Source of the DNA: Myxococcota bacterium
GTDB lineage: Bacteria; Myxococcota_A; SURF-8
NCBI GenBank assembly: GCA_965140415.1
Contig: OZ223209.1
Span: 4,960,001 to 5,024,000 of the forward strand
DNA: 64,000 nt
Direction: 5' to 3'
The notes under the pieces were generated by a model. The model ran no database searches and was not told the DNA's origin. It saw only the letters and a program-made list of their open reading frames with translations. Of the stretch, positions 1-64,000 are shown piece after piece (positions within the stretch are counted from its first letter, which is position 1; the number at the start of each line of letters is the position of its first letter). The position numbers and the translations under genes were made by a program.

Positions 1-1
1 C

Positions 2-532
2 GATCAGGCTGACGTGCACCACGTAGACCATGAAATGCGCCCAGGGCTGTTTGTGGGCATACAGACGAAGAGTACCGTCTTCCTCGAAGCGCTGTACCTG
101 TTTAAAGCGCTTCTGCATGGCGTTTTGCAGCTTTTCGACCGCTTCTTCCGGGTTGTTTACCGTCGTTTCCAGCTTCACAAAGCGTTTTCCGCTGCCATTG
201 ACACGTCTACTTTTCGGTTGCTCAAAGGCCAGCGCCAGTTTGCCCGATAGCGTATTCAACGAGCATCCCAGGATATTGAGCATCAACAGCAGCAGGATCA
301 AGGAATACCAGGTCGAATGGTAGACATCGAAAAAGCCCAGCTTCATCAATATGTTGGACCACTGTGGTCCGTAGAGTTCCACGTATTGGGCCGGGTCGCC
401 GTTTTGCAGGATGATCGTCCCCGCCACAGAACCGAGGGTCCACGCCGCCAGCAGCAACACCGTAAACTTCACGGATGCAAACAGCCGCCATATGCTATCG
501 ACGATACCGGGTTGAGTTTTCTGCTCAGCCAT
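2..532 (-). CDS. resB: Cytochrome c biogenesis protein ResB/Ccs1 family (system II), runs off the left window edge
   Basis: Not in the ORF track because it has no stop in the window. Manual translation from ATG 532 (SD AAAGGAGG): MAEQKTQPGIVDSIWRLFASVKFTVLLLAAWTLGSVAGTIILQNG...LGFFDVYHSTWYSLILLLLMLNILGCSL...LYAHKQPWAHFMVYVVHVSLI, which carries the ResB N-terminal TM helices, DVYHSxW motif and conserved His. Confidence 0.85.
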   Translation of the reverse strand, partial: MAEQKTQPGIVDSIWRLFASVKFTVLLLAAWTLGSVAGTIILQNGDPAQYVELYGPQWSNILMKLGFFDVYHSTWYSLILLLLMLNILGCSLNTLSGKLALAFEQPKSRRVNGSGKRFVKLETTVNNPEEAVEKLQNAMQKRFKQVQRFEEDGTLRLYAHKQPWAHFMVYVVHVSLI

Positions 533-588
533 CGCGGCCAAGCCTCCTTTCGTGCGTCAAAGTGGAGTTTGGCTACCCAATTGGTGTG

Positions 589-1035
589 TCACTTCTTCGC
601 GTTGTTGGCCTTGCTGTGCGGCAGGCGTTTCCAGGCGGAGGCTGGATTGAAATCCTTCGTGGTGGGCATTTCGCCACGATGGCAGCCCAAGCAGCCCTTC
701 ATCGGTTCCGCGTTCAACCCCAGCGCTTCGGCTAAGTGATGATCTTTCATGATGTAATCTTTGGAATAATTCCGCCCTTCACCGTGGCAGGTTTCGCACT
801 GCACCCCCTCGGCGACATGACAGCCCAAGCAGGCCGGATTCCGGCGTTGATCCGGCGGCAAACGATTGAATGCCGTGGCGTGCGGTCCTTGTTCCCAGGC
901 GTCGAATTGAGCCTGGTGGCAGGTCCGGCACCACTGCGCGCCGACCATTGGTCCCGCCGCCTGCGGAGCCTGTGGAATCAGGACGCAAATGGAAAACAAT
1001 AGCAGTATCAACATGAAGGCTCGTTGTGCGGTCAT
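589..1035 (-). CDS. Periplasmic tetraheme c-type cytochrome (c554-like)
   Basis: Signal peptide; four CXXCH motifs (CRTCH, CLGCH, CETCH, CLGCH); GVQCExCHG signature; lies directly upstream of resB. Confidence 0.85.
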   Translation of the reverse strand: MTAQRAFMLILLLFSICVLIPQAPQAAGPMVGAQWCRTCHQAQFDAWEQGPHATAFNRLPPDQRRNPACLGCHVAEGVQCETCHGEGRNYSKDYIMKDHHLAEALGLNAEPMKGCLGCHRGEMPTTKDFNPASAWKRLPHSKANNAKK

Positions 1036-1136
1036 CCGAGTTAACCCCTTGAAATTGTTACGGCCAAACCTTACCTGTGCGCATGTTGCCTGTCAAGGCT
1101 TTTAGGCGGTTCACACTCGCGTAGCGAGGCGTGAAA

Positions 1137-1829
1137 TCATGAAATTCGCTGTTCGGAATCCGCCTTGCTCGTCACCGCCATGCGCGCCAGTTCGTCGGCG
1201 CGTTCGTTCTCCGGTACGCCCGCATGACCGGCAACCTTGATAAACTCCACGGCGGCATAACGCCCGATCTCATTGCGGATCTGTTCGATCAGTTCCGGGT
1301 TCTTCTTGGCTTTCCAACCCTTGACCAGCACCCCGATGGAGTAGGTGGAATCCGTGTAAATCTGCACCGGGCGCGAGGGTGTGCGGATGGTTTGCAAAGC
1401 CACCAGAATCGCCGTTAACTCCGCAACATTATTGGTGGATTTCCCCAGGTATTTCGAAATTTCCAAGCGATGTTCCCCGGACAGCAACACGACCCCCAAT
1501 CCGGCAGGACCGGGATTCCCCGAGCAGGCGCCGTCGGTCCAGGCTTGAATCGGCTCGCCTTTGGCTTTGGTCGCTCGTTTGGAACTGACCGGTTTTGGAG
1601 TAGCAGAGGTCTTCGATTCTTTCTTCTGCGCCGGTTTGGGAGCTGGCTTTGCCTTGGCGGGCGGAGGATCGTCCAGCGGACGCACGTTGGTCCGCGACGC
1701 CTTGTAGCTGCGGGTGTCGTCCGGTTTATAACGAATCTCCACCTTGCCGTTTTCCTCGATGATCCGGCCTTGCTCGTCGACGTGTACGTAAGCTTTGTTG
1801 GTTTTAAACCACATCCGTTCCCAGGGCAT
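1137..1829 (-). CDS. rnhA: Ribonuclease HI with an N-terminal extra domain and Pro/Lys-rich linker
   Basis: WTDGACSGNPGPAG, TNNVAEL, YTDSTY and VAGHAGVPENERADELA motifs. Start placed at ATG 1829 (MPWERMW), which overlaps the upstream stop as TGATG. Confidence 0.9.
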   Translation of the reverse strand: MPWERMWFKTNKAYVHVDEQGRIIEENGKVEIRYKPDDTRSYKASRTNVRPLDDPPPAKAKPAPKPAQKKESKTSATPKPVSSKRATKAKGEPIQAWTDGACSGNPGPAGLGVVLLSGEHRLEISKYLGKSTNNVAELTAILVALQTIRTPSRPVQIYTDSTYSIGVLVKGWKAKKNPELIEQIRNEIGRYAAVEFIKVAGHAGVPENERADELARMAVTSKADSEQRIS

Positions 1830-2800
1830 CAGCGTGTTCCGTTTTGTTGCAGTTCTCGAATTCGTTTCATTCCGGAAGCCGGAGCAACCAGTCCGGCGGT
1901 ACCACCCTGCTGCTGGCCGAGTTGCCGGATCAGGCGCTCGTCGAAGAGCAGTCCCAGTTCTATGGCGTATTCCAGCCCGGAGAGCAGTCGCGCCTGCTTT
2001 TCGGCGGTCCATTTCAGCGCGGTGGCCAGCTGCTTGATCTGCTCTGAAAGCTGCCGCAGTTTTTCCTCGCTTTGCGCGTGGCGTTGGGGAAGTGCCTGTA
2101 ACAGCGGAGCGGCGGCTTGCAATCGTTCATTCAATCGTTGCAGGCTTTCCAGATCCAGTTCCGGCACTTGCTCTTCCAATGAGGCGAAACGTTCGAGAAT
2201 CGGAGGGATACGCTTCGCCTGATTGCCCATGCGCTGTACACCATCGAAAGCCGTGCGGGCCTGCGGCGCAAGATCGCGCACCTGCTCCCAATACGGAGAT
2301 AGTTGCTTCGCCAGTTGTACCGCTCTGGAAATCTGCCCGGCAACGTCAACCGCCTTCGGTCCCAGCTTTTCGGCGTGGTGGCTGTATTCTTCCAGGCGTA
2401 CCGGCAGCGGTCCCGCTTGAATGCGGCTGCCTACACTCAACTCTGCCGCATGCTCGTCACCCGGCTCCACTTCGATAAAGCGTCCGCCTAAAAAGGTCTT
2501 GTCGCGCAGCCGCGCACTGGCACCCTCGTGCAAGCGCAGTTTCGAAGCCAGCGCCAACGTGATGTCCGCCCGGTCGTGCGCCAGCGTGATCTCTTTTACG
2601 TACCCCCGAATCGCGCCTTTTACCCGCACCGCGTTTCCAACTTTCAACCCGGTGACATCCGCGAATTGGACGTGGTATTCAATGACTCTTTTCCCAGCAC
2701 CTGCACCGACGAACAACGCCGCCATTACACACACGGCCAGCCCGGCGAGCATCAACAGCCCGGTCAACAGGTTGGCTCGATTGGTAGGCGAAGCGTTCAT
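1829..2800 (-). CDS. MlaD/MCE family protein
   Basis: N-terminal TM helix, F-x-D-V-T-G-L-K-V-G-x-x-V and L-G-G-R-F-I-E-V-E-P-G motifs, long helical C-terminus. Confidence 0.85.
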   Translation of the reverse strand: MNASPTNRANLLTGLLMLAGLAVCVMAALFVGAGAGKRVIEYHVQFADVTGLKVGNAVRVKGAIRGYVKEITLAHDRADITLALASKLRLHEGASARLRDKTFLGGRFIEVEPGDEHAAELSVGSRIQAGPLPVRLEEYSHHAEKLGPKAVDVAGQISRAVQLAKQLSPYWEQVRDLAPQARTAFDGVQRMGNQAKRIPPILERFASLEEQVPELDLESLQRLNERLQAAAPLLQALPQRHAQSEEKLRQLSEQIKQLATALKWTAEKQARLLSGLEYAIELGLLFDERLIRQLGQQQGGTAGLVAPASGMKRIRELQQNGTR

Positions 2801-2843
2801 ACGATCGTCGTTGCCTTCTGGTTAAAAAAAGATGTCCGAAACG

Positions 2844-2871
2844 AACCGGGCGACTCGATGAGCCGCCCGGT
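2844..2871 (-). terminator. Probable intrinsic terminator after the DUF1573 gene
   Basis: ACCGGGCG...CGCCCGGT stem just after the stop at 2879, with T-rich sequence following on the minus strand. Confidence 0.45.
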
Positions 2872-2878
2872 GTAACAC

Positions 2879-4102
2879 TTACTTGGTCTTCTTTTTCACG
2901 TCACCCGTGATCGGTGGCTTTACCGAAAGATTCTTTTGCCTGAGATGCGGCTTTTTCATGTCCGCTTCGCCTTTCCCTCTAGTGGTGCGGCTGAGCAGAT
3001 ACACCGGCAAAGTCAGTGTCGGTTGATCTTTGTTATCGGTCGCGATAATCACGTTGGAGGTAAAGCGTCCCGATTCCAGTTCCGCCTTCTCGTTCAATGA
3101 AACCGTCAAGCGATACGACGTACCCTTTTTAATCGGGTCGACTTTAATCAGTACCCGACCGCTGGGATCTTGGGCGTTTTTGATTTTAAACTTAACGGTA
3201 TTGGATTGTACCGTCGCCGTCGTTTCCCTGCGGTCTTCCTCGTCGATGCGCAGGGTCAAACGCCGAGGAACGACCTGGATTTCACCTTCCACCGCGACGT
3301 TGAAACGCAGGGTCAATTCCTTGACCTTGGGATTGTTGGTCTTCATCGAAACACGACCGGTCTGGTTGCCGATCTTGGTTCCTTTGACTGTAACTTCAAC
3401 GTAGGTCTGCATCACGCCTTTGTCGTCTTTCTCTTTTACGATTTTGGCGCTGGCACCTTCCAGGCTGACTTCCAAATTGGAAAGCTTGAGTCCCTTGGGA
3501 TTTTTAGCAAGGACTTTCATCCGCTGGGTCAGGCTTTCCCCTTTTTTAATGTTGGGGAAACGCAGGTAGCTGCGCTCGAATCCCAACTCCACGACTACAT
3601 TGGCGTTGACTTTCAATCGCACTTTTGGATTGACCGGATCGCTGGATTCCACGGTTACGCTCTTACCCAGTTTGCCATTACGTCCAGCTGTACTTACCGA
3701 AACCTTGATTTTTCCTTCCCCACCCGGGGGAACGTCCGCGTCGGTAATAACCGCGGCAGTGCAGCCTCACGAGCCTTTGGCACGTTCGATGTGCAGCACT
3801 CCTTTTCCGACGTTTTTGAACGTGAAAATATGTTCGGCCTTGTCACCCTGGTTGACATCGCCCAACTCGACTTCCGTTTTGGCGAATTCGATTTTCGGAG
3901 CGTTGGCCGGATCGACGGGAGCCTTGTCTTTTGCTTTCGTCTTGTCGATCGCGCTGCGTTGCGCTTTCTCGACGACCGGCTTCGCCGCCTTATCGGCGCT
4001 TTGCTCGGATTTGGAACAACCCGCGACACTGGCCATCACCAGAAACGCGGTTAGAACAGCCAGCACAAGCACCGGCGTTCGCCATCTCATTCGATCTTTC
4101 AT
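2879..4102 (-). CDS. DUF1573/Ig-like lipoprotein, probable selenoprotein (TGA 3767-3769 read as Sec in S-U-G-C-T)
   Basis: Track ORFs 3767..4114 and 2879..3652 are in the same frame and separated only by one TGA. Readthrough gives FTFKNVGKGVLHIERAKGS-U-GCTAAVITDADVPPGGEGKIKV, matching the DUF1573 motif S-C-G-C-T...PG. Lipobox VAGC; SD GGAGAG before ATG 4102. Confidence 0.8.
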
Positions 4103-4281
4103 GTTTCTCTCCATTGTCGGTAATCGGTCAATCCATCAGTTAAACGAGCGCAGATCCTATCACAACCACATTCTTCTTTGCAAATTGACCGTACCAAAAA
4201 ACCTATAAAGGGGGTGTGATTTATCACAGCACGTGGTTGATTTTATCGATAGCGATCAAGAGTATCACAAGCTATTTCGGA

Positions 4282-4382
4282 TGGTTCAAGGCTCCTGTCT
4301 TGAACCATTCGGTTTCCAGTTGGGGTGCCAGTCCCGACTACAAAGTCAAACGCTTAGAACAGGACGGGAGCCCTGCTCCAAC
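4282..4382. repeat. REP-like inverted doublet (family B)
   Basis: Two small palindromes, GTTCAAGGCTCCTGTCTTGAAC and GAACAGGACGGGAGCCCTGCTC, that are imperfect inverted copies of each other. Confidence 0.5.
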
Positions 4383-4403
4383 ATAAGGATATTGCTGACC
4401 TAT

Positions 4404-4483
4404 TTGATTTCGGGGTGGCGCGGGCCAAGCCGCAGGCTTGCCCGTGTTCGAGAATCACATAAGCAAGCTTCGTTTCGCTTTGC
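4404..4483 (+). repeat. Dispersed palindromic repeat family A, copy 1 (truncated at the ettA stop)
   Basis: TTGATTTCGGGGTGGCGCGGGCCAAGCCGCAGGCTTGCCCGTGTTCG...GCAAGCTTCGTTTC; matches the copies at ~13912, ~18803 and ~43518. Confidence 0.8.
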
Positions 4484-6157
4484 TTAGCCTTTCACCAGCT
4501 TCCGATAGCGCTTGCGGCGGTTTTTGGAGGCGTCGCCCAATTCACGCTTGCGCCAATCTTCATAATCGCGGTAGTTGCCGGTGAACCAGCGCACCTCGCC
4601 GTTTCCTTCAAACACAAGCAGGTGGGTGCAGATACGATCCAGGAAAAAGCGATCATGGCTGATCACCATCGCGCAACCTGCGAAGTCTAAAATGGCATCT
4701 TCCAGCAGACGAAGCGTGTTGACATCCAGATCGTTGGTCGGCTCATCCAATAGCAGCACGTTGCCACCGACTTTCAGTGTCTTGGCCAAATGGAAACGGT
4801 TGCGCTCGCCACCGGAGAGGTCGTCCGCGTCTTTCTGCTGATCCGAACCGCGAAATCCGAACCAGGAAAGATACTGCCGCACCTTCACGGCGCGCTTGCC
4901 CAGCATGACTTCATCGGAATCACCGGCTAAGGCTTTAACCAGTTGGCCGCCGCCTTTCAAGGATTCACGTCCCTGATCGACGTAGGCAAACTCTACGCTG
5001 GAACCGATTTCAATCGATCCCGCATCCGGGGTTTCCTGTTGAACGATCAAACGGAAAAGCGTAGTTTTCCCGGTACCGTTGGGACCGACCAGTCCGACTA
5101 CCGCACCTTTGGGCACCTTGAATTCCAGGTTTTCAAACAGAGTGGTTTCGAAACCTTTCGAAACACCATCAAACGTGATGACCTGCTCGCCGAGTTGCGG
5201 TCCCGGCGCGATCTGAATCACGGTGCCATCGCCCTCGCGCAAGGCGCTTTCCTGCGCAATCAGCTTTTCGTATTCGATCAGGCGTGTGCGGGCCAACTCG
5301 CTGCGATTCTTGTTGCTCATGTGAATCCAGGCCAGCTCGCGTTCGATGGCCCGGCGTTTCGTGCTGTTTTTCTTTTCGGATTCCGCCAACTTGGAAAGCT
5401 TCTGCTCCAGCCAGGAGGAGTAGTTCCCCTCCCAGGGAATACCGTGGCCGCTGTCCAGTTCAAGAATCCACTTGGTGATGTTATCCAGGAAGTAGCGGTC
5501 GTGGGTTACGACGATCACGCAGCCGGGATATTCGCGCAACTGCTCTTCCAGCCAGTCGACCGTTTCGGCATCCAGATGGTTGGTCGGTTCGTCCAATAGC
5601 AGCAGGCTCGGTTTTTCCAATAATGCTTTAGCCAGCGCCACCCGGCGACGTTCGCCGCCAGAAAGCGTCTCGATGATGCGATCGTCTTCAGGCAAACACA
5701 AGGCATCGGAAGCCACGGAAATCGTCTGGTCCAAGTCCCAGGCGTCGCGGGCGTCCAATTCGTCCTGCAACTCGCCCATGCGGTCCATGGCCTGCTGCAT
5801 CTCTTCGTCGCTCAGCTCTTCGCCCATTTTGGCGGCGCACTCGTTGTATTCATCCAGCAGTTCCTTGGTTTCGGCAAAAGCCGATTCCAGGGTTTCATAG
5901 ACGGTCAGTTCTTCATCCAGATCCGGTTCCTGAAGTACGATCCCCGCCGTATGCCCGGAAGTAAGTTCCGCATGCCCTTGGAAATCCGTATCCAAACCGG
6001 CCATGATTTTCAGTAAGGTCGATTTACCCGCGCCGTTTTCACCTACGATGCCGATCTTCGCGCCGGGGAAGAAACTGAGGTTGATGTTTTTCAACACCTG
6101 TTTCTGACCGTAATACTTGTTGAGACCCTGCATATGAAAAACGTATTGCTTATCCAT
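4484..6157 (-). CDS. ettA: Energy-dependent translational throttle protein EttA (ABC-F)
   Basis: LSFFPGAKIG, two Walker A motifs (GENGAGKS, GPNGTGKT), two LSGGER signatures, LDEPTNHLD, GIPWEGNYSSWLEQK; no TM domain. Confidence 0.93.
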   Translation of the reverse strand: MDKQYVFHMQGLNKYYGQKQVLKNINLSFFPGAKIGIVGENGAGKSTLLKIMAGLDTDFQGHAELTSGHTAGIVLQEPDLDEELTVYETLESAFAETKELLDEYNECAAKMGEELSDEEMQQAMDRMGELQDELDARDAWDLDQTISVASDALCLPEDDRIIETLSGGERRRVALAKALLEKPSLLLLDEPTNHLDAETVDWLEEQLREYPGCVIVVTHDRYFLDNITKWILELDSGHGIPWEGNYSSWLEQKLSKLAESEKKNSTKRRAIERELAWIHMSNKNRSELARTRLIEYEKLIAQESALREGDGTVIQIAPGPQLGEQVITFDGVSKGFETTLFENLEFKVPKGAVVGLVGPNGTGKTTLFRLIVQQETPDAGSIEIGSSVEFAYVDQGRESLKGGGQLVKALAGDSDEVMLGKRAVKVRQYLSWFGFRGSDQQKDADDLSGGERNRFHLAKTLKVGGNVLLLDEPTNDLDVNTLRLLEDAILDFAGCAMVISHDRFFLDRICTHLLVFEGNGEVRWFTGNYRDYEDWRKRELGDASKNRRKRYRKLVKG

Positions 6158-6416
6158 GTTTTTCCCCTGACTATCAGCGGTTTCGGACTGCCGATGAATG
6201 TATTTCGAATATGGCGGTAACGGATCGTCTTCCCTTCGCCTTGAGGCGCATCATACGCGAAAGCGGTCGATCTGCCAAGCCATCCCGATGAATTTTTCGC
6301 GATATCGAATCATCAAAAAGCTTTTCACTGATCGAATTGACACATCATTATAACTATGTTACATGGAAATCCGTTTCTAGCGGTTCGTACTCTAAAACAT
6401 TAGCAGGGAGAGTATC

Positions 6417-6755
6417 ATGCGTATTCATCATGCGGCCTTGTTGGCGCTGCTGTCGTTCGTCTTAATCGTTGTTCTTTCGGCCTGCGGCGATAGCCTGCCG
6501 GGTAAATGCAGTTCGTATTGCAAAAAAGCACGCGATTGTTCCGCAGAGTTGGACAATCCCTTCAGCATCAGCGAATGCAAGCGCACCTGCGAGGAAGGCA
6601 CCGAGGCCAACTACTTCGCCGGCTGCGGCGAGGAAGCCGACGATTTATTCCAGTGCCAGATCGATGCCGACTGCCGCGACTGGGAAAACGACCCGGAGCT
6701 GTGCGAGGATGAAGAAGAAGATCTGACCAAGTGCATCGAGCGCTACATCGACTAG
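6417..6755 (+). CDS. Small acidic Cys-rich lipoprotein
   Basis: SD GGGAG, lipobox LSAC, ten further Cys in about 90 aa. Confidence 0.75.
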   Translation: MRIHHAALLALLSFVLIVVLSACGDSLPGKCSSYCKKARDCSAELDNPFSISECKRTCEEGTEANYFAGCGEEADDLFQCQIDADCRDWENDPELCEDEEEDLTKCIERYID

Positions 6756-6864
6756 ATCTGCCGTTACTCATTTTCATTTGCTGGAAAGCGGTTATACGTC
6801 ACAGCTTCTCATTCCAAAACGGGATGGGTGGCTGTGAGTGATTTCACGCTGAAAGGATGTTGCG

Positions 6865-7242
6865 ATGTATCGCGTAACGCGGGAAGCGCATTTCAGCGCC
6901 GCCCATCATCTAAGACGCTACAATGGAAAATGCGAACATCAGCACGGCCATAACTGGCGGGTGGAAGTTACCGCCCAGGGACATACGCTGAACGAAGGCG
7001 GTATGCTGATCGACTTCGGCGAGTTGAAAGTCGCCTTGAAAGAGGTGCTGGACCGCCTTGATCATCAGGATTTAAACCTGGTTCCCCCCTTTGACGTACA
7101 GGAACCTTCCGCCGAAAACATCGCCCGTTATATCCTGGAGGAAGTCGGCAAACTGATCCAGACTGAAGGGGTGGAGATCGCCGAAGTCAACGTCTGGGAA
7201 ACTCCCGGCAGCAAGGCCACTTACCTACCGGACCCGGTCTGA
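6865..7242 (+). CDS. queD: 6-carboxy-5,6,7,8-tetrahydropterin synthase
   Basis: FSAAHHL, CEHQHGHNW, IDFGELK, LDHQDLN, SAENIA and WETP motifs. Confidence 0.92.
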   Translation: MYRVTREAHFSAAHHLRRYNGKCEHQHGHNWRVEVTAQGHTLNEGGMLIDFGELKVALKEVLDRLDHQDLNLVPPFDVQEPSAENIARYILEEVGKLIQTEGVEIAEVNVWETPGSKATYLPDPV

Positions 7243-7245
7243 TTC

Positions 7246-8295
7246 ATGAGCAGCGACAAGCGAAAATGGCTGTGGTTGTCGCTGGCGCTGCTAAGCGCTC
7301 CGGCGGCATTGGCCGGAGTGGCGTATTGGGCGACCGGTGGCTGGCCGGAACCCAAGGAAATGACTGGGGATATCCTTAGCGGCGACTGGGGCGCACAGCC
7401 GCCTGAAAAGCGTCCCGACACGCTGCGCATTCTCTCTTACAACATGCACTACGGCGTTGGTGCCTACGACGATTTCGACCGCCGCCGCACGCAGGCGGAG
7501 TTGGATGAGGTTCTGCAAGGCTTGATTCGGTTGATCGAAACGCTGCAACCCGATGTCGTATTGCTACAGGAAGTCGATTACGACTCCGCACGTACGCGCG
7601 GCATGAATCAATTACGCATCATCGCCAAGGGGGCGGGACTGCGTTACATGGCCCCGGTTTCGACCTGGAAAAAAGGCTATGTGCCGTTTCCCTACTGGCC
7701 TCCGTCATTGCATTATGGCCGCATAGACAGTGGCCAGGCGGTGCTTTCGCGTTTTCCCATCGTTTCCAATCGACGGCTGCACCTTCCCAAACCCCAGGCC
7801 AAGCCGTTTTATTACAACCTGTTTTACTTAAATCGCACCCTGCAACACGTTCAAGTCGATGTCGCCGGGCGGATTCTGGATGTCTATAACGTCCATACCG
7901 AAGCCTACGATCAGGATAATCGCCTGTTACACGCGCAGATCATTCGCGAAAAGCTAAAACTTTGGGGCGGCGAGTGGCTCGTCTTGGCGGGCGATTTCAA
8001 CGCCATTCCACCCGAAGCGACGTTGCGCAAGGACTTTCCAGACGAACCCGAAACCGATATGACAAGCGACCGCTCCATTTCGGTGCTACGGAAATTGGGT
8101 TTGCGCGAAATCATCGAAGAATCCCGCTACAAAGAAAACGAACAAGCGGCGCTCAGTTTTCCTGCCTTTAAACCTAACCGCAGATTGGACTATCTTTTCT
8201 TTTCCAAGAACTTCCAAATGAAAGAAGGACGCATTGCCAAGGAGGCAGGCGAATTAAGCGACCACCTGCCGACCTTCGCCGTCTTGAAGTGGTAG
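7246..8295 (+). CDS. Membrane-anchored endonuclease/exonuclease/phosphatase family protein
   Basis: N-terminal TM helix; SYN, LQEVD, NVH, GDFN, RLDY and SDHLP motifs. Confidence 0.88.
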   Translation: MSSDKRKWLWLSLALLSAPAALAGVAYWATGGWPEPKEMTGDILSGDWGAQPPEKRPDTLRILSYNMHYGVGAYDDFDRRRTQAELDEVLQGLIRLIETLQPDVVLLQEVDYDSARTRGMNQLRIIAKGAGLRYMAPVSTWKKGYVPFPYWPPSLHYGRIDSGQAVLSRFPIVSNRRLHLPKPQAKPFYYNLFYLNRTLQHVQVDVAGRILDVYNVHTEAYDQDNRLLHAQIIREKLKLWGGEWLVLAGDFNAIPPEATLRKDFPDEPETDMTSDRSISVLRKLGLREIIEESRYKENEQAALSFPAFKPNRRLDYLFFSKNFQMKEGRIAKEAGELSDHLPTFAVLKW

Positions 8296-8381
8296 CAGCA
8301 GAATTTTTGTCGGCCTGAAATTCGGATCGAGCTGGGGCTTAACTCGAAATTTGGAGTGTTCCCGGCGGACCGTAAACGCAC

Positions 8382-8425
8382 GTAAATGAACAGTAGATGA
8401 CCGGTAAATGACCACTACATGACCG
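8382..8425. repeat. Four tandem 11-bp direct repeats
   Basis: GTAAATGAACA / GTAGATGACCG / GTAAATGACCA / CTACATGACCG in a convergent intergenic region. Confidence 0.6.
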
Positions 8426-8566
8426 CGTTTATACAGTAAGAATCGAGGTAACGCGACGGTGCGCGAAAGTGCACGAAGCTTCAACGGGTTTCATGCTGCA
8501 ACTTGCACCGACAGTAACTTACACTCATTTCCACATAAAAGACCCAAAATAACCACTAAAACGGCA

Positions 8567-8594
8567 GAGGGCCGATCCAGCAGGATCGGCCCTC
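8567..8594 (-). terminator. Hairpin terminator after the A2M gene
   Basis: Perfect 12-bp stem GAGGGCCGATCC-AGCA-GGATCGGCCCTC about 30 nt past the stop. Confidence 0.65.
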
Positions 8595-8625
8595 AAGCCC
8601 GGGAAAAACCCCCACGCGGGGTTCG

Positions 8626-11600
8626 TTACATGACGTCCTCTACCACAAAATCGGTCGGAGCGCAATTGCTTTTGCTCTCCGGTTCGTAGTACGGAGATGC
8701 TTCGCAGGAACCGGACGTTCCATCCATCGGATAACGCGCCAATAATTGATACGTGACTTCGAAAGTCTGTTGCGCGTCGATGCGTTCGACGTACAGAATC
8801 AATTGACGCCCGGCTTTCTCGAAACGCTGCAACACCGTATCTTGAACCTGCTGATTGAGCATGTCGGTCATCAAATCGAAGCCCGGCGGCAGGCCAAGAT
8901 CCACCAGCACCATCAAGACGTTGGAATCGGTTACGTTGCTGATACTGGCGGTGGCGGTGACGATATCGTTTACTGCCAGCGTGGTTTTGTCGTATTCGAC
9001 GTCGATCGTAATCGGTCCACCCTGCTGGTAGGGATCGCCTTCGCTGGGCAGCCAGTAACTGGATACAACGCTGTACATCACGTTGCCTTCGCCGCTGACG
9101 ACGAGATTGACTTCATTTTCGCCCGCCTGCAAGTACTCGGTCAGAACGACCTGCTGCAAGACATCGGAGTTATCGGCGTCGATCGTCAACACCGCCGCCT
9201 GCGAACCGTTGGCCATTACGGTGACGGTTGCATTGGCGTTCTCATCGCCGCCTTGCATACTTAATGTAGCAATAAAGAAGCGCAGCGCCTGGATCGTGCC
9301 CGCCGTGGTGGACCATTCGCCAAAGGAGCCCTTCTGCGCGACCAGCCAATCGGTGATGCCGCCAACCAGATCGACGTGAGAATTGGCTTTGATCAGCGCC
9401 TGCCCGATCAGCGCGGTGGTTTCCATTCCAGCCGAGCCGCCGGTGCCGTACATTTCTGTCTGCTGTTCCTGATCCCAATGAACCTTGCCGTCTTCATCCT
9501 CGATACGTAAATCGTAAAGCGCCTGCGTAACCGGGGCGATGGCGGAATCGTTGGGGTTGATGGTAGCCAGCATCATGGCGATCAGACCCAGCGAGTAGTT
9601 ATCATCCATCGCTTCAGAGACATTCGCCTTTACCCAGCTTGCACCCTTGGCGACTTCCGGACCATCGTAGCCGCTTTCGGCCAACGCCCAGGTGATATAT
9701 GCCGTGGTGCGGACCTTGCTGCTGGTGAAGTTATTGACTGCGCCTTCGTGAATGCCGCCCGCATCGAAATCGTAGGAGCCGTCGCTGTTCTGCAATCCAG
9801 CCAGCCAATCCTGGGTGCGTGCGATCATGTCGTCGTCGACATTGTGAACCTTTGCCATATCGGAGAATTCAAGCAGGCCGTAGGCGGTAAGCACGCGATG
9901 TGCGGGCGGAGAACCGAACCATTCGAAGCCGCCGCCGTCTACTTCGTAGCTGAGCAGACGTTGATAGCCCTGGCTGATCTTATCGCGTGCGTTCAATTCG
10001 ATTTCAGGCGTAATCTGGCCGGTCAGGATCATGTAATCGAGCACCAGCACGTTCGGATAGGTGCTGCTCGACGTCTGCTCGAAGCAGCCGGACGGCATTT
10101 GCAGCAGGCTGTCCAAACCTTCGATCACCTGGGAGAGCAGACCCGGATAAACCTTGACCCACAACTTGCTGGCGTCGGCAATGGCGTCTGCCGGGATCGT
10201 AGCCGTAACCGATTTGTCGCCGTCCAAACGACCGCTGACGGCGTTACGCACTTCCAGGCCATCGGGAATGACTTCGATGCTGCGGCGAATGGCATCGCTC
10301 ATCTGATCGCCGATGCCGTTTACGGTCAATTCGTGCCAACCGACTTCCACCACTTTCACCGGGAAGTAAATACCGGTAACGGAATTGGGACCGACCGTGA
10401 TCTGGCGCGAATTGCCTTCCAGATATTCGATCCAGCTTTCTTCGCTGGCTTCCAGCGAAATGGTCTGCGAGGTGCTCAGGTAGTTGTAAATCGCGATCGG
10501 CACATGCACGATATCGTTCTGCGTCAACGTTGCGGGGAAGTCGATGTCGATAAAGAAATCCTGGTATACGATGACGTTGCCGACATTGCTGCCGATCTGA
10601 CCGCTGCGGGTATTGGCCAGCGCCGTCATGCGCCAACTCGTGATGGAATCGGCCATGGTAAAGGAAACTTCCGCTTCACCACCGGCATCGGTAACGACCG
10701 CCGGGTTGACGTACAGCGTTTCCGGGAAGTAGGAACGCACGCGCGGACCATCGCCTTCGCCTTCCGTATCCTTGCCATTCTGATCTTCACCCTCGGAAGA
10801 GGGGTCCGCCGGTTGTTCGTTCCATTCCTCGCCATCGGCCATCGGCGGTTCTTCGCCACCGGCCAGCGCGCCGTCGTCGTCGCGCCAGTCATCCTGGCCA
10901 TTGGTATGACCGTACACGGATTCGGTTACGGTGATGTCGTCGTCGGTGCCGGTTTTTTCGTCCATGCCATTACTGACCAGTTCCAGGGTGCTGTCGCTAT
11001 AGCTCAATTTGTAGGCGTGACCCCAGGGATCGTAGAGCGGATCTTCGGATTCGTTGCGCTGCTCGATCCAGGCTTGAACGCCCTGCGTACCGCTGATGAA
11101 ACCGGCTTCCATCAGCCATTGGATATGCTCCGTAATTTCCGTCAGATCCTTTTCAACCGCTTCGGTGGCAGTGGCTTTGGCCACGGTATCCACTTCGGCG
11201 AAGGTATTGACGTTCATGCCGTAGGCGGCATCGGTTCCGGCTGAAGCCAAAAACGCACCTGCATAGGCTTCACGCTCGTCGGCTTGCTCCTGATCCTCCG
11301 GCTCCGGATCGAGCAGGTCCGCCGCATCGAAGCCATGAATTTCATAGCGCGGCTGCATCAGTTCTTCTTCCAGCGCGAAGTAAACCTTTTCCATACCGGG
11401 TTTCATGTCTTGCAGAGCGAAGACAGCTTCGTCCACCACCTGCACACCGATCACCGACTGCACGCCGTTATTGTCCGCATCTTTGACGCGGAAGGAAACG
11501 GAGGCTTCCTCGGCGGGAGCAAAGGTATCTTTGCTGGGCAGAATTTCCACGGTGAGCGAATTGCCCAGTTCGACGAAGACCAGCCGCCGGTCGCGGATGA

Positions 11601-13575
11601 TTTCACCCGCCGCACCCAGATAGTAGGCCATCAATTCGATGGAACCGTTCAGGGTGGCGTCGATGTCCAGCGTGTAGGTGCTGGCGCCGTCGGTCAACGA
11701 CAGCGTCGTCATCAGCATGGTCTGGCCATCTTTAATGACATCCAGATAAACGCGGTCGGGCAGATGCGCCGCTTCCCAGCCGTCGTTGGTGGCCAGCACC
11801 GAAATCTGAATGGAGTCGCCCACTTTGTAGATCGAACGATCCGTGCGCAGCATGACGTATTCGCGCGCAGTTTCGGCGGAGAAAGAGAACTCGCTTTGCG
11901 CGGTGTCGCCATTAGGCAGGCTGGCCGCCAAATTAAACGACAGGCTCTCCTCTTCCGGCGTCAAAGTGAAGGTGGTCAAGCCCCACAGACCGGTATTTAC
12001 ATCTTCGATGGTTCCGGTATTGCCGTCTTCGCCATGTGTGTAGCCGACATCGATGGTGGCGTTAACAGGCTTGCCGAAAGGATCGGTAGCCATCAGATAG
12101 AAGGTGTTTTCCACGCCCGGCACCAAGGAGCCGCTTTCGGGAACGACCGCCAGCAAAATGGCGTTTTCCACCACCATCACCGTGGCGGATTTGATCTGCT
12201 GATGACCGGCAGTATCGATGACTGCGATTTCCAAGAAGGCATACGCCTGATCCTGATCCAGTTCCTGCGCGACGAAGTAAGTCGGCAGTTCCAGGTCGAA
12301 TTCGAATCCGCCGTCGGCATCCAGCACGCCGGTAATGGTGGCGAAGGTCGTCAGTTCGACGTCGAATTTCTGCGCGGTGATTTCCACCGAACCGCCTGCA
12401 ACCGGCTGACCGAAGAAGTAGTCCGCCTGGACGGAGCCATGCAGGTTGTTGCCGGGGCGATAATAGGTTTTATCGCTGGTAAAGCCAACGCTGAATTTCG
12501 GCAGCGCGTAGCGTTCGACGGTGACGGTCTTCTCGCTGGTGAATTCGCCGACCTTGGCTTCGATTTTGAAGCTGCCTTCATTCAAGATGGTCGCCAGTTT
12601 GAATTCCGTGGAAGCCACGCCGTATTCGCTGGTTTCCAGTTGATCCTTGAACACCTTGTTGCCCTTGGCATCGAAAACGGAGAAGGTCACCGGCAAACCG
12701 GCTTCGGGAGCCAACGCCGGGCGCTTTAAGCAGAGACCGCGAATGTGAATGGTCTGTCCCGGCTGGTACATCGGCTTATCGGTGGTCAACAGGATCTTGG
12801 CTTCACGCGTAATCGCCAACGGGCTCATGGCCTGTTCCTGCTGCTCGCCGCCGGGCAGATCGATCAGGGTTTTGAGTTCCTTGTCGCCGAATTCTCCGGC
12901 AGGCAACTCGATTTTCACATCCGCCATACCGAATTCGTCGGTGGTGCCGGAACCGACCTGCACATCCAGGCCGTCTTCGTCGGTCAAAAAGAAAGCGGCC
13001 TGTGCACCTTGAACCGGCAGACCGCTATTGGGCTCGGAAACGATCAACTTATAAAAGGACTGGCTGCTCTCGAAAACACTGTCGGAGCCGAGTAGCTGAG
13101 CCTGAACGTAACGATACATGGCGTGCAAGGAGCGCGAACCCCAGATTTCGGGTTGCTTGTCTACCTGCGCCAGGTTGAATGTGACGATGTACTTGGCTTT
13201 GTCATCCGTGCCGAAATCCTCGGGTAGATCGGCCAAGGTGACTTCGCTGTCGGTAGTGGCATCTGAAAGATCGATGCGCACCGTTCGTTCGGTGACTTTC
13301 ACCGCATCCAGATCGGTCAGCCCGACCGTCAAATCCACCGAGCGATCGGCAGCTTTTTCCTGATGGATCGGAATCACCACCGAAAGGCCGTCGGAGGTCA
13401 AGCGCGCGGAGAATTCGCTTTCCAATAACTGGAAGGTCGCGCTCTCCAGATTGTCGTTGGTGTTGGTGTTAAAGTCGTCGTCCGGCGAGTCGCTGGAACT
13501 GCTACAGCCCAGCGCGCCCAGAACGAAAACCAGAACCGCGAAAATCCAAATCGGGTAGGTTTTAAATGGTTGCAT
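8626..13575 (-). CDS. Alpha-2-macroglobulin/thioester-containing lipoprotein
   Basis: Lipobox ALGC; MG2 motifs TDKPMYQPGQ and TDRSIYKVGD; VRSYFPETL; DSITSW; thioester PSGCFEQ (GCFEQ at 10075-10089); receptor-domain motif MVLVDLGLPPGF. Start at ATG 13575 with SD AGGAGAG. Confidence 0.92.
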   Translation of the reverse strand: MQPFKTYPIWIFAVLVFVLGALGCSSSSDSPDDDFNTNTNDNLESATFQLLESEFSARLTSDGLSVVIPIHQEKAADRSVDLTVGLTDLDAVKVTERTVRIDLSDATTDSEVTLADLPEDFGTDDKAKYIVTFNLAQVDKQPEIWGSRSLHAMYRYVQAQLLGSDSVFESSQSFYKLIVSEPNSGLPVQGAQAAFFLTDEDGLDVQVGSGTTDEFGMADVKIELPAGEFGDKELKTLIDLPGGEQQEQAMSPLAITREAKILLTTDKPMYQPGQTIHIRGLCLKRPALAPEAGLPVTFSVFDAKGNKVFKDQLETSEYGVASTEFKLATILNEGSFKIEAKVGEFTSEKTVTVERYALPKFSVGFTSDKTYYRPGNNLHGSVQADYFFGQPVAGGSVEITAQKFDVELTTFATITGVLDADGGFEFDLELPTYFVAQELDQDQAYAFLEIAVIDTAGHQQIKSATVMVVENAILLAVVPESGSLVPGVENTFYLMATDPFGKPVNATIDVGYTHGEDGNTGTIEDVNTGLWGLTTFTLTPEEESLSFNLAASLPNGDTAQSEFSFSAETAREYVMLRTDRSIYKVGDSIQISVLATNDGWEAAHLPDRVYLDVIKDGQTMLMTTLSLTDGASTYTLDIDATLNGSIELMAYYLGAAGEIIRDRRLVFVELGNSLTVEILPSKDTFAPAEEASVSFRVKDADNNGVQSVIGVQVVDEAVFALQDMKPGMEKVYFALEEELMQPRYEIHGFDAADLLDPEPEDQEQADEREAYAGAFLASAGTDAAYGMNVNTFAEVDTVAKATATEAVEKDLTEITEHIQWLMEAGFISGTQGVQAWIEQRNESEDPLYDPWGHAYKLSYSDSTLELVSNGMDEKTGTDDDITVTESVYGHTNGQDDWRDDDGALAGGEEPPMADGEEWNEQPADPSSEGEDQNGKDTEGEGDGPRVRSYFPETLYVNPAVVTDAGGEAEVSFTMADSITSWRMTALANTRSGQIGSNVGNVIVYQDFFIDIDFPATLTQNDIVHVPIAIYNYLSTSQTISLEASEESWIEYLEGNSRQITVGPNSVTGIYFPVKVVEVGWHELTVNGIGDQMSDAIRRSIEVIPDGLEVRNAVSGRLDGDKSVTATIPADAIADASKLWVKVYPGLLSQVIEGLDSLLQMPSGCFEQTSSSTYPNVLVLDYMILTGQITPEIELNARDKISQGYQRLLSYEVDGGGFEWFGSPPAHRVLTAYGLLEFSDMAKVHNVDDDMIARTQDWLAGLQNSDGSYDFDAGGIHEGAVNNFTSSKVRTTAYITWALAESGYDGPEVAKGASWVKANVSEAMDDNYSLGLIAMMLATINPNDSAIAPVTQALYDLRIEDEDGKVHWDQEQQTEMYGTGGSAGMETTALIGQALIKANSHVDLVGGITDWLVAQKGSFGEWSTTAGTIQALRFFIATLSMQGGDENANATVTVMANGSQAAVLTIDADNSDVLQQVVLTEYLQAGENEVNLVVSGEGNVMYSVVSSYWLPSEGDPYQQGGPITIDVEYDKTTLAVNDIVTATASISNVTDSNVLMVLVDLGLPPGFDLMTDMLNQQVQDTVLQRFEKAGRQLILYVERIDAQQTFEVTYQLLARYPMDGTSGSCEASPYYEPESKSNCAPTDFVVEDVM

Positions 13576-13686
13576 GATTTCTCTCCTGTCGATCGTTCCG
13601 AATATACTTTCGTTACCGTTTTCCTGTCGAAAACCGGGTACTTCTAAAAGTGACAACTTGTAATAAAGCGCCAACCTATATGATGC

Positions 13687-13703
13687 AGCAAGTTCCATAC
13701 CAA
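13687..13703 (-). promoter_or_regulatory. Sigma-54 (-24/-12) promoter of the A2M gene
   Basis: Minus strand reads TTGGTATGGAACTTGCT (GG-N10-GC), about 110 nt upstream of the start; an AT-rich IHF-like tract lies near 13740-13770. Confidence 0.7.
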
Positions 13704-13911
13704 GTGAACGAAGCCCGCCAATTCATGCAAATTCGAATTTTCTTTACTTATATGTAACTGATATTACAAGGCATATCAGGCATGGCGAACAAGAGACGGT
13801 CTCGCACTCGGACAGGAAGGCATTGTAAAGGCTACTTGACAGTTTTCATCCGATTGTGACAAGCAGGGAAGATGGGATTTTGCTTTATTGGTTTGAAACT
13901 CCTGTCCCGAC

Positions 13912-14002
13912 GGATGGCATGGGCAAAGCGAAGAGAAACGAAGCCCATGTGAATGTCGAACACGGGCAAGCCTGTGGCTTCGCCCGTGCCACCCTTAAAT
14001 CA
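13912..14002 (-). repeat. Dispersed palindromic repeat family A, copy 2
   Basis: GGATGGCATGGGCAAAGCG...CGAACACGGGCAAGCCTGTGGCTTCGCCCGTGCCACCC. Confidence 0.8.
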
Positions 14003-14182
14003 GACAAATTTGCGATTTCTTGAGATGCACCTGCGCCAACACACCAACGCAGAAACCTGGAAATTCTTCCCCTTTTTTTCCTGACATGCTACAGTATGGG
14101 ATTGAAATTGGGAATCCACGGACACGGACAATGTGGATCGTCGATCCGGGCGATCCTGCCACGAAAAAGAGAGAATTCTATC

Positions 14183-16258
14183 ATGACTAACAAAATCCAC
14201 TGGCTGGCAGCGGTCTGCCTTACTCTATTGCTTTTTTGTGCCTGCTCCGACGATGGCGATTCCTTCATTTCCGACGGGGATACGTCAGATGGCGATATGA
14301 TCGACGGAGATAGCGATTCAAGTATCGATGGCGACAGCGACGCGGTAGCAGCTATTCCGCGATTGCAGGCAGAAGCATTAGCTGGGTTGTCTCCCAACTT
14401 CAACTTCAGCGACGAATCCGATTTCTTCAACTTCCCCTACCCTAACGATTATTTCCTGGCGGAAGACGGCCACATCCGTCTGCCCGGCTTTCCCACAAAT
14501 AACAGTTCGCTGGTCGAAACCTTCATTGAAGAAGCCGAGCGCCTATTAGACGGATTCGGCAACAACAGCCCGACGTTCTGGACCTTCCCGGAGGCCATCG
14601 ATACGGATTCATTACCGGCGAATCTGGCAGAGAGTGTGGACATTCAAAGTGCGGTGCTGCTGGTCAACATCGATCCGAATTCGGAGCAATACGGCGAATT
14701 TACACCGCTGGACTGGCATTACACCAGCGAAGCCAACGACTACGAACCGGCCAACCTGCTGGCCGTGGCTCCGGCAGATGGCTTTCCGCTGATGGGTGCG
14801 ACGACTTACGCCATGATCCTGACCGATAAGCTGTTGGATACACAGGGAAATGCGCTTGGCCGCTCCGAAAGCATGGCGGAACTGCTGCAAGGACTGGGAC
14901 AGGCAGAACTCGATCTGGTCTATGCACCTTTGGTGGATTGGCTGGTGGAACAGGCCGAATTGCTGCCGGTCGAGCGGGTGCGGGCAGCGACCGTCTTTAC
15001 GACATTGGACCCGACAGCCGAACTGAAAGCGATTTACGATTATCTGAAAGACGAATATCCAAGCGGAGCCGTCACCGGGGAACTGGTGGATTGCGAGTAT
15101 ATCGGAACCGCAGGAAATTTCATGCGTTTCCACGGACATTACAGCGCGCCCAATTTCCAGGAAGGCGAGGTTCCCTACGCCGCCGAGGGTGGAAACATTC
15201 TCTTCGACGAAAACGGCGATCCCATCGTACAGAAAATGGAAGACCTGCGCTTTGTCCTTACGATTCCGACCGATGGTCAGATGCCAGCAAACGGCTGGCC
15301 GCTGGTAGAAGTTTCCCACGGCACGGGTGGTTCGGCCACCGGCTTTGTGGGCACCGGGGACTTCTCCCGTTCGCGAGCTTTGGCGGAAATGGGACTGGCC
15401 GCCATCGGCATCGATCAGCCCTTACACGGTCCCCGCTCGGATGTCACCGACGACGATTTGCTGACTTTGTATACCTTCAACTTCCTGAACGTCCAATCGG
15501 GGCGCAGCGTTTTCCGGCAGGCGGCCATCGACAATATCGCATTGACGCGCTTTATCCGCGCGGGCAAGTTGCAACTCTCTGCCAATACCTGCACGAACTG
15601 GCCTGCCTCATTATCAGCACCGACCTTCGACCCGGACAACCTGCTGTTCATCGGTCATAGCCAGGGCGGCATGAGCGGCGCATTGGCGGCGGCGGTGGAA
15701 GACGATATCAAGGGCTGGATGCTATCCGGTGCCGGTGGTCGCATGGCGGTGACGATTATCGAGCGCGAAGACCCGGACATTCTGGAGATGGTCAGCACTT
15801 TCATCAGCCTGGATCGCGAAGACGCGCACATTCACCACCCGCTGGTCGCCTTGGTGCAATGGCTGACGGAAATCACCGACATGATCAACTACGCTCCGTA
15901 TTGGGAGGAGCGCCCCTTTAACGGACACGCTCGTAACGTCATGCTTACCAACGGTTTTCTGGATACCATGACGCCGAAACGCACGGCGGCGGCACTGGCG
16001 ACTTCCGGGCGACTGCCACAGATCGAGCCGGTCAGCGAAACGCTGCCGGGGCTGGAGTTACTGGGAATGTCATCCTATTCGCGCCCAGCCACAGACACCA
16101 TCACCGGCCCGGACGGAGAAAAGGCCACCTCCGGTTTCTGTCAATACCCGGACGACGGCCACTTCGCCATCTTCCGCAACCAGGACGCACTTGAAATGTA
16201 TCAGGAGTTTCTACGCTCGGTCGCCTACGACAACAAGGGCGTGTTGGGCTACGAGTGA
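14183..16258 (+). CDS. Lipoprotein with DGD linker and alpha/beta-hydrolase domain
   Basis: Lipobox FCAC, DGD repeats, FPYPND, HGTGG, IDQPLHG and the GHSQG nucleophile elbow. Start at ATG 14183. Confidence 0.85.
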   Translation: MTNKIHWLAAVCLTLLLFCACSDDGDSFISDGDTSDGDMIDGDSDSSIDGDSDAVAAIPRLQAEALAGLSPNFNFSDESDFFNFPYPNDYFLAEDGHIRLPGFPTNNSSLVETFIEEAERLLDGFGNNSPTFWTFPEAIDTDSLPANLAESVDIQSAVLLVNIDPNSEQYGEFTPLDWHYTSEANDYEPANLLAVAPADGFPLMGATTYAMILTDKLLDTQGNALGRSESMAELLQGLGQAELDLVYAPLVDWLVEQAELLPVERVRAATVFTTLDPTAELKAIYDYLKDEYPSGAVTGELVDCEYIGTAGNFMRFHGHYSAPNFQEGEVPYAAEGGNILFDENGDPIVQKMEDLRFVLTIPTDGQMPANGWPLVEVSHGTGGSATGFVGTGDFSRSRALAEMGLAAIGIDQPLHGPRSDVTDDDLLTLYTFNFLNVQSGRSVFRQAAIDNIALTRFIRAGKLQLSANTCTNWPASLSAPTFDPDNLLFIGHSQGGMSGALAAAVEDDIKGWMLSGAGGRMAVTIIEREDPDILEMVSTFISLDREDAHIHHPLVALVQWLTEITDMINYAPYWEERPFNGHARNVMLTNGFLDTMTPKRTAAALATSGRLPQIEPVSETLPGLELLGMSSYSRPATDTITGPDGEKATSGFCQYPDDGHFAIFRNQDALEMYQEFLRSVAYDNKGVLGYE

Positions 16259-16309
16259 TCCTCGAGCAGACATCCGTGCATCGCCGAAGAATTCTGTAAG
16301 GAGTTTACC

Positions 16310-18115
16310 ATGCCGCGCATCGCTTTGTTGATGTTACTATTATTCAGCACGTTATTATCTCTTCCCGCAACGGCGGCGGTTCCCTGCCGCAATCCCACCG
16401 TGGGCATGGAATGCGACTTCGAAGGGTTTCGCTTCGGCGCACTGGAGCCGGAACTAGAGACAATCACCGCAACCTGCCGCCTGATCAGCACGAAACTCGT
16501 GATTTTCGTGCAGAACGGCAAGGAAGGCACGGCGACGGTGGAGCGGCTGCAAACGCTGGTGAATGCCTTCGAAACGGCGACACCCGCCAATTCGGAGCAG
16601 GGTATCCTTCGTGCTGCAAAAAACTACGGTTCGCTGCCTGCCACTCCCGACAACGATGACCGCGTGTACCTGGTGGTAGGCGATATCACAAACAACGCGC
16701 CCAATCCCGTGACCGCCTATTTCCGGGAAAAGGACATCGAACTGGATCACGGCGAACCGCTCGAAGGCAGCAATCAACACAAGGTAATATTCCTGGAAGT
16801 GGACAATTTCGACTCCGACCAGCGCCAGGGAGATCTGGCGCGCGAAACGCTGAACCTTACGCACTATGGCTTCGACGCCAACGAGGAAGAATGGATCAAG
16901 GATATTCTGGCGCGCAAGTTCGTAGTGGAACTGGGATTCGACAGCTACCTGGACCCGGTGGCGCAGTTTGCGCAATCGCCCAATAAACCGCTGGTCTCCG
17001 ACGATCCGGACCATGGCGCCACGACACTGTTCGGTATCTATCTTTCCGAAGTGTTCGAGTCGCTGTTTTTCGTAAGCTGGTTACAGGATGATACCAACGG
17101 CATGGCGGGCTTCGAGGAAAAACTGGGTATCGGCGGCGGTTTGTACAACAACTTCTGCGATTACTTCCATGAGTGGGCAACCTTTAACGGCCTGAATATG
17201 GGTGACTACGCCTACCACAGCATCCAGATCAACGATTTCAACGCGCGTTTCATTCAGAATCATCCGGGGACCGTGGCGGACAGCCTGGTTCAATATGCCG
17301 CCTCCTATATCGAAATCGATGTATCCGACGTGCAGCCGGAAGATGACTTTGAAGTAACCTACGAAGTGGCCGACACCACCGGCGTGCGCGTCACGGCGGC
17401 GCGTATCAATCGGCAGGGCATGCAGACGGGAGAGATCGGCGAACTGACCATCAACGCCGGACAGCCGACGCTCTTCCATTTCGATGATGCCGGCGAAAGC
17501 TACGATACCATCGTGCTGATTTCCTCGCGTTGCGCACCGGCAGACCCGATGCTCTACACCATCACAACCCGTGTAATCGAGCCGGTGCAACCGGATGGCG
17601 ACGAATCCCCGGACGGCGACACGGTGGTTACAGACGGCGACAGTGAAAGCTCCGATGGCGATTCGACCGATGGCGACGTGACTATCGATGGGGACGCCGA
17701 AGCGGAAGCGGATACTTCCACACCGATCATCGAAGGTTCGCTGAGTTGCCCGGAAGTGAACGAATGCTACCTGGACGCCGCCAACTCGACCGAACAGCAG
17801 GACTGTGTGGATGCGGGTACAAATCTGGCGCAGCGCCAATGGGCGGCGTATGTGGCCTGTATCAGCGGCGAGAAGGGTGGGCAGAACTGCCTTTCGCTGG
17901 AGACCGTCGAAGAGCGCGAAGCCTGCATGATCACCAACTGCACCAACGACGAATTGAAAGTCTGCGGCATCAATATCGTCGATCCGGGCGACAATCCCGA
18001 AGATCTGGGCGGATCGAGTTGCGCCGGTTTTAACGGAACGCATAATCACTGGCTTTGGCTATTGCTGTTAGCTGCTTTCGTTCTTCGTCAATGCAGGCAA
18101 CGGATGAAAGCATGA
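16310..18115 (+). CDS. Secreted metallopeptidase-like protein with degenerate zinc motif and a MYXO-CTERM-like C-terminal anchor
   Basis: Signal peptide; DNDDRVYL, AYF and SNQ segments; ARETLNLTH...NEEEWI in place of AHExxH; DGD linker; Cys-rich domain; GGSSC + hydrophobic helix + basic tail. Confidence 0.75.
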   Translation: MPRIALLMLLLFSTLLSLPATAAVPCRNPTVGMECDFEGFRFGALEPELETITATCRLISTKLVIFVQNGKEGTATVERLQTLVNAFETATPANSEQGILRAAKNYGSLPATPDNDDRVYLVVGDITNNAPNPVTAYFREKDIELDHGEPLEGSNQHKVIFLEVDNFDSDQRQGDLARETLNLTHYGFDANEEEWIKDILARKFVVELGFDSYLDPVAQFAQSPNKPLVSDDPDHGATTLFGIYLSEVFESLFFVSWLQDDTNGMAGFEEKLGIGGGLYNNFCDYFHEWATFNGLNMGDYAYHSIQINDFNARFIQNHPGTVADSLVQYAASYIEIDVSDVQPEDDFEVTYEVADTTGVRVTAARINRQGMQTGEIGELTINAGQPTLFHFDDAGESYDTIVLISSRCAPADPMLYTITTRVIEPVQPDGDESPDGDTVVTDGDSESSDGDSTDGDVTIDGDAEAEADTSTPIIEGSLSCPEVNECYLDAANSTEQQDCVDAGTNLAQRQWAAYVACISGEKGGQNCLSLETVEEREACMITNCTNDELKVCGINIVDPGDNPEDLGGSSCAGFNGTHNHWLWLLLLAAFVLRQCRQRMKA

Positions 18116-18747
18116 TGGAGCGCGACGTCGTTTTCGGCAGCAACCCGCAACTGGCCGGGCGCTGGGGCGAATCCAAGCAACCCAAGGCGGCGCTCGTCTT
18201 TTCCCATCCCCACCCGTTAATGGGCGGCACGATGAGCAATAATGTCGTGCGGCTCTGCTGCCACTGGCTCAATCGCATGGACATCGCGACCCTGCGCTAT
18301 GATTTTCGCGGCGCGGGCGATTCCGGCGGCGAGCACGACGGCGGAGCCGGGGAAGTCGAAGATGTTCTGGCCGCCGTTGCGCAGGCACGCTGGCTGCTTG
18401 CGGAGTCGAATTTGCAACTGCCGCTGGTGCTGGCGGGCTACAGCTTTGGAAGCTGGGTCAACTGGCAAGCACTACCGGAACTGGACGATCTCTTTGGCCT
18501 GGTGCTCGTCTCCCCGCCGATGGCGCTGGACCCCTACCATTTTACGCCGTATCCCGACTTGCAACTCCCCGCGCTGGCTTTGGTAGGCGACCGCGACGAA
18601 TTTTGCCCGGCGGTGCAGTTTCGTCCGCAGATCGACGCGCTGTGTGCAAAAATGCAGGTGCATGTCGAAACGGGCATGGACCACTTCTGGTTCGGGCAGG
18701 AACGCGCACTGGCCGAACGCATCGCCACACGTTTCGGGTGGGGGTGA
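18112..18747 (+). CDS. Alpha/beta hydrolase
   Basis: HPHPLMGGTMSN, DFRGAGDS, GYSFG, GDRDEF and DHFW motifs; ATGA overlap with the upstream stop. Confidence 0.88.
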   Translation: MMERDVVFGSNPQLAGRWGESKQPKAALVFSHPHPLMGGTMSNNVVRLCCHWLNRMDIATLRYDFRGAGDSGGEHDGGAGEVEDVLAAVAQARWLLAESNLQLPLVLAGYSFGSWVNWQALPELDDLFGLVLVSPPMALDPYHFTPYPDLQLPALALVGDRDEFCPAVQFRPQIDALCAKMQVHVETGMDHFWFGQERALAERIATRFGWG

Positions 18748-18802
18748 AGAAAAAAATTCCTCCGAAGACATACTATAAGACTTTGCGATTGACTATGAAA
18801 AC

Positions 18803-18896
18803 GGGTGCCATGGGCAAAGCGAGAGAAACGAGCTTGCCCATGCAACTCCCGAACACGGGCAAGCCTGCGGCTTAGCCCGCGCCACCCTGGAATCAA
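18803..18896 (-). repeat. Dispersed palindromic repeat family A, copy 3
   Basis: GGGTGCCATGGGCAAAGCG...CGAACACGGGCAAGCCTGCGGCTTAGCCCGCGCCACCCTGGAATCAA. Confidence 0.8.
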
Positions 18897-18952
18897 GCAG
18901 GTTTGCAATATGTTGTATTGAATCCTTCCTCTATTTTCCCACCATCAAAGCC

Positions 18953-18981
18953 TTGACCAATATTCGGGGGTAGGCTAGCAT
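18953..18981 (+). promoter_or_regulatory. Probable sigma-70 promoter of pruA
   Basis: TTGACC-N17-TAGCAT. Confidence 0.5.
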
Positions 18982-19052
18982 GACTCCGCCAACCTGGAGC
19001 CTTTGAGGAATTGCAGCGTTTAAAGTAAAACTTGTTTCAAAGGAGGAAAGCC

Positions 19053-20684
19053 GTGAGTCTTGGAATGTTTAAAACGCCGACCGTAGAGAACGAACCGATC
19101 AAAGGGTATGCCCCCGGATCTTCCGAGCGCGCGTCGTTGAAAGCCAAGCTGGCTCAACTGGCCGGGAAGACCGTTGAAATCCCCATGGTCATCGGCGGCA
19201 GGAATGTCCGCACCGGTGATCTGGCCGAAACCCGAAGCCCACACAATTTCGAGTTGTTGTTATCCAAACACCACCAGGGCGGAGAAAAGGAAGTACAGGC
19301 CGCCGTCAATGCCGCCGCCAAGGCGCGTAAGGAATGGTCGAACTGGAGCTGGGAAGAACGCGCCGCCGTATTTTTGAAGGCCGCCGATCTGCTGGCCGGT
19401 CCCTACCGCGATACCTTGAACGCCGCCACCATGCTGGGGCAGAGCAAGACCGCGTTCCAGGCCGAAATCGACTCCGCCTGCGAGCTGATCGATTTCTTCC
19501 GCTTCAACGTGGAATACATGGTGCAGATTCTGCACAACCAGCCCGCCAGTTCTCCCGGCATCTGGAACCGCGTGGAATATCGCCCGCTGGAAGGCTTTGT
19601 CTTTGCGGTGACACCGTTTAACTTTACTTCCATCGCAGGCAATCTGCCCACCGCACCGGCTTTGATGGGTAACACGGTTATCTGGAAACCAGCGAGCACG
19701 TCGGTATACTCCGCGCACTTCATCATGCAGCTACTTAAAGAAGCCGGACTACCCGACGGCGTCATCAACATGGTGCTGGGATCGGGCGGTAAAATCGGCA
19801 ACCCGGTGATGAATCACCCGGATCTGGCCGGTATCCACTTCACCGGCTCCACAAACACCTTCCAGTCAATGTGGAAGACGGTTGGAAACAACATCGCATC
19901 CTATCGCAGCTACCCGCGTATCGTGGGCGAAACCGGCGGCAAGGACTTTATCTTCGCGCATCCCTCTGCAGATCCAGATGCCTTAGCCATTGCCATCGTG
20001 CGCGGCGCGTTCGAATACCAGGGGCAGAAATGCTCTGCCGCTTCGCGAGCTTATATTCCCAAGAGCCTGTGGAATCGGCTTTCCAAGCGATTGGAAAAGG
20101 AAATCGCCACCATCAAAATGGGTGATGTCAGCGATTTCCGCACCCTGATGGGCGCGGTCATCGACAACGCCAGCTTTACCAACATCAAGGGCTACATCGA
20201 CCGGGCGAAGAAATCGCCCAACGCCCAGATACTGATCGGCGGTGGAACGAATAAGAAAAACGGCTACTTCGTAGAGCCGACGGTCATTCTGGCTAAAAAG
20301 CCGGATTACGAAAGCATGGTGCAGGAGATCTTCGGTCCGGTGATTACGATCTACGTGTATCCGGACAAGCAGTTCAGCAAAACCCTGCAACTTTGCGATC
20401 AGACCAGCCCCTACGCATTGACCGGCGCAATCTTCTCCCAGGATCGCACGGCGGTGAACGAAGCCGTGAATGCGCTGCGGCATTCCGCAGGGAATTTCTA
20501 CATCAACGACAAACCCACCGGGGCGGTTGTCAATCAGCAGCCCTTCGGCGGCGGACGCGCCAGTGGCACCAACGATAAAGCGGGCAGTTATTTAAACCTA
20601 CTGCGTTGGACGAGCACGCGTTCGATCAAGGAAACCTTCGTTCCGCCTACGGCCTATGCCTATCCGTACATGAGCGAAGAGTAG
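19053..20684 (+). CDS. pruA: 1-pyrroline-5-carboxylate (L-glutamate gamma-semialdehyde) dehydrogenase
   Basis: NEPIKGYAPGS, QAEIDSACELIDF, PFNFTSI, GETGGKDF, FEYQGQKCSA, EIFGPV and NDKPTGAVV. GTG start at 19053 after AGGAGG. Confidence 0.93.
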   Translation: MSLGMFKTPTVENEPIKGYAPGSSERASLKAKLAQLAGKTVEIPMVIGGRNVRTGDLAETRSPHNFELLLSKHHQGGEKEVQAAVNAAAKARKEWSNWSWEERAAVFLKAADLLAGPYRDTLNAATMLGQSKTAFQAEIDSACELIDFFRFNVEYMVQILHNQPASSPGIWNRVEYRPLEGFVFAVTPFNFTSIAGNLPTAPALMGNTVIWKPASTSVYSAHFIMQLLKEAGLPDGVINMVLGSGGKIGNPVMNHPDLAGIHFTGSTNTFQSMWKTVGNNIASYRSYPRIVGETGGKDFIFAHPSADPDALAIAIVRGAFEYQGQKCSAASRAYIPKSLWNRLSKRLEKEIATIKMGDVSDFRTLMGAVIDNASFTNIKGYIDRAKKSPNAQILIGGGTNKKNGYFVEPTVILAKKPDYESMVQEIFGPVITIYVYPDKQFSKTLQLCDQTSPYALTGAIFSQDRTAVNEAVNALRHSAGNFYINDKPTGAVVNQQPFGGGRASGTNDKAGSYLNLLRWTSTRSIKETFVPPTAYAYPYMSEE

Positions 20685-20711
20685 ACAAAACTCTTACAAG
20701 CCTGCCATTTG

Positions 20712-20738
20712 CGCCCGCCCGAAAAGGCGGGCGTTTTT
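20712..20738 (+). terminator. Intrinsic terminator
   Basis: CGCCCGCC-CGAAAA-GGCGGGCG followed by TTTTT. Confidence 0.8.
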
Positions 20739-20754
20739 CGTTTCCACGTATTGC

Positions 20755-20783
20755 TTGACTCTGCATATATATAAGCATATAAT
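20755..20783 (+). promoter_or_regulatory. Sigma-70 promoter with a near-palindromic spacer (possible operator)
   Basis: TTGACT-N17-TATAAT; the spacer contains TGCATATATATAAGCA (14 of 16 positions palindromic). Confidence 0.7.
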
Positions 20784-20873
20784 TAGTCTGGGGGTTGAAA
20801 AAACACCCAGTTAAGAATAATAACGAGGTAATCGACGGGAATCCGACTGAACGGATTCCGAGAGGTGGCACCC

Positions 20874-21950
20874 ATGTATTTATCGTTGTTGCAGTATCTG
20901 AAATGCCCTCAGTGTGCGCACGACACACTGGAGTTGTCTGCAAAAACTCAAAACGGTGAAGAGATTCTGGCGGGTGATCTTCGCTGTCCAGCGTGTAAGC
21001 GGATCTTTCCGATTATCGATTCCGTCCCCAACTTCCTGCCCGAAGCAGAGACTCGCAAGCCCTGGCGCAAAGCCTGGAGCTACAAGTGGGATCATGTGGC
21101 CAAAGACGTTCGCTACAGCGAAGAAGGGGACGAGGACTTTGAGATCAAGATGAACTACTCCGGCCAGTTTTCCGGCGATCTGTCCGGAAAACTGGCCTTG
21201 GATGCCGGTTGCGGCAGCGGACAGGACACCGCCCGCATTGCACGTCTCGGGGCGGAGGTCATCGCCGTGGATCAGAGCACCGGAGTGTACCAGGCACATA
21301 AGTTTAATGCAGGCAAGAACTACCGTTCCCCCGTGCATTTTATCCGCGCCGACATTTTTCACCTGCCATTGAAGGATGACATTTTCGACCTTATTTACAG
21401 TAACGGTGTACTGCATCACACACCGGACACCAAGCAAGCGTTCGATTCGGTCGCACCGTTATTGAAGCAAGGCGGCGATATCGCCATCTGGGTATACGAC
21501 CGCACGCAATACTGGCGGCTGTTCGAAACCTTCTGGAGGCCGGTGCTTTCCCGCTTGCCTCATCCCCTGCTTTCGCTGTTTCTGCATTCGGTCAACCGTC
21601 CCTGGCACGCGATTTACCGCTACCGCAAGTTCATGATGAAAACCGTGAATCCCTGGCCGGATAACACCGTAGCCGAATTCCTTTTCGATCTGTTCAGCGG
21701 CGGACATGTGCTCTATCTGCTTACGGATTATCACTTGCATCTTGCACATCGGGTGGAAGACCATTATATTCGTTATCATCATGCTTTCGATGGCTATGCG
21801 CCACGCTATGCATGGGGACACAACGAATCGGAGTTATTCGACTGGTTCAGCTACCACGGCATTCGAACCACCGCCATTTCTCCGGTCAGATGCGGATTGA
21901 CGGGCAAGAAAGACAATACATGTGCGGTATCTGCGGAATCTTCTCCTTAA
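20874..21950 (+). CDS. Trm112-like zinc ribbon fused to a class I SAM-dependent methyltransferase
   Basis: LKCPQC...LRCPACKRIFPIIDSVP; ALDAGCGSG; FDLIYSNGVLHHTPD. Confidence 0.85.
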   Translation: MYLSLLQYLKCPQCAHDTLELSAKTQNGEEILAGDLRCPACKRIFPIIDSVPNFLPEAETRKPWRKAWSYKWDHVAKDVRYSEEGDEDFEIKMNYSGQFSGDLSGKLALDAGCGSGQDTARIARLGAEVIAVDQSTGVYQAHKFNAGKNYRSPVHFIRADIFHLPLKDDIFDLIYSNGVLHHTPDTKQAFDSVAPLLKQGGDIAIWVYDRTQYWRLFETFWRPVLSRLPHPLLSLFLHSVNRPWHAIYRYRKFMMKTVNPWPDNTVAEFLFDLFSGGHVLYLLTDYHLHLAHRVEDHYIRYHHAFDGYAPRYAWGHNESELFDWFSYHGIRTTAISPVRCGLTGKKDNTCAVSAESSP

Positions 21951-23716
21951 ACAGAACCAGACTGGACAAAACTCCATTGGCGACTATGAGCCGCTCGCTG
22001 ACTCATCGTGGACCGGACGCAGAAGGAACCTTCGTCGATGACAACGGCCTGCTGGCTTTCGGACACCGACGCCTGAAGGTGCTGGATCTATCGGAAAATG
22101 GCGCACAACCGATGAGCAGCCCGGACGGGCAGGTTCATCTTTGCTACAACGGCGAAGTTTACAACTTCCTGGAGTTGAGGAAGGAGTTGGAAGCCAGTGG
22201 ATATCGCTTTCGCTCCCAGACGGACACGGAAGTCGTGCTCGCCGCCTATCAACAATACGGCTGGGATTTCGTTGAACGCCTGAACGGAGATTTCGCCTTT
22301 GCGCTCTACGACAAGCGCAGCGAAACCCTGCGACTCTACCGGGACCGAATCGGCATCCGCCCGCTCTACTACTTCGAGGCCAACGGTGTATTCGGTTTCG
22401 CCTCCGAGATCAAGGCGCTGCTCGAACATCCGGCGGCACCACACGCGCCGAATCTGGATCGCCTGCGGGAGTACATCGGGCATTTGTATATCTGCGGTGA
22501 AGAAACGCTGTTTCAAGGAATTTACGAAGTGCAGCCCGGTTCGTATGTGGAAGTGAGAAACGGTCGGGTGCGAACCGGGCGCTACCATCTCTTCAGTTAC
22601 GACCCGGAAGTACGCCGCATGACGGCGAACGAGCGAAGGGAGCGCTTCGTCGAATTGCTGGACGATTCGATCCGGCTGCGTCAGATCAGCGATGTTCCAC
22701 TGGGGCTGTACCTTTCGGGAGGCGTAGACAGCAGCTACTTAGCCTGTCGCATGCGCGCCGCAGATGCAGATGCCGACATCCACAGCTATTCCCTGGGGTT
22801 CGAATACGGCGATTACAACGAGTTTCCCTATTCCCGGCAGGCTTCCACCACTGCGGCAACGACGCACCGGGAATTCATCGTGCGCGAATCGGAATTCTTC
22901 GACGTGATCGACAAGGTGCTGCGTCACTATGATGAACCTGTGCCGCACCTGGTGGCGATTCCGCAGTATTACCTGGCGCGCGAAGCCAAGCCGAATATCA
23001 CGGTGGCTCTTTCCGGTACGGGTGGAGACGAACTGCTGGCAGGCTACAGCCACTATTTCGCAGCGATGAAACTGCATGAAGGCACGCTGGATCTGTCGCG
23101 CGCCGACAGGGATGTGGCCGCGTATCAACAGGGACTGAAGCCGGAACAGATCGCCTCCGAATTTAAAAGCTGCTCGCAGATGTGGCTGGTGGATAAGATC
23201 ATTCCCGGCGAGGATTACCGCGATTCCGTCGCACGGCATTTTCGGGAGGGTGGATACCCGGACTTTCTTTCCAACATGCTGTACATGGATTTAAAATCGC
23301 ACGTCGTTCACATGATGAACAAAGAAGATAAAATGAACATGGCTTTCGGCGTGGAGGGGCGCTTCCCCTATTTCGATTACCGCCTGGTACAGTTCGCCCT
23401 GTCGCTACCCCTGGAAGACAAGATCCACAAAACGACCACCAAGGCGCTGTTGAAAAAGCTGGCGGAAAGTTATTTTCCTAAACGTTTTCTCCATCGCGAA
23501 AAGCAGGCATTTCCCACGCCGGTGGAGCGCTGGTTCGCAAAGGACAAGCGCCATCTACGTTTTCCCGTTCTGCGCAAACAGCTTTCGGACCAGTTGAATT
23601 TCAATGTAATCGACGAACTCGCCAAGCAGCACAGCGAAAGCAATCGCCAGCACACCAGACGGCTCTGGGGTTTGTATTGCCTGGACGTCTGGTTCCGACA
23701 GCACTTCTATTCCTGA
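21920..23716 (+). CDS. asnB: Asparagine synthase (glutamine-hydrolysing)-like amidotransferase
   Basis: MCGICG start, HRGPD, GHRRL, NGEVYNF, SDVPLGLYLSGGVDS, SGTGGDELLAGY, EGRFPYFD. Confidence 0.9.
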   Translation: MCGICGIFSLNRTRLDKTPLATMSRSLTHRGPDAEGTFVDDNGLLAFGHRRLKVLDLSENGAQPMSSPDGQVHLCYNGEVYNFLELRKELEASGYRFRSQTDTEVVLAAYQQYGWDFVERLNGDFAFALYDKRSETLRLYRDRIGIRPLYYFEANGVFGFASEIKALLEHPAAPHAPNLDRLREYIGHLYICGEETLFQGIYEVQPGSYVEVRNGRVRTGRYHLFSYDPEVRRMTANERRERFVELLDDSIRLRQISDVPLGLYLSGGVDSSYLACRMRAADADADIHSYSLGFEYGDYNEFPYSRQASTTAATTHREFIVRESEFFDVIDKVLRHYDEPVPHLVAIPQYYLAREAKPNITVALSGTGGDELLAGYSHYFAAMKLHEGTLDLSRADRDVAAYQQGLKPEQIASEFKSCSQMWLVDKIIPGEDYRDSVARHFREGGYPDFLSNMLYMDLKSHVVHMMNKEDKMNMAFGVEGRFPYFDYRLVQFALSLPLEDKIHKTTTKALLKKLAESYFPKRFLHREKQAFPTPVERWFAKDKRHLRFPVLRKQLSDQLNFNVIDELAKQHSESNRQHTRRLWGLYCLDVWFRQHFYS

Positions 23717-23901
23717 CTGCGAACAACAAGCATAAGGTCGGAGATGGCTGTCATGGAGACTTATTAGCCTACTCCAACAAAAACAATCCCTTGCGTTTTC
23801 ACGGACCTTTCAGTACAGTTTGCTTCCAAGGAAGCCTGGAATGACGCCGTCCTCACATGGGGGCGACTGCAACTTCATTCGATCACGTAAGGAGAGAAGC
23901 G

Positions 23902-25143
23902 ATGTCGAAGCTTGCAATCAATGGCGCGAAGCCGCTAAGAAGCAAACCCTATCCCACCTGGCCGCCGTATGGCAAGGAGGAAGAAAAGGGTCTGTTGGAA
24001 GTATTGCATTCCCAGAACTGGGGCGGGTATCCTTCTCCCAACGTGCGCGCCAATACCTTTGCCAACGATTTCGCGGCCCATCACGACGCCGGTTTCGGTA
24101 TTTGCTGCGCCAACGGTTCGGTTTCGCTGGAAATCGCCTTGAATGCGGCAGGGATTCAAGCCGGTGACGAAGTTATCGTGCCTTGTTACACCTGGCTGGC
24201 AACAGCCGGTTGTGCGGTGTTCGTTAACGCCGTGCCGGTATTCGTAGACGTGCGCCCCTCCGATTACACCATCGACCCCAAACTGGTCGAAAAAGCGATT
24301 ACCAAGAAAACGCGCGCCGTCATCGCCGTGCATCTGGGCAGTTCCATTGCCGATCTGACGGCCTTGAAACGTATCTGCAAAAAGCACAAGCTGGTGCTGA
24401 TTGAAGACTGTGCCCACGTGCATGGCGCGAAGTATAAGGGCAAGGGTGTAGGCAGCCACGGCGACTTCGGTTCCTTCTCCTTCCAGTCTTCCAAACTGAT
24501 GACCGCCGGTGAAGGCGGTATCGTCATCACGAACAACAAGGAATTCGAGATGCGCCTACAGTCGCTGGTGAACTGTGGCCGTAAAGAATGGGGCTACGAC
24601 GACTACAAGGGTCATGTCTTCGGCAACAACTACCGCATCAGCGAATTTCAAGTGGCGGTATTGCAGGGCCAACTGAAGAACCTGGCGAAGTTCACCAAAA
24701 AACGAGCAGAAATGGCCGCGCTGCTGACGGAAGAACTGGACAAGATCAAGGGGATCAAAACGATCAAGGCTCCCAAGGCCGTGACCCAGACCACCCACTA
24801 CCAGTACATCTTTAAATATGATCCCAAAGGCTTCAAGGGGCTGCATCGCGACCGCTTCCTGGAAGCGCTGGCGGCGGAAGGGATCATGGCCGACGGCGAT
24901 TTCTACGAACCAATCCAGGCGCGACCCATATTCAGTCCGTCTATCAAAAAGTATCCTGCGTTAAAGCAGCGCTACCCAAAAGGCATCACCGCCGAGAGCG
25001 CGGATACGCCGGTAGCCTTTAAAGCCGCTTACGAAGAAGCCTGCTGGCTGCATTATCCGTACCTGATGGGAACGAAGAAAGACGTGATGGACATCGTTCG
25101 CGCAATCCGTAAAATCCAGGATAACGTAGACGAGTTACTCTAG
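23902..25143 (+). CDS. DegT/DnrJ/EryC1/StrS aminotransferase (AHBA synthase/inosose aminotransferase-like)
   Basis: KLAINGAKP, WP, GDEVIVP, IEDCAHVHG and FSFQSSKLMTAGEGG. SD AGGAG before ATG 23902. Confidence 0.9.
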   Translation: MSKLAINGAKPLRSKPYPTWPPYGKEEEKGLLEVLHSQNWGGYPSPNVRANTFANDFAAHHDAGFGICCANGSVSLEIALNAAGIQAGDEVIVPCYTWLATAGCAVFVNAVPVFVDVRPSDYTIDPKLVEKAITKKTRAVIAVHLGSSIADLTALKRICKKHKLVLIEDCAHVHGAKYKGKGVGSHGDFGSFSFQSSKLMTAGEGGIVITNNKEFEMRLQSLVNCGRKEWGYDDYKGHVFGNNYRISEFQVAVLQGQLKNLAKFTKKRAEMAALLTEELDKIKGIKTIKAPKAVTQTTHYQYIFKYDPKGFKGLHRDRFLEALAAEGIMADGDFYEPIQARPIFSPSIKKYPALKQRYPKGITAESADTPVAFKAAYEEACWLHYPYLMGTKKDVMDIVRAIRKIQDNVDELL

Positions 25144-25295
25144 TTCTTTATCGCTCCGCTTTGGCGCAGCCGATTCTCGATATGTACATTTTGGAAAATG
25201 ACTTGACATCGGTATGGTGAATCGCCATGCTCAGAATTACGAGGCTGCGATTCCGCATCCCTTGCTAAGTGATCGACCATGGGAGGCAGGCTGAA

Positions 25296-26504
25296 ATGCC
25301 CCGAGCACGTGTTTCGAAGGACAAAGCCGCCGGCAAATCGTCCGGTAAAAGTACGGAAAAGAAAAGTACTCCAAAAACCACTAAGAGGACGATCAAACGT
25401 CCCTTGCGAATCGGTTTGATCGGAGCCGGGTGGATCTCGACGGTACATTACGATGCCTTCAAGGCCATCGGAAACTGCGAGGTCATCGCCCAGGCCGACC
25501 CGGACAAGGCTCGCCATAAGGAGTTCATTAAAGAGCGCCCGATTCCCAGCTATCACAAGTCGCACCTGGAAATGATCCAGCGCCGCGATATCGACGTGGT
25601 GACGGTGGCGGTACCCAACAATCTGCATGCACCTTTGGCCATCGATGCCTTAAAGGCAGGTAAGCACGTTATAGTGGAAAAACCGCTGTGTTTGACGATA
25701 GCCGAAGCGGAAGAAATTCAATACTGGTCGCAAAAGAAGGGGCGCGTGGTCGGCTATGCCGAAGAGCTTTGCTACGTTCCCAAATTCGTGCGCATGAAAC
25801 AGATTGCGGACGAAGGCGGAGCCGGTGACATCTATATGGTGAAACAGTGCGAGAAGCACGCCGGGCCATATTCACCATGGTTCTGGACCGTCGAACAGGC
25901 GGGCGGTGGAATTCTGATGGACATGGGCTGCCACGCCATTGAGTTCTGCCGCTGGTTCATGGGCAAGAAGCCGGTCAAGTCGGTCACGGCTCATTGTGGT
26001 CGCTACCTGCATACCTGGGCGCCGGTGGAGGACCATGTCATCCTGACCATGGAATTCACGGACGGCACCCTGGCGCATGTGGAAAGCAGTTGGGCCTTGC
26101 AAGGCGGCATGGCGTCTACGGCGGAAGCCTACGGTACCCAGGGCGTATTATACGGCGATCTGCTGCAAGGCATGGGACTGCAAGTCTATTCCCAGCAGGG
26201 GTATCCGCCCATGCCTTACAATCGCGCCCAAACCAGTGGTCCGGAAAGTGTAGGCTGGTCCACACCGGATTACGAATGGCTCTGGAACAACGGCTATCCG
26301 CAGGAGATGCAGGATTTTCTGACTTGCGTTCGTGAAGGCGGAACTCCGTTGGAATCGGCTCAGGATGGCCTGGCGGTATTGGAAATCATGCTGGCGGCCT
26401 ATCATTCTGCCGGAACCGGTCAGCGGGTGGAACTGCCATTCCGCCCGGACATTCATCGCCCGGTGGAATTGTGGATCAATCCGCAAAAACAACTTAAGCT
26501 TTAA
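25296..26504 (+). CDS. Gfo/Idh/MocA oxidoreductase
   Basis: IGLIGAGWI, GKHVIVEKP, GGGILMDMGCH; Lys-rich N-terminal tail. Confidence 0.88.
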   Translation: MPRARVSKDKAAGKSSGKSTEKKSTPKTTKRTIKRPLRIGLIGAGWISTVHYDAFKAIGNCEVIAQADPDKARHKEFIKERPIPSYHKSHLEMIQRRDIDVVTVAVPNNLHAPLAIDALKAGKHVIVEKPLCLTIAEAEEIQYWSQKKGRVVGYAEELCYVPKFVRMKQIADEGGAGDIYMVKQCEKHAGPYSPWFWTVEQAGGGILMDMGCHAIEFCRWFMGKKPVKSVTAHCGRYLHTWAPVEDHVILTMEFTDGTLAHVESSWALQGGMASTAEAYGTQGVLYGDLLQGMGLQVYSQQGYPPMPYNRAQTSGPESVGWSTPDYEWLWNNGYPQEMQDFLTCVREGGTPLESAQDGLAVLEIMLAAYHSAGTGQRVELPFRPDIHRPVELWINPQKQLKL

Positions 26505-26568
26505 AAATACAGTGTACCATTAAACACCATACTACTTGCTTTATTGATTAAACAGATGGGATGCTGAG

Positions 26569-27039
26569 ATGGCGGAATTGGTTCGAGTGTTTTGTGTTGA
26601 AGATCCTCCACCTACTCGAAAGGAGTTGATGGAACTCCTGTCCGAAGAGGGCTTCGATATTCACTCCGAAGATGAAGGCGATGAAGAAAACGAGTTCGAG
26701 GAGCCTTCCTGGCATGAATTCATCATGGTGTATCGGGAAGATCAGGAACCGATTAACCTGGAGTACATGGGCGAAGAAGACAGCGACGAATTTTCCGAAT
26801 TGCGCGATGAGCTGATCGAAATGCTGGACGACTTCGAAGGATCGGAGATTCCACGCATTGAAAAACACCTGAACAAATCCATCTTTGTCATCAGCATCCA
26901 TTGCCTGGATGAAAGCGATGATGAGGGTCAAGCGATCGTCAACGCGCTGCAGAATTATTTAGCAACCAACCACGATGGCCTTGCATATGTGGAAGACGAA
27001 GGCTTTTACGCCTCGGATGAACTGATTTTGGAAACCTAA
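26569..27039 (+). CDS. Highly acidic hypothetical protein
   Basis: 156-aa ORF co-oriented with its neighbours, very rich in D/E. Confidence 0.7.
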   Translation: MAELVRVFCVEDPPPTRKELMELLSEEGFDIHSEDEGDEENEFEEPSWHEFIMVYREDQEPINLEYMGEEDSDEFSELRDELIEMLDDFEGSEIPRIEKHLNKSIFVISIHCLDESDDEGQAIVNALQNYLATNHDGLAYVEDEGFYASDELILET

Positions 27040-27063
27040 CCTAGCAAACGACTGGCAAATTCA

Positions 27064-28089
27064 GTGATAGTAAAAAAAGATACGGCAACAAATACCGCCG
27101 CCGCTCACGTGCTCGGATTCGATGGCGGTGGAACGAAATCGATTTGTGTGATCGCCCAGGCGGATGGCACCGTGAAAGGTGTGGGACGCTCCGATTGCAC
27201 CAACTTTCAAGGCGTAGGCGTCGAAGCGGCAAAACAGGAAGTAGCCAGGGCTATCGAACTAGCATTGAAGGACGCAAAGCTGAGGCCGGATCAGATTGCC
27301 ACTGCCGCTTTCGGTATCGCCGGAGCGGATCGTGACGAAGATTTCGAAACCGTTGCAGGCTATGTGGATGTCTCTCAGCCTGCCCCACATTGGATGCTGG
27401 TCAACGATACCACCATCGCACTACGTGCGGGAACCAGCGATGGCATCGGCGTGGCGATGGTTTGCGGCACCGGTTCCAATTGCATCGGATTCAATGCCGC
27501 AGGCAAGCAGGCAAAAGTCGGTGGTCTGGGACACCTTACAGGCGACGTCGGCGGCGGTGAGGATATTGTAGAAAAAGCGATCATTGCAAGCCTCAAAGCG
27601 GAAGATGGACGCGCTCCCAAAACGATCCTAGGGCAACGATTGGCTCAGGCCATGGGGCTGAAAAAGCTGGAGGATGTAATCGTCTTCACCTATGCCGACA
27701 ACTTCCAGCCCGTCAATTTCGGTCAATATTCCACGCTGGTCTTCAAATGCGCCGCAGAAGGCGACCGCGTTGCCCAGCGCTTACTGGAAAGAATCGGACG
27801 GGAACAGGCTCACAGTGTCGTCACGGCATGTAAGCGACTCTTCAAAAAGGACGAGACCTTCCCCGTCGTGCTGGGCGGCTCCATCATGCAGAAATCCAAT
27901 CCGCCTTATTTTGCAGACGCCATCAAACAAGCCGTCGGCAAACGCTATCCCAATGCCAGCGTACACAAACTGACCAGCGATCCCGTAATCGGAGCGGTCG
28001 GCTTTGCGCTGGATCTGCTTCACGGTAAGGCGGGACGAAATCGCATGGCAAAGCTGAAACGCAGCTACAAGCCTTATCAAACAAGTTGA
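27064..28089 (+). CDS. BadF/BadG/BcrA/BcrD ATPase family, N-acetylglucosamine-kinase-like sugar kinase
   Basis: GFDGGGTKS, GIAGAD, ND, CGTGSN, VGGLG-x-x-x-GD, LGGSI. Confidence 0.85.
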   Translation: MIVKKDTATNTAAAHVLGFDGGGTKSICVIAQADGTVKGVGRSDCTNFQGVGVEAAKQEVARAIELALKDAKLRPDQIATAAFGIAGADRDEDFETVAGYVDVSQPAPHWMLVNDTTIALRAGTSDGIGVAMVCGTGSNCIGFNAAGKQAKVGGLGHLTGDVGGGEDIVEKAIIASLKAEDGRAPKTILGQRLAQAMGLKKLEDVIVFTYADNFQPVNFGQYSTLVFKCAAEGDRVAQRLLERIGREQAHSVVTACKRLFKKDETFPVVLGGSIMQKSNPPYFADAIKQAVGKRYPNASVHKLTSDPVIGAVGFALDLLHGKAGRNRMAKLKRSYKPYQTS

Positions 28090-28092
28090 AAC

Positions 28093-28818
28093 ATGCCCGC
28101 TCGCAAAACAAAACCTGCCACGAAAGCCAAAACACCTAAAAAAATGGTGAAAAAGGAAATCCGTTCGGACTTCCCAATCGCGACGGTCATGGAAATCCTG
28201 CGCAAAGAAACGAAAAAACTGCGTGTGCCGATTGTTACCGTTCAGGCGCAGACGAAGAAAGATCCCTTTCGCGTATTGATTTCAACCATCATCAGCTTGC
28301 GCACCAAGGATGAAGTCACCGCCCAGGCATCCGAACGCTTGTACGCTTTGGCGGACACACCGCAAGGCATACTGAAACTGGGTGAGAGAACCATTGCCGA
28401 AACGATCTATCCAGCAGGCTTTTACAAAACCAAAGCCGCCAACATCATCAAAGTATGCCAGTTGCTGTTGGACGAATACGACGGTAAAGTGCCCAGCGAA
28501 ATCGAACAACTGGTCGCGTTTCCCGGTGTCGGGAGAAAGACCGCCAATCTGGTGCGCACGCTCGGCTACAACTTGCCCGGTATCTGCGTGGACACTCACG
28601 TTCACCGCATCACCAACCGCTGGGGTTACGTGAACACACCCAACCCCGATAAAACCGAAATGGCGTTGCGCGAGATTCTGCCGAAGAAATACTGGATTCC
28701 GATCAACGACTGGCTGGTAGCCTACGGCCAGCATTTATGCGTTCCCGTTTCGCCTCATTGCAGTCGTTGTAAGCTGGAACCTTATTGTGAAAAAAATGAC
28801 GTAACCCGCAGCCGCTGA
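28093..28818 (+). CDS. nth: Endonuclease III (HhH-GPD, 4Fe-4S)
   Basis: PFRVLISTIISLRTKD, PGVGRKTAN, VDTHVHRI and C-x6-C-x2-C-x5-C. Confidence 0.9.
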   Translation: MPARKTKPATKAKTPKKMVKKEIRSDFPIATVMEILRKETKKLRVPIVTVQAQTKKDPFRVLISTIISLRTKDEVTAQASERLYALADTPQGILKLGERTIAETIYPAGFYKTKAANIIKVCQLLLDEYDGKVPSEIEQLVAFPGVGRKTANLVRTLGYNLPGICVDTHVHRITNRWGYVNTPNPDKTEMALREILPKKYWIPINDWLVAYGQHLCVPVSPHCSRCKLEPYCEKNDVTRSR

Positions 28819-28972
28819 TCTTCACCCGATTCAAGTTACCAACATTCGCTCATGGTTATTAATCGCTCGGATTGCGTTGCGTTGCGACTTCGGATACAGT
28901 TTGAACGAACGACGAAACATCATCCATGATTCACCCCACGCGATCTTTTTGTGTATACGAAGGAGTGGAAAC

Positions 28973-30061
28973 ATGCGCAGAGTATGTCTTTTCAGTGTGC
29001 TGCTGGCAATATGCTTCTTGGTTGGCTGCAACACGGATGACACGGATAGCGATGGCGATTACAGCGCAGGAGATTATGAAATCGATGTACTGGCCGATGG
29101 CGATATTGATGCCGATTCGGATACCAAGTTGCCTGCACGACCGGAATACCCGATGGATGAAACCCTGCGAATCAATCAGATTCAGGTAAAGGGCACGCAC
29201 AACAGCTATCATGTATTTACCGATGAGCCGCAACCGGTCTTCGGTGGCGATCTGGCTCCACTGGATGTTCAGGCCGACCAACAGGGCGTGCGCCAGTTCG
29301 AAATCGACGTTCACTACGATGAAGAACGGGGCTTCGTTGTCTATCACACCTTCTTCGGGGATACCGGCAGCAACTGCGAACTGCTCACCGACTGTCTGCA
29401 ATCGTTGAAAGACTGGTCGGATATGAACCCCGGTCACCAGGTGCTATTCATTTTCATCGAACCCAAAGACGATTTCGAACCATTGATCATGGAACAGCAT
29501 TGCGACGATCTGGACCAGTTGATCCTGTCCGTGTGGCCACAAGATCGCTTGATCCGTCCAGACGACGTGCGTAAAGAATATGCCACGCTTAGAGCGGCAA
29601 TTGAAGCCGATGGCTGGCCGAGCATGGCAGCGGGACGCGACAAAGCAATGTTCTTTTATTTCGATTCCGGTTCCTATCGGGATGCCTACCTCGATGGACA
29701 TCCCAATGCGGAGGGGCGGGCCATGTTCCCGCGAGCGGATAAGGATCTATCGTCTCCGATCGGGGCATTCGTCAATTTCGATGACCCGCTCACCGATTCC
29801 GACCGTATTGCCGAATTCGCCCAGGCCGGTTTTCTGATTCGCACGCGCACCGACGTTGCCAGCCAGGGATTGTCCGATGGCAATGAAGAACGGGTGCAGG
29901 CCGCGCTTTCATCGGCGGCTCAGATGATCAGCACCGATTATCCCGTGATGACGGATTTGTTCGATTACGTTTTCGATATTCCCGATGGCCAGCCCAGCCG
30001 CTGCAATCCCCTGCTCGCTTCAACGGGATGCACGCCGGCGGATGTAGAAAACCTGCCCTAA
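28973..30061 (+). CDS. Lipoprotein with Ca2+-dependent PI-specific phospholipase C-like domain
   Basis: Lipobox LVGC, DGD linker, QVKGTHNSYH, GVRQFEIDVH, IEPKD, IRTRTD and AQMISTDYP. Confidence 0.82.
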   Translation: MRRVCLFSVLLAICFLVGCNTDDTDSDGDYSAGDYEIDVLADGDIDADSDTKLPARPEYPMDETLRINQIQVKGTHNSYHVFTDEPQPVFGGDLAPLDVQADQQGVRQFEIDVHYDEERGFVVYHTFFGDTGSNCELLTDCLQSLKDWSDMNPGHQVLFIFIEPKDDFEPLIMEQHCDDLDQLILSVWPQDRLIRPDDVRKEYATLRAAIEADGWPSMAAGRDKAMFFYFDSGSYRDAYLDGHPNAEGRAMFPRADKDLSSPIGAFVNFDDPLTDSDRIAEFAQAGFLIRTRTDVASQGLSDGNEERVQAALSSAAQMISTDYPVMTDLFDYVFDIPDGQPSRCNPLLASTGCTPADVENLP

Positions 30062-30076
30062 GTTATATGGCGGCGT

Positions 30077-33000
30077 TTAAAAGAGAATCTCGGACTCTTG
30101 CGAAAGTTCCGTGATCGTATGGTCCAGATCCAGGTCCATATGAAAACAGGTATACTTTCCCGCTTCGCTTTCCACAAGCAGGCGGCCTTCGTGCTCGCGC
30201 ATGATCCCATGGCTGACCGACAGGCCCAGACCGGTTCCGACTCCACGCGGCTTGGTGGTAAAGAAAGGATCGAAAATCCTGCCAAGATTCTCGGTATCGA
30301 TTCCCATGCCGTTATCTCGCACACTGGTACGAAGCCAGCGAATGCCGTCTTCTTCCAGGGTTTGAGCTGAGATATGGATGATCTTGTCCTCGTGGTAGCT
30401 TGGGAAACGTTCGTTCAACGCATCCGCAGCATTCGTAACCAAGTTCATCAGCACCTGCTGGATTTGCTGGTTACGACAAACCACTTCCGGTAGATTTGGC
30501 GGGATCTCCGTTTTCAAGGTGATCTGGTGTTTGCGTAACAACGCCCGAATCAAAGATAAGGTATTATCCACCAGTGTTTTGATATTCGCAGGGCTGTGAA
30601 TTTCCTGTTCCTGTCTGGCGAACGCCAGCAGGTTTCTGACGATCATCGCGACCCGCTTGCTTTCTCCGATGATTTCGTTCGAAAAATCGTATTGACGGGT
30701 ATCTTGAACACTTTCATCGAAAATCAACTGGGCATAGTTCATGATACTGTTGATCGGATTGTTGATTTCATGCGCCACACCGGAAGCCAAGGTTCCGATC
30801 GATTCCAGCTTTTGTTGTTGTCGCAGTTGAGCATCGTGGCGGCTTCGTTCCTCTTCTTCCTTGAGCCGGTCTGTAACATCCCGCAATGTCGCCAGGATCA
30901 GGCCATCCGGCAATATACTGACGCTGATTTCCGCAAATAACTCCCGACCGGAACGATGAAGCACCTGACGCACCACCAGCGTGTGAAGTCCTTTCCGCCA
31001 GTCATCGAAATCTTCTTTTACAAGATAAGCATACTCATCATGGACCATGTTGAAGATGGATAGCCCAATGAATTCTTCCTGGGAATACCCGAAAATCTCC
31101 AGCACTTTCTTATTGGCTTCGACGATCCTATAGTCATTATCGATCAAAGCAATCCCGTCGCTGGACTGCTCCATCAGCATGCGGTAGCGCCCTTCGCTTT
31201 CCCGAAGCACTTCCTCGGCCTGACGACGTTTGGTAATGTCGTGCAACACGATTAAAAGCTGGTCGCGGCCTCCAATCACCGTGCGACGCATGTTGATTTC
31301 CGCCCAGATATGTTTGCCATTCTTCGACTTGATCAACCACTCGAAGATCTGTGGAACGCCATTAACGGCTGCATCGACGAAGTGGCGGGCTTTTCGAATG
31401 GTGTGCGGGGGATGCTCTTCCAGCAAATCCAAGAAGGCGAGTTTGCGGGCTTCTTCCTTGGTGTACTCCAACAGATCGAGAACTTTACGGTTGGTGTCCA
31501 GAATCCGCTGCCCATCCAACATCGCTACGATCAGGGCGTCATTACTGGCATTATAGATAGCCCGATAATTGGCTTCCGATTCCACTAAAGCAGTTTCAAC
31601 TTCTTTTCTGACTGTGATGTCTTTGCTGATGGTCAACAGGTGAGGAGCGCCCTGAATCATGATCGGTCTGCCCGACATCAGCGCTTGTCGACTCTGCCCG
31701 TTTTTTGCGCGGAAAGTCGCTTCGAAATCGTCGATGTACCCCTTGGTGCGCATGAGGTAGATCATTTGATCGCGTTTTTCGGGATTTTCCCAGAACTTCA
31801 GCTTTGTAACATCCTTCCCAATCACTTCCTCTCGACTATAGCCGGTAACTTCCGTGAATCCCGGATTTACGTCAACGAAAAATCCCTGGTAGTTGGAAAT
31901 GATGATCGCATCGGGAGTCGCCTCGAAAACCGACTGAAAGTGTTGCCGGCTTATTTCCAGTTCAGATTCATCCTGCTTTCGCGCCTTATAAGCCATGATC
32001 GCTTCGCTGGCCGTACGCAGAATCTGAAGGTCTTCTTGTTTCCATTGTTTTGAATAGCCGGTCGTATCGAAACCTAAAAACCCCCAGCGCTTATTCCTGA
32101 GCCACAGCGGAATCGCCAGTACCGCCAGAATATTCTGAGAGAGCAGCAACTCGCGTTCGTAACAGGCTTCCTCCGGCAGACTCCGGGTATCTTCAATCAG
32201 GACCATTCCCTTTTCGGAGATCTGTTTGTACCACCAATTGTCCTGCTTGACCTTCAAATCCTGCATGATGCCGGTTTTGACTTCGACACCTGGAGAGCAC
32301 CATTGATACAGGCTGCTCATTCGCATACCGTCATCGTGAAGTCGTACCAGATGCGCCCGGCTTGCTTGAACGACTTTGCCGAGAATCTCCAGAATTTCGT
32401 TCATATCGACATCACCGGAGCCTGCCAACAATGAAGAAACATTGGAAACGGCGTGTTCTATTTTCAGCCGATGATTCAAATCGTCGACCGCTTGTTTCCA
32501 GTCGGTGATGTCACGCCCGTAACAATTGATGTGCTTCAGGTCGCTACCGTCTTCCAGGTAATGAAAACGCAGGGTAACGCGGGTGTAGTGAATTTTACCT
32601 TTGGTGTCGATCAACCGCAGGTCCAGGTGTCCGTTTTCCTTATGTTGTGCCTTCAATTCGTCGATACTAACATCCGCCAGATTGCGATCTTCCGGTGCGA
32701 TGAGTTCGAAGACACTGGTACCGATTAAATCCGTTTCCAACCTTCCCAGCATGGAACGGGAATTCGGGTTGATATAGAGAATTTCACCATTGCGCGTCAG
32801 GTTGGCAAAGAGATCGCTGGTACCCTCGACGAGTTCCCGGTATTGCGCCTCGCGCTCGGTGAGTTTTTTCTCGGATACGTCAAGTTTTCGGAAATAGAAA
32901 TGCAGAACAAGAAACAGCACGATAGCGCTTGCAAGAATAAAGAACCAGCCTTTGTAGGTCTGGGCTAGATGCAAACCGTCCAAGGTAGGGAAAAGAGAAT

Positions 33001-33082
33001 AGGCCAATTGATCCGAGAACAGAATCCACAATCCCCCTAAAACAATGTAAATAATCGCAATTCGAAAGGCCATAGAATACAA
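30077..33082 (-). CDS. Membrane-anchored multi-PAS/GAF sensor histidine kinase
   Basis: Two TM helices, four PAS-PAC repeats, a GAF domain, H-box GVAHEINNP, and N/G boxes (DNGMGI, FDPFFTTK, GTGLGL). Confidence 0.92.
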   Translation of the reverse strand: MYSMAFRIAIIYIVLGGLWILFSDQLAYSLFPTLDGLHLAQTYKGWFFILASAIVLFLVLHFYFRKLDVSEKKLTEREAQYRELVEGTSDLFANLTRNGEILYINPNSRSMLGRLETDLIGTSVFELIAPEDRNLADVSIDELKAQHKENGHLDLRLIDTKGKIHYTRVTLRFHYLEDGSDLKHINCYGRDITDWKQAVDDLNHRLKIEHAVSNVSSLLAGSGDVDMNEILEILGKVVQASRAHLVRLHDDGMRMSSLYQWCSPGVEVKTGIMQDLKVKQDNWWYKQISEKGMVLIEDTRSLPEEACYERELLLSQNILAVLAIPLWLRNKRWGFLGFDTTGYSKQWKQEDLQILRTASEAIMAYKARKQDESELEISRQHFQSVFEATPDAIIISNYQGFFVDVNPGFTEVTGYSREEVIGKDVTKLKFWENPEKRDQMIYLMRTKGYIDDFEATFRAKNGQSRQALMSGRPIMIQGAPHLLTISKDITVRKEVETALVESEANYRAIYNASNDALIVAMLDGQRILDTNRKVLDLLEYTKEEARKLAFLDLLEEHPPHTIRKARHFVDAAVNGVPQIFEWLIKSKNGKHIWAEINMRRTVIGGRDQLLIVLHDITKRRQAEEVLRESEGRYRMLMEQSSDGIALIDNDYRIVEANKKVLEIFGYSQEEFIGLSIFNMVHDEYAYLVKEDFDDWRKGLHTLVVRQVLHRSGRELFAEISVSILPDGLILATLRDVTDRLKEEEERSRHDAQLRQQQKLESIGTLASGVAHEINNPINSIMNYAQLIFDESVQDTRQYDFSNEIIGESKRVAMIVRNLLAFARQEQEIHSPANIKTLVDNTLSLIRALLRKHQITLKTEIPPNLPEVVCRNQQIQQVLMNLVTNAADALNERFPSYHEDKIIHISAQTLEEDGIRWLRTSVRDNGMGIDTENLGRIFDPFFTTKPRGVGTGLGLSVSHGIMREHEGRLLVESEAGKYTCFHMDLDLDHTITELSQESEILF

Positions 33083-33291
33083 CCCAGAGAAATAGTGCCT
33101 CCCGTCTTGAGGAGGCGTTTACAACTTATTCGCATCATACCTGATGCCTGACGTTTGTTGTAGTTCAATTTCCAAGTCGTGACAAGTGGTTTTCTTGTAA
33201 GGATGACAGACCGACTGGCATGTTGTGTGATTGAGCGGATATCCCAAGTAACCTGGCGAACAAACCCAATCGATCTTTTAGCCGAAGCTTG

Positions 33292-33320
33292 TTGACTCTG
33301 TAACAGCGACCCGCTATGAT
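33292..33320 (+). promoter_or_regulatory. Sigma-70 promoter of the double-cubane reductase operon
   Basis: TTGACT-N17-TATGAT, implying a leader of about 200 nt before ATG 33527. Confidence 0.7.
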
Positions 33321-33361
33321 TCTCCCGGTGTCAATTCATATTTACCAAAGGAAGATGTGAA

Positions 33362-33466
33362 ATGAGCGATCGCATCATGGCATTAAGCCGCTCAAAAACC
33401 TGAACTGCGTTTCGGAAGCCCGTGGGGCTTCGACGCACACAAACTCGCCGGATTCTACCTGCCTGA
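33362..33466 (+). CDS. Putative Sec-containing leader peptide MSDRIMALSRSKT-U-TAFRKPVGLRRTQTRRILPA
   Basis: SD AAAGGA, ATG 33362, in-frame TGA 33401-33403 followed by a SECIS-like hairpin, second TGA 33464-33466 inside the anti-sequestrator arm. Confidence 0.55.
33406..33437 (+). promoter_or_regulatory. Bacterial SECIS-like hairpin
   Basis: UGCGU/ACGCA lower stem, GAAGCCC/GGGCUUC upper stem, apical loop GUG beginning 18 nt after the UGA. Confidence 0.55.
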
Positions 33467-33522
33467 TACATAACGACCTCCGGTCAGCAGGCGGGAGCAT
33501 CCGCCACTGCATGAAGGAGGAC
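33453..33522 (+). promoter_or_regulatory. Competing anti-sequestrator and SD-sequestrator helices
   Basis: 33477-33494 pairs with 33501-33520 (CCUCC/GGAGG, UCA/UGA, GCAG/CUGC, GCGG/CCGC), hiding the SD. Alternatively 33453-33466 pairs with 33484-33496. Confidence 0.6.
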
Positions 33523-33526
33523 ATTC

Positions 33527-34807
33527 ATGGCCACGGATTATCGACCAATGTGGACCGAACTGGGCTTGGACCTGGAAAAGCACGATGCACTGCTAAACGT
33601 ACTTGGGGATGCTTACCAAAGTCTTTTCATGACCCAGCAGAATCGTCCGGAATCGATGGGATATTTCGATTTCGTAATGAGTGAGGTACACGGATTACGC
33701 ATCCAGGAATTGATGGAAGCCAAGGCTGCCGGACGACTGGTGATCGGCTCGTTCTGCACCTTCGTGCCGGAAGAACTGATTCTGGCGGTGGATGGCGTTT
33801 CCGTCGGATTGTGTGCGGGTGCCGAGTTCGGCACGGAAGCAGCCGAGCGCTTTTTGCCACGCAACACCTGCGCACTGATTAAAAGCGCTTTCGGTTTCGT
33901 TCAGGAACGGGTTTGCCCTTACATCGCCGCCAGCGACTTGATCGTGGGAGAAAACACCTGCGACGGCAAGAAGAAATCCTACGAACAGTTCAAAGACATG
34001 GTGAAGGCTTTCTATGCGATGGATCTTCCGCAAACCAAGAGCGCGGCGGGCCGCACTTTGTTGCAGGCCGAATACGAACGCTTCGCCAAGGAACTGGAGC
34101 AGCGCTCGGGCAAGCAGATTACGACGGAAAGCCTGAAACGCGGAATCGAGATCGTCAACAACAAGCGTAAGGCCATGCATCGCTTGACCAAGCTGCGCCA
34201 GGCCAATCCGGCTCCGATTTCCGGTTTGGACGCCCTGCTGATCAATCAGGTGTTTTTCTATGACGATCCTCTGCGCTTTACCGATTCGGTCAACAAAGTT
34301 TGCGACGAATTAGAAGCACGCATCGAACAAAAACAAGGCGTAACCCCGGAAAACACACCGCGTCTGTTGGTATCCGGTTGCCCGATGGCGGTGCCGAACT
34401 GGAAGCTGCATTCGATCGTGCAGGAGGCCGGAGCGGTGGTAATCGGAGACGAATCCTGCGTAGGCGATCGAGGCACCCAGGTCTTGACCGATGATTCCGC
34501 CGATAGCGTGCAGGGACTGTTGGATGCCGTATGTGAACGCTATCTGAACATCGACTGCGCCATCTTCACACCCAATCCCACTCGGCTCGAACACGTGCAG
34601 CAATTGAATAAAGATGCCAAAGCGGACGGTGTTCTGCACTATTCGATACAGTTCTGCACGCCGTATCAGATGGAAGCGAACGTCTTTGAACCGGAGCTGG
34701 AAAATTCCGGTGTACCGACGTTGCGCATCGACACCGATTACAGCATGGAAGACGCCGAGCAGCTTCGCACACGCCTGGAAGCTTTCATCGAACGGATTAA
34801 AGGCTGA
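33527..34807 (+). CDS. Double-cubane cluster anaerobic reductase (2-hydroxyacyl-CoA dehydratase-like family)
   Basis: DYRPMWTELGLDLEKHD, FDFVMSEVHGLRI, GSFCTFVPEE, GLCAG, RNTCALIKS, ENTCDGKKK, GCPMAVPNWK, ESC, IDCAIFTPN, QFC, TDYS. Confidence 0.85.
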   Translation: MATDYRPMWTELGLDLEKHDALLNVLGDAYQSLFMTQQNRPESMGYFDFVMSEVHGLRIQELMEAKAAGRLVIGSFCTFVPEELILAVDGVSVGLCAGAEFGTEAAERFLPRNTCALIKSAFGFVQERVCPYIAASDLIVGENTCDGKKKSYEQFKDMVKAFYAMDLPQTKSAAGRTLLQAEYERFAKELEQRSGKQITTESLKRGIEIVNNKRKAMHRLTKLRQANPAPISGLDALLINQVFFYDDPLRFTDSVNKVCDELEARIEQKQGVTPENTPRLLVSGCPMAVPNWKLHSIVQEAGAVVIGDESCVGDRGTQVLTDDSADSVQGLLDAVCERYLNIDCAIFTPNPTRLEHVQQLNKDAKADGVLHYSIQFCTPYQMEANVFEPELENSGVPTLRIDTDYSMEDAEQLRTRLEAFIERIKG

Positions 34808-34809
34808 AT

Positions 34810-35565
34810 ATGAAAACGGCTGGAATCGATATCGGTTCGCGAACCGTGAAACTGGTGGTACTGGAAGATGGCGAAGTGATACTGCAACGTGTGGAATACA
34901 ATTCGCACGATCCGATTGCCATCTGTCGCGCGATGCTGGAAGAAGTGCAAACCGACAACCTGGTGGCAACCGGCTATGGCCGTCACCTGTTCGAGCAGTA
35001 CTGGTCCTGCAAAACCATTACAGAAATCAAGGCTGTAGCTTTGGGTGCACAAGCTCTGCATCCGGAGTGCCGCCAGATTCTGGATATCGGCGGTCAGGAT
35101 ACAAAGGTCGTAGAACTGATGGAAAACGGCTCGGTCGGCAAGTTTGAAATGAACGACAAATGCGCTGCCGGCACCGGGCGTTTTCTGGAAGTGATGGCGA
35201 CCGCCCTGGGTTACAGCATGGAAGATTTCGTATCGCAGGCAAACGAGGCTGAAGAAGCCAAAAAAATCAACGCGATGTGTACGGTTTTCGCCGAAAGTGA
35301 AGTCATTTCCATGGTCGCCCGTGGAATCCCACGCGAGCAACTGGCGTTGGGACTGCATCAGGCTGTCTCCAAACGCTCCCTGGCGATGCTGAGGCGACTG
35401 CGAGGTCGACACGACGTGCTGTTCTGCGGCGGCGCAGCACACAACTCCTGTCTGCACCGTTTACTTCAATCCACTGCAAAACGAACGATCACCGTTCCCG
35501 AACATCCTCAAACGGTGGCGGCATTGGGATGCGCCAGAGCTGCCATGGAACCATCATCAGCCTGA
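34810..35565 (+). CDS. ATP-dependent [4Fe-4S] activase (HgdC/BcrD-like)
   Basis: GIDIGSRTVK, ATGYGR, DIGGQDTK, MNDKCAAGTGRF and CTVFAESEVIS. Confidence 0.92.
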   Translation: MKTAGIDIGSRTVKLVVLEDGEVILQRVEYNSHDPIAICRAMLEEVQTDNLVATGYGRHLFEQYWSCKTITEIKAVALGAQALHPECRQILDIGGQDTKVVELMENGSVGKFEMNDKCAAGTGRFLEVMATALGYSMEDFVSQANEAEEAKKINAMCTVFAESEVISMVARGIPREQLALGLHQAVSKRSLAMLRRLRGRHDVLFCGGAAHNSCLHRLLQSTAKRTITVPEHPQTVAALGCARAAMEPSSA

Positions 35566-35827
35566 TCGAAACGAATCAAGCCTTACCATTTTTCCTTTCC
35601 GCCGGAGTCGAAAATGAATTCGATTCCGGCGGTTTCATGTTGTATTGGCAAAAGGGCAAGTCTATTTTGAACCGATACAACTTGAGCATTGCATTTTTCG
35701 GATCCCCTTATATAATGAGTCTGGGAAATATTTGTATTCAGCAAAACAAGGGAATTTCGGAAAAGGTCCGAAGTCTTTCGTCTGTTAGCTTACTAAGGGG
35801 TAAGTAGGATTGAGAAAGGGGTTGATT

Positions 35828-38800
35828 ATGCCATCGATTAGATATCTGCTGCTAGTGTGGATCATCGTTATGCTTTCCATATACGGGGTTGGATGCGGAG
35901 GCGATGACGATCCTCAAGAAGACGGAGACCTCTCCGAGGCTGAAAGCGATGCGACCCAGCCGGATGGAGACGACGATATGCCCGTCATTCCTCCCGATGG
36001 TGACACCGCAGACGGTGACACCGCAGACGGTGACACAGCAGATGGAGATACCGCTGACGGCGACCTGATCGATGGAGACAAAGTAGACGGAGACTGGATC
36101 GACGGCGATGGAACCGATGGGGACATGGTCGATGGCGATGGAAGCGACGGAGACTGGATCGACGGCGACTGGATTGACGGTGATGGCGAACAGTTTTGTA
36201 GCGGCTGCGAAGAATTCGCCGGAACCTATTGCGTAGCTGAAGCCACTGGGAGCAATTGCGATGCCTATCCGGTGGAAATGGTGAGTATCGAAGAAGACGA
36301 CGAAATCGAGTGCGGATACACGGTAACCGTCTTCATCACCGGCTACAGCCCTCAATCAGTCGATGTAGTCGGCTGTGATTTCCAGGACGAAAGCGTGCTT
36401 GGAGTGTGTTCGGTCAGCGTCGATCAGGGAGAGATCCTGGTGGATTGCTCCACCATTTGTTCCGCCGTACTGAATCAGGAAGCCTGCTTAACCGACGGCG
36501 ACGGTATCGACGGCGACTTTATTGACGGCGATGTCATCGACGGCGATGTAATTGATGGCGACGTGGTTGACGGCGATGTGATCGACGGCGACGTAATCGA
36601 TGGTGACATGATCGATGGCGATGTGATCGACGGCGACGTGATCGACGGCGATGTGATCGATGGCGATGTGATTGACGGCGATGTGATTGACGGCGACGTG
36701 ATTGATGGCGATATAATTGATGGCGATATAATTGAGTATCCCGCTCCTGCACCAGGCGACGTTATTTTCACGGAATTTCTGGCCAACACCACCGGCTCGG
36801 TTGCAGAGCAACTCGGCGAATGGATGGAAGTCGTCAACCTCACCAATGAAACCTTCGGGCTGGGCGGACTGAACCTTTGTGATGCCGTAGACGGGAATTG
36901 CGAAGTACTACCGGCGAATCTTGTGATCGGTCCGTATGAAGCTTTGATTTTTGCCGGTTCCGATGACTCCGGTGTAAATGGCGGATTGACAAATGTCGCT
37001 TATGACTTCGGATTCTCGCTAAACAACAGCGGCGACAAACTGCGCCTGATCGATGGTAGCCCGGCGGATGGTGTCTTGATCGATGAAGTGGATGCCTCCA
37101 CCTGGGATCAGATTGCCGGTGTTTCCTGGCAGCTTGACCCGGCGCATTTCGATGTTCTGGAAAACGACGATGCAAGTTATTGGTGCCTGGGATCCTTGCA
37201 ATACCTCGCAGACGGTCCTCACTACGGCACCCCCGGAACGATGAATGTCAGCTGTGAAATCGTCGATGGCGATGGTGTTGATGGCGACGTAATTGATGGC
37301 GACATGGTCGACGGTGATATCGTCGATGGTGATATCGTCGATGGTGATATCGTCGATGGCGATATGGTCGACGGCGACATGATCGATGGTGATATCGTCG
37401 ATGGTGATATTGTTGATGGCGACATGGTCGACGGTGATATTGTTGATGGCGACATCATTGATGGCGATGTCGTTGATGGTGACGTGGTCGACGGTGACAT
37501 GATCGACGGTGACATGATCGACGGAGATATGGTCGATGGTGATGTCATCGATGGCGATGTAGTGGATTGCTACGGCTACGGCGATTGCAATGCCGCCTGC
37601 ATCAATGCCGGATACGATTCCGGTGTGTGTGTAGACGCCATTCAAGGTTGTACCTGTAACTATGCAAGCTGCGAAGCTTATGTCTGTGGCACCTACTACG
37701 ACAACTGCTCCTGCGCGGCGGCGGACCCCTGCAACTGGCAGGGCGATGACTACTGTGATGATTTCTGCGCCCTGGTGTACCCGGACGATCACTTTGACGA
37801 CAGTGCCGACTGTTCGGTCGACGGTGATATTGTCGATGGTGATATGGTCGACGGCGACATCATTGATGGCGATGTCGTTGATGGTGACGTGGTGGACGGC
37901 GATGTTATTGATGGTGACATAATTGACGGTGACATAATTGACGGTGATGTCATCGATGGCGATGTGGTGGATTGCTACGGCTACGGCGATTGCAACGCCG
38001 CCTGCATCGATGCCGGATACGATTCCGGTGTGTGTGTAGACGCCATTCAAGGTTGTACCTGCAACTATGCAAGCTGCGAAGCTTATGTCTGTGGCACCTA
38101 CTACGACAACTGCTCCTGCGCGGCGGCGGACCCCTGCAACTGGCAGGGCGATGATTACTGTGACGATTTCTGCGCCCTGGTATACCCGGACGATCATTTT
38201 GACGACAGTGCCGACTGTTCGGTGGACGGCGATGTCATCGACGGTGACGTGGTGGATGGCGACATCGTAGACGGTGACATCATTGACGGCGATGTCGTGG
38301 ATGGCGATATCGTACCGCTGTCCGGTGAGAATTGCGGAAATGCCATTGCGATTACCGGTCTTCCTTACTCGGATACCGGTGAGATGGCGAACTACATGAA
38401 CGACGTCTTTTTCTCTACCAATGGTGAAAGCTGCACGGGCTACACCAACTATGGAAAAGATGTCCTCTACGCGGTGGAGTTGGAAGCCGGACAGATCCTG
38501 AATGCATCGCTGGATGCCAATTTCGATAGCGCCCTGTATCTCTTGAATAATTGCGTTAACGGCGAATTGCCTGCCGAAATGTGTGTGGAAGGTTCCGACA
38601 GCGGAAACCCGGAAACGCTTTCCGTGGAAATTCAAGACGCCGGCACCTACTACCTGGTGGTGGACTACTGGAACTCAAGCGGACCTTCTTCGGGAAGTTA
38701 CGAGTTGAGCGTCTGGACAGGCAGTGCAGACGGCGACGTCGTGGATGGTGACATCGGGCCGCTGTCCGGTGACAATTGCGGAAATGCAATCTCGATTACC

Positions 38801-41800
38801 GGTCTTCCTTACTCCGATACCGGCGAAATGGCAAACTACTTGAACGATGTCTTTTTCTCCTCCAACGATGAAAGCTGTACGGGTTACGTCAACAGCGGAA
38901 AAGATGTCATTTACGCGGTGGAACTGGAAGCCGGGCAGGCTCTGAATGCGTCACTTGATGCCGATTTCGACAGCGCCCTTTATCTGCTCAGCAACTGTTT
39001 GAACGGCGAATTAGCCTCTGAACTATGTGTTGAAGGTTCCGACAGCGGAAACCCGGAAACACTTTCCGTAGTCATTCAAAACGCTGGCACTTACTACCTC
39101 GTAGTGGATTACTGGAATTCCGGCGGACCATCTTCGGGAAGTTATGAACTGAGTGTTTGGTCGGGCAGCGTAGACGGCGACGTGATCGACGGTGACGTGA
39201 TCGACGGTGACGTGGTCGACGGTGACGTGATCGACGGTGACGTGGTCGACGGCGATGTGGTGGACGGCGATGTCGTTTCTCCTTTCTGTCCGGGCTACAC
39301 CGGAACGAGCGATTGCTGCCGCCTGGACAACTCCTGCGACTGGGCGGAAGACGGCTGGTGCGATTGCGGCGGAACTTGCCCCTGGGATGTCGTAGATTGC
39401 AGCGTCGATGGTGACATTATCGACGGCGATGTGGTCGATGGCGATATGGTCGATGGAGATGTCATCGACGGTGACATGGTTGACGGCGATGTGATCGATG
39501 GCGACATTATCGACGGTGATGTACATCCTGATGACAACTATGAAGACAATGATTCTTTCGAAGAAGCCGTAGAGGGACCGCTTAGTATCACCCCGCTCTT
39601 CCTGGCCGACAACGACGACGATTATTTCTACTACGATGTCTGTCCGGGTGGCACCATCACCACGGACGTGTACTTCCTCCACGAGGATCTGGATATCGAT
39701 ATTATTCTTAGGGATTCCAGTAGCTCTGCCATTGGGTATGGAACGAGCAGTGATGACAATGAACACATTACCTGGATAAACAGCGGCGCAGAAACAGAAC
39801 GGGTCGTTCTTCAAATTGGACGTGCGGAAAGCGGTTGGGCAGAGTACATCCTGATGGTTACTATTGAGGATTGCGATGTTGATGGTGATGTGATCGATGG
39901 GGATGTGGTCGACGGTGATATTGAACCTGCATTGAACTGGGTACGACTATACCCCGACACGGTTCCCACCGCACGCTTCGGTCATAACATGGCCTATAAT
40001 CCGGATACCGGCAACACGCTGATGGCCTTTGGGCAAGGTAGCTATACAACCATGTACGAATGGGATGGTAGCAACTGGAATTCCGTGGTTCCAGCTCATC
40101 GTCCTACCGCATATCGATTCAACAGCATGGTTTATCACGAAGGGCTTGGAAAAATGGTGCTGTTCGGCGGCAATACCTGCTGCCCGAACGTATCCTACGC
40201 TGAAACCTGGCTTTTCGATGGAACGGACTGGGAACAGCTGATTACGGCGACCACACCGCCGGAGCGGCAAAATGCCGTGATGGCGTATGATTCCATCCGC
40301 GATGTCATTGTGATGCATGGCGGTTCCAACTACGACGACACCACCATTGTTGAGCTGAACGACACCTGGGAATTCGATGGAACCGACTGGAACCAGGTTG
40401 TCACAGACACAACGGGGCCAACCACAAACAGTGCCGCCATGGCATTCGATCCCATACTTGAGAAAATGGTCCTGGTGGATGGCACGGACACTTGGTTATA
40501 CGATGGAACAGACTGGGAAATGATTTCCCCGGCAACGGTCATTGGCCACCGCAGTTCGCCCGTATTGGCTTTTGATACCTGGCGTGGTGTAACGGTGCTG
40601 TTCGGCGGCAATTCCAGCTACGGCACGTTTGAGTTCGATGGCACGGACTGGACAGAAATCACCACGGAAGATTCACCACCTCTGACGTTAAACAATGGCT
40701 TCATGGTGTTCGATCCCATTGCGGGTCACATGTTGTTGTTCGGTGGTTCAGGTTGCGACTCCGGCTACTGTAACGAAACCTGGATCTACGGACCGGAAAG
40801 CATTGTAGACGGAGATGTCGTTGATGGTGATATTGTCGATGGAGACATTGTAGACGGCGACATCGTGGATGGTGATATTGTCGATGGAGACATTGTAGAC
40901 GGCGACGTGGTCGATGGTGACGTGATTGACGGCGACATTGTGGATGGCGACATGGTGGACGGTGATGTGGTAGATGGCGACGTGGTGGATGGCGATATTG
41001 TAGACGGTGATGTGGACAACAGTTGCATCGATGATTTGTATGAACCGAACGACAACGATGCGGAAGCAACGAGTGGCAACTGGTACGACTGGTCGGATCT
41101 GGTCATTTGCGGCGAGAACGAAGACTGGTTCGAGGTGTACATCGATCATTCCCATTACACCAATCATTATGCAGGCGATTCCACGATCGTCTACCTGTAC
41201 AATTCCAGCTTGACCCTGCTCGGCTCAACCGCTGACGATCCAGGCAGTTTCTTGAATGTTCAAGATTGCTTGCCTGCTGGAAACTACCTGTTGAAAGTAG
41301 TTTCAGCCACAGGAAGTGACGTTTCTAACTACTCTGTGTACATCGGAACATCTTCCTGCACGATTGACGGCGACATTGTAGATGGTGATGTGGTAGACGG
41401 AGATATCGTAGACGGTGATATCGTTGACGGAGACGTAGTGGATGGAGATGTCGTGGATTGCAGCGGATCTTGTAATCTCGGCGAATCCGACTTCTGTTCC
41501 GATGCAGACACCATCTGCACCTGCGAATTCAGCAAAGCTGTTTCAGGCTCCTGGACTGCATACAATTGCAATGACATCTGTGAATTTGGGGCACTGGGAT
41601 GCGGGTTTGATCCGGACACAGGAGCCTATTGCATGTGCAATGAACCCGATGGAGATGTGGTCGACGGCGACATCGTAGACGGCGACATTGTAGACGGTGA
41701 CATCGTGGATGGTGACATTGTGGATGGTGACATTGTTGATGGTGATGTCGTGGATGGAGATATTGTAGACGGCGATGCAGGACCTTGCCCAGAATGTGCG

Positions 41801-43312
41801 GACTTCCCCGGCCAGTATTGCATTTTGTCGCAGGAGGGCGCCGGTTGTGCTGCCTTAGGCGTACAGTATATTGTGGTTTCGGAAGATCCGGATACGGAAT
41901 GTGGATTCATTGTCACTTCCGTTCTGGATGGCCAGCCCAATGCAGACATACCAATGCAAGGATGTACCTTCGTCAACACACCATTCGGTGATTTCTGTAC
42001 GATTACCAGTCTTCCGGATGGAACTTTTACTGCGGATTGTTCCGGTATGTGCTCCTATGTTTTCAGTAAAGATGTCTGCGTTCCGGACGGCGATGTCGTC
42101 GATGGTGATGTCGCAGACGGTGATGTAGATACCACACTGGGTTTGCCCACAGAAGCGGGACAGTTGGTTATTACTGAAATCATGAATAACCCCAGTGTCA
42201 TTTCGGATACGTTTGGGGAATGGTTTGAAGTCTACAATCCAACATCCTTAACCTTCGATCTGAATGGCTTGTCAATCCAAGACGCTGGTTCCGACAACGT
42301 TACCGTAGAAGGCAGCCTGCTGATCGGTCCGCATGAATATCTGGTATTTGGAAACAACAGCGACACCGGAACCAATTCCGGCGTTGTTTTAGACTACGCC
42401 TACGCACCTGATGCATTTTATTTAGGTAACAGCGACGACGAAATCCACCTATATAGCGGGGATACATTAATCGATGCAGTCGAATACGATAACGGAGCAA
42501 CATTCCCGGACCCGATCGGACATTCGATGTATCTCGATGCTCTGAAAATTGGAGATGACAACAACGACGGAACGAATTGGTGCCAGGACTTGGAAAACCC
42601 ATACGGCGTTGGCGATAATTATGGAACGCCGGGAGTCGTCAACCCGCGCTGCCCCATGGGTGAAATCCTATGTGGTGAAGGCATAGCGATAGACCTGATC
42701 AATGGAACGAGAATGTGGGAAAACTACTCGCAATCTCATGCCGGCTTCGTGGGCCCTGAAAGTGTATACGCATTTACCGTACCGGATTGTCCGTTCCAAC
42801 TTTCCGTGGATGCCACTTTAATTACCAGTGGCTTCCCGGCAAGTTTGTTGGTACTGGAAAAGTTGGATCCCGGTACATTTATGGCTGGTACAGATTTGCA
42901 GGTGGCGGATCCTACGTTGAATCTGTATCTTACGCCGGGAGAGACCTATTATTTTGTCATTGACACCCCAATTGTCGACGTTTCCTTCTCATTGCAGCTC
43001 AGTATTGCATGTAATTGCCTTCCACCAACCTATCGCGTTCATTATTTTTCGGGTTGGACACCGCCCTACATGCACTACAGCCCCGATCTTGGTACAACAT
43101 GGACAGACCTTCCGGGAGCAGCCATGACCGCTGAAGGTAATGGTTGGTGGTTCAAGGATGTATATAGTTCCCTCGTCCTTCCATTGACTTTTGTTTTCAA
43201 TGATGGTGCCGACAACTGGGACAATCCTCCCGGAGGCGGAAACTACACGACCCTGGACCCGGAAGTCTGGGTGAAAGATGGAGTTATCTACACGTCGATG
43301 CCTGTTCGCTAG
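35828..43312 (+). CDS. Giant modular surface lipoprotein: DGD-x-x spacers, two lamin-tail-like domains, duplicated Cys-rich and PPC-like modules, kelch-like propeller, C-terminal CBM25/26-like domain
   Basis: Lipobox GVGC; more than 100 DGD-x-x units; lamin-tail motifs IFTEFLAN/ITEIMNNP...GEWxEVxN...GTPG; kelch-like FGG/ETWxFDG repeats; C-terminal YMHY...WT...PG...M...FVFNDG...WDN. Confidence 0.88.
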   Translation: MPSIRYLLLVWIIVMLSIYGVGCGGDDDPQEDGDLSEAESDATQPDGDDDMPVIPPDGDTADGDTADGDTADGDTADGDLIDGDKVDGDWIDGDGTDGDMVDGDGSDGDWIDGDWIDGDGEQFCSGCEEFAGTYCVAEATGSNCDAYPVEMVSIEEDDEIECGYTVTVFITGYSPQSVDVVGCDFQDESVLGVCSVSVDQGEILVDCSTICSAVLNQEACLTDGDGIDGDFIDGDVIDGDVIDGDVVDGDVIDGDVIDGDMIDGDVIDGDVIDGDVIDGDVIDGDVIDGDVIDGDIIDGDIIEYPAPAPGDVIFTEFLANTTGSVAEQLGEWMEVVNLTNETFGLGGLNLCDAVDGNCEVLPANLVIGPYEALIFAGSDDSGVNGGLTNVAYDFGFSLNNSGDKLRLIDGSPADGVLIDEVDASTWDQIAGVSWQLDPAHFDVLENDDASYWCLGSLQYLADGPHYGTPGTMNVSCEIVDGDGVDGDVIDGDMVDGDIVDGDIVDGDIVDGDMVDGDMIDGDIVDGDIVDGDMVDGDIVDGDIIDGDVVDGDVVDGDMIDGDMIDGDMVDGDVIDGDVVDCYGYGDCNAACINAGYDSGVCVDAIQGCTCNYASCEAYVCGTYYDNCSCAAADPCNWQGDDYCDDFCALVYPDDHFDDSADCSVDGDIVDGDMVDGDIIDGDVVDGDVVDGDVIDGDIIDGDIIDGDVIDGDVVDCYGYGDCNAACIDAGYDSGVCVDAIQGCTCNYASCEAYVCGTYYDNCSCAAADPCNWQGDDYCDDFCALVYPDDHFDDSADCSVDGDVIDGDVVDGDIVDGDIIDGDVVDGDIVPLSGENCGNAIAITGLPYSDTGEMANYMNDVFFSTNGESCTGYTNYGKDVLYAVELEAGQILNASLDANFDSALYLLNNCVNGELPAEMCVEGSDSGNPETLSVEIQDAGTYYLVVDYWNSSGPSSGSYELSVWTGSADGDVVDGDIGPLSGDNCGNAISITGLPYSDTGEMANYLNDVFFSSNDESCTGYVNSGKDVIYAVELEAGQALNASLDADFDSALYLLSNCLNGELASELCVEGSDSGNPETLSVVIQNAGTYYLVVDYWNSGGPSSGSYELSVWSGSVDGDVIDGDVIDGDVVDGDVIDGDVVDGDVVDGDVVSPFCPGYTGTSDCCRLDNSCDWAEDGWCDCGGTCPWDVVDCSVDGDIIDGDVVDGDMVDGDVIDGDMVDGDVIDGDIIDGDVHPDDNYEDNDSFEEAVEGPLSITPLFLADNDDDYFYYDVCPGGTITTDVYFLHEDLDIDIILRDSSSSAIGYGTSSDDNEHITWINSGAETERVVLQIGRAESGWAEYILMVTIEDCDVDGDVIDGDVVDGDIEPALNWVRLYPDTVPTARFGHNMAYNPDTGNTLMAFGQGSYTTMYEWDGSNWNSVVPAHRPTAYRFNSMVYHEGLGKMVLFGGNTCCPNVSYAETWLFDGTDWEQLITATTPPERQNAVMAYDSIRDVIVMHGGSNYDDTTIVELNDTWEFDGTDWNQVVTDTTGPTTNSAAMAFDPILEKMVLVDGTDTWLYDGTDWEMISPATVIGHRSSPVLAFDTWRGVTVLFGGNSSYGTFEFDGTDWTEITTEDSPPLTLNNGFMVFDPIAGHMLLFGGSGCDSGYCNETWIYGPESIVDGDVVDGDIVDGDIVDGDIVDGDIVDGDIVDGDVVDGDVIDGDIVDGDMVDGDVVDGDVVDGDIVDGDVDNSCIDDLYEPNDNDAEATSGNWYDWSDLVICGENEDWFEVYIDHSHYTNHYAGDSTIVYLYNSSLTLLGSTADDPGSFLNVQDCLPAGNYLLKVVSATGSDVSNYSVYIGTSSCTIDGDIVDGDVVDGDIVDGDIVDGDVVDGDVVDCSGSCNLGESDFCSDADTICTCEFSKAVSGSWTAYNCNDICEFGALGCGFDPDTGAYCMCNEPDGDVVDGDIVDGDIVDGDIVDGDIVDGDIVDGDVVDGDIVDGDAGPCPECADFPGQYCILSQEGAGCAALGVQYIVVSEDPDTECGFIVTSVLDGQPNADIPMQGCTFVNTPFGDFCTITSLPDGTFTADCSGMCSYVFSKDVCVPDGDVVDGDVADGDVDTTLGLPTEAGQLVITEIMNNPSVISDTFGEWFEVYNPTSLTFDLNGLSIQDAGSDNVTVEGSLLIGPHEYLVFGNNSDTGTNSGVVLDYAYAPDAFYLGNSDDEIHLYSGDTLIDAVEYDNGATFPDPIGHSMYLDALKIGDDNNDGTNWCQDLENPYGVGDNYGTPGVVNPRCPMGEILCGEGIAIDLINGTRMWENYSQSHAGFVGPESVYAFTVPDCPFQLSVDATLITSGFPASLLVLEKLDPGTFMAGTDLQVADPTLNLYLTPGETYYFVIDTPIVDVSFSLQLSIACNCLPPTYRVHYFSGWTPPYMHYSPDLGTTWTDLPGAAMTAEGNGWWFKDVYSSLVLPLTFVFNDGADNWDNPPGGGNYTTLDPEVWVKDGVIYTSMPVR
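37562..38225 (+). repeat. Near-identical duplicated Cys-rich module (CYGYGDC...ADCSV x2)
   Basis: Two copies of about 85 aa (~37562-37820 and ~37967-38225) that differ by one residue by eye (N/D), separated by a DGD tract. Confidence 0.85.
38315..39170 (+). repeat. Duplicated PPC-like module (x2)
   Basis: PLSGxNCGNAI...YYLVVDYWNSxGPSSGSYELSVW occurs twice. Confidence 0.8.
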
Positions 43313-43334
43313 CTCGTTTTAAGCGAAACGCACC

Positions 43335-43368
43335 AAGGCCGATCCTTTTCAGGGTCGGCTTTTTTTTG
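43335..43368 (+). terminator. Intrinsic terminator of the giant lipoprotein gene
   Basis: AAGGCCGATCC-TTTTCA-GGGTCGGCTT followed by a poly-T run. Confidence 0.8.
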
Positions 43369-43477
43369 TATTTTGAGTGGGTATCACTTGAAATTGGTTA
43401 CGGTTATGACCCTTCGTTCTGAGGCGAAGCCGAAGAATCTCTTATATACGAATTATTGTTCATCATTAGCGATGTAG

Positions 43478-43640
43478 TCTTGTAGCGGCGAGGCGTAAGC
43501 CCGCCGAAAAGCACTAGTTGATTTCAGGGTGGCGCGGGCTAAACCGCAGGTTTGCCCGTGTTCGAGGGCCACATGGGCAAGCTTCGTTTCCCTCCGCTTG
43601 GCCCATGCCACACGTCGGCTTACGCCTCGCCGCTACAAGA
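43478..43640. repeat. GTAG-type REP doublet (perfect 24-bp inverted repeat) enclosing a family A copy
   Basis: TCTTGTAGCGGCGAGGCGTAAGCC (43478-43501) and its exact reverse complement (43617-43640). Confidence 0.8.
43518..43612 (+). repeat. Dispersed palindromic repeat family A, copy 4
   Basis: TTGATTTCAGGGTGGCGCGGGCTAAACCGCAGGTTTGCCCGTGTTCG...CATGGGCAAGCTTCGTTTC...GCCCATGCCAC. Confidence 0.8.
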
Positions 43641-43682
43641 AGTCAAGAAAACACATATCGTTAAAAATGATTAAAAATCGCT

Positions 43683-44648
43683 CTACAACTCCCCATCACC
43701 ATCCGAAGTCGATTCCACTTCCGGCCAGAAATGCGCGTTACCGGCTGCATCCACCGGCTGGTGCCCACTCAAGTGACAGTTGTAGCAAGCTAGCTTGCTG
43801 CGAGCGGCGTAGGCGTCGTCTTCATAATGACAATACGAACAACTCGGCATGCCATCCGATTCCGGGTCCAGTGTGCCACGGCGCTGCTCGATGACATCCA
43901 GGTGCACCCCGTGCAACTCGTCGGAAATCGAACCGAAAAGATGGCAATAGGTGCAGGTGAGAATGTCACCGTGATATTCGGATGAGATCTGGTGACAGCC
44001 GCCGCAACCGGGATTGAGAGCCGAAAGGTTGAGACTCGCCAACTCGCTACGGAATCCGTTATTGAAAAACGTGCTGTGGCCGGTTTCGTGGTCGCTGAGC
44101 AGGTCATAGGGCTTCAACGAACCGGTAAAGGAAGGGGCATCTCCTTGCGAAGGCTCCATACCACTTACCGTTGCACTATCAGGTAACCAGTTGTGACATG
44201 AGGCAGCACAGTTCGCACCACCGGTAAATGCTGCCTGCCGGGCAGCATCACGGAAAGTCTTGACGGAATGTCCCAGGCCCAGTTCATCCACCGGATGACA
44301 ACCACTGCAATCGGAAAGTTCCGCCTCGCTGTGATAGCCGCGCTGGGGCCAGGTGATGCCTAAGTGAACGCCGGGAGCGGGCATAACCGGCTGTTCCCAC
44401 TCCAATCCGTTCCCTGCCTGCGCCATCCAGTCGCGCGCACCCAGTCCTGCCGTATCGACGATTTGAGACAGCGAACTCTGACTGTGACAGTCGGTACAGT
44501 TCGTGGACAGCGTCGGCAACACGATGGTTTCGCTTTCGGATTCTTCGTTGCCATCCATATCGCCATCGATACTCTCGCCGTTGTCGTCACCACAGGCCGG
44601 TAGACACAGCAGCAGCAACAGCAGCAAAAACGGAAGATGCCTTTTCAT
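43683..44648 (-). CDS. Multiheme c-type cytochrome lipoprotein (6 CXXCH + 1 CX3CH)
   Basis: Lipobox LPAC; CTDCH, CSGCH, CAASCH, CGGCH, CTYCH, CSYCH, CYNCH. Start at ATG 44648. Confidence 0.85.
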   Translation of the reverse strand: MKRHLPFLLLLLLLCLPACGDDNGESIDGDMDGNEESESETIVLPTLSTNCTDCHSQSSLSQIVDTAGLGARDWMAQAGNGLEWEQPVMPAPGVHLGITWPQRGYHSEAELSDCSGCHPVDELGLGHSVKTFRDAARQAAFTGGANCAASCHNWLPDSATVSGMEPSQGDAPSFTGSLKPYDLLSDHETGHSTFFNNGFRSELASLNLSALNPGCGGCHQISSEYHGDILTCTYCHLFGSISDELHGVHLDVIEQRRGTLDPESDGMPSCSYCHYEDDAYAARSKLACYNCHLSGHQPVDAAGNAHFWPEVESTSDGDGEL

Positions 44649-44680
44649 ATGATTTCCCTTTTTGGGGTTACATTGTGTTT

Positions 44681-45319
44681 TCATGGCATCCAGCCATCCT
44701 TGGTCATTTCCTGGCAGACCGCACGCCGGAAAGAACATTCCTCGATGTGCCGATATCCCAGGTTCGGTCCTGGATACTTCATGTAGTCCAAGCCGACGCC
44801 GTTATATGCCCCGCCGAAAAAGGCCGAGCGGATGGCGCGGTAGGCCATCGTTAAAAGAGGCATGGAAAGTTCCGCCTGCAATAACACCTGCAAGCGTTGG
44901 TCGTAACTACACTCCAAAAACGTTTTCTGATACTCGCCTTTTGCGGTCAGATCCATCAGCGTGGCTAGCGCCGCCGCCTGCTCTTTGAAAGGATAGTTTC
45001 CATCCAGCAGCATGTTCACGGCACAGGCATCCAGTCCGCCAGGCGCTCCGGTTGGGTCGATCTCCGCTCCCGGTACGATGGTATTGACGACTTCCGCCAG
45101 AATCTGCTCGGTTTCGCCTTCTGGAGTCATACAGGCATTGGGCAGCGGCGCACGAGTAAAACCGGGCGACTGGAACTCGGAAGCGGAAAGCACCTGTTGA
45201 GCGGCCATCGATCCGAGCAATAATCCCAATGACCAACCGCCCATCTTGTGCAGGAAGGCGCGCCGGTCGCAGGTGGTGTTTAATTCGGTCATGATATTCT
45301 GTCCTTTTACCCAAGACAT
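44681..45319 (-). CDS. Tat-exported gluconate 2-dehydrogenase subunit 3-like protein
   Basis: DRRAFL twin-arginine signal, TIVPG...PG and AFFG...G..Y..YPG pattern; start may instead be ATG 45292. Confidence 0.78.
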   Translation of the reverse strand: MSWVKGQNIMTELNTTCDRRAFLHKMGGWSLGLLLGSMAAQQVLSASEFQSPGFTRAPLPNACMTPEGETEQILAEVVNTIVPGAEIDPTGAPGGLDACAVNMLLDGNYPFKEQAAALATLMDLTAKGEYQKTFLECSYDQRLQVLLQAELSMPLLTMAYRAIRSAFFGGAYNGVGLDYMKYPGPNLGYRHIEECSFRRAVCQEMTKDGWMP

Positions 45320-45321
45320 TA

Positions 45322-46761
45322 TCAGCGCGACTTGACGATGTACGCCGCGATGCGTTCGGCATTGGCCGCAATGGTATGTGCCGGATTGACGCCCGTGCCT
45401 CCGGGAATCGCCGAACCATCGGTGCAGAAGATCCCGGGATGACTACGCAATTCTCCGTTTGCATCGCAGGGTGCCTTGTCCGCGTCATCGCCGATGCGGC
45501 AGGTCGCCAGCGGATGCGCGTCGCCGTGCTCGAAGGTGTCGTAGGCGGTACGCATCAGTTTCGCTCCGTTTTCGTTGGCGATACGCCGCCCGATTGCAGC
45601 GACTTTCTCAATATAATCGCGCATATGATCGGTCATCGGAATGTCGAATTCGAGCATTCCCTTGCTGTTGACCGTCACTTCGCCCTGACCATCCACCAAT
45701 CCGATGGCGAGGGTGGAAATCAAGCGGTCGGGATAGTTGTCTTTAAGAAACTGCTTGAATTCCAAGCCGAAGGGGATTTTCGGGGCGCTGCCGTCATCGG
45801 GCACGACATCCATTGCTGCAAATAGCGCAGGTGGTCCCGCGCCCGCGTGAATGGTTACCTTGGCTTCTTCCCAGAACGCATAGGTAATGACTCCGGCATT
45901 ATTACGCCCCATATAGGAGTAGGCTTTAGGGAACGTGTCGGGCAAGAGGAAAACCAGGGCTACATCCCCGTTTTGATTGAAGTTCTTCCCAACCTGCGGA
46001 TGCAAATCGGTCAAATAAGACTTGCTGCGCAGTAAAATCGCCGGGGTTTCCAGCGCACTTGCCGCCATAATGACGGTGTCGGAAAACGCCTTCTGCTCCA
46101 GGTTATGCGAATCCTTATAATATACGGCATAACCGGCTCCCTCTTTTTCAAGATGATCGACCCGGCAATTGACGCGAAATTCGGCACCTTTGGCCTCCGC
46201 CTGGGGAATGTAATTCTCTCCCAAATGCTTTTTCCGACCAAAGGGACAGCCGCACATGCAGAATCCGCATTGCAGACAATCCACAATCGGATACATAGTG
46301 CGGTCGCAGGTCAACCCCATATTATCCAGCAGCATGGCGAAGACACCTCCCGCCTTGGGCACGTCCGCCCAACTTGCGCGGGAAATCTGCATTTTCTCTT
46401 CGACCATCTTATAATATGGATCCAGCACCGAACGAGTGACGGATTTCGGCCATACCGAATATCCATTCTGATCCTTATAATCGAAGACTTCACTGGGAGC
46501 GCGCAACGATGCCGCTGCATAGGTCAACGAGCCACCTCCCAAGCCGCGACCATAGCGCATAAATACCTTGTAATCCTTGGAAGTATAGGCGACCGTCAAT
46601 TTTCCCTGGTTGAGCAGACTCCAGTCCATTTTGAAGTCTTTGGTGCTCATCCTGGGGCCTTGTTCCAAAACCAGCACCTTGCGGCCATCATCGGCCAGGC
46701 GTAATGCGGGAATGGAGCCGCCGAAACCGGAACCCACTATAATTGCGTCAAAGGTTTCCAC
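45322..46761 (-). CDS. GMC family flavin oxidoreductase with Fe-S-type Cys cluster
   Basis: IVGSGFGGS, VLVLEQG, GLGGGSL, CLQCGFCMCGC, HPLATC, DGSAIP and VNPAHTI. Confidence 0.88.
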   Translation of the reverse strand: METFDAIIVGSGFGGSIPALRLADDGRKVLVLEQGPRMSTKDFKMDWSLLNQGKLTVAYTSKDYKVFMRYGRGLGGGSLTYAAASLRAPSEVFDYKDQNGYSVWPKSVTRSVLDPYYKMVEEKMQISRASWADVPKAGGVFAMLLDNMGLTCDRTMYPIVDCLQCGFCMCGCPFGRKKHLGENYIPQAEAKGAEFRVNCRVDHLEKEGAGYAVYYKDSHNLEQKAFSDTVIMAASALETPAILLRSKSYLTDLHPQVGKNFNQNGDVALVFLLPDTFPKAYSYMGRNNAGVITYAFWEEAKVTIHAGAGPPALFAAMDVVPDDGSAPKIPFGLEFKQFLKDNYPDRLISTLAIGLVDGQGEVTVNSKGMLEFDIPMTDHMRDYIEKVAAIGRRIANENGAKLMRTAYDTFEHGDAHPLATCRIGDDADKAPCDANGELRSHPGIFCTDGSAIPGGTGVNPAHTIAANAERIAAYIVKSR

Positions 46762-47132
46762 CAGTTGCCGTCCTTTGATAGAAGGTGTAAATAAAATCTG
46801 TCTATTTGGGAAACGATGTGCAGAATTCTAACAAGATTAGCGTTATGCGTCAAGCTTGAGAATTTCAAATGGTGTTTATATACTGTGTCGAAATGGCAAA
46901 AATCAGGCGATTTCGTCTCATTCGGAACTGATTTATTTACCGATTGCAACCATTTCTATTTTGCTCCGAAATAAGGAGTTGATAATTTGTAATAAATCCA
47001 GTTGGTTACCTATGGGGGGAGATTAGAAATATTGCGGCTTTGCCTTGACTTTTCCGCTTCGACACATATATTATTCGGGTGCAATCGAAGTATAGGTTTT
47101 GCACTGTTGTACAGCTAACCAGAGGTGCGTGA

Positions 47133-47591
47133 ATGAAGTTGTCCCAAACGAGTGAAATGGCGATACATGGATTATGGGAATTAGCCCAGTCGGAAGACAA
47201 TCAAAGAGTGTTAGTGTCGGAGATTGCCAAACGGCAAAGTGTGTCTGAAAGCTATTTGGCCAAGATTTTCCATCGCTTAGGAAAAGAAGGCCTCGTACAG
47301 TCCCGACGCGGAAAAGTTGGTGGATTTATGTTGGCCAAGCCGGCCAAGGAAATTACCCTGGGTGAGATCGTTCGGATCTTCGAAAGCGACTTCCAAGAGT
47401 CGGAAACGAGTCCGAAAAAGTTCGTAAACCCACGGAAAATGGTTTTACATGGCGTTATGGAAGACGCAACAAGCAAGGCTTTCGGTGTGTTGGATAACGT
47501 CTCGCTGGCAGATTTGCAGCGGGAATCTCCTTCATCGGAAAGCCCGACATTGAGTAAACGGAAATATACTCGCCGAGAGGGCAAAGCATGA
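47133..47591 (+). CDS. Rrf2 family transcriptional regulator (no cysteines)
   Basis: SYLAKIF-x-x-L-x-x-x-GLV-x-S-x-RG-x-x-GGF-x-LAKPA-x-EITL wHTH signature. Confidence 0.88.
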   Translation: MKLSQTSEMAIHGLWELAQSEDNQRVLVSEIAKRQSVSESYLAKIFHRLGKEGLVQSRRGKVGGFMLAKPAKEITLGEIVRIFESDFQESETSPKKFVNPRKMVLHGVMEDATSKAFGVLDNVSLADLQRESPSSESPTLSKRKYTRREGKA

Positions 47592-48814
47592 GTGACAACA
47601 AGGTTTTCTTCGATCACGTTTCCACTACCCCCTGCGATCAGCGCGTAGTGGACGCCATGCTGCCGTATTTTACGGAACGTTTCGGGAATCCGTCCAGTCA
47701 TGTTCATGAAGCCGGAGTACTCGCCGCACAAGGAGTGGATCTGGCGCGCGAGCAGGTTGCGGCATTGGTTAACGCCAAACCGTTCGAAGTCATCTTTACT
47801 TCCGGCGCTACCGAGGCGAACAACCTGGCATTATTGGGAATTCCCGGATCGGGCGATACCACGCGCAAGCACATCCTGATTTCGCAGATCGAGCATTTTT
47901 CGATCGTGAATACAGCGGCGATGCTGCGCGCACATGGCTACACCGTCGAAGAAATCCCTGTCGATGATAATGGGGTAGTCACCCCGCAGGCCCTGGAAGC
48001 CAAACTGACCGACGATACCCTGCTGGTATCGGTGATGCATGCCAATGCCGAAATCGGCACCATTCAACCGATTGCCGAACTGGCCAAACTGGCGCACGCC
48101 AAAGGTGCATTGTTCCACACCGACGCCACGATCTCAGCGGGTTTGTTACCGCTGGATATGCATACAATGGAACTGGATGCAATCACCTTGTCGGCACATA
48201 ACTTCTACGGTCCCAAAGGCGTCGGAGCGCTGGTATTGCGCGATGGTCTTCGTCCCCGCGCCAGAAGCTACGGCGGCTGGCAGGAAAAAGGTCTGCGCTG
48301 CGGCACGGAAAACGTTCCGGGTATCGTAGGTATGGGAGCGGCGGCCGCATTGGCTACGGAAGAAGGTTCGCAACGAGCCGCTCATCTGCATGAGCTGGGG
48401 AAGATGTTGAAAGAGGGTCTGGCGGAAAAGATTCGTTTTATCCGCTTCACCGGACATGACGATCTCCAGCAACGTCTTCCGGGTCACGTCAGTTTCTGGG
48501 TGGAGCATGTAGAAGGTGAATCGCTGATTCTCTTTTTGAATGTTAAAGGCGTGATGGCCGCATCCGGTTCCGCCTGTAGCAGCAATTTGAAAGCCGATGA
48601 TGAAGACGGTCTGGTGTCCAGCCACGTGCTGGCAGCTGTGGGAGTACCCACCGACATCTGCGCCGGATCGGTCGCCTTCAGCCTTGGCAAAGATAATACG
48701 AAAGACGATGTGGAGAAAACCTTGGCCGAACTGCCCCCGATTGTGGAGCGGCTGCTGAGCATGTCTCCCAGCTATGCTGATTATGTGAAAGCCAACAAAG
48801 GAGAGGGTTCATGA
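47588..48814 (+). CDS. iscS: IscS/NifS-like protein with the PLP-binding Lys replaced by Asn
   Basis: FGNPSS, TSGATEANN, EHFS, SVMHANAEIG, HTDA, SAHNFYGPKG, GTENVPG and SGSACSS. Confidence 0.88.
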   Translation: MSDNKVFFDHVSTTPCDQRVVDAMLPYFTERFGNPSSHVHEAGVLAAQGVDLAREQVAALVNAKPFEVIFTSGATEANNLALLGIPGSGDTTRKHILISQIEHFSIVNTAAMLRAHGYTVEEIPVDDNGVVTPQALEAKLTDDTLLVSVMHANAEIGTIQPIAELAKLAHAKGALFHTDATISAGLLPLDMHTMELDAITLSAHNFYGPKGVGALVLRDGLRPRARSYGGWQEKGLRCGTENVPGIVGMGAAAALATEEGSQRAAHLHELGKMLKEGLAEKIRFIRFTGHDDLQQRLPGHVSFWVEHVEGESLILFLNVKGVMAASGSACSSNLKADDEDGLVSSHVLAAVGVPTDICAGSVAFSLGKDNTKDDVEKTLAELPPIVERLLSMSPSYADYVKANKGEGS

Positions 48815-49194
48815 GCACCATTGCACCATACAACCCCAAAGTCATGGATCATTTTATGTCTCCCCGCAACATGGGAGAAATCGAAAATCCCGATGGCGTG
48901 GGAGAAGTAGGCAACCCGTCGTGCGGCGATATGATGCGCCTGTTCTTGAAGATCGACGACAACCGCATCACCGATGTGAAATTTCAGACCTTCGGGTGCG
49001 GAGCGGCAATTGCCAGCAGCAGCATGCTCACCGAGATCATCAAGGGCATGACCTTGGAAGAAGCCAAAACCGTCACCAATGAAAACATCTCGGAAGCATT
49101 GGACGGTTTGCCCGCAGCCAAGATTCATTGTTCGGTAATGGCTGAAGAGGCGATTCAAAAGGCGATCGACGATTACGAAAGCAAACGAAAGTAG
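48811..49194 (+). CDS. iscU: Fe-S cluster scaffold IscU/NifU-N
   Basis: DHFMSPRNMG, GNPSCGD, FQTFGCGAAIASSS and KIHCS. Confidence 0.92.
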   Translation: MSTIAPYNPKVMDHFMSPRNMGEIENPDGVGEVGNPSCGDMMRLFLKIDDNRITDVKFQTFGCGAAIASSSMLTEIIKGMTLEEAKTVTNENISEALDGLPAAKIHCSVMAEEAIQKAIDDYESKRK

Positions 49195-49222
49195 CTTAAT
49201 GATCCGTCTGCCTGACTTATGG

Positions 49223-49267
49223 GGGCGTAGCGAACAGCAGCATGTCTGTTGGGCTACGCCCTTTTTT
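49223..49267 (+). terminator. Intrinsic terminator of the isc operon
   Basis: GGGCGTAGC...GCTACGCCC stem followed by TTTTTT. Confidence 0.75.
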
Positions 49268-49542
49268 CATTCTTTGAAACAAGGTGGCAGTCATCGTTTT
49301 TTTCAAAGTGAATCGAGTCGAAAGCCCGATTCTTCTTGCTTTAAAATTTTAACATGTTACTCTCGGACCGATTTCCGAGGGGGAATTTCCTTGTCGCAAT
49401 GCTAAAAAACATGGAAATTACGACGGAAATCGTTGAAAATAATTGACTGTGCGCCGTGGATAAGCCTACAGCTTGCTTATCCCTTGGACCTTGGAATTCG
49501 TACCTAGTTCATGATGCAAACATGTAAAGGACCATAGGTGAC

Positions 49543-51282
49543 ATGGAAAGCCTGACGCTTCGGATTGGTGGAGAAGGCGGAGAAGGTGTAATCAGTTGCG
49601 GTGAAATCTTGACCCGGTCGGCAGCGCGTTCCGGGTATCATGCATTTACCTACCGCACGTATCCCGCCGAGATTCGCGGCGGACTGTCGATGTTTCAATT
49701 GCGGGTGGATTCGAAAGCCGTTTTATCAGCCGGTGACAAACTGGATGTGCTGGTGGCTTTCAATCAGGAAGCGCTGGACAATTACCTGTCCGACGTGCGC
49801 TCCACCGGGGTAGTGCTTTACGACCCTGCATCCTGCCCGGAAACCGGCGCGCTTCGGTCGTATGACTCTTACGAAGTTCCCTTAAACGAAATCTGCAAAG
49901 AAGCCACGGAATCCATCCGTGGCAAAAACGTCGTCGCCATGGGCGTGCTGGGATATTTGCTTAGCATCCCCATGGAAAAAGCGGCGGCAACCGTCAAGCA
50001 GCAGTTCGCCAAAAAAGGCAGCAAGATCGTGGGCAGCAACACATTGGCGTTGGTTGCCGGCTATCAGTATGCCTCGGAAAAGCTAGCCCTTGACCGTCTG
50101 TCGAGTTTGCCACCCAAAGGAAAAAACAATGGCGTGGGCGAACGACTGATTCTTTCGGGAAATCAGGCGGTGGCGATGGGCGCGCTGGCAGCGGGAGTAC
50201 GCTTCTGCGGCGGTTATCCGATCACACCGGCTACCCCCATCTTCGAGTTCATGGCGCGAGAATTGCCTCGTTTCGGAGGTTACGTCATTCAATTCGAAGA
50301 CGAAATCTCGGCAATCGGCGCCTGTTTGGGTGCAAGCTATTCCGGAAACAAAGTGATCATCCCCACCTCGGGACCGGGCATGGCGTTGATGAGCGAGTTC
50401 ATCAGCCTGGCTTCCATGGCGGAATTGCCGATTCTGATCGTCGATGTGCAGCGCTCGGGACCGAGTACGGGCATGCCGACCAAGAGTGAACAAGGCGATT
50501 TGAACTTTGCATTGTACGGCACTCCGGGTGAATCGCCTCGCGTCGTGCTGGCACCCGCTTCGGTAGAAGAATGTTTCGATTTGGCAGCACTGGCAGTAAA
50601 CGTGGCTGAACGCTATCAATTGCCGGTCGTGCTGCTTTCCGATGCCTCACTGGCTTATCGCACGGAGACGGTCAATCGCTTCGACGTCAAGAAGATGGTC
50701 GTCAACGAGCGCGAAGAGTGGAGCCAGCAGAAAGAAACATTGGGGTATCGGCGCTACGCATTAACCGACAGCGGTGTCTCTCCGATGGCGCGCCCCGGCA
50801 CGGAGCATGGTGAATATCAGGCAACGGGTCTCGAACACGACGAATTCGGGCATCCCAACTACACACCTGAATTCCACGAAGCCATGCAGAAGAAGCGTTA
50901 TCAGAAACTGGAGAGGATGGAAGCGGAACTGGGTGACTCGATGTTTTACCAGTCGCGCCCGGTCGGAGCTCGCGTCGGCATCATCAGTTGGGGATCAACC
51001 CAGGGCACCGTGCGCGAAGCGATCCGCATGGCCGAAGCGGAAAAAATCAAGGTCGCGCATTTTCATCCCAAGGTCATCAACCCTCTACCGAAGAAAGCTC
51101 TCAAGAAATTCGTTTCCCACGTACGGAAGCTGATCGTAGTAGAGGAAAACTTCACCGGACAGTTAGCCAACGTTATCCGGGCGGAACTGCAAGTAGACCT
51201 GAAAGTCTTTACCAAGGCGCAGGGCATCCCGTTCTCCCCGGATGAAATTTACGATGCGATTCGAAAAACGGTAGGCAAATAA
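49543..51282 (+). CDS. 2-oxoacid:acceptor oxidoreductase alpha subunit (gamma-alpha fusion)
   Basis: GEGGEGV, YPAEIRGG, YPITPAT, EDEI, TSGPG, QRSGPSTGMPT and TGLEHDE. Confidence 0.92.
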   Translation: MESLTLRIGGEGGEGVISCGEILTRSAARSGYHAFTYRTYPAEIRGGLSMFQLRVDSKAVLSAGDKLDVLVAFNQEALDNYLSDVRSTGVVLYDPASCPETGALRSYDSYEVPLNEICKEATESIRGKNVVAMGVLGYLLSIPMEKAAATVKQQFAKKGSKIVGSNTLALVAGYQYASEKLALDRLSSLPPKGKNNGVGERLILSGNQAVAMGALAAGVRFCGGYPITPATPIFEFMARELPRFGGYVIQFEDEISAIGACLGASYSGNKVIIPTSGPGMALMSEFISLASMAELPILIVDVQRSGPSTGMPTKSEQGDLNFALYGTPGESPRVVLAPASVEECFDLAALAVNVAERYQLPVVLLSDASLAYRTETVNRFDVKKMVVNEREEWSQQKETLGYRRYALTDSGVSPMARPGTEHGEYQATGLEHDEFGHPNYTPEFHEAMQKKRYQKLERMEAELGDSMFYQSRPVGARVGIISWGSTQGTVREAIRMAEAEKIKVAHFHPKVINPLPKKALKKFVSHVRKLIVVEENFTGQLANVIRAELQVDLKVFTKAQGIPFSPDEIYDAIRKTVGK

Positions 51283-52343
51283 TGGCGAAAAGCACCGAGA
51301 AAGACGAGCGAGAGCAGCAATCGGAACAGCCGCAAACCGAATCGGATTTGGGCTCATCCCAGGCTGTAGAAACCAAAGCCAGCCCTGCTGCTAAACGGAA
51401 AAACAATTCAAAAAGCGGTCAAAAGCGCACGGTTGCCAAGCGCGGCAGCGCTTCGAAGGCTGCCGCACCGGATGTCAATTCCAGTGAATCCATCTGGAAA
51501 ACGAATGACTATAAAAGCGGCGTCAAGCCGGTCTGGTGTCCGGGCTGCGGTCACTACGGATCGTTGTCCGCCTTTTACAAAGGTCTGGCAGCCTGTGATG
51601 TCGATCCGAAGAACCTGGTCATCGTCAGCGGAATTGGCTGTTCGGGACGGTTTTCCCATTTCGTGAAGGGATACTGTTTCCACGTCCTGCACGGTCGTGT
51701 GCTACCTGTCTGCCAGGGCATTGCCGCTTCGACGGGCGGCTACGATCTGAAGGTCTTTGGCATTTCCGGCGACGGCGATGCGTTGGCCATCGGTGGCGGT
51801 CATCTGCCCCACGCGGCGCGGCGAAATCCGAACATGGTGTACATGATCCTGGATAATGCCATTTACGGTCTGACCAAAGGCCAGTTCAGCCCAACCACCA
51901 GGCAAAGCGCCATCACCAGTTCTTCGCCTTTCGGAGTAACGGAAAACCGCTTGGACCCGCTCTCCCTGCTGCTGGGCTACAATGTTTCTTTTGTGGCACG
52001 CGGATTCAGCGCCAACAATAAGCAACTGGGTACGATCATGAGCCAGGCGATTCAGCATCGCGGCTTCTCGGTCGTGCATGTGCTCTCGCCCTGTGTGTCG
52101 TTCAACAAGGAAATCAGTTACGACTTCCTCTCCGAACGGGTCAAACCGCTGCCGGATGACTTCGACTCCTCCAACAAAGTTGCAGCATTCCGTTTTGCGC
52201 AGGATACGGAAAAGATTTACACTGGAGTGTTTTACAAGGAAGATCGTCCGACGTTGCAGGAATATCACACCAACGCCATCAAACAGGCGCAGAAAAAGAA
52301 AAACGCCGGGGACATCGACGCGCTGCTGGATACCTTCCGGTAA
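51282..52343 (+). CDS. 2-oxoacid:acceptor oxidoreductase beta subunit with N-terminal low-complexity extension
   Basis: WCPGCG, SGIGCS, LHGR, GDGDALAIGG, DNAIYGLTKGQFSPT and SPC. Confidence 0.92.
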   Translation: MAKSTEKDEREQQSEQPQTESDLGSSQAVETKASPAAKRKNNSKSGQKRTVAKRGSASKAAAPDVNSSESIWKTNDYKSGVKPVWCPGCGHYGSLSAFYKGLAACDVDPKNLVIVSGIGCSGRFSHFVKGYCFHVLHGRVLPVCQGIAASTGGYDLKVFGISGDGDALAIGGGHLPHAARRNPNMVYMILDNAIYGLTKGQFSPTTRQSAITSSSPFGVTENRLDPLSLLLGYNVSFVARGFSANNKQLGTIMSQAIQHRGFSVVHVLSPCVSFNKEISYDFLSERVKPLPDDFDSSNKVAAFRFAQDTEKIYTGVFYKEDRPTLQEYHTNAIKQAQKKKNAGDIDALLDTFR

Positions 52344-52366
52344 ACCAACAACGCACACTAGGGACG

Positions 52367-52398
52367 AAAGACGGGCAATGTAGCCCGTCTTTTTTTTT
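52367..52398 (+). terminator. Intrinsic terminator between convergent genes
   Basis: AAAGACGGGC-AATGTA-GCCCGTCTTT followed by a T run. Confidence 0.8.
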
Positions 52399-54232
52399 AC
52401 AACTGCTTCGTACCACCGCCACTGACGGTGAACATCTGGTTTTGCTCGATACGGGCATTCTCGGAAATGATAAACTGGCCATCGTCCAGAATGTTAACTT
52501 CCACCCGAACACCTTTCGCGATGGTGACGTTTCCACCGATCCAGACTTTGGCCGCGCTTAGCGCCTGTTCTGAAATGTCGCGGGTATCTTCGTCATATTC
52601 GATTTCGCCGTACGGCTTGTTCGCACGTACGATCAACGTTGCGCCCTCTTCCAGATGTAATCCGGCAGACAGCGGCGGGGTGCGCTCGTCCAGTCCATGC
52701 CGTAAGCACAGATACAGGCGGCTACCTTCTTCCAACTTCCAATCTTTGCCGACGCCACGAGTTGTCAAAGCTTCCTGGGTCATACCAAGGCAGGGATGTA
52801 ATTCGACATAGGCTTTCGGTTCGGAAGAAGCTCCCGCCACTTCTCCACCGAGTTGCTCGATACAACGCGCGCCCTGACGAGCCAGGGCCTGGAAGCTGGT
52901 CGTGATCGAGTCGCGCCCGACAATGGCCTTTGTGGGAACGAAAATATGGTCACGCTCATCGGCGTAGACTTCCACGCCGTCCGGGTCCAGTTTGGCCGTA
53001 AGATGCTGATTCAGAAATTCATAGGTGCTGGATTGGATAGTTTTCTCTTCAAGCTGGATGGGCTTGTTCGTATACAGCGTACCCGGTAGATCGGTTCGCA
53101 ACGCCTCCAACGAAAGCAGGTTGGTATTGATATGCGCCGCATCGAACAGCAAGTCACCCTGTTCATTCTTCTCGGCGGAAAGCGCCGGGTCCAACACGCT
53201 GTATTCAATGACTTCCACGCGACGATCCTTTTTCCGGCGACAAGCCATGCCGACTTTCTCCGTCGGATCGGTGCGCGTCACAACGGAAAGGGTGAACTGG
53301 TTTTTCTTGCGCAGATGGAATCCCAGCCGTTGCGGAGCCAACGGATTCAATGCGGCGTTATCCACATTACCCATAACGACATGTTCGATACCACGTTCGG
53401 CCAGGCGCGCCTTGATGCTGGTTTCACCCAGGTTTCTGGCCAGTGCATGGTAAAAACCGCCATGGCCATCGCCCGTCCAGAACAACCCGCCTTCCGAGCT
53501 GACGATCAGGTCGCCGTCTTCATCCAAACGAGGAATTTCACCCTGTTTGAAGATCACCGCTCCCGAACGCGGGAACCCCCAGAGCTTGTCGCCTTCCAAC
53601 CACAGAACCGTATTGGTGAAGGTATTGGAACTGGTCATAAATAGCGGCAGACCCAGCCGGCCATACTCGATTCCGCTTTCCAGAATCTGCGCCATCAGCA
53701 ACTGGTAAAAACTGAGTCCCTCTACCACGGTAATCGGGAACAGCCCTTTCGGGTTGTAGCGATCGGGCGGGCTTTTGGAGAGTCGTTCACTTTTTATCGG
53801 AGTCGACTCGCCGATCCGATCCCATTCGGTGAAGAAACGCGTTCCCGAACCACCGGCGAAAACACCGATCGCCCATTTCCCCTGCCGCAACGAAACCTCT
53901 CCTCGTTCACGATCCTGTTGAGCGAAATCGTTCTGGTCGGGATCCGCATTGACCGGCTCTAAGTCGTCTTTCGTCAAGATTTCACCGAGTCGTCCCGCAC
54001 GAAAATCCGCCAGCGCCTGTCGATGCCTGGCCAGATGCTCGAAATCCAGGCGAGTGATTTCGCGCAGAAAACGATCCCACTCCTTCTCTCCGGCTTGCTT
54101 CAGATATTTATCGAAAATTCCCGAAAAGCCTTCGGATAGCAGATGCTCCAGAGCCTTTGCAACTTCCGGTGCATTGGCAAGCTTTTGTTTAAGAAAAGGA
54201 TGGCTATCGGTTAGTTCTTGAATCGTCGTCAC
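52397..54232 (-). CDS. UDPGP-family (eukaryote-type) UDP-sugar pyrophosphorylase
   Basis: AGGSGTR, PKG, MTS, FKQGEIP, GDGHGG, NVDN, EKVG, IEYS, YE and FVPTK; C-terminal beta-helix-like region. GTG 54232 after GGGGAGG. Confidence 0.8.
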   Translation of the reverse strand: MTTIQELTDSHPFLKQKLANAPEVAKALEHLLSEGFSGIFDKYLKQAGEKEWDRFLREITRLDFEHLARHRQALADFRAGRLGEILTKDDLEPVNADPDQNDFAQQDRERGEVSLRQGKWAIGVFAGGSGTRFFTEWDRIGESTPIKSERLSKSPPDRYNPKGLFPITVVEGLSFYQLLMAQILESGIEYGRLGLPLFMTSSNTFTNTVLWLEGDKLWGFPRSGAVIFKQGEIPRLDEDGDLIVSSEGGLFWTGDGHGGFYHALARNLGETSIKARLAERGIEHVVMGNVDNAALNPLAPQRLGFHLRKKNQFTLSVVTRTDPTEKVGMACRRKKDRRVEVIEYSVLDPALSAEKNEQGDLLFDAAHINTNLLSLEALRTDLPGTLYTNKPIQLEEKTIQSSTYEFLNQHLTAKLDPDGVEVYADERDHIFVPTKAIVGRDSITTSFQALARQGARCIEQLGGEVAGASSEPKAYVELHPCLGMTQEALTTRGVGKDWKLEEGSRLYLCLRHGLDERTPPLSAGLHLEEGATLIVRANKPYGEIEYDEDTRDISEQALSAAKVWIGGNVTIAKGVRVEVNILDDGQFIISENARIEQNQMFTVSGGGTKQL

Positions 54233-55397
54233 ATTTTCCTCCCCGTGCGCCACCGGATGGGGTCAATAACAGGGCTTGCCCTTTGTTCGCCCATTGTTGG
54301 TAGCGCAGTTGCAATGCTGCCTGAAATTCTTCTGCCAATTCCGCCGAAACCAGATTGACGGTGCAGCCGCCAAATCCACCTCCGGTCATGCGCGCCCCGA
54401 TCAGTCCGGGAAGATCCTGCGCCAACTCGACTGCCCGATCCAGTTCGATGCAGGAAACATTGTAGTCGTCTCGCAGACCCGCATGCGAGGCGGCCAGCAA
54501 TTCCCCGGCACGTTCTTTGTCGGCATTGGCCAACGCCTCCGTAAAACGGCCTACTCGGTCGTTTTCCGCCAGAACGTAACCGCAGCGCCGGAAACTCAAC
54601 TCCGGCATGTCGCCTTTTGCAGCGTCGAGCATGTCGCGATCGACGTCGCGTAGCAGTTCCACTTGTGGAAACCGCCGCCGCACCGCCTCCAATCCGATCG
54701 CGCATTCCTGCTGGCGTTTCGCATATTCCGAACTGGCCAGTTCGTGATGAACTCCGGTATCCAGTACCACCAGTTTCCAGTCTTTCGGAATCGGCGTCAT
54801 CTGCACCTTCAGGCTGCGACAGTCCAGCTTCATGGCATGACCGTCTTCACAGACCGCAGAAGCAAACTGATCCATAATACCACACGGCACGCCGACGAAT
54901 CCATTTTCGGCCTGCTGACCAAGTTGGGCCAATTCACTGGAATGGAGTCCGAGTCCTTGAATCGTATTCCACAAAGTTAAACATGCCACTTCCAACGAAG
55001 CGGAACTGGATAACCCACCACCAAAAGGAATCGTACCGAGCATGACGATATCCAGCCCGCAGGGTTCGTAACCACGCTGCTGCAATGACCAGGCACAAGC
55101 TGCTACGTAACGCACCCAGCCATCCACCGCTTCGGGAAGCAACGTCTTTAGTGAAAAGCTTTTCGTTTCTTTCTGATTGATCGAATAGCAACGTACCTGA
55201 TCGTCATTGCGAACCGAAGCCAGCAGATAAGTCTTTAAATCGATTGCCGCCGGTAATACGAATCCCCCGTGATAATCTGTATGTTCACCGATCAGGTTGA
55301 CTCTTCCCGGTGCGATGGACCAGTACGAATCAGCCGCAACAACACCGAAGCGCTCTCGCCACACACGTTGCAACTGCTGCAAGGGAAAACCATCCAT
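54204..55397 (-). CDS. galK: Galactokinase
   Basis: APGRVNLIGEHTDY, GGGLSSSAS, VGVPCGIMDQ and GARMTGGGFGGC. Confidence 0.93.
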   Translation of the reverse strand: MDGFPLQQLQRVWRERFGVVAADSYWSIAPGRVNLIGEHTDYHGGFVLPAAIDLKTYLLASVRNDDQVRCYSINQKETKSFSLKTLLPEAVDGWVRYVAACAWSLQQRGYEPCGLDIVMLGTIPFGGGLSSSASLEVACLTLWNTIQGLGLHSSELAQLGQQAENGFVGVPCGIMDQFASAVCEDGHAMKLDCRSLKVQMTPIPKDWKLVVLDTGVHHELASSEYAKRQQECAIGLEAVRRRFPQVELLRDVDRDMLDAAKGDMPELSFRRCGYVLAENDRVGRFTEALANADKERAGELLAASHAGLRDDYNVSCIELDRAVELAQDLPGLIGARMTGGGFGGCTVNLVSAELAEEFQAALQLRYQQWANKGQALLLTPSGGARGGKCDDDSRTNR

Positions 55398-55544
55398 CGC
55401 CGCCTCCACATCGAAAGGTACTTTATTCTACTGATTTACCATGGATTCGGCATGACAACAAATAAAAGTAGGTGGATGCTTGCTTGTAGTATAACCGGTA
55501 CGAATCACGGGCAAGTATTACCCGCTTCAAGCGAAGTAAAGCGA

Positions 55545-56357
55545 TCAGGAGTCAGATCCCGTGGCGCGACGGCGCAATTTCTGGCGTTGGGCTTGAAACA
55601 CGAAACGGATCAACGCTTCGCGGTCGTTCTCCTCCAATTCTTCGAAGGTACAGCTAATCGTCGTGCTAGCACCACCTGCACCACCAAATTCCGAGTCTAC
55701 GCGGATAACTTTGGCATTGGCGACAATGGGTTGATTATGACCGGGTAATTGTACATAAATCCGTAATCTGTCACCCTTGTTATGCTCACGCGATGTGGAA
55801 AACTGAATACCGGACCCCGAAATGTTGACCACACGCTGAATCAAGGTTTCAGTTTCACATTCACTGGTTTTCGACATCTCCTTGCGTAGTTCGCGCAGTT
55901 CGCCGTACATGCCGGCGATCAGCGTTGCCATGGAACGTTCAAATTCTCCGACATTATTCAGCTTATCCAAGATCTGACCGATATTAGTGCCTTTAAGATC
56001 TTCCTCTCCCTTCTGACTGGGCACGGCTTCGCGCAACACTTCATAACCAAGCATAATGACAGTATCGGCACGAAAGTGATTACGGGCTTCGTGTCGCCCC
56101 AACAAGGAAACGGTCGCCATTCCGTTGTTTACAGACACGATTTTCGCTTTGTAAGCATAACCACGTTTGGAATCGGCAACAATCGCTTCACTGGTTGAAT
56201 TCAGCTTATTCAGCAGGTTTTCACTGATGCTTTGAAGAATTTCCAGGGAAATCGGTTCGGTGCTTACAACTCGAGTTGTAACAGAGGTCGAGCCGCTTTT
56301 ACCTTCCAGCAGCATTTCCAGTTTATCGCCTTTAAAAAATAGATTCCGGGTTTCCAT
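55545..56357 (-). CDS. PilZ domain protein
   Basis: R-x-x-x-R (RNHFR) and NISGSG motifs; C-terminal LIRFVFQAQR. Confidence 0.78.
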   Translation of the reverse strand: METRNLFFKGDKLEMLLEGKSGSTSVTTRVVSTEPISLEILQSISENLLNKLNSTSEAIVADSKRGYAYKAKIVSVNNGMATVSLLGRHEARNHFRADTVIMLGYEVLREAVPSQKGEEDLKGTNIGQILDKLNNVGEFERSMATLIAGMYGELRELRKEMSKTSECETETLIQRVVNISGSGIQFSTSREHNKGDRLRIYVQLPGHNQPIVANAKVIRVDSEFGGAGGASTTISCTFEELEENDREALIRFVFQAQRQKLRRRATGSDS

Positions 56358-56595
56358 CGTTGTTGATTCCCCTTTGTACCGTTACAGATTACATCACAAA
56401 TAAACGCAGCACACCTTGAACATGATAGAGTATCGGAAATCGAAAGATATTCCAAACGAGTAGTCGCTTGAAAACCGATAAGCTATGAGAATACTATGAA
56501 TTTAATATCGATGTCAAATTTTGAGTGAAAGCAGATTTAGAGATGGGCGGGAATTTTAAAAGTGCGTTATCTTTCATTTATTGGCGCAACGTACG

Positions 56596-56658
56596 ATGTC
56601 ATTCCGGCCTTGACCCGGAATCCATGCCTTTAACCCCGGATCAAGTCCGGGGTGACAT
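56596..56658. repeat. GTCA-type palindromic REP/RPE-like element
   Basis: ATGTCATTCCGGCCTTGACCCGGAAT...ACCCCGGATCAAGTCCGGGGTGACAT, an inverted doublet. Confidence 0.7.
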
Positions 56659-56729
56659 TTCGGTGTGATGTGGTAATTTCGGAGAATGAACGCACTAGTT
56701 TAAATTCCACCCGTTGGAGATTACTAGTT

Positions 56730-59228
56730 CTAGTTTCCATGTCCGTCGGGGACGACCATGGTTCCCTGTTCGAAAATGGTGGCATCGCCGAAGCCCCAAC
56801 GGATGTTGGCGACATACCAGCGTTTATGTTCTTCGGTAAATAAAACTTCTTCTTGATAGCGCAGTTCTCCCAACACATAAATACGTACTTTGGCCGTTGT
56901 CGGTCCGGCGTCGAAGGCATCCCAGAAATGCACGTATAACTCGTAATCGCCTTCGCAGGGATCGTTTAAGTTGATGTTCTCCGGACCATAGCCGTTCTGA
57001 TCGTCGATATCCAGCGAAGGATGCCCGCAACTGCTCCAATCCACCGGGTTTCCGCTCGGCTCGTATTCCTGCTTGCAGGTGCTGAAGAAACAATCGTCAT
57101 AACTGACGGGATAATCGCTGCCGCCATGCGCCAGCCCATCCCACAATGCTCCTCCCGGTCGCACCAGATGCAGATCCATATCCGAATTCGGCGTATCCCA
57201 GATCAGTTGAATGTGAATCGTCTCCCCCGGAACGGCGGTATAGGTCACCGTAGCCGGTTCGCAGCTTTCCATGCCCTGATTGTCCCAAACCCGCAGTTGC
57301 AACGTATAAGTGCCTGCTATATCGAAAAAGAAATTCGGCTGGGCGATATTCATCGGAATCGGAATCGAGCGACTATCCGATGGCTTGTCGATCACCGTCC
57401 ACAAATACTGCTCGACTGTCCCATCCGGGTCCGATGAGCCGGTGCCATCCAGTTGAACACGCGCCAAGGGCTCCACTTCCTGGTCTTCGCCCGCATCGGC
57501 AATGGGACACTGGTTGGTGCTGACGCCATCGCCGCTTAACGGAATCGAGAGCACTGCGTCTTCCGGGTCGGGATCGTTGCTGTAAATCACCAGCGTACCG
57601 GTATCGGGCAGGGTATCGTCTGGAGCATAACCGATTTTGTAGAAGAACTGACCACCAGGCGCGAGTTGATCGGGAGGAATGGTGCCTTTGTAGAACACGG
57701 TGCCTTCCGTGATCAGTTCGAAGCGATGTAGAATCAACAAGCCGCCGGTGCTGACATTCTTGATCGTCAAGGTCTTCAGGATCGATGCGCCTTCGCTTAG
57801 TGCATCGAAGTGCAGCGAATCGGGGGTCACTTCGATCTGCGCCGGGACCGGCTCGGCGATGAAGGGAATCACCACGTGCTCTTCGTCGCGGTCGTTGGTA
57901 TCCAGCACGATACTGCCGACATCCGCCGCCTCCGATCCATCCGGCGCATAGCGCACTTCGATTTCCGTCGTCTCGTTTTGCTGCAATACCAGACCGTCAT
58001 CCGGGCGCGTCTCCACGCTGAAATCTTCCGTGGTGGCCGAACCCAGCGCAATAGTCGTCAACTCCAACGGATAACAACCGCTGTTTTCAATGGTGACGCT
58101 GCGCGTTTCCGACTCGCCCAGATGCACACCGGTGAAATCGTATTCTTCCGGATCGATCTCCAACTCCGGTTCACAGATGGTTACCGTAATCGGCACGAAA
58201 TATTGCGGTTCCTCCAGATCGTCGCTGTGCACTTCCAAGGTTCCACTTAAACTCTCCTGCTCCTCCGGGGTCAACACGAGTTGAATCGTGTATTGCTCGT
58301 GCGCTTCGACAATGATGGGAGCCAGCGGAGAAAGATCCAGCGGCACTCCGGCCAGACTCAATTCGGGATCGGAGTCGCCGGTCAGTTGAACCGCAGTGAT
58401 GCTCAATGGCGCACCGCCGTCGTTTTCCAACTGCACGTCGAAGCTGGCCGTTTCCAGTCGCTGTAATCCCAGATCGATCGGATTGGGTTCTACGCCGATC
58501 TGAGCACGTTCCTTGATGGCGGTGAAAATCTGCACGCGCACATTCGGTGTGGCGGGGTCGTTACTTGAAACGATGAGATAATTGTGATCGGAAACTTCAT
58601 CGATCGGATTGTAATTGACGGTAACCGTCGCATCTTTGGTCGGTTCGATCGAAATCGGCAGAGTATCGTGTTCGAGGCTGAACTCAGCGGAATTGACATA
58701 CAGGAACAGATCACGCACTTCCAGGGTTTGCCCGCCGATATTCATCAGCAGCAGCTCTCGCGCGTTTTCGCTGCCGACAGGTACCGCGCCAAAATCGATG
58801 GCAACCGGATCGACCTGAATCCAGGGATTCTGGGCGCTGTGCTCAATATCGGTTTCATAAATCAGATCGTACTCCAGATCGGTTTCCAGATTCGACCAGG
58901 GATCATCGCCTTCGGTGTCCAGATCGCCGTCGGTCGGGAAAACGGGGTCGTCGCCGTCTGCATCCAGATCGCCGTCGATTGGAATGCTGGACTGGATGCA
59001 CAGTCCCGTTTCCTGCTCGCAGATCTGTCCGCTGGGACAATCGGTATTTTCGATGCAGTCGGGAATGCAGTTGCCCAGGCTGTCGCAACTCTGCTCGCCG
59101 GGACAATCGCAAACGGTGCCTTGATCTCCGTCCGTGGTATCTTCCGAGGAACTGGAACATCCCGCCATCAAAGCGAACAGCATCAATAGAACTAAGAACC
59201 GTACAGACAATGTATCGGTGGCACGCAT
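56730..59228 (-). CDS. Surface lipoprotein: Cys-rich N-terminus, DGD linker, four Ig-like (choice-of-anchor D-like) repeats, PKD-like domain, C-terminal YfaP-like domain
   Basis: Lipobox MAGC; repeated V-x-P-x-x-IDFG...N-x-G...SNDP; PIADAGEDQ...LDGTGSSDPDG; LIWD...DMDLHL...LDIDDQNGYGPENI. Confidence 0.82.
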   Translation of the reverse strand: MRATDTLSVRFLVLLMLFALMAGCSSSSEDTTDGDQGTVCDCPGEQSCDSLGNCIPDCIENTDCPSGQICEQETGLCIQSSIPIDGDLDADGDDPVFPTDGDLDTEGDDPWSNLETDLEYDLIYETDIEHSAQNPWIQVDPVAIDFGAVPVGSENARELLLMNIGGQTLEVRDLFLYVNSAEFSLEHDTLPISIEPTKDATVTVNYNPIDEVSDHNYLIVSSNDPATPNVRVQIFTAIKERAQIGVEPNPIDLGLQRLETASFDVQLENDGGAPLSITAVQLTGDSDPELSLAGVPLDLSPLAPIIVEAHEQYTIQLVLTPEEQESLSGTLEVHSDDLEEPQYFVPITVTICEPELEIDPEEYDFTGVHLGESETRSVTIENSGCYPLELTTIALGSATTEDFSVETRPDDGLVLQQNETTEIEVRYAPDGSEAADVGSIVLDTNDRDEEHVVIPFIAEPVPAQIEVTPDSLHFDALSEGASILKTLTIKNVSTGGLLILHRFELITEGTVFYKGTIPPDQLAPGGQFFYKIGYAPDDTLPDTGTLVIYSNDPDPEDAVLSIPLSGDGVSTNQCPIADAGEDQEVEPLARVQLDGTGSSDPDGTVEQYLWTVIDKPSDSRSIPIPMNIAQPNFFFDIAGTYTLQLRVWDNQGMESCEPATVTYTAVPGETIHIQLIWDTPNSDMDLHLVRPGGALWDGLAHGGSDYPVSYDDCFFSTCKQEYEPSGNPVDWSSCGHPSLDIDDQNGYGPENINLNDPCEGDYELYVHFWDAFDAGPTTAKVRIYVLGELRYQEEVLFTEEHKRWYVANIRWGFGDATIFEQGTMVVPDGHGN

Positions 59229-59499
59229 ACAACGCCTCCTGGAAATGGAACCCGCCTATCGGGCGGTCAGTCATCGATTGGTGTGGCGAATCCGTTCCCT
59301 ATGGAACGTTCTATAAGTATAAAGGCGGCTGCCTGCTGCGGCAAGCGAAAAGGAAAGGTTTGAAAAATGGAGATGGGAGTTCGTACTTTCAACATCCACC
59401 TCCTTTCACTATACGACTTTCAAGAGATTCTGCTGGCATTTCAGCGCATCTGCCCCTAAAATGTCGATAGACTTGAATTGCTACGGACTGGAGGACAGC

Positions 59500-60033
59500 A
59501 TGGTGCGCCGTTTGATTTCGGCAACAATACTGATTTTGTGGCTCTGCACGAACGCCATCGCCGCCGAACCGGCTCCCGTCTCATCATCCACAACGGAAAA
59601 GAAAACGGACGACGACGGCTACAAGCGCGTGTATCAATCGCAGGAAGAAATTCCGAACTGGGTCGAACATCCCGTGGCAGACGATGAAAAATGGGTTTAC
59701 GGTGTCGGCAAAGGCAATAATTTAAAGGGCGTTTTCGAAGCGCAATATCTGGCGGTGCAGGAAGCCGTCGCCCAGTTGATGGACAAGCATCTCGGCAAAG
59801 ACACCAAACGGGAAATCAACATCGACTGGCTCAGGCAAGGCCGCAAAATGACTATGATTATCCTGGTACGCATTCCATTGCAAAGAGGTGCGCTGGAAAT
59901 CGAAGACGTTCACCTGGTGGGTAGCTATACTGAAACCTGGGAACAGGCGGGACAGCGGGTTTTCGTGGCCTGGGCCAAGGTAAGCTGGTCGCGCCGCACA
60001 CTTAAGCGCGCCTTGCAGGAATTGTCGATTTAA
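59500..60033 (+). CDS. Secreted hypothetical protein (LPP20-like)
   Basis: SD GGAGG, signal peptide, PNWV...YGVG pattern. Confidence 0.65.
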   Translation: MVRRLISATILILWLCTNAIAAEPAPVSSSTTEKKTDDDGYKRVYQSQEEIPNWVEHPVADDEKWVYGVGKGNNLKGVFEAQYLAVQEAVAQLMDKHLGKDTKREINIDWLRQGRKMTMIILVRIPLQRGALEIEDVHLVGSYTETWEQAGQRVFVAWAKVSWSRRTLKRALQELSI

Positions 60034-60046
60034 CCGCGATTGACGT

Positions 60047-61738
60047 TCACCGGCTGCCGGATCGGTCCAGTCGCCTGTCTGTTACATGCCAGTAACTCAC
60101 ACTTTGCACCCACTGCGGCCAGCCTTGCTCGTCGCGGTAGAGAATCTGCCTGATCACCGGCGACTCCAATTCGTACAAATAAGAGATCATCCGGCACGAG
60201 CCAGGCGTCGGTAGTTTTTCCGGCTTTTCTTCGTCGCAGCGCGGTTCGCGATACCAATACCGCTCACCGAATTCTTCCGGGTCGGCAATCAAACTGTCCA
60301 TTGGGCGCAGGCATAAGGAAGCACCCACCGGTGCCAGCACGGGAGAAAACGCGCTTTCCGATTCCGGTCTGGCGGGATCTGCATACAAACGGATGCGCTC
60401 ACCTTGGTTTAATTGCAGCGCCTCGCGTTGAGCGGAGAGTATTTGATGAAAAACGGTTGGAGGCGCAAAGCCATCCGCCATCAAGGAAGGCAGCAGCACA
60501 AGCGCCACGAATCCGAGGGTGAGCCGTTCTTTTCCATCGCTGATCATTCGAGACAAGTTCGTTGCGCCAAGCGCCACTAAGGGAGCCGAAAGCAACCAAG
60601 CCAATACCCAGCCTGTCGCCGGATCGCCGTTCCAGTCGCCACTGTCCGGCCACAGAAACGGCATCATCCCACCCAATACCGCACTTAATACAAGCAGCGG
60701 TTTATGCAGTGTTACGGCAAAGGTTGCCCCGGCAAGCCATAGCGCCACCGCAAACAACGAGGCACCCTGTCCGTGTACCGAAACACCCCATCCCACGGGC
60801 ATAGGCCATACGTCCCCGGACTGCCAACGTAGCCAGAAACCGACAGCCAATCCAAGCAGGAGCAGGCTTGCCGTCTGCCACCAGCGTTTCGGAGTGTGAC
60901 CGGAACGAATCAGGATAACTACATAACAAGCCAGCCACACAACACTTGCCAGGGAGGCATTGGGAAGAAACGCCAAACCAAACGCGGTTAGCGGAGCCAG
61001 TAAAACCAACGCGATGATGCTGCCGGTTTCAAGTGTCAGCGTCATAGCCAGAAGCAGTGTCAGTTGCAGTGCGACCAGCCGCATGAAGGAAGTATCGGAA
61101 GCGAAATGCAGTAATAGCGGAGCAGAACACGCCGCCAGTAGCGCTGCCCAGCGCGCGATACGGACCTCACCACTCCACGTTCGTGCAAGAGCATAGACCA
61201 GCGCAATACAGAGCAATGAATACAACCTGCTCACATGGGCCAGCACTTCAAAGGGGTCCGTAACCGGCCACAGCAGCGAAAGCAAGTACGACAAGCCACC
61301 CTGTCCCAGTTGCCACAACAACGGCTGTTGCGCATTCGGAATCAGCGACTCGCGCAGCAGCCAGGCTGAAGACGGCAGCGTGGAAACGGCGTCCTCGCGG
61401 CCCAGCGCCCAGCCGAGAATTCCCAGTATCGCCAGCCAGAGCAGCGTAACACCCTTCCCATAGAATGTGCTGCTTTCCGAATCCTGCGCCTTTTTCAAGC
61501 AAGCCGCAGCGATCAGCAAACCGGCAACAAGCGGCAACGTCGCCCACAACCAGAAAGAAAGCTTGCTCCATAGCGGAATCTTGGAAAACGCCGGTCTGAG
61601 CCACTGGCAGTTAGAGAGCCACTCGACCGGAATATCCGCCGCAAACAGATTTTGTTGAAAAGCCAAAAGATAGAAAGCGAGCGCCAGCGAAATCGGGCTC
61701 ACTTTCCAGAACAACGATTGGGAAGGAAGGGTCTTCAT
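60047..61738 (-). CDS. Polytopic membrane protein, possibly GT-C glycosyltransferase-like
   Basis: Ten or more hydrophobic segments and a C-terminal soluble domain; downstream of gspD on the same strand. Confidence 0.6.
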   Translation of the reverse strand: MKTLPSQSLFWKVSPISLALAFYLLAFQQNLFAADIPVEWLSNCQWLRPAFSKIPLWSKLSFWLWATLPLVAGLLIAAACLKKAQDSESSTFYGKGVTLLWLAILGILGWALGREDAVSTLPSSAWLLRESLIPNAQQPLLWQLGQGGLSYLLSLLWPVTDPFEVLAHVSRLYSLLCIALVYALARTWSGEVRIARWAALLAACSAPLLLHFASDTSFMRLVALQLTLLLAMTLTLETGSIIALVLLAPLTAFGLAFLPNASLASVVWLACYVVILIRSGHTPKRWWQTASLLLLGLAVGFWLRWQSGDVWPMPVGWGVSVHGQGASLFAVALWLAGATFAVTLHKPLLVLSAVLGGMMPFLWPDSGDWNGDPATGWVLAWLLSAPLVALGATNLSRMISDGKERLTLGFVALVLLPSLMADGFAPPTVFHQILSAQREALQLNQGERIRLYADPARPESESAFSPVLAPVGASLCLRPMDSLIADPEEFGERYWYREPRCDEEKPEKLPTPGSCRMISYLYELESPVIRQILYRDEQGWPQWVQSVSYWHVTDRRLDRSGSR

Positions 61739-61816
61739 GTCATTCGACCCCGAAAGCAGGGTCGAAGAGGCGATAAAACATGTAACCAGTTGGTATCATA
61801 GATGATTCCGACAGGG

Positions 61817-63943
61817 TTATTCGCCCATGATGATATGATAGCCTTTTCCGTAGTCGCCATCCTTCGGATCGATCTCCAACGGCTCCTCTTCGTCGTTCTC
61901 CTGCTCGTTCGCCGGTTCGTTAGGGGTGATAATGAGATATTTTTCTTCGCCGCTCTGTTTGGCCAGTTCTTTTTGTTCTTCCAGCAATTGCCGTACACCT
62001 TCTACGATACCCACGCGGTCGTGGAAATCCTGCGGAACGTCGTAGTCCATGAACTCGTCGCCGTACAAATCTCGAATATATTCACTGCGTTCCTTGAGTT
62101 TGTCGCGGAAGATTTTTTTAATCTCCTCCGGCGTTTCGATGATGTGCGGCGTGATGACGACCATCAGGTTGGTCTTTTCGGAACGGCCACTGTCGGTACG
62201 GAACAAGCGCCCGATAATGGGCAAATCCCCGAAGAACGGAACCTTTTCAACATCCTTGGCATCCAGATCACGCATCAAACCGCCGATTGCCACCCTTGAA
62301 CCGGTCAACGCGGTGGCGGTGGTCTTCACCGCACGCTTGGATGTGGTGGGGCCGAGCACTTCGCTTACAGCCTGTAAATCTTCGATGGTGATTTCAATCT
62401 TCAACTTGACGCGCCGGTTTTCGTTGATTTCCGGCTTGATTTTGACCGTCAGCGCCACATCCTGCCGTTGAATCGAGAGCACCGGCTGGTTGTAATTGTC
62501 CATCGACGATCCCGTGATGAAGGGAACGTTACTACCGACAATGACTTCCGCTTCTTCGTTGTCCACGCCCATCAAGTAGGGATTGGCAACCACGTTGACA
62601 TTACTGGTGCTCTGCAACATCTTGATCAGCACACCGAAAGAAGGAAATGTAAAGCCCAGACCGAACGCATCGCCCGCCCCGTCCACAGCAGGCCCCTGCG
62701 CTCCAAAAGCCAGGCCCATCAACGAAGTGGCACTGATCGAGACGGCATTTAACGAGCCGTAGCTGGTCGAACCGATAACGTAGGTATCATCGGCGGATTT
62801 CAGCTTTTTCCCCGCCGCAAGCGCCAGACCGATCTGCTCCGAATCGTTGACCGTAACTTCCAGAATAACGGCCTCCAAGAACACCTGACGCGGGAAGCGA
62901 TCCAACTTCTTGATCACACTTTGTAATTCCCTGATGCCACGCGGTGGTCCCACCAGAATCAGGGCGTTGTTCTGTTTGTCGGCGGTAACTTTAACTTCCA
63001 AGTCTTCGTTGAATTCATGCCGACGGCTTTTTTTCGTACTGCCTTTTTTCGAAACGATGTTCTGTAGCGTTGTACTCAGTTCCTCTGCTTTGGCGAACTG
63101 CAAAAAGCTGACCTTCATTTCAATCGAGCGGTCGATGGTCACATCCAGTTTGGGAACGAACGCCATCACGCGCTGACAGGCTTCCTCGTCCCCAACCACA
63201 TACAGCGAATTCGTGCGGTCGTCGGTCACGATCTGGTCCAGGCCGACGGCGGCGTCCTTGCCCTTTCCACCTTTTAAAAAGAGTTCTTCAAGGATTTTAG
63301 CGACATCGGCGATGTCTGAATGCTGCGCCTTCCAATAATAAACGCGGGTGGTATCGTCGCCGACATCCAGCTTTTTTAAAATTTCGAGCATACGGGGCAA
63401 GCGATGCTGTAATTCGATGAACAGCAGAAAGTCGTTGAACGCATAGATTTTTCCATTACCCGAACGAAGTTCGTTCATCAAGCTCATGGCATCGCTGGAT
63501 TCCAAGTGCTTCAGATGATAGAGCAGCGTCACCTGCGGGCTGCTGCTGTCGAGTTCGGGAAGACTCTGGATGTAAAGCGCGCTGGGAAAGTCGTTGAAGT
63601 TTTTTTCCATGCGCGCTTTCCGGTACGGACCCACGGTTTCATAGGTCACGCCGATGCTGTCCAGCATCCACAACAGGCTGTCCCAGATTTCCGTACGCCC
63701 CAGGCCATCCGGCGCGATGACGTACATCTTGGCGCGTTCCTTGATTTTTTCGGGCATCAGAACATTGACCTTGGTGAATTCCGCCACCGTGCTCATGAAC
63801 TGATCGAATTCAATCACTTCCTCGCCGAAATACAGGCGGTCGTTCTCGACTTTCACCTGGGCAGAAGCCAAAGAAGGCACAAGCAGCAATACTGCAAAAA
63901 AGGTCAAGAATAGCGCGACTTTATTCAGGATGCATCGTTTCAT
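61817..63943 (-). CDS. gspD: Type II secretion system secretin GspD
   Basis: Signal peptide; N domains (DDRTNSL, ADKQNNAL); LDRFPRQVFLEAVILEV; VGSNVPF; RQDVALTVKIKPEIN; KVPFFGDLPIIGRLFR; KTNLMVVITPHII. Likely start ATG 63943. Confidence 0.9.
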   Translation of the reverse strand: MKRCILNKVALFLTFFAVLLLVPSLASAQVKVENDRLYFGEEVIEFDQFMSTVAEFTKVNVLMPEKIKERAKMYVIAPDGLGRTEIWDSLLWMLDSIGVTYETVGPYRKARMEKNFNDFPSALYIQSLPELDSSSPQVTLLYHLKHLESSDAMSLMNELRSGNGKIYAFNDFLLFIELQHRLPRMLEILKKLDVGDDTTRVYYWKAQHSDIADVAKILEELFLKGGKGKDAAVGLDQIVTDDRTNSLYVVGDEEACQRVMAFVPKLDVTIDRSIEMKVSFLQFAKAEELSTTLQNIVSKKGSTKKSRRHEFNEDLEVKVTADKQNNALILVGPPRGIRELQSVIKKLDRFPRQVFLEAVILEVTVNDSEQIGLALAAGKKLKSADDTYVIGSTSYGSLNAVSISATSLMGLAFGAQGPAVDGAGDAFGLGFTFPSFGVLIKMLQSTSNVNVVANPYLMGVDNEEAEVIVGSNVPFITGSSMDNYNQPVLSIQRQDVALTVKIKPEINENRRVKLKIEITIEDLQAVSEVLGPTTSKRAVKTTATALTGSRVAIGGLMRDLDAKDVEKVPFFGDLPIIGRLFRTDSGRSEKTNLMVVITPHIIETPEEIKKIFRDKLKERSEYIRDLYGDEFMDYDVPQDFHDRVGIVEGVRQLLEEQKELAKQSGEEKYLIITPNEPANEQENDEEEPLEIDPKDGDYGKGYHIIMGE

Positions 63944-64000
63944 TATTTTCACCGTCGTTCGGCCAACCTTCTTACTCTTTATAAGGCGCACAGCATAGCG

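Follow-up and report, generated by a model that had tools for sequence, protein, structure and literature searches.

On the minus strand of the window (the whole 64,000-nucleotide stretch of Myxococcota DNA that was analysed), positions 2879-4114 form one frame of 411 codons, interrupted solely by a TGA at 3769-3767 when the DNA is translated with TGA as U; the plus strand reads tca at 3767-3769. Counted from the second ATG (4102), which is preceded by GGAG, the frame is 407 residues long. Under translation table 11 the same DNA is called as two open reading frames, one of 115 amino acids that ends at the TGA (3767..4114) and one of 257 amino acids with a GTG start (2879..3652), the gap between them being 114 bases, or 38 open codons. 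A first-pass annotation made from the letters alone had joined the two into one 407-residue frame over a single TGA, and translation with TGA as U bears this out. It had also placed the TGA on the first Cys of the DUF1573 CxC motif, in agreement with both the translation and the ortholog alignment; the C-G-C of this motif thereby becomes U-G-C. The peptide around the site reads LHIERAKGS-U-GCTAAVITDADVPPGGEGKIKV. The features of the locus are as follows.

2879..4114, minus strand: complete coding sequence of the putative selenoprotein, starting at ATG 4114 or ATG 4102 and ending with TAA at 2881-2879
3767..3769, minus strand: in-frame TGA, probable selenocysteine U116, at the first Cys of S-C-G-C-T (shared at this motif position by 19 other genomes)
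4016..4114, minus strand: predicted signal peptide with lipobox ..ASVAG-C33, Cys33 codon at 4018-4016 (translation)
3596..3892, minus strand: DUF1573 Ig-like domain carrying the U-G-C site (PF07610; AF2 pLDDT >95)
2990..3586, minus strand: two further Ig-like beta-sandwich domains, residues ~177-277 and 279-375, without Pfam family (AF2 pLDDT 94-98)
3736..3756, minus strand: proximal (spacer) hairpin CCGCG-11 nt-CGCGG, +14..+34 from the T of TGA (covariation)
3716..3732, minus strand: distal hairpin UUCCCC-CGGGU-GGGGAA, +38..+54 from the T of TGA (fully paired in 19 of 20 Sec forms)
2824..2846, minus strand: terminator-like hairpin and T-run, 33 nt past the stop codon (motif scan)
4240..4268, minus strand: weak match to a sigma-70-type promoter, GTGATA-17-TAAAAT, ahead of the start codon (9 of 12 positions)

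The promoter match is weak, since it agrees at 9 of 12 positions and such sites are no more numerous than in shuffled sequence. Likewise, the terminator scan returned 6 sites against 3.1 +/- 2.2 in shuffles, so that only the position of the hairpin at 2824..2846 is suggestive. The base call itself is supported: the TGA is unchanged, with 0 differences, in the contigs of three sequencing runs (depths 39.9, 16.7 and 6.2), all from one study, from which the assembly itself may derive. Of the protein, only the 257-residue piece is in the protein database (entry P0002). The annotation is thus in need of correction, as gene callers split the gene into fragments of 115 and 257 residues, and the orthologs will suffer the same split.

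The product matches the Pfam family DUF1573 (PF07610) with 96.2 bits against a cut-off of 26.1, residues 75-173 aligning to positions 1-98 of the 98-position profile. The match runs straight through the TGA, in keeping with the earlier remark that the 38 intervening codons are open and keep the domain consensus. The DUF1573 motif reads N101-V-G103...L107-H-I109...S115-U116-G-C118-T-A, and N101, G103, L107, C116 and C118 are invariant over 42 aligned sequences. With 86.6 bits, the window protein falls short of the 100-bit cut-off of NCBIfam NF041425 (OS_HP2 family (seleno)protein), while orthologs G004 and G063 score 108.3 and 95.7 and the core metagenomic members 129-150. As ortholog scores straddle the cut-off, the window clade lies at the edge of the model. 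OS_HP2 was first predicted in Olavius algarvensis symbionts, according to Zhang & Gladyshev 2007 (PMC1976440), and the DUF1573 domain-containing protein (PF07610, motif UGC) appears as a catalogued prokaryotic selenoprotein family in PMC9312934 and PMC13188914. The five families named in the legend to Fig. 5 of PMC1976440 do not comprise OS_HP2. Judged by its sequence, then, the window gene is an unannotated member of the known OS_HP2/DUF1573 selenoprotein family. The description of a hidden selenolipoprotein does not survive in this respect, the family having been catalogued already in NF041425 and in these three papers.

The window protein shares with the OS_HP2/NF041425 family the DUF1573 Ig-like domain and the selenocysteine codon at the first Cys (U-G-C-T-A); it differs from the OS_HP2 core in being a predicted lipoprotein of ~400 residues with two additional Ig-like domains. 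The catalogued DUF1573/OS_HP2 selenoproteins thereby gain a form from uncultured Myxococcota, a predicted lipoprotein with three domains. Cys-form DUF1573 proteins (PF07610) have the same domain and the motif N-x-G...S-C-G-C-T-A, often with a PPG turn, and TGC or TGT at the site. One such Cys-form paralog, of 310 residues, is present in the same genome (G000:C1:2180536-2181186), and Cys-form relatives from Planctomycetota and further phyla show 25-28% identity over residues 16-371.

The earlier reading of an exported Ig-fold lipoprotein agrees with the sequence and the model. A lipobox follows the consensus [LVI][ASTVI][GAS]-C, and the window protein has V-A-G-C33 after a charged n-region and a hydrophobic helix, a lipobox-like Cys being kept in 8 of 8 aligned orthologs. 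An AF2 model computed from the 42 aligned sequences (pLDDT 85.4, pTM 0.71) has a helix (13-27) near its N-terminus, then a disordered linker (32-57), three Ig-like beta-sandwich domains (~71-175, 177-277 and 279-375, with pLDDT mostly >95) and a disordered basic tail. U116-G-C118 sits in the model in a turn between strands 107-114 and 119-123. The two extra Ig-like domains are conserved in orthologs; Foldseek against the PDB returned only generic tandem Ig chains (ciliary central-apparatus proteins, cadherins, titin), and a PDB sequence search gave nothing below E 0.3. From sequence and model, the protein is predicted to be an exported lipoprotein made up of a lipobox signal peptide, a linker, the DUF1573 domain, two Ig-like domains and a basic tail.

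A protein search among 40 relatives found near-full-length matches of 34-44% identity in seven, every one of which contains a single TGA. With the window gene included, the TGA lies at G[S/T]-U-G-C-[T/A]-A in 8 of 8 genes. Some 290 residues past the TGA align among the eight full-length orthologs, and 37 columns are invariant over the whole alignment. The best-conserved part of the protein is the very stretch of 38 codons between the two called ORFs, in which G117, C118, A120, A126 and V128-E133 are invariant.

The search was widened to a phylum sample of 401 genomes, own genome included, with a profile and a match threshold of E<=1e-20. Matches were obtained in 31 genomes, 20 of which have TGA at the site and 10 Cys; the remaining one, G093, was not fetched. 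The Cys forms (S-C-G-C or C-S-C) belong to G148, G313, G123, G383, G007, G168, G133, G048, G333 and G243. Among the best 80 loci in public species genomes, TGA was found in 5 and TGC or TGT in 75, a ratio skewed toward Cys because one of the two scan patterns demanded a Cys codon. The five TGA loci are titled as Myxococcota or Myxococcales MAGs, and the 75 TGC/TGT loci come from many phyla. A comparison with homologs at this site had been proposed as a check, and it yields TGA in 19 other genomes of the phylum and Cys in more distant homologs; as the orthologs are related to each other, counts across them here and below overstate independence. In a quick tree (quick search, SH-aLRT support only, 16 of 39 inner branches weak) the Cys forms of G148, G313, G123 and G383 nest in the Sec clade as two pairs. 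The tree was built without four Sec forms (G223, G273, G046 and G190) with uncertain starts or truncated sequence. The topology fits an ancestral selenocysteine with two later Sec-to-Cys replacements.

The genome is equipped for selenocysteine decoding, as had been supposed from this gene: selA, selB, selC, two copies of selD and a further selenoprotein gene of FdhA type were all located. The tRNA-SeC has the anticodon TCA and scores 69.5 bits, SelA scores 352 bits, and SelB was recognized by its wing domain. The tRNA-SeC (TCA), SelA and SelB are clustered at 1.259-1.263 Mb. The FdhA-type gene, found by family search, has its TGA at the classical site (CART-U-HAPTVAGL), followed by a canonical hairpin GUCGCC-GGUCU-GGCGGC whose GGUCU loop begins 18 nt past the UGA. 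A genome-wide scan that scored the codons flanking each TGA by log-odds yielded 17,602 raw candidates, of which 700 passed the thresholds, and the ranking was not useful. A different genetic code, with TGA standing for a standard residue, was also considered and rejected: TGA serves as the terminal stop codon in 3 of the 8 ortholog genes, and the genome has the complete set of Sec factors.

Could the TGA have arisen by faulty sequencing or by recent nonsense mutation, the gene being a pseudogene? A single in-frame stop that divides a gene into two called ORFs is what such damage would look like. Against this stand the TGA shared at this site by 19 other genomes, the conservation of the 290 residues downstream, the agreement of the contigs of three runs on the base and the Sec-specific RNA conservation after the TGA codon, which together leave this explanation a very slim chance. 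The same small chance is granted to a true stop, by which a 115-residue lipoprotein would be followed by a separate 257-residue protein starting from the GTG at 3652. Table 11 does call precisely these two ORFs, and the 257-residue piece has entered the protein database as P0002; yet the DUF1573 match (75-173) spans the TGA, the 38 inter-ORF codons are the best conserved of all, and the 257-residue piece would begin inside a beta-sandwich and lack a signal peptide. The conservation of the TGA, its pairing with Cys in homologs, the machinery, the base call and the tree thus exclude error, pseudogene and two-gene readings for practical purposes. The UGA within 2879-4114 is very probably decoded as selenocysteine, which would make the gene a selenoprotein gene, and we hold this with high confidence on comparative sequence grounds.

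The two hairpins noticed earlier after the UGA were recovered, at 3756-3736 and 3732-3716. The distal one consists of a 6-bp stem closed by a 5-nt loop (CGGGU) with G at position 2; its folding energy on its own is -8.6 kcal/mol, and its apical loop begins 40 nt past the UGA. It is fully paired (6 pairs) in 19 of 20 distinct Sec forms as against 0 of 112 Cys-form instances, and its consensus among Sec orthologs is UUCCCC-CGGGY-GGGGAA. Its sequence is found at no other place in the 5.98-Mb genome. Conservation extends to synonymous positions: the codons GTT CCC CCG GGG GAA are invariant over eight orthologs of 32-40% identity, and in these eight, invariant-residue columns also have an invariant codon in 6 of 10 cases within codons 117-133 versus 1 of 26 elsewhere. 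In fourteen Cys forms the same PPGG residues are specified by different codons, for example CCG CCG GGC GGC GAG. The distal hairpin is therefore likely, from this pattern of conservation, to be the SelB-binding part of the SECIS, with contact made via its G-rich loop. For the bacterial Sec insertion signal, the DUF1573 family amounts to a natural experiment, in which the hairpin decays when Sec is replaced by Cys.

The proximal hairpin (-8.7 kcal/mol) has all five pairs formed in 15 of 20 Sec forms versus 0 of 112 Cys forms; full pairing of either hairpin is accordingly absent from the Cys-form DUF1573 set. Changes on both sides occur in 3 of its 5 pairs, pair 27:45 being CG in 10 sequences and GC in 7, and 89% of the alignment cells are paired. 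Overall pairing amounts to 93.2% of cells against 86.8% in shuffles, with 0 of 500 shuffles reaching the observed value. Single-sequence fold energy, on the other hand, equals that of shuffles (z 0.16 and 0.17), so that the evidence for the hairpins comes from comparison with relatives. Depending on the fold, the proximal loop begins 15 nt (11-nt loop) or 17 nt (4-nt UAUU loop) past the UGA. The absence of a canonical apical G from this loop had been pointed out, correctly, and it is the conserved distal hairpin that carries a G-rich loop. In most orthologs the proximal loops are variable in sequence and have no conserved G[GU]. G270, the only Sec ortholog without a distal hairpin, instead has GGUCA as the loop of its proximal hairpin, beginning 17 nt past the UGA.

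Neither hairpin fully fits the published bSECIS model, which, in PMC13188914, calls for a loop of 3-9 nt, a stem of 4-16 bp, a UGA-to-loop distance of 16-37 nt, a G within the first two bases of the loop and an MFE <= -7.5 kcal/mol. The distal hairpin agrees with the model in loop, stem and energy, and its distance of 40 nt exceeds the 16-37 nt. An Rfam search at a lax threshold over window positions 3500-4000 returned no SECIS family and only a chance match to CRISPR-DR25 (E 2.6). Canonical elements (E. coli fdhF and the FdhA-type gene of the same genome) are likewise short G+C-rich stems within the coding sequence after the UGA, and have, as the distal hairpin does, a small apical loop with G followed by G or U. 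The difference lies in placement: the loop is at +18 in the FdhA-type gene and at +40 in the window gene, where an extra hairpin lies in between.

With selenocysteine taken as real, the proximal hairpin could itself be the SECIS bound by SelB, the distal one serving in pausing or anti-termination or reflecting a constraint on residues or codons. Several observations speak for this assignment of roles. The proximal hairpin begins 10 nt past the UGA, near the spacing of 11 nt given for the E. coli element in PMC8659212; it covaries, and its first loop base in the window is G. Moreover, one subgroup of the family (..SSSRLKPGEKG) has only the proximal hairpin, with an AGUU loop at 21 nt, and the PPGGEG peptide is conserved in some Cys forms too. 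The loops, however, vary and lack G[GU] in most orthologs, the synonymous sites of the distal hairpin are invariant in Sec forms only and relaxed in Cys forms with the same residues, and the sole ortholog with a proximal GGUCA loop is the one that has lost the distal hairpin. We consider a proximal SECIS unlikely, though well within the range of serious alternatives.

We asked how widely the two-hairpin arrangement is found among DUF1573 selenoproteins. A pattern scan of metagenomes, with a pattern that demanded TGA, gave at least 120 loci, and the resulting Sec-form set comprised at least 134 unique DUF1573 sequences, 114 metagenomic and 20 from genomes. Among the matches listed, a proximal hairpin of at least 5 bp is found in 129 of 134 Sec forms and a distal G[GU] loop at 38-46 nt past the UGA in 102 of 134; all but one of these 102 loops, again among the matches listed, begin at 38-43 nt. 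A distal G-loop hairpin is also seen in 24 of 112 Cys forms. Proximal G[GU] loops occur in 41 of the 134 Sec forms among the matches listed, 25 of them at 21 nt; the subgroup with the loop at 21 nt (..SSSRLKPGEKG, AGUU loop) is without the distal hairpin. Two hairpins in this arrangement, the G-rich loop lying ~39 nt past the UGA, are also seen in metagenomic sequences that pass NF041425. The distal hairpin itself differs between the two groups, being UUCCCC-CGGGY-GGGGAA in the window clade and UCCCUC..GGC..GAGGGA in the OS_HP2 core.

These distributions, read from sequence, raise a nearly even chance that DUF1573 selenoprotein genes use a displaced two-hairpin SECIS, with the SelB loop 38-43 nt past the UGA and switching between proximal and distal hairpins. 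By this scheme SelB with Sec-tRNA would be recruited by a two-part RNA signal within the coding sequence. The hairpin at +14..+34 would fold the spacer away and leave ~13 unpaired bases before the distal hairpin, near the 11 nt of E. coli, and the G-rich loop of the invariant +38..+54 hairpin would provide the SelB contact. Within the family the SelB loop may have switched, such that the AGUU subgroup (+21) and G270 (GGUCA, +17) would use the proximal hairpin. This displaced signal, together with the apparent switching, is the only novel element here, and a moderately novel one. If the switch of the G-loop hairpin is true, search programs restricted to 16-37 nt would miss such genes.

Upstream of the gene lies an ABC-F ATPase gene. 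Downstream, on the minus strand, Pfam searches identified MlaD (53.8 bits), RNase H (94.8) and ResB (121.4), along with a cytochrome of 148 aa that carries four CxxCH motifs (Cytochrome_C554, 33.4 bits). The earlier placement of mlaD, rnhA, a tetraheme cytochrome and resB on the same strand is hence correct as to the genes. Their link to the selenoprotein gene is only positional and limited to close kin: of the 19 ortholog loci surveyed, only those of the same-family genomes G001 and G002 again have MlaD and RNase H beside the gene, and the other 17 have unrelated neighbours. Because the neighbours are unconserved and a terminator-like hairpin follows the stop codon, the gene looks monocistronic and its context says little on function. 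Any redox role consequently rests on the U-x-C motif and on the distant Cys-form relatives. The 75 Cys-form loci from other phyla have as neighbours a Cytochrome_C554 multihaem cytochrome in 9 cases, a Rieske protein in 9 and a cytochrome c in 2, as well as thioredoxins, DsbD_TM, a 4Fe-4S protein, MauE/DoxX and rhodanese, one each; the redox-flanked loci fall into few lineages.

Vicinal Cys pairs can bind soft metals, and the U-x-C site might bind a metal such as copper in place of cycling through a selenenylsulfide. Two DUF1573 homologs (P0004 and P0030) are indeed named 'cupredoxin-like copper-binding protein' in their source. Nevertheless, a scan of the surroundings of the 19 ortholog and 75 Cys-form loci turned up no copper-handling Pfam family, and most selenoprotein families are thought to act in redox reactions, as stated in PMC9312934. 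Metal binding, the main rival, is therefore given a minor share of the probability. We lean instead, tentatively and at less than an even chance, toward U-x-C being an extracytoplasmic selenenylsulfide redox centre. The site would cycle between the selenol/thiol and the selenenylsulfide, either within the periplasm or at the cell surface, and would do so together with envelope electron-transfer or thiol-redox proteins.

The genome carries a selenocysteine (Sec) machinery and a second selenoprotein gene; with the other sites considered here, their positions are:

G000:C1:1259252-1262655, selC-selA-selB cluster
G000:C1:1066875-1067798 and G000:C1:2076098-2077012, two selD-type genes
G000:C1:5908293-5910900, outside the window (locus L148), FdhA-type formate dehydrogenase frame of 920 codons with a single TGA
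G000:C1:2180536-2181186 (locus L029), Cys-form DUF1573 paralog of 310 residues, motif ..ESS-C-G-C-TAAT..IPPGGK
G270:C599, L137:2311-2313, minus strand, TGA of a Sec ortholog
Window 8626-13698, minus strand, 1,690-residue ORF

The open frame that contains one of the two selD-type genes runs to 734 residues and is possibly a fusion. The lone TGA of the FdhA-type frame (L148:1828-1830, minus strand) falls in the site CART-U-HAPTVAGL and is followed by the hairpin GUCGCC-GGUCU-GGCGGC, a canonical SECIS in which the loop begins 18 nt after the UGA. The Sec ortholog of genome G270 is the only one missing the distal hairpin; its proximal stem-loop is long and has the loop sequence GGUCA, which begins 17 nt after the UGA, as if the SelB-binding loop had been shifted to the proximal position. 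The hairpins are absent from the gene for the genome's own Cys-form paralog.

In the orthologs of family f19 (L128-L136) and in L023, an additional conserved Cys occurs about 40 residues N-terminal of the U/C-x-C site (..I-A-C-D/E-x-P-E-H-D-W-G..), whereas the window protein lacks it. Full-length Cys-form relatives at nine loci (L043, L046, L050, L063, L068, L073, L074, L087 and L114), whose record titles name Planctomycetota (Brocadia/Kuenenia in several cases) or Poribacteria, directly adjoin a Cytochrome_C554-domain protein of about 450-530 residues. The same Pfam family is matched by the small four-haem cytochrome at window 592-1035, 1.9 kb downstream of the selenoprotein gene. Two further Cys-form DUF1573 genes are preceded by a 347-residue AIRS-domain gene (L097:866-1906; L105:1298-2338), which could be SelD-like, and followed by MauE/DoxX or rhodanese; these two genes may have a selenium or sulphur connection.

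The 1,690-residue ORF, with a start resembling a signal peptide or lipoprotein and a ..PSGCFEQ.. motif, looks by eye like a bacterial alpha-2-macroglobulin-type protein. In a single case among Sec orthologs, that of G006, the adjoining gene is divergent and encodes a 566-residue product with thioredoxin/AhpC-TSA and PEGA domains (L039:2-1699).

Follow-up and report, generated by a model that had tools for sequence, protein, structure and literature searches.

A candidate selenocysteine-decoding leader ahead of a double-cubane reductase operon in a Myxococcota bacterium

In the part of Haft 2022 consulted here, the physiological substrate of double-cubane reductases is given as not known and their co-occurrence with SelD is left unexplained, 955 of the 970 double-cubane proteins coming from SelD genomes. 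The excerpts used here of that work and of Lin et al. 2015 both associate double-cubane genes with selenium-utilisation genes. The locus described here raises the question of whether the expression of such a reductase may be set by the decoding of selenocysteine (Sec) itself. It lies in a window of 64,000 nucleotides from a Myxococcota bacterium (GCA_965140415.1 OZ223209.1:4960001-5024000), from whose first letter all coordinates are counted, and the reductase gene is preceded by a leader in which a short upstream ORF (uORF) ends at a UGA followed by a SECIS-like hairpin. We consider it very likely that this leader is a sensor of Sec decoding, of one polarity or the other, and reasonably probable that it is an attenuator that works through the ribosome, responds to Sec decoding and is on when Sec is scarce.

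Layout of the leader and of the operon

The complete leader is about 200 nt long and has the following elements, the promoter being predicted from its consensus match:

33292-33320, plus strand: predicted sigma-70-type promoter, TTGACT-17-TATGAT, matching the consensus at 10 of 12 positions
33347-33403, plus strand: leader uORF with the Shine-Dalgarno (SD) sequence AAGGAAG, an ATG at 33362, 13 codons (MSDRIMALSRSKT) and UGA at 33401-33403
33406-33437, plus strand: SECIS-like hairpin, with a lower stem (33406-33411/33432-33437) and an upper 7-bp stem (33415-33421/33425-33431)
33404-33466, plus strand: putative extension made by read-through of the first UGA, 20 codons long and closed by a second stop, UGA 33464-33466
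33449-33503, plus strand: predicted anti-sequestrator helix (region 2:3), 33449-33465 with 33488-33503, in the minimum-free-energy fold
33477-33520, plus strand: predicted SD sequestrator, pairing CCUCC (33477-33481) with the reductase SD GGAGG (33516-33520)

The promoter is the single promoter-like site between 32800 and 36000, and such a match is not rare when taken by itself, because the same scan on shuffled sequences found a mean of 2.6 sites. The SECIS-like hairpin has a 3-nt bulge and a GUG apical loop (33422-33424), its upper stem beginning 11 nt and its loop 18 nt from UGA 33401-33403. Further downstream, the sequestrator encloses an inner hairpin (33490-33495/33500-33505), and the 15-bp anti-sequestrator helix takes in the first two letters (UG) of the second stop and shares sequence with both arms of that inner hairpin. 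Folding of the complete leader gives z = -2.14 against shuffles. It is conservation, rather than the sequence of the window by itself, that argues for an arrangement beyond chance.

Most of these elements had been put forward in a preliminary description of this DNA, and they are found as it placed them: the promoter at 33292-33320; the leader ORF starting at 33362 with its own SD and an in-frame UGA at codon 14 (33401); the hairpin with a GU-containing apical loop after that UGA; the end of read-through at the second UGA (33464); and the 33477-33520 hairpin, which forms in the predicted fold when the RNA is blocked up to the second stop. The competing helix that it proposed also exists and overlaps the second stop, but its best register is the one listed above and not 33453-33466 with 33484-33496.

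The leader is followed by a two-gene operon:

33527-34807, plus strand: double-cubane-cluster anaerobic reductase, 426 aa (NF040772, 446.7 bits with a cut-off of 350; PF06050)
34810-35565, plus strand: BcrAD/BadFG-type ATPase activase, 251 aa (PF01869, 1.5e-45; TIGR00241, 224 bits), beginning 2 nt past the reductase stop
35599-35632, plus strand: intrinsic-terminator-like hairpin at the end of the operon, a 14-pair stem followed by TTTCATGTTG

The reductase cysteines are arranged as C77-X18-C96-X18-C115-X29-C145-X165-C311-X32-C344-X32-C377, and all seven cluster ligands (residues 77, 96, 115, 145, 311, 344 and 377) are unchanged across 8 orthologues; in the motif quoted in the consulted part of Haft 2022, two spacings are one longer than in this protein. 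An adjacent activase is found at 32 of 37 leader-bearing loci, compared with 41 of 47 other loci. The link to selenium genes that the preliminary description had given for reductase/activase genes is borne out here, YedF-like or Sec-lyase-like genes lying within 3 kb of many orthologous reductase loci. That the uORF might add a Sec-containing N-terminus to the reductase itself was also considered; this is excluded by the frame of the uORF, which with respect to the main ORF is 0, 1, 1, 2, 2, 0, 2 and 2 at 8 close loci.

Conservation and the evidence for Sec decoding

Conservation of the uORF, its UGA and the hairpin, which had been proposed as a check on the initial reading, is evident at two scales. 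Of 41 related genomes, 8 have an orthologous reductase locus, and the same leader stands at all 8 of these loci; a uORF-UGA-hairpin arrangement was found at 38 of 84 loci from many phyla. From the wider set, 36 leaders were curated: two were dropped since their second UGA lies two codons past the first (L024 and L031), two were dropped as doubtful (L037 and L091) and two were added by eye (L065 and L072). One of the 36 (L019) has no second stop ahead of the main gene, and counts of region 2 complementarity are therefore based on 35. All 36 have UGA as their first stop.

The hairpin is supported by covariation, with 88.3% of cells paired, compensatory changes at 5 of 6 pairs, in line with the covariation that the preliminary description had suggested looking for, and none of 500 shuffles as good. 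RNAalifold on plain MAFFT alignments recovered 5-6 pairs only, as the hairpin slips out of register between leaders with 3-nt and 4-nt loops, and structures were therefore supplied by hand. Across leaders, the gap between the UGA and the stem is 7-12 nt, and the loop G is invariant in the 36-sequence alignment. Three selenoprotein genes were found in the genome of the window (FdhA-like, Prx and FlpD), with Pfam domains that continue through the UGA, and their own SECIS hairpins have 7-bp stems located 10-13 nt past the UGA, with apical loops GUC, GGUC and GGC. The architecture of the leader hairpin matches theirs (7 bp, 11 nt past the UGA, loop GUG). Judged by its form, then, the leader element is SECIS-like, and it lies outside any selenoenzyme gene.

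The preliminary description had made its reading depend on the presence of Sec machinery in this genome, which proved to hold, in addition to the three selenoprotein genes, tRNA-Sec (69.5 bits), SelB (wing-3, 45.1 bits) and SelD (393 and 356 bits). Among the 32 leader-bearing genomes, 28 have SelB and another 2 have tRNA-Sec together with SelA, which gives 30 with Sec machinery. In the other two (G044, with 3 contigs and 94% completeness, and G064), the leader and SelD are present and tRNA-Sec, SelA and SelB were undetected. The presence of SelB was also tried as a discriminator of leader-bearing loci and rejected, as it fails to separate the two groups (28 of 32 leader-bearing genomes against 37 of 47 others).

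These two genomes could be taken to mean that the UGA and hairpin have nothing to do with Sec, and form instead an RF2 or termination-efficiency sensor, a site for another protein or a structured leader whose uORF is incidental. Sec insertion at UGA 33401 is indeed something that we infer, from sequence, and no Rfam family matches the element: Rfam covariance models matched nothing between 32900 and 33700 of the window at a threshold of E = 10, nor anything at 12 related loci at a threshold of E = 0.1. Yet the stop is specifically UGA, as the scan that found 38 of 84 loci returned only 2 of 84 with UAA and 2 of 84 with UAG; the geometry of the hairpin equals that of the genome's own SECIS elements; the regulon described below is made of selenium genes; and Sec machinery accompanies the leader in nearly all carriers. 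We therefore regard a role unconnected with Sec as improbable.

Translation of the uORF bears on a different alternative, in which the hairpin would be a SelB-binding operator that alters the downstream fold or mRNA stability and the uORF would not be translated. The SECIS architecture of the hairpin agrees with such an operator, for which there is reportedly a precedent in the 5′ untranslated region of E. coli selAB. Against it, the hairpin always follows the in-frame UGA of a short ORF (7-24 codons), with an in-frame start in 46 of 46 leaders (44 of them ATG) and, in most (35 of 46), an SD-like motif. Additionally, the ends of the leader peptides are conserved within clades (e.g., F[VI]PL-x-UGA) through synonymous codon changes. 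Together, the start codons, SD-like motifs and synonymous changes are evidence that the uORF is translated. The hairpin is, moreover, about 90 nt from the SD that would be regulated.

What follows the UGA argues in the same direction. In 35 of the 36 curated leaders, 54-78 nt separate the first UGA from the following in-frame stop, whatever the codon of the latter (TGA in 22, TAA in 7 and TAG in 7), while in the control frames +1 and +2 a stop falls in this range in only 3 and 2 of the 36, and stops are otherwise scattered. We take this constant position as evidence of read-through, which an operator acting without translation would leave unexplained, and that alternative seems to us very improbable.

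If the UGA is read through, the uORF and its extension might simply be a true small selenoprotein gene, encoding a partner of the reductase of about 34 aa. The frame stays open as far as a conserved stop and the N-terminal part is conserved within clades, as such a gene would require. The peptide past the UGA, by contrast, is not conserved as protein, because the frame in which the hairpin would be read differs between orthologues (giving KPVGL in one orthologue and EARGAS in a second). The extension also overlaps conserved alternative RNA helices, and the element precedes unrelated operons as well, all of which makes a selenoprotein the least credible of the readings considered.

Predicted switch helices, proposed polarity and regulon

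The anatomy of the leader, its conservation, the Sec machinery of its carriers and the regulon are observed; the mechanism that we favour is a proposal of how they could work together. Ribosomes would translate the 13-codon uORF and arrive at UGA 33401, with the SECIS-type hairpin 11 nt on. With SelB·GTP·Sec-tRNA(Sec) at hand, Sec would be inserted and 20 more codons would be read to the stop at 33464, where the ribosome would unwind the 5′ arm of the anti-sequestrator (33449-33465). The freed 3′ partner could then fold as the inner hairpin, CCUCC would bind the reductase SD and the operon would be off. When Sec-tRNA is scarce, translation would instead be ended by RF2 at the first UGA; the helix of the anti-sequestrator, made during transcription, would stay, the SD would be open, and reductase and activase would be made. 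The polarity of this scheme is suggested by the regulon and by the predicted folding of the window.

Both of the mutually exclusive helices put forward in the preliminary description are conserved among 13 GC-rich leaders that include the window. In helix 2:3, 79.9% of cells are paired, compared with at most 52% when the strands are slid, and 6 pairs have changed on both sides; in the inner helix 3:4, 83.3% are paired. In 11 low-GC leaders, the CCUCC:GGAGG pairing is invariant. The partners of region 2 are about 73% paired within the sequestrator, and the complementarity of region 2 is only moderately above that of shuffles (median z -1.2, with 14 of 35 below -1.64).

Constrained folding, which the preliminary description had proposed as a check, agrees with this polarity in the window. 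In the free leader of the window, the SD is predicted to be unpaired with P = 0.91, and this value falls to 0.00-0.01 when the RNA is blocked as far as the second stop or up to 9 nt beyond it. In equilibrium folds of most orthologues, by contrast, the SD is closed in both states: across 36 orthologous leaders, the median P(SD open) is 0.01 for free RNA and 0.03 when a ribosome occupies the first UGA, and the SD is open with P > 0.5 in only 4 of the 36 free RNAs.

This result gives some weight to the opposite polarity, in which the SD would be closed by default and a ribosome reaching the second stop after Sec insertion would melt the foot of the sequestrator, so that the operon would be on with selenium, as might suit an enzyme or pathway that requires the element. 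A 12-nt block beyond the second stop, as a footprint, opens the SD in 16 of the 36 leaders and closes it in 1. Additionally, the anti-SD starts at a median of about 8-9 nt past the second stop, and at 6 nt or less in about 13 leaders (in 36 rows, of which three give no meaningful value: none, 29 nt and 44 nt), so that in those a terminating ribosome would cover the anti-SD. On the other side, the fold of the window itself runs against an SD closed by default, and the conserved 2:3 helix would be left without a role. In G044, which keeps the leader with no detectable Sec decoding genes, the operon would be silenced. The operons that share the leader, described next, also include genes that rise on selenium starvation where this has been measured. 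On balance, we hold the opposite polarity to be unlikely.

A covariance model of the leader core (R1) found copies ahead of other operons. Five precede YedE and 2 precede YedF, and the gene after 1 more is YedF-like but scores weakly, at 42.5 bits for a cut-off of 110. Another copy stands before a double-cubane paralogue that is accompanied by a Sec-lyase-like gene and YedF. Single copies also precede an FdhA in which Cys takes the Sec position and an HdrA accompanied by a Cys-type MvhD. According to the portions of two reports used here, yedE mRNA is up by 5.28 log2 under selenium starvation in Methanococcus maripaludis (PMC11097638), and the fdhFCys transcript is up under selenium limitation in Treponema primitia (PMC3892789). 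Since the leader is shared with YedE, YedF, Sec-lyase-like and Cys-isoenzyme operons, the reductase operon probably belongs to a selenium-starvation response, which leads to the testable hypothesis that the reductase is made under selenium starvation.

As to what the reductase would do in such a response, its operon may perhaps mobilise selenium for SelD in starvation. We advance only tentatively the broader idea that many anaerobes (Myxococcota, Desulfobacterota, Spirochaetota and others) run a selenium-starvation regulon by this UGA leader, in which the double-cubane reductase, with its activase, reduces refractory selenium for SelD. If the starvation-regulon reading is true, it would provide the first physiological role for the double-cubane reductase family.

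Likeness to known regulatory systems

In the trpL and hisL leaders of E. coli, a leader ORF is translated, and the position of the ribosome picks between mutually exclusive helices, so that charged tRNA is sensed. The present leader resembles them in its short ORF, in its helices that share one strand, and in that a ribosome at the stop would mask region 2 and lead to the off structure. It differs in that the test codon would be a stop recoded by SelB/SECIS and not a run of sense codons, and in that failure to decode would mean termination and release and not stalling. The read-out is also different, as the off structure in the window would be SD pairing: a U-tract after the sequestrator hairpin is absent, with at most 3 U in 9 nt. 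Among relatives, 7 of 35 have U-rich tails, with at least 6 U in 9 nt after the hairpin. In low-GC relatives, where the layout ends in a hairpin and a U-rich tract, the read-out is probably transcription termination; this reading draws on the U count, because a simple terminator scan called none in one such leader (L097) and only the SECIS-like hairpin in another (L146).

A second comparison is with SECIS elements of the fdhF type, in which, as in the leader, an in-frame UGA is followed at about 11 nt by a stem-loop with G/U in its apical loop. Here, by contrast, the UGA ends a 13-codon uORF and not part of an enzyme, the peptide after it is unconserved, and a conserved stop and a switch follow. 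Regulatory use of SECIS-type RNA has been mentioned elsewhere: Thanbichler and Bock are said to have described in 2002 a SECIS-like element in the 5′ untranslated region of E. coli selAB, which reportedly has no UGA-ended uORF and by which SelB would block initiation beside the start site. Both elements would thus serve regulation and not a selenoenzyme, responding to the state of the Sec-decoding complex, but translation through the UGA is indicated for the leader.

In Treponema primitia, fdhFSec is under selenium control by translation-transcription coupling, according to the part of the report used here (PMC3892789). As proposed for the leader, failed decoding of a Sec UGA alters downstream expression there, and the transcript of the Cys isoenzyme rises on selenium limitation. 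The UGA and SECIS are, in contrast, inside the enzyme gene, whose own transcript falls, and the part used describes no dedicated leader.

The gene for RF2, prfB, offers yet another parallel. In it, termination at an in-frame UGA competes with recoding, by a +1 frameshift within the gene, and RF2 is sensed. Both systems would set expression by competition between termination and recoding at a UGA, with the difference that the leader would use SelB/SECIS recoding in a separate uORF.

We know of no earlier case in which a stop codon recoded by SelB/SECIS serves for sensing and not for building an enzyme, and such a Sec leader was found in no paper matching SECIS, attenuation, double-cubane or yedE topics. 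If the proposal is true, selenocysteine would have its first natural attenuator in this leader, which would also become a candidate for regulating selenium homeostasis in bacteria; the regulatory network of that homeostasis is said not to be understood in the excerpt of Lin et al. 2015 used here. The element is self-contained and about 170 nt long, which suggests its possible use as a reporter of Sec-decoding capacity.

Within the genome of the window, an ad hoc pattern scan returned 14 uORF-UGA-hairpin candidates, most of which are probably noise. The covariance model, on the same genome, recovered the copy in the window as its only clear match, together with weak matches at 19.1 and 17.5 bits.

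An operon with a proposed switchable leader

The double-cubane reductase gene belongs to a compact two-gene operon. The features on which the analysis rests are as follows, in coordinates of the window.

Features of the operon and its leader
33292-35632, + strand: two-gene operon, from promoter to terminator-like hairpin
33292-33320, + strand: sigma-70-like promoter TTGACT-17-TATGAT, predicted from its consensus match
33362 (start) to UGA 33401 (stop), + strand: upstream open reading frame (uORF) MSDRIMALSRSKT, with AAGGAAG ahead of the start
33406-33437, + strand: SECIS-like hairpin, 13 bp plus a 3-nt bulge, loop GUG
33527-34807, + strand: double-cubane-cluster anaerobic reductase, 426 aa (NF040772, PF06050), about 200 nt past the promoter
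34810-35565, + strand: BcrAD/BadFG-type activase, 251 aa (TIGR00241, 224 bits)
35599-35632, + strand: intrinsic-terminator-like hairpin, 3′ of the activase gene

The reductase scores 446.7 bits against NF040772 (cut-off 350), also matches PF06050 and has seven invariant cysteines. A PAS/GAF histidine kinase gene lies upstream on the opposite strand and is outside the operon unit, and an open frame of 2500 aa (35810-43312, + strand) begins 180 nt past the operon terminator. Additionally, a second ATPase of the BcrAD_BadFG family (341 aa, 27064-28089, + strand) is encoded 5 kb upstream of the operon, where it adjoins an HhH-GPD repair protein and a PI-PLC-like protein.

All six leader features claimed in the preliminary description (promoter, uORF with UGA, hairpin, second stop, sequestrator of the Shine-Dalgarno sequence (SD) and competing helix) were found at the locus. 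The upper 7-bp stem of the leader hairpin begins 11 nt past UGA 33401, and read-through of this UGA would add 20 codons before the second stop, UGA 33464. Further downstream, CCUCC (33477-81) is able to pair with the reductase SD (33516-20), enclosing an inner hairpin. The competing helix also exists, its register being slightly different from the one first described: the best version, a 15-bp pairing of 33449-65 with 33488-503, takes in the second stop and shares sequence with the inner hairpin. Folded without constraint, the window leader favours this helix and leaves the SD open (P 0.91). If the RNA is blocked to a point 0 to 9 nt beyond the second stop, the sequestrator forms instead and P(SD open) falls to 0.00-0.01, while a block of 12 nt past that stop opens the SD again (P 0.88) because the anti-SD is itself covered.

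Conservation of the leader and of selenocysteine decoding

Orthologues of the reductase with 65-75% identity are present in 8 of 41 related genomes, the window's own included, and each of the eight loci has a short uORF with UGA as its stop, a hairpin some 11 nt further on and an anti-SD/SD helix. Since the frame of the uORF relative to the main gene varies among them (0, 1, 1, 2, 2, 0, 2, 2), the possibility that it extends the reductase at its N terminus was ruled out. The hairpin is likewise translated in differing frames among orthologues and must therefore be conserved as RNA. Its covariation is marked (88.3% of cells paired, five of six pairs changed on both sides, none of 500 shuffles equal), in an alignment that was fitted to the model and so favours this structure.

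A scan of genome contigs then yielded 570 relatives, and the best 80 of 570 were retained; these include Myxococcota, Desulfobacterota-type lineages, Spirochaetota, Acidobacteriota, Verrucomicrobiota and others, and the nearest records among the best 80 are Myxococcota MAGs. A mechanical scan placed a uORF, UGA and hairpin 5′ of the reductase at 38 of 84 loci, against 2/84 for UAA and 2/84 for UAG in control scans of the same loci. Of 36 curated leaders, 35 have their next in-frame stop 54-78 nt past the first UGA; stops at that distance occur in the other two frames in only 3/36 and 2/36. The second stop is TGA in 22, TAA in 7 and TAG in 7. A fixed in-frame second stop, whatever its codon, behind a constant UGA is the pattern one would expect if ribosomes sometimes read through and the place where they finish is important. 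The uORFs themselves have a start codon in 46 of 46 cases and an SD-like motif in 35, and their C-terminal residues are kept within clades via synonymous codons: [RK][KR][TS]-UGA near the window's own genome and F[VI]PL-x-UGA in Syntrophorhabdus-, Syntrophus- and Leptospirales-type genomes.

Other upstream arrangements were observed at some reductase loci. A second leader class (L038, L046, L061, L066, L076, L086 and L092), missed by R1, the covariance model of the leader core, has uORFs ending in [FS]GFT-UGA, a hairpin 14-17 nt later (e.g., CUAACCGGGUUUGUUAG) and an in-frame second stop at a variable distance of 18-78 nt. In two Cloacimonadota-type MAGs (L024, L031), the uORF lies about 130 nt 5′ of the reductase and ends UGC-UGA-ARA-UGA, with a hairpin 16 nt past the first and 10 nt past the second of these UGAs, which are two codons apart. 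Five Smithella/Syntrophaceae-type loci without a UGA leader (L032, L034, L040, L073, L075) share an upstream block, ..TTATATTCCTTTTATTCATTGGCG.., which suggests a different control element.

The genome also has the selenocysteine (Sec) machinery that the proposed sensor would need: a tRNA-Sec (69.5 bits) with SelB about 3 kb away, and two SelD genes. One of the SelD matches (C1:1066875-1067798) is inside a 734-aa open frame that may be a fusion. Three genes have a Pfam domain that runs across an in-frame UGA.

Selenoprotein genes of the window's own genome
C1:5909792, - strand: FdhA-like molybdoenzyme; SECIS hairpin 12 nt past the UGA, loop GUC
C1:5462897, - strand: peroxiredoxin; SECIS hairpin 10 nt past the UGA, loop GGUC
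C1:5851864, - strand: FlpD/MvhD; SECIS hairpin 13 nt past the UGA, loop GGC

All three hairpins have 7-bp stems, a build equal to that of the leader hairpin. SelB was found in 7 of the 8 reductase-bearing genomes among the 41 relatives, versus 15 of the 33 others. Leader-bearing genomes number 32 among the best 80 of 570 relatives; 28 have SelB, and two more have tRNA-Sec and SelA. In G044 and G064, searches for tRNA-Sec (above cut-off), SelA and SelB found none, and SelD only is present; possible explanations are loss of Sec decoding and a gene cluster missing from the assemblies. G044 (the same as G001; loci L021/L015) belongs to the own genome's family, is 94% complete in three contigs and has kept the leader and SelD. 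On G064:C54 (L041), the leader, reductase, activase, SelD (13969-14883) and a Sec-lyase-like gene lie on one strand, by their coordinates. At another locus (L017, G023:C7), SelB (43401-43535) is about 2 kb from a leader-bearing reductase gene (40032-41303).

Mechanism and polarity of the proposed switch

In the 13 GC-rich leaders, window included, the competing helix (2:3), with a 5′ arm (region 2) that reaches to the second stop, has 79.9% of its cells paired and six compensatory pairs, while slid controls reach at most 52%; hairpin 3:4, within the sequestrator, is 83.3% paired. A ribosome reading through to the second stop would have to unwind the 5′ arm of 2:3, which would free region 3 for 3:4 and let the anti-SD close on the SD. 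The logic is the same as that of the trp attenuator, but the read-out in this leader would be SD masking. In low-GC relatives, a U-rich tract behind the hairpin (7 of 35 leaders) points to transcription termination as the read-out; a simple terminator scan of L097 and L146 did not call the U-tract sites. In some low-GC leaders (L146, 1521-1539 on the minus strand; L045, L063, L143) a U-rich run lies behind the SECIS-like hairpin itself, and the same kind of scan rates the L146 hairpin terminator-like. This arrangement recalls the SECIS-as-terminator idea put forward for T. primitia in PMC3892789.

As for polarity, we infer that the operon is on when Sec is scarce, which is favoured because the regulon comprises an uptake transporter, selenium-trafficking proteins and Cys isoenzymes. 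The yedE mRNA of M. maripaludis is reported to rise by 5.28 log2 under selenium starvation (PMC11097638), and fdhFCys of T. primitia to be up under selenium limitation (PMC3892789). However, several results count against this polarity. In equilibrium folds of most orthologues the SD is closed whether or not a ribosome occupies the first UGA, and a wide ribosome footprint at the second stop opens it in 16 of 36 leaders. Additionally, the anti-SD begins no more than 6 nt past the second stop in about 13 leaders, region 2 in transcripts truncated ahead of the 3′ arm pairs on average with 41% of the 5′ arm (at least half in 11 of 35), and its complementarity is only moderately above that of shuffles. 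Consequently, the on state would have to be kinetic and co-transcriptional.

Within its reach, sequence comparison supports the Sec-sensing attenuator first proposed, and the element would best be filed as ribosome-mediated attenuation with SelB/SECIS recoding as the sensor. Rfam has no match to the window leader or to 12 related loci, and a full-text literature search of main texts found no account of a UGA/SECIS leader. Haft 2022 places 955 of 970 double-cubane proteins in SelD genomes, and the word stem 'regulat' is absent from that text. According to Lin et al. 2015, a 2-hydroxyglutaryl-CoA dehydratase subunit and an activase are among the STRING partners of YedE, YedF and DUF3343, and the regulator proposed is of LysR type, not RNA. 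A 2026 review of prokaryotic selenoproteomes does not mention attenuation, riboswitch, leader or sensor.

The same leader before other operons

R1, built from the uORF end, UGA and hairpin, recovers 35 of the 36 training leaders and two new copies in the 84 loci; on the own genome it finds the window copy only. Run further on 33 carrier genomes and on 151 genomes sampled from the phylum of G109, it found additional copies, and the genes downstream of these were annotated.

Genes found behind the leader
YedE family putative selenium transporter: 5 copies (TIGR04112, 416-494 bits)
YedF: 2 copies (TIGR03527, 195 and 201 bits)
Weaker YedF-like gene (42.5 bits, cut-off 110) and molybdoenzyme: 1 copy
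Second double-cubane paralogue, cysteine-desulfurase/Sec-lyase-like gene and YedF (the same 201-bit copy): 1 copy
FdhA-like gene: 1 copy (NNIDHCARVCH, Cys where the own-genome FdhA has Sec)
HdrA2-like gene and MvhD: 1 copy (Cys at the Sec position)

Through the leader, double-cubane reductases would be tied to a selenium-responsive regulon. The leader seems to have moved as a module: at L141 (G109:C97) and L145 (G072:C68), a remnant of the 5′ end of the reductase gene (GLDL..HDA) lies between the leader and the FdhA or HdrA/MvhD genes, and it looks as if these two leaders were carried to new operons by recombination. At L142 (G109:C160, minus strand near 2977), UAA replaces the UGA, with the hairpin intact and the FIPLG peptide end kept; from its sequence, this is a natural locked variant, predicted to allow no read-through.

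In a sample of 151 Myxococcota genomes, all five R1 matches are reductase leaders. Within 3 kb of the reductase, a YedF-like gene occurs at 10 of 37 leader-bearing loci versus 9 of 47 others, and a Sec-lyase-like gene at 9 of 37 versus 5 of 47.
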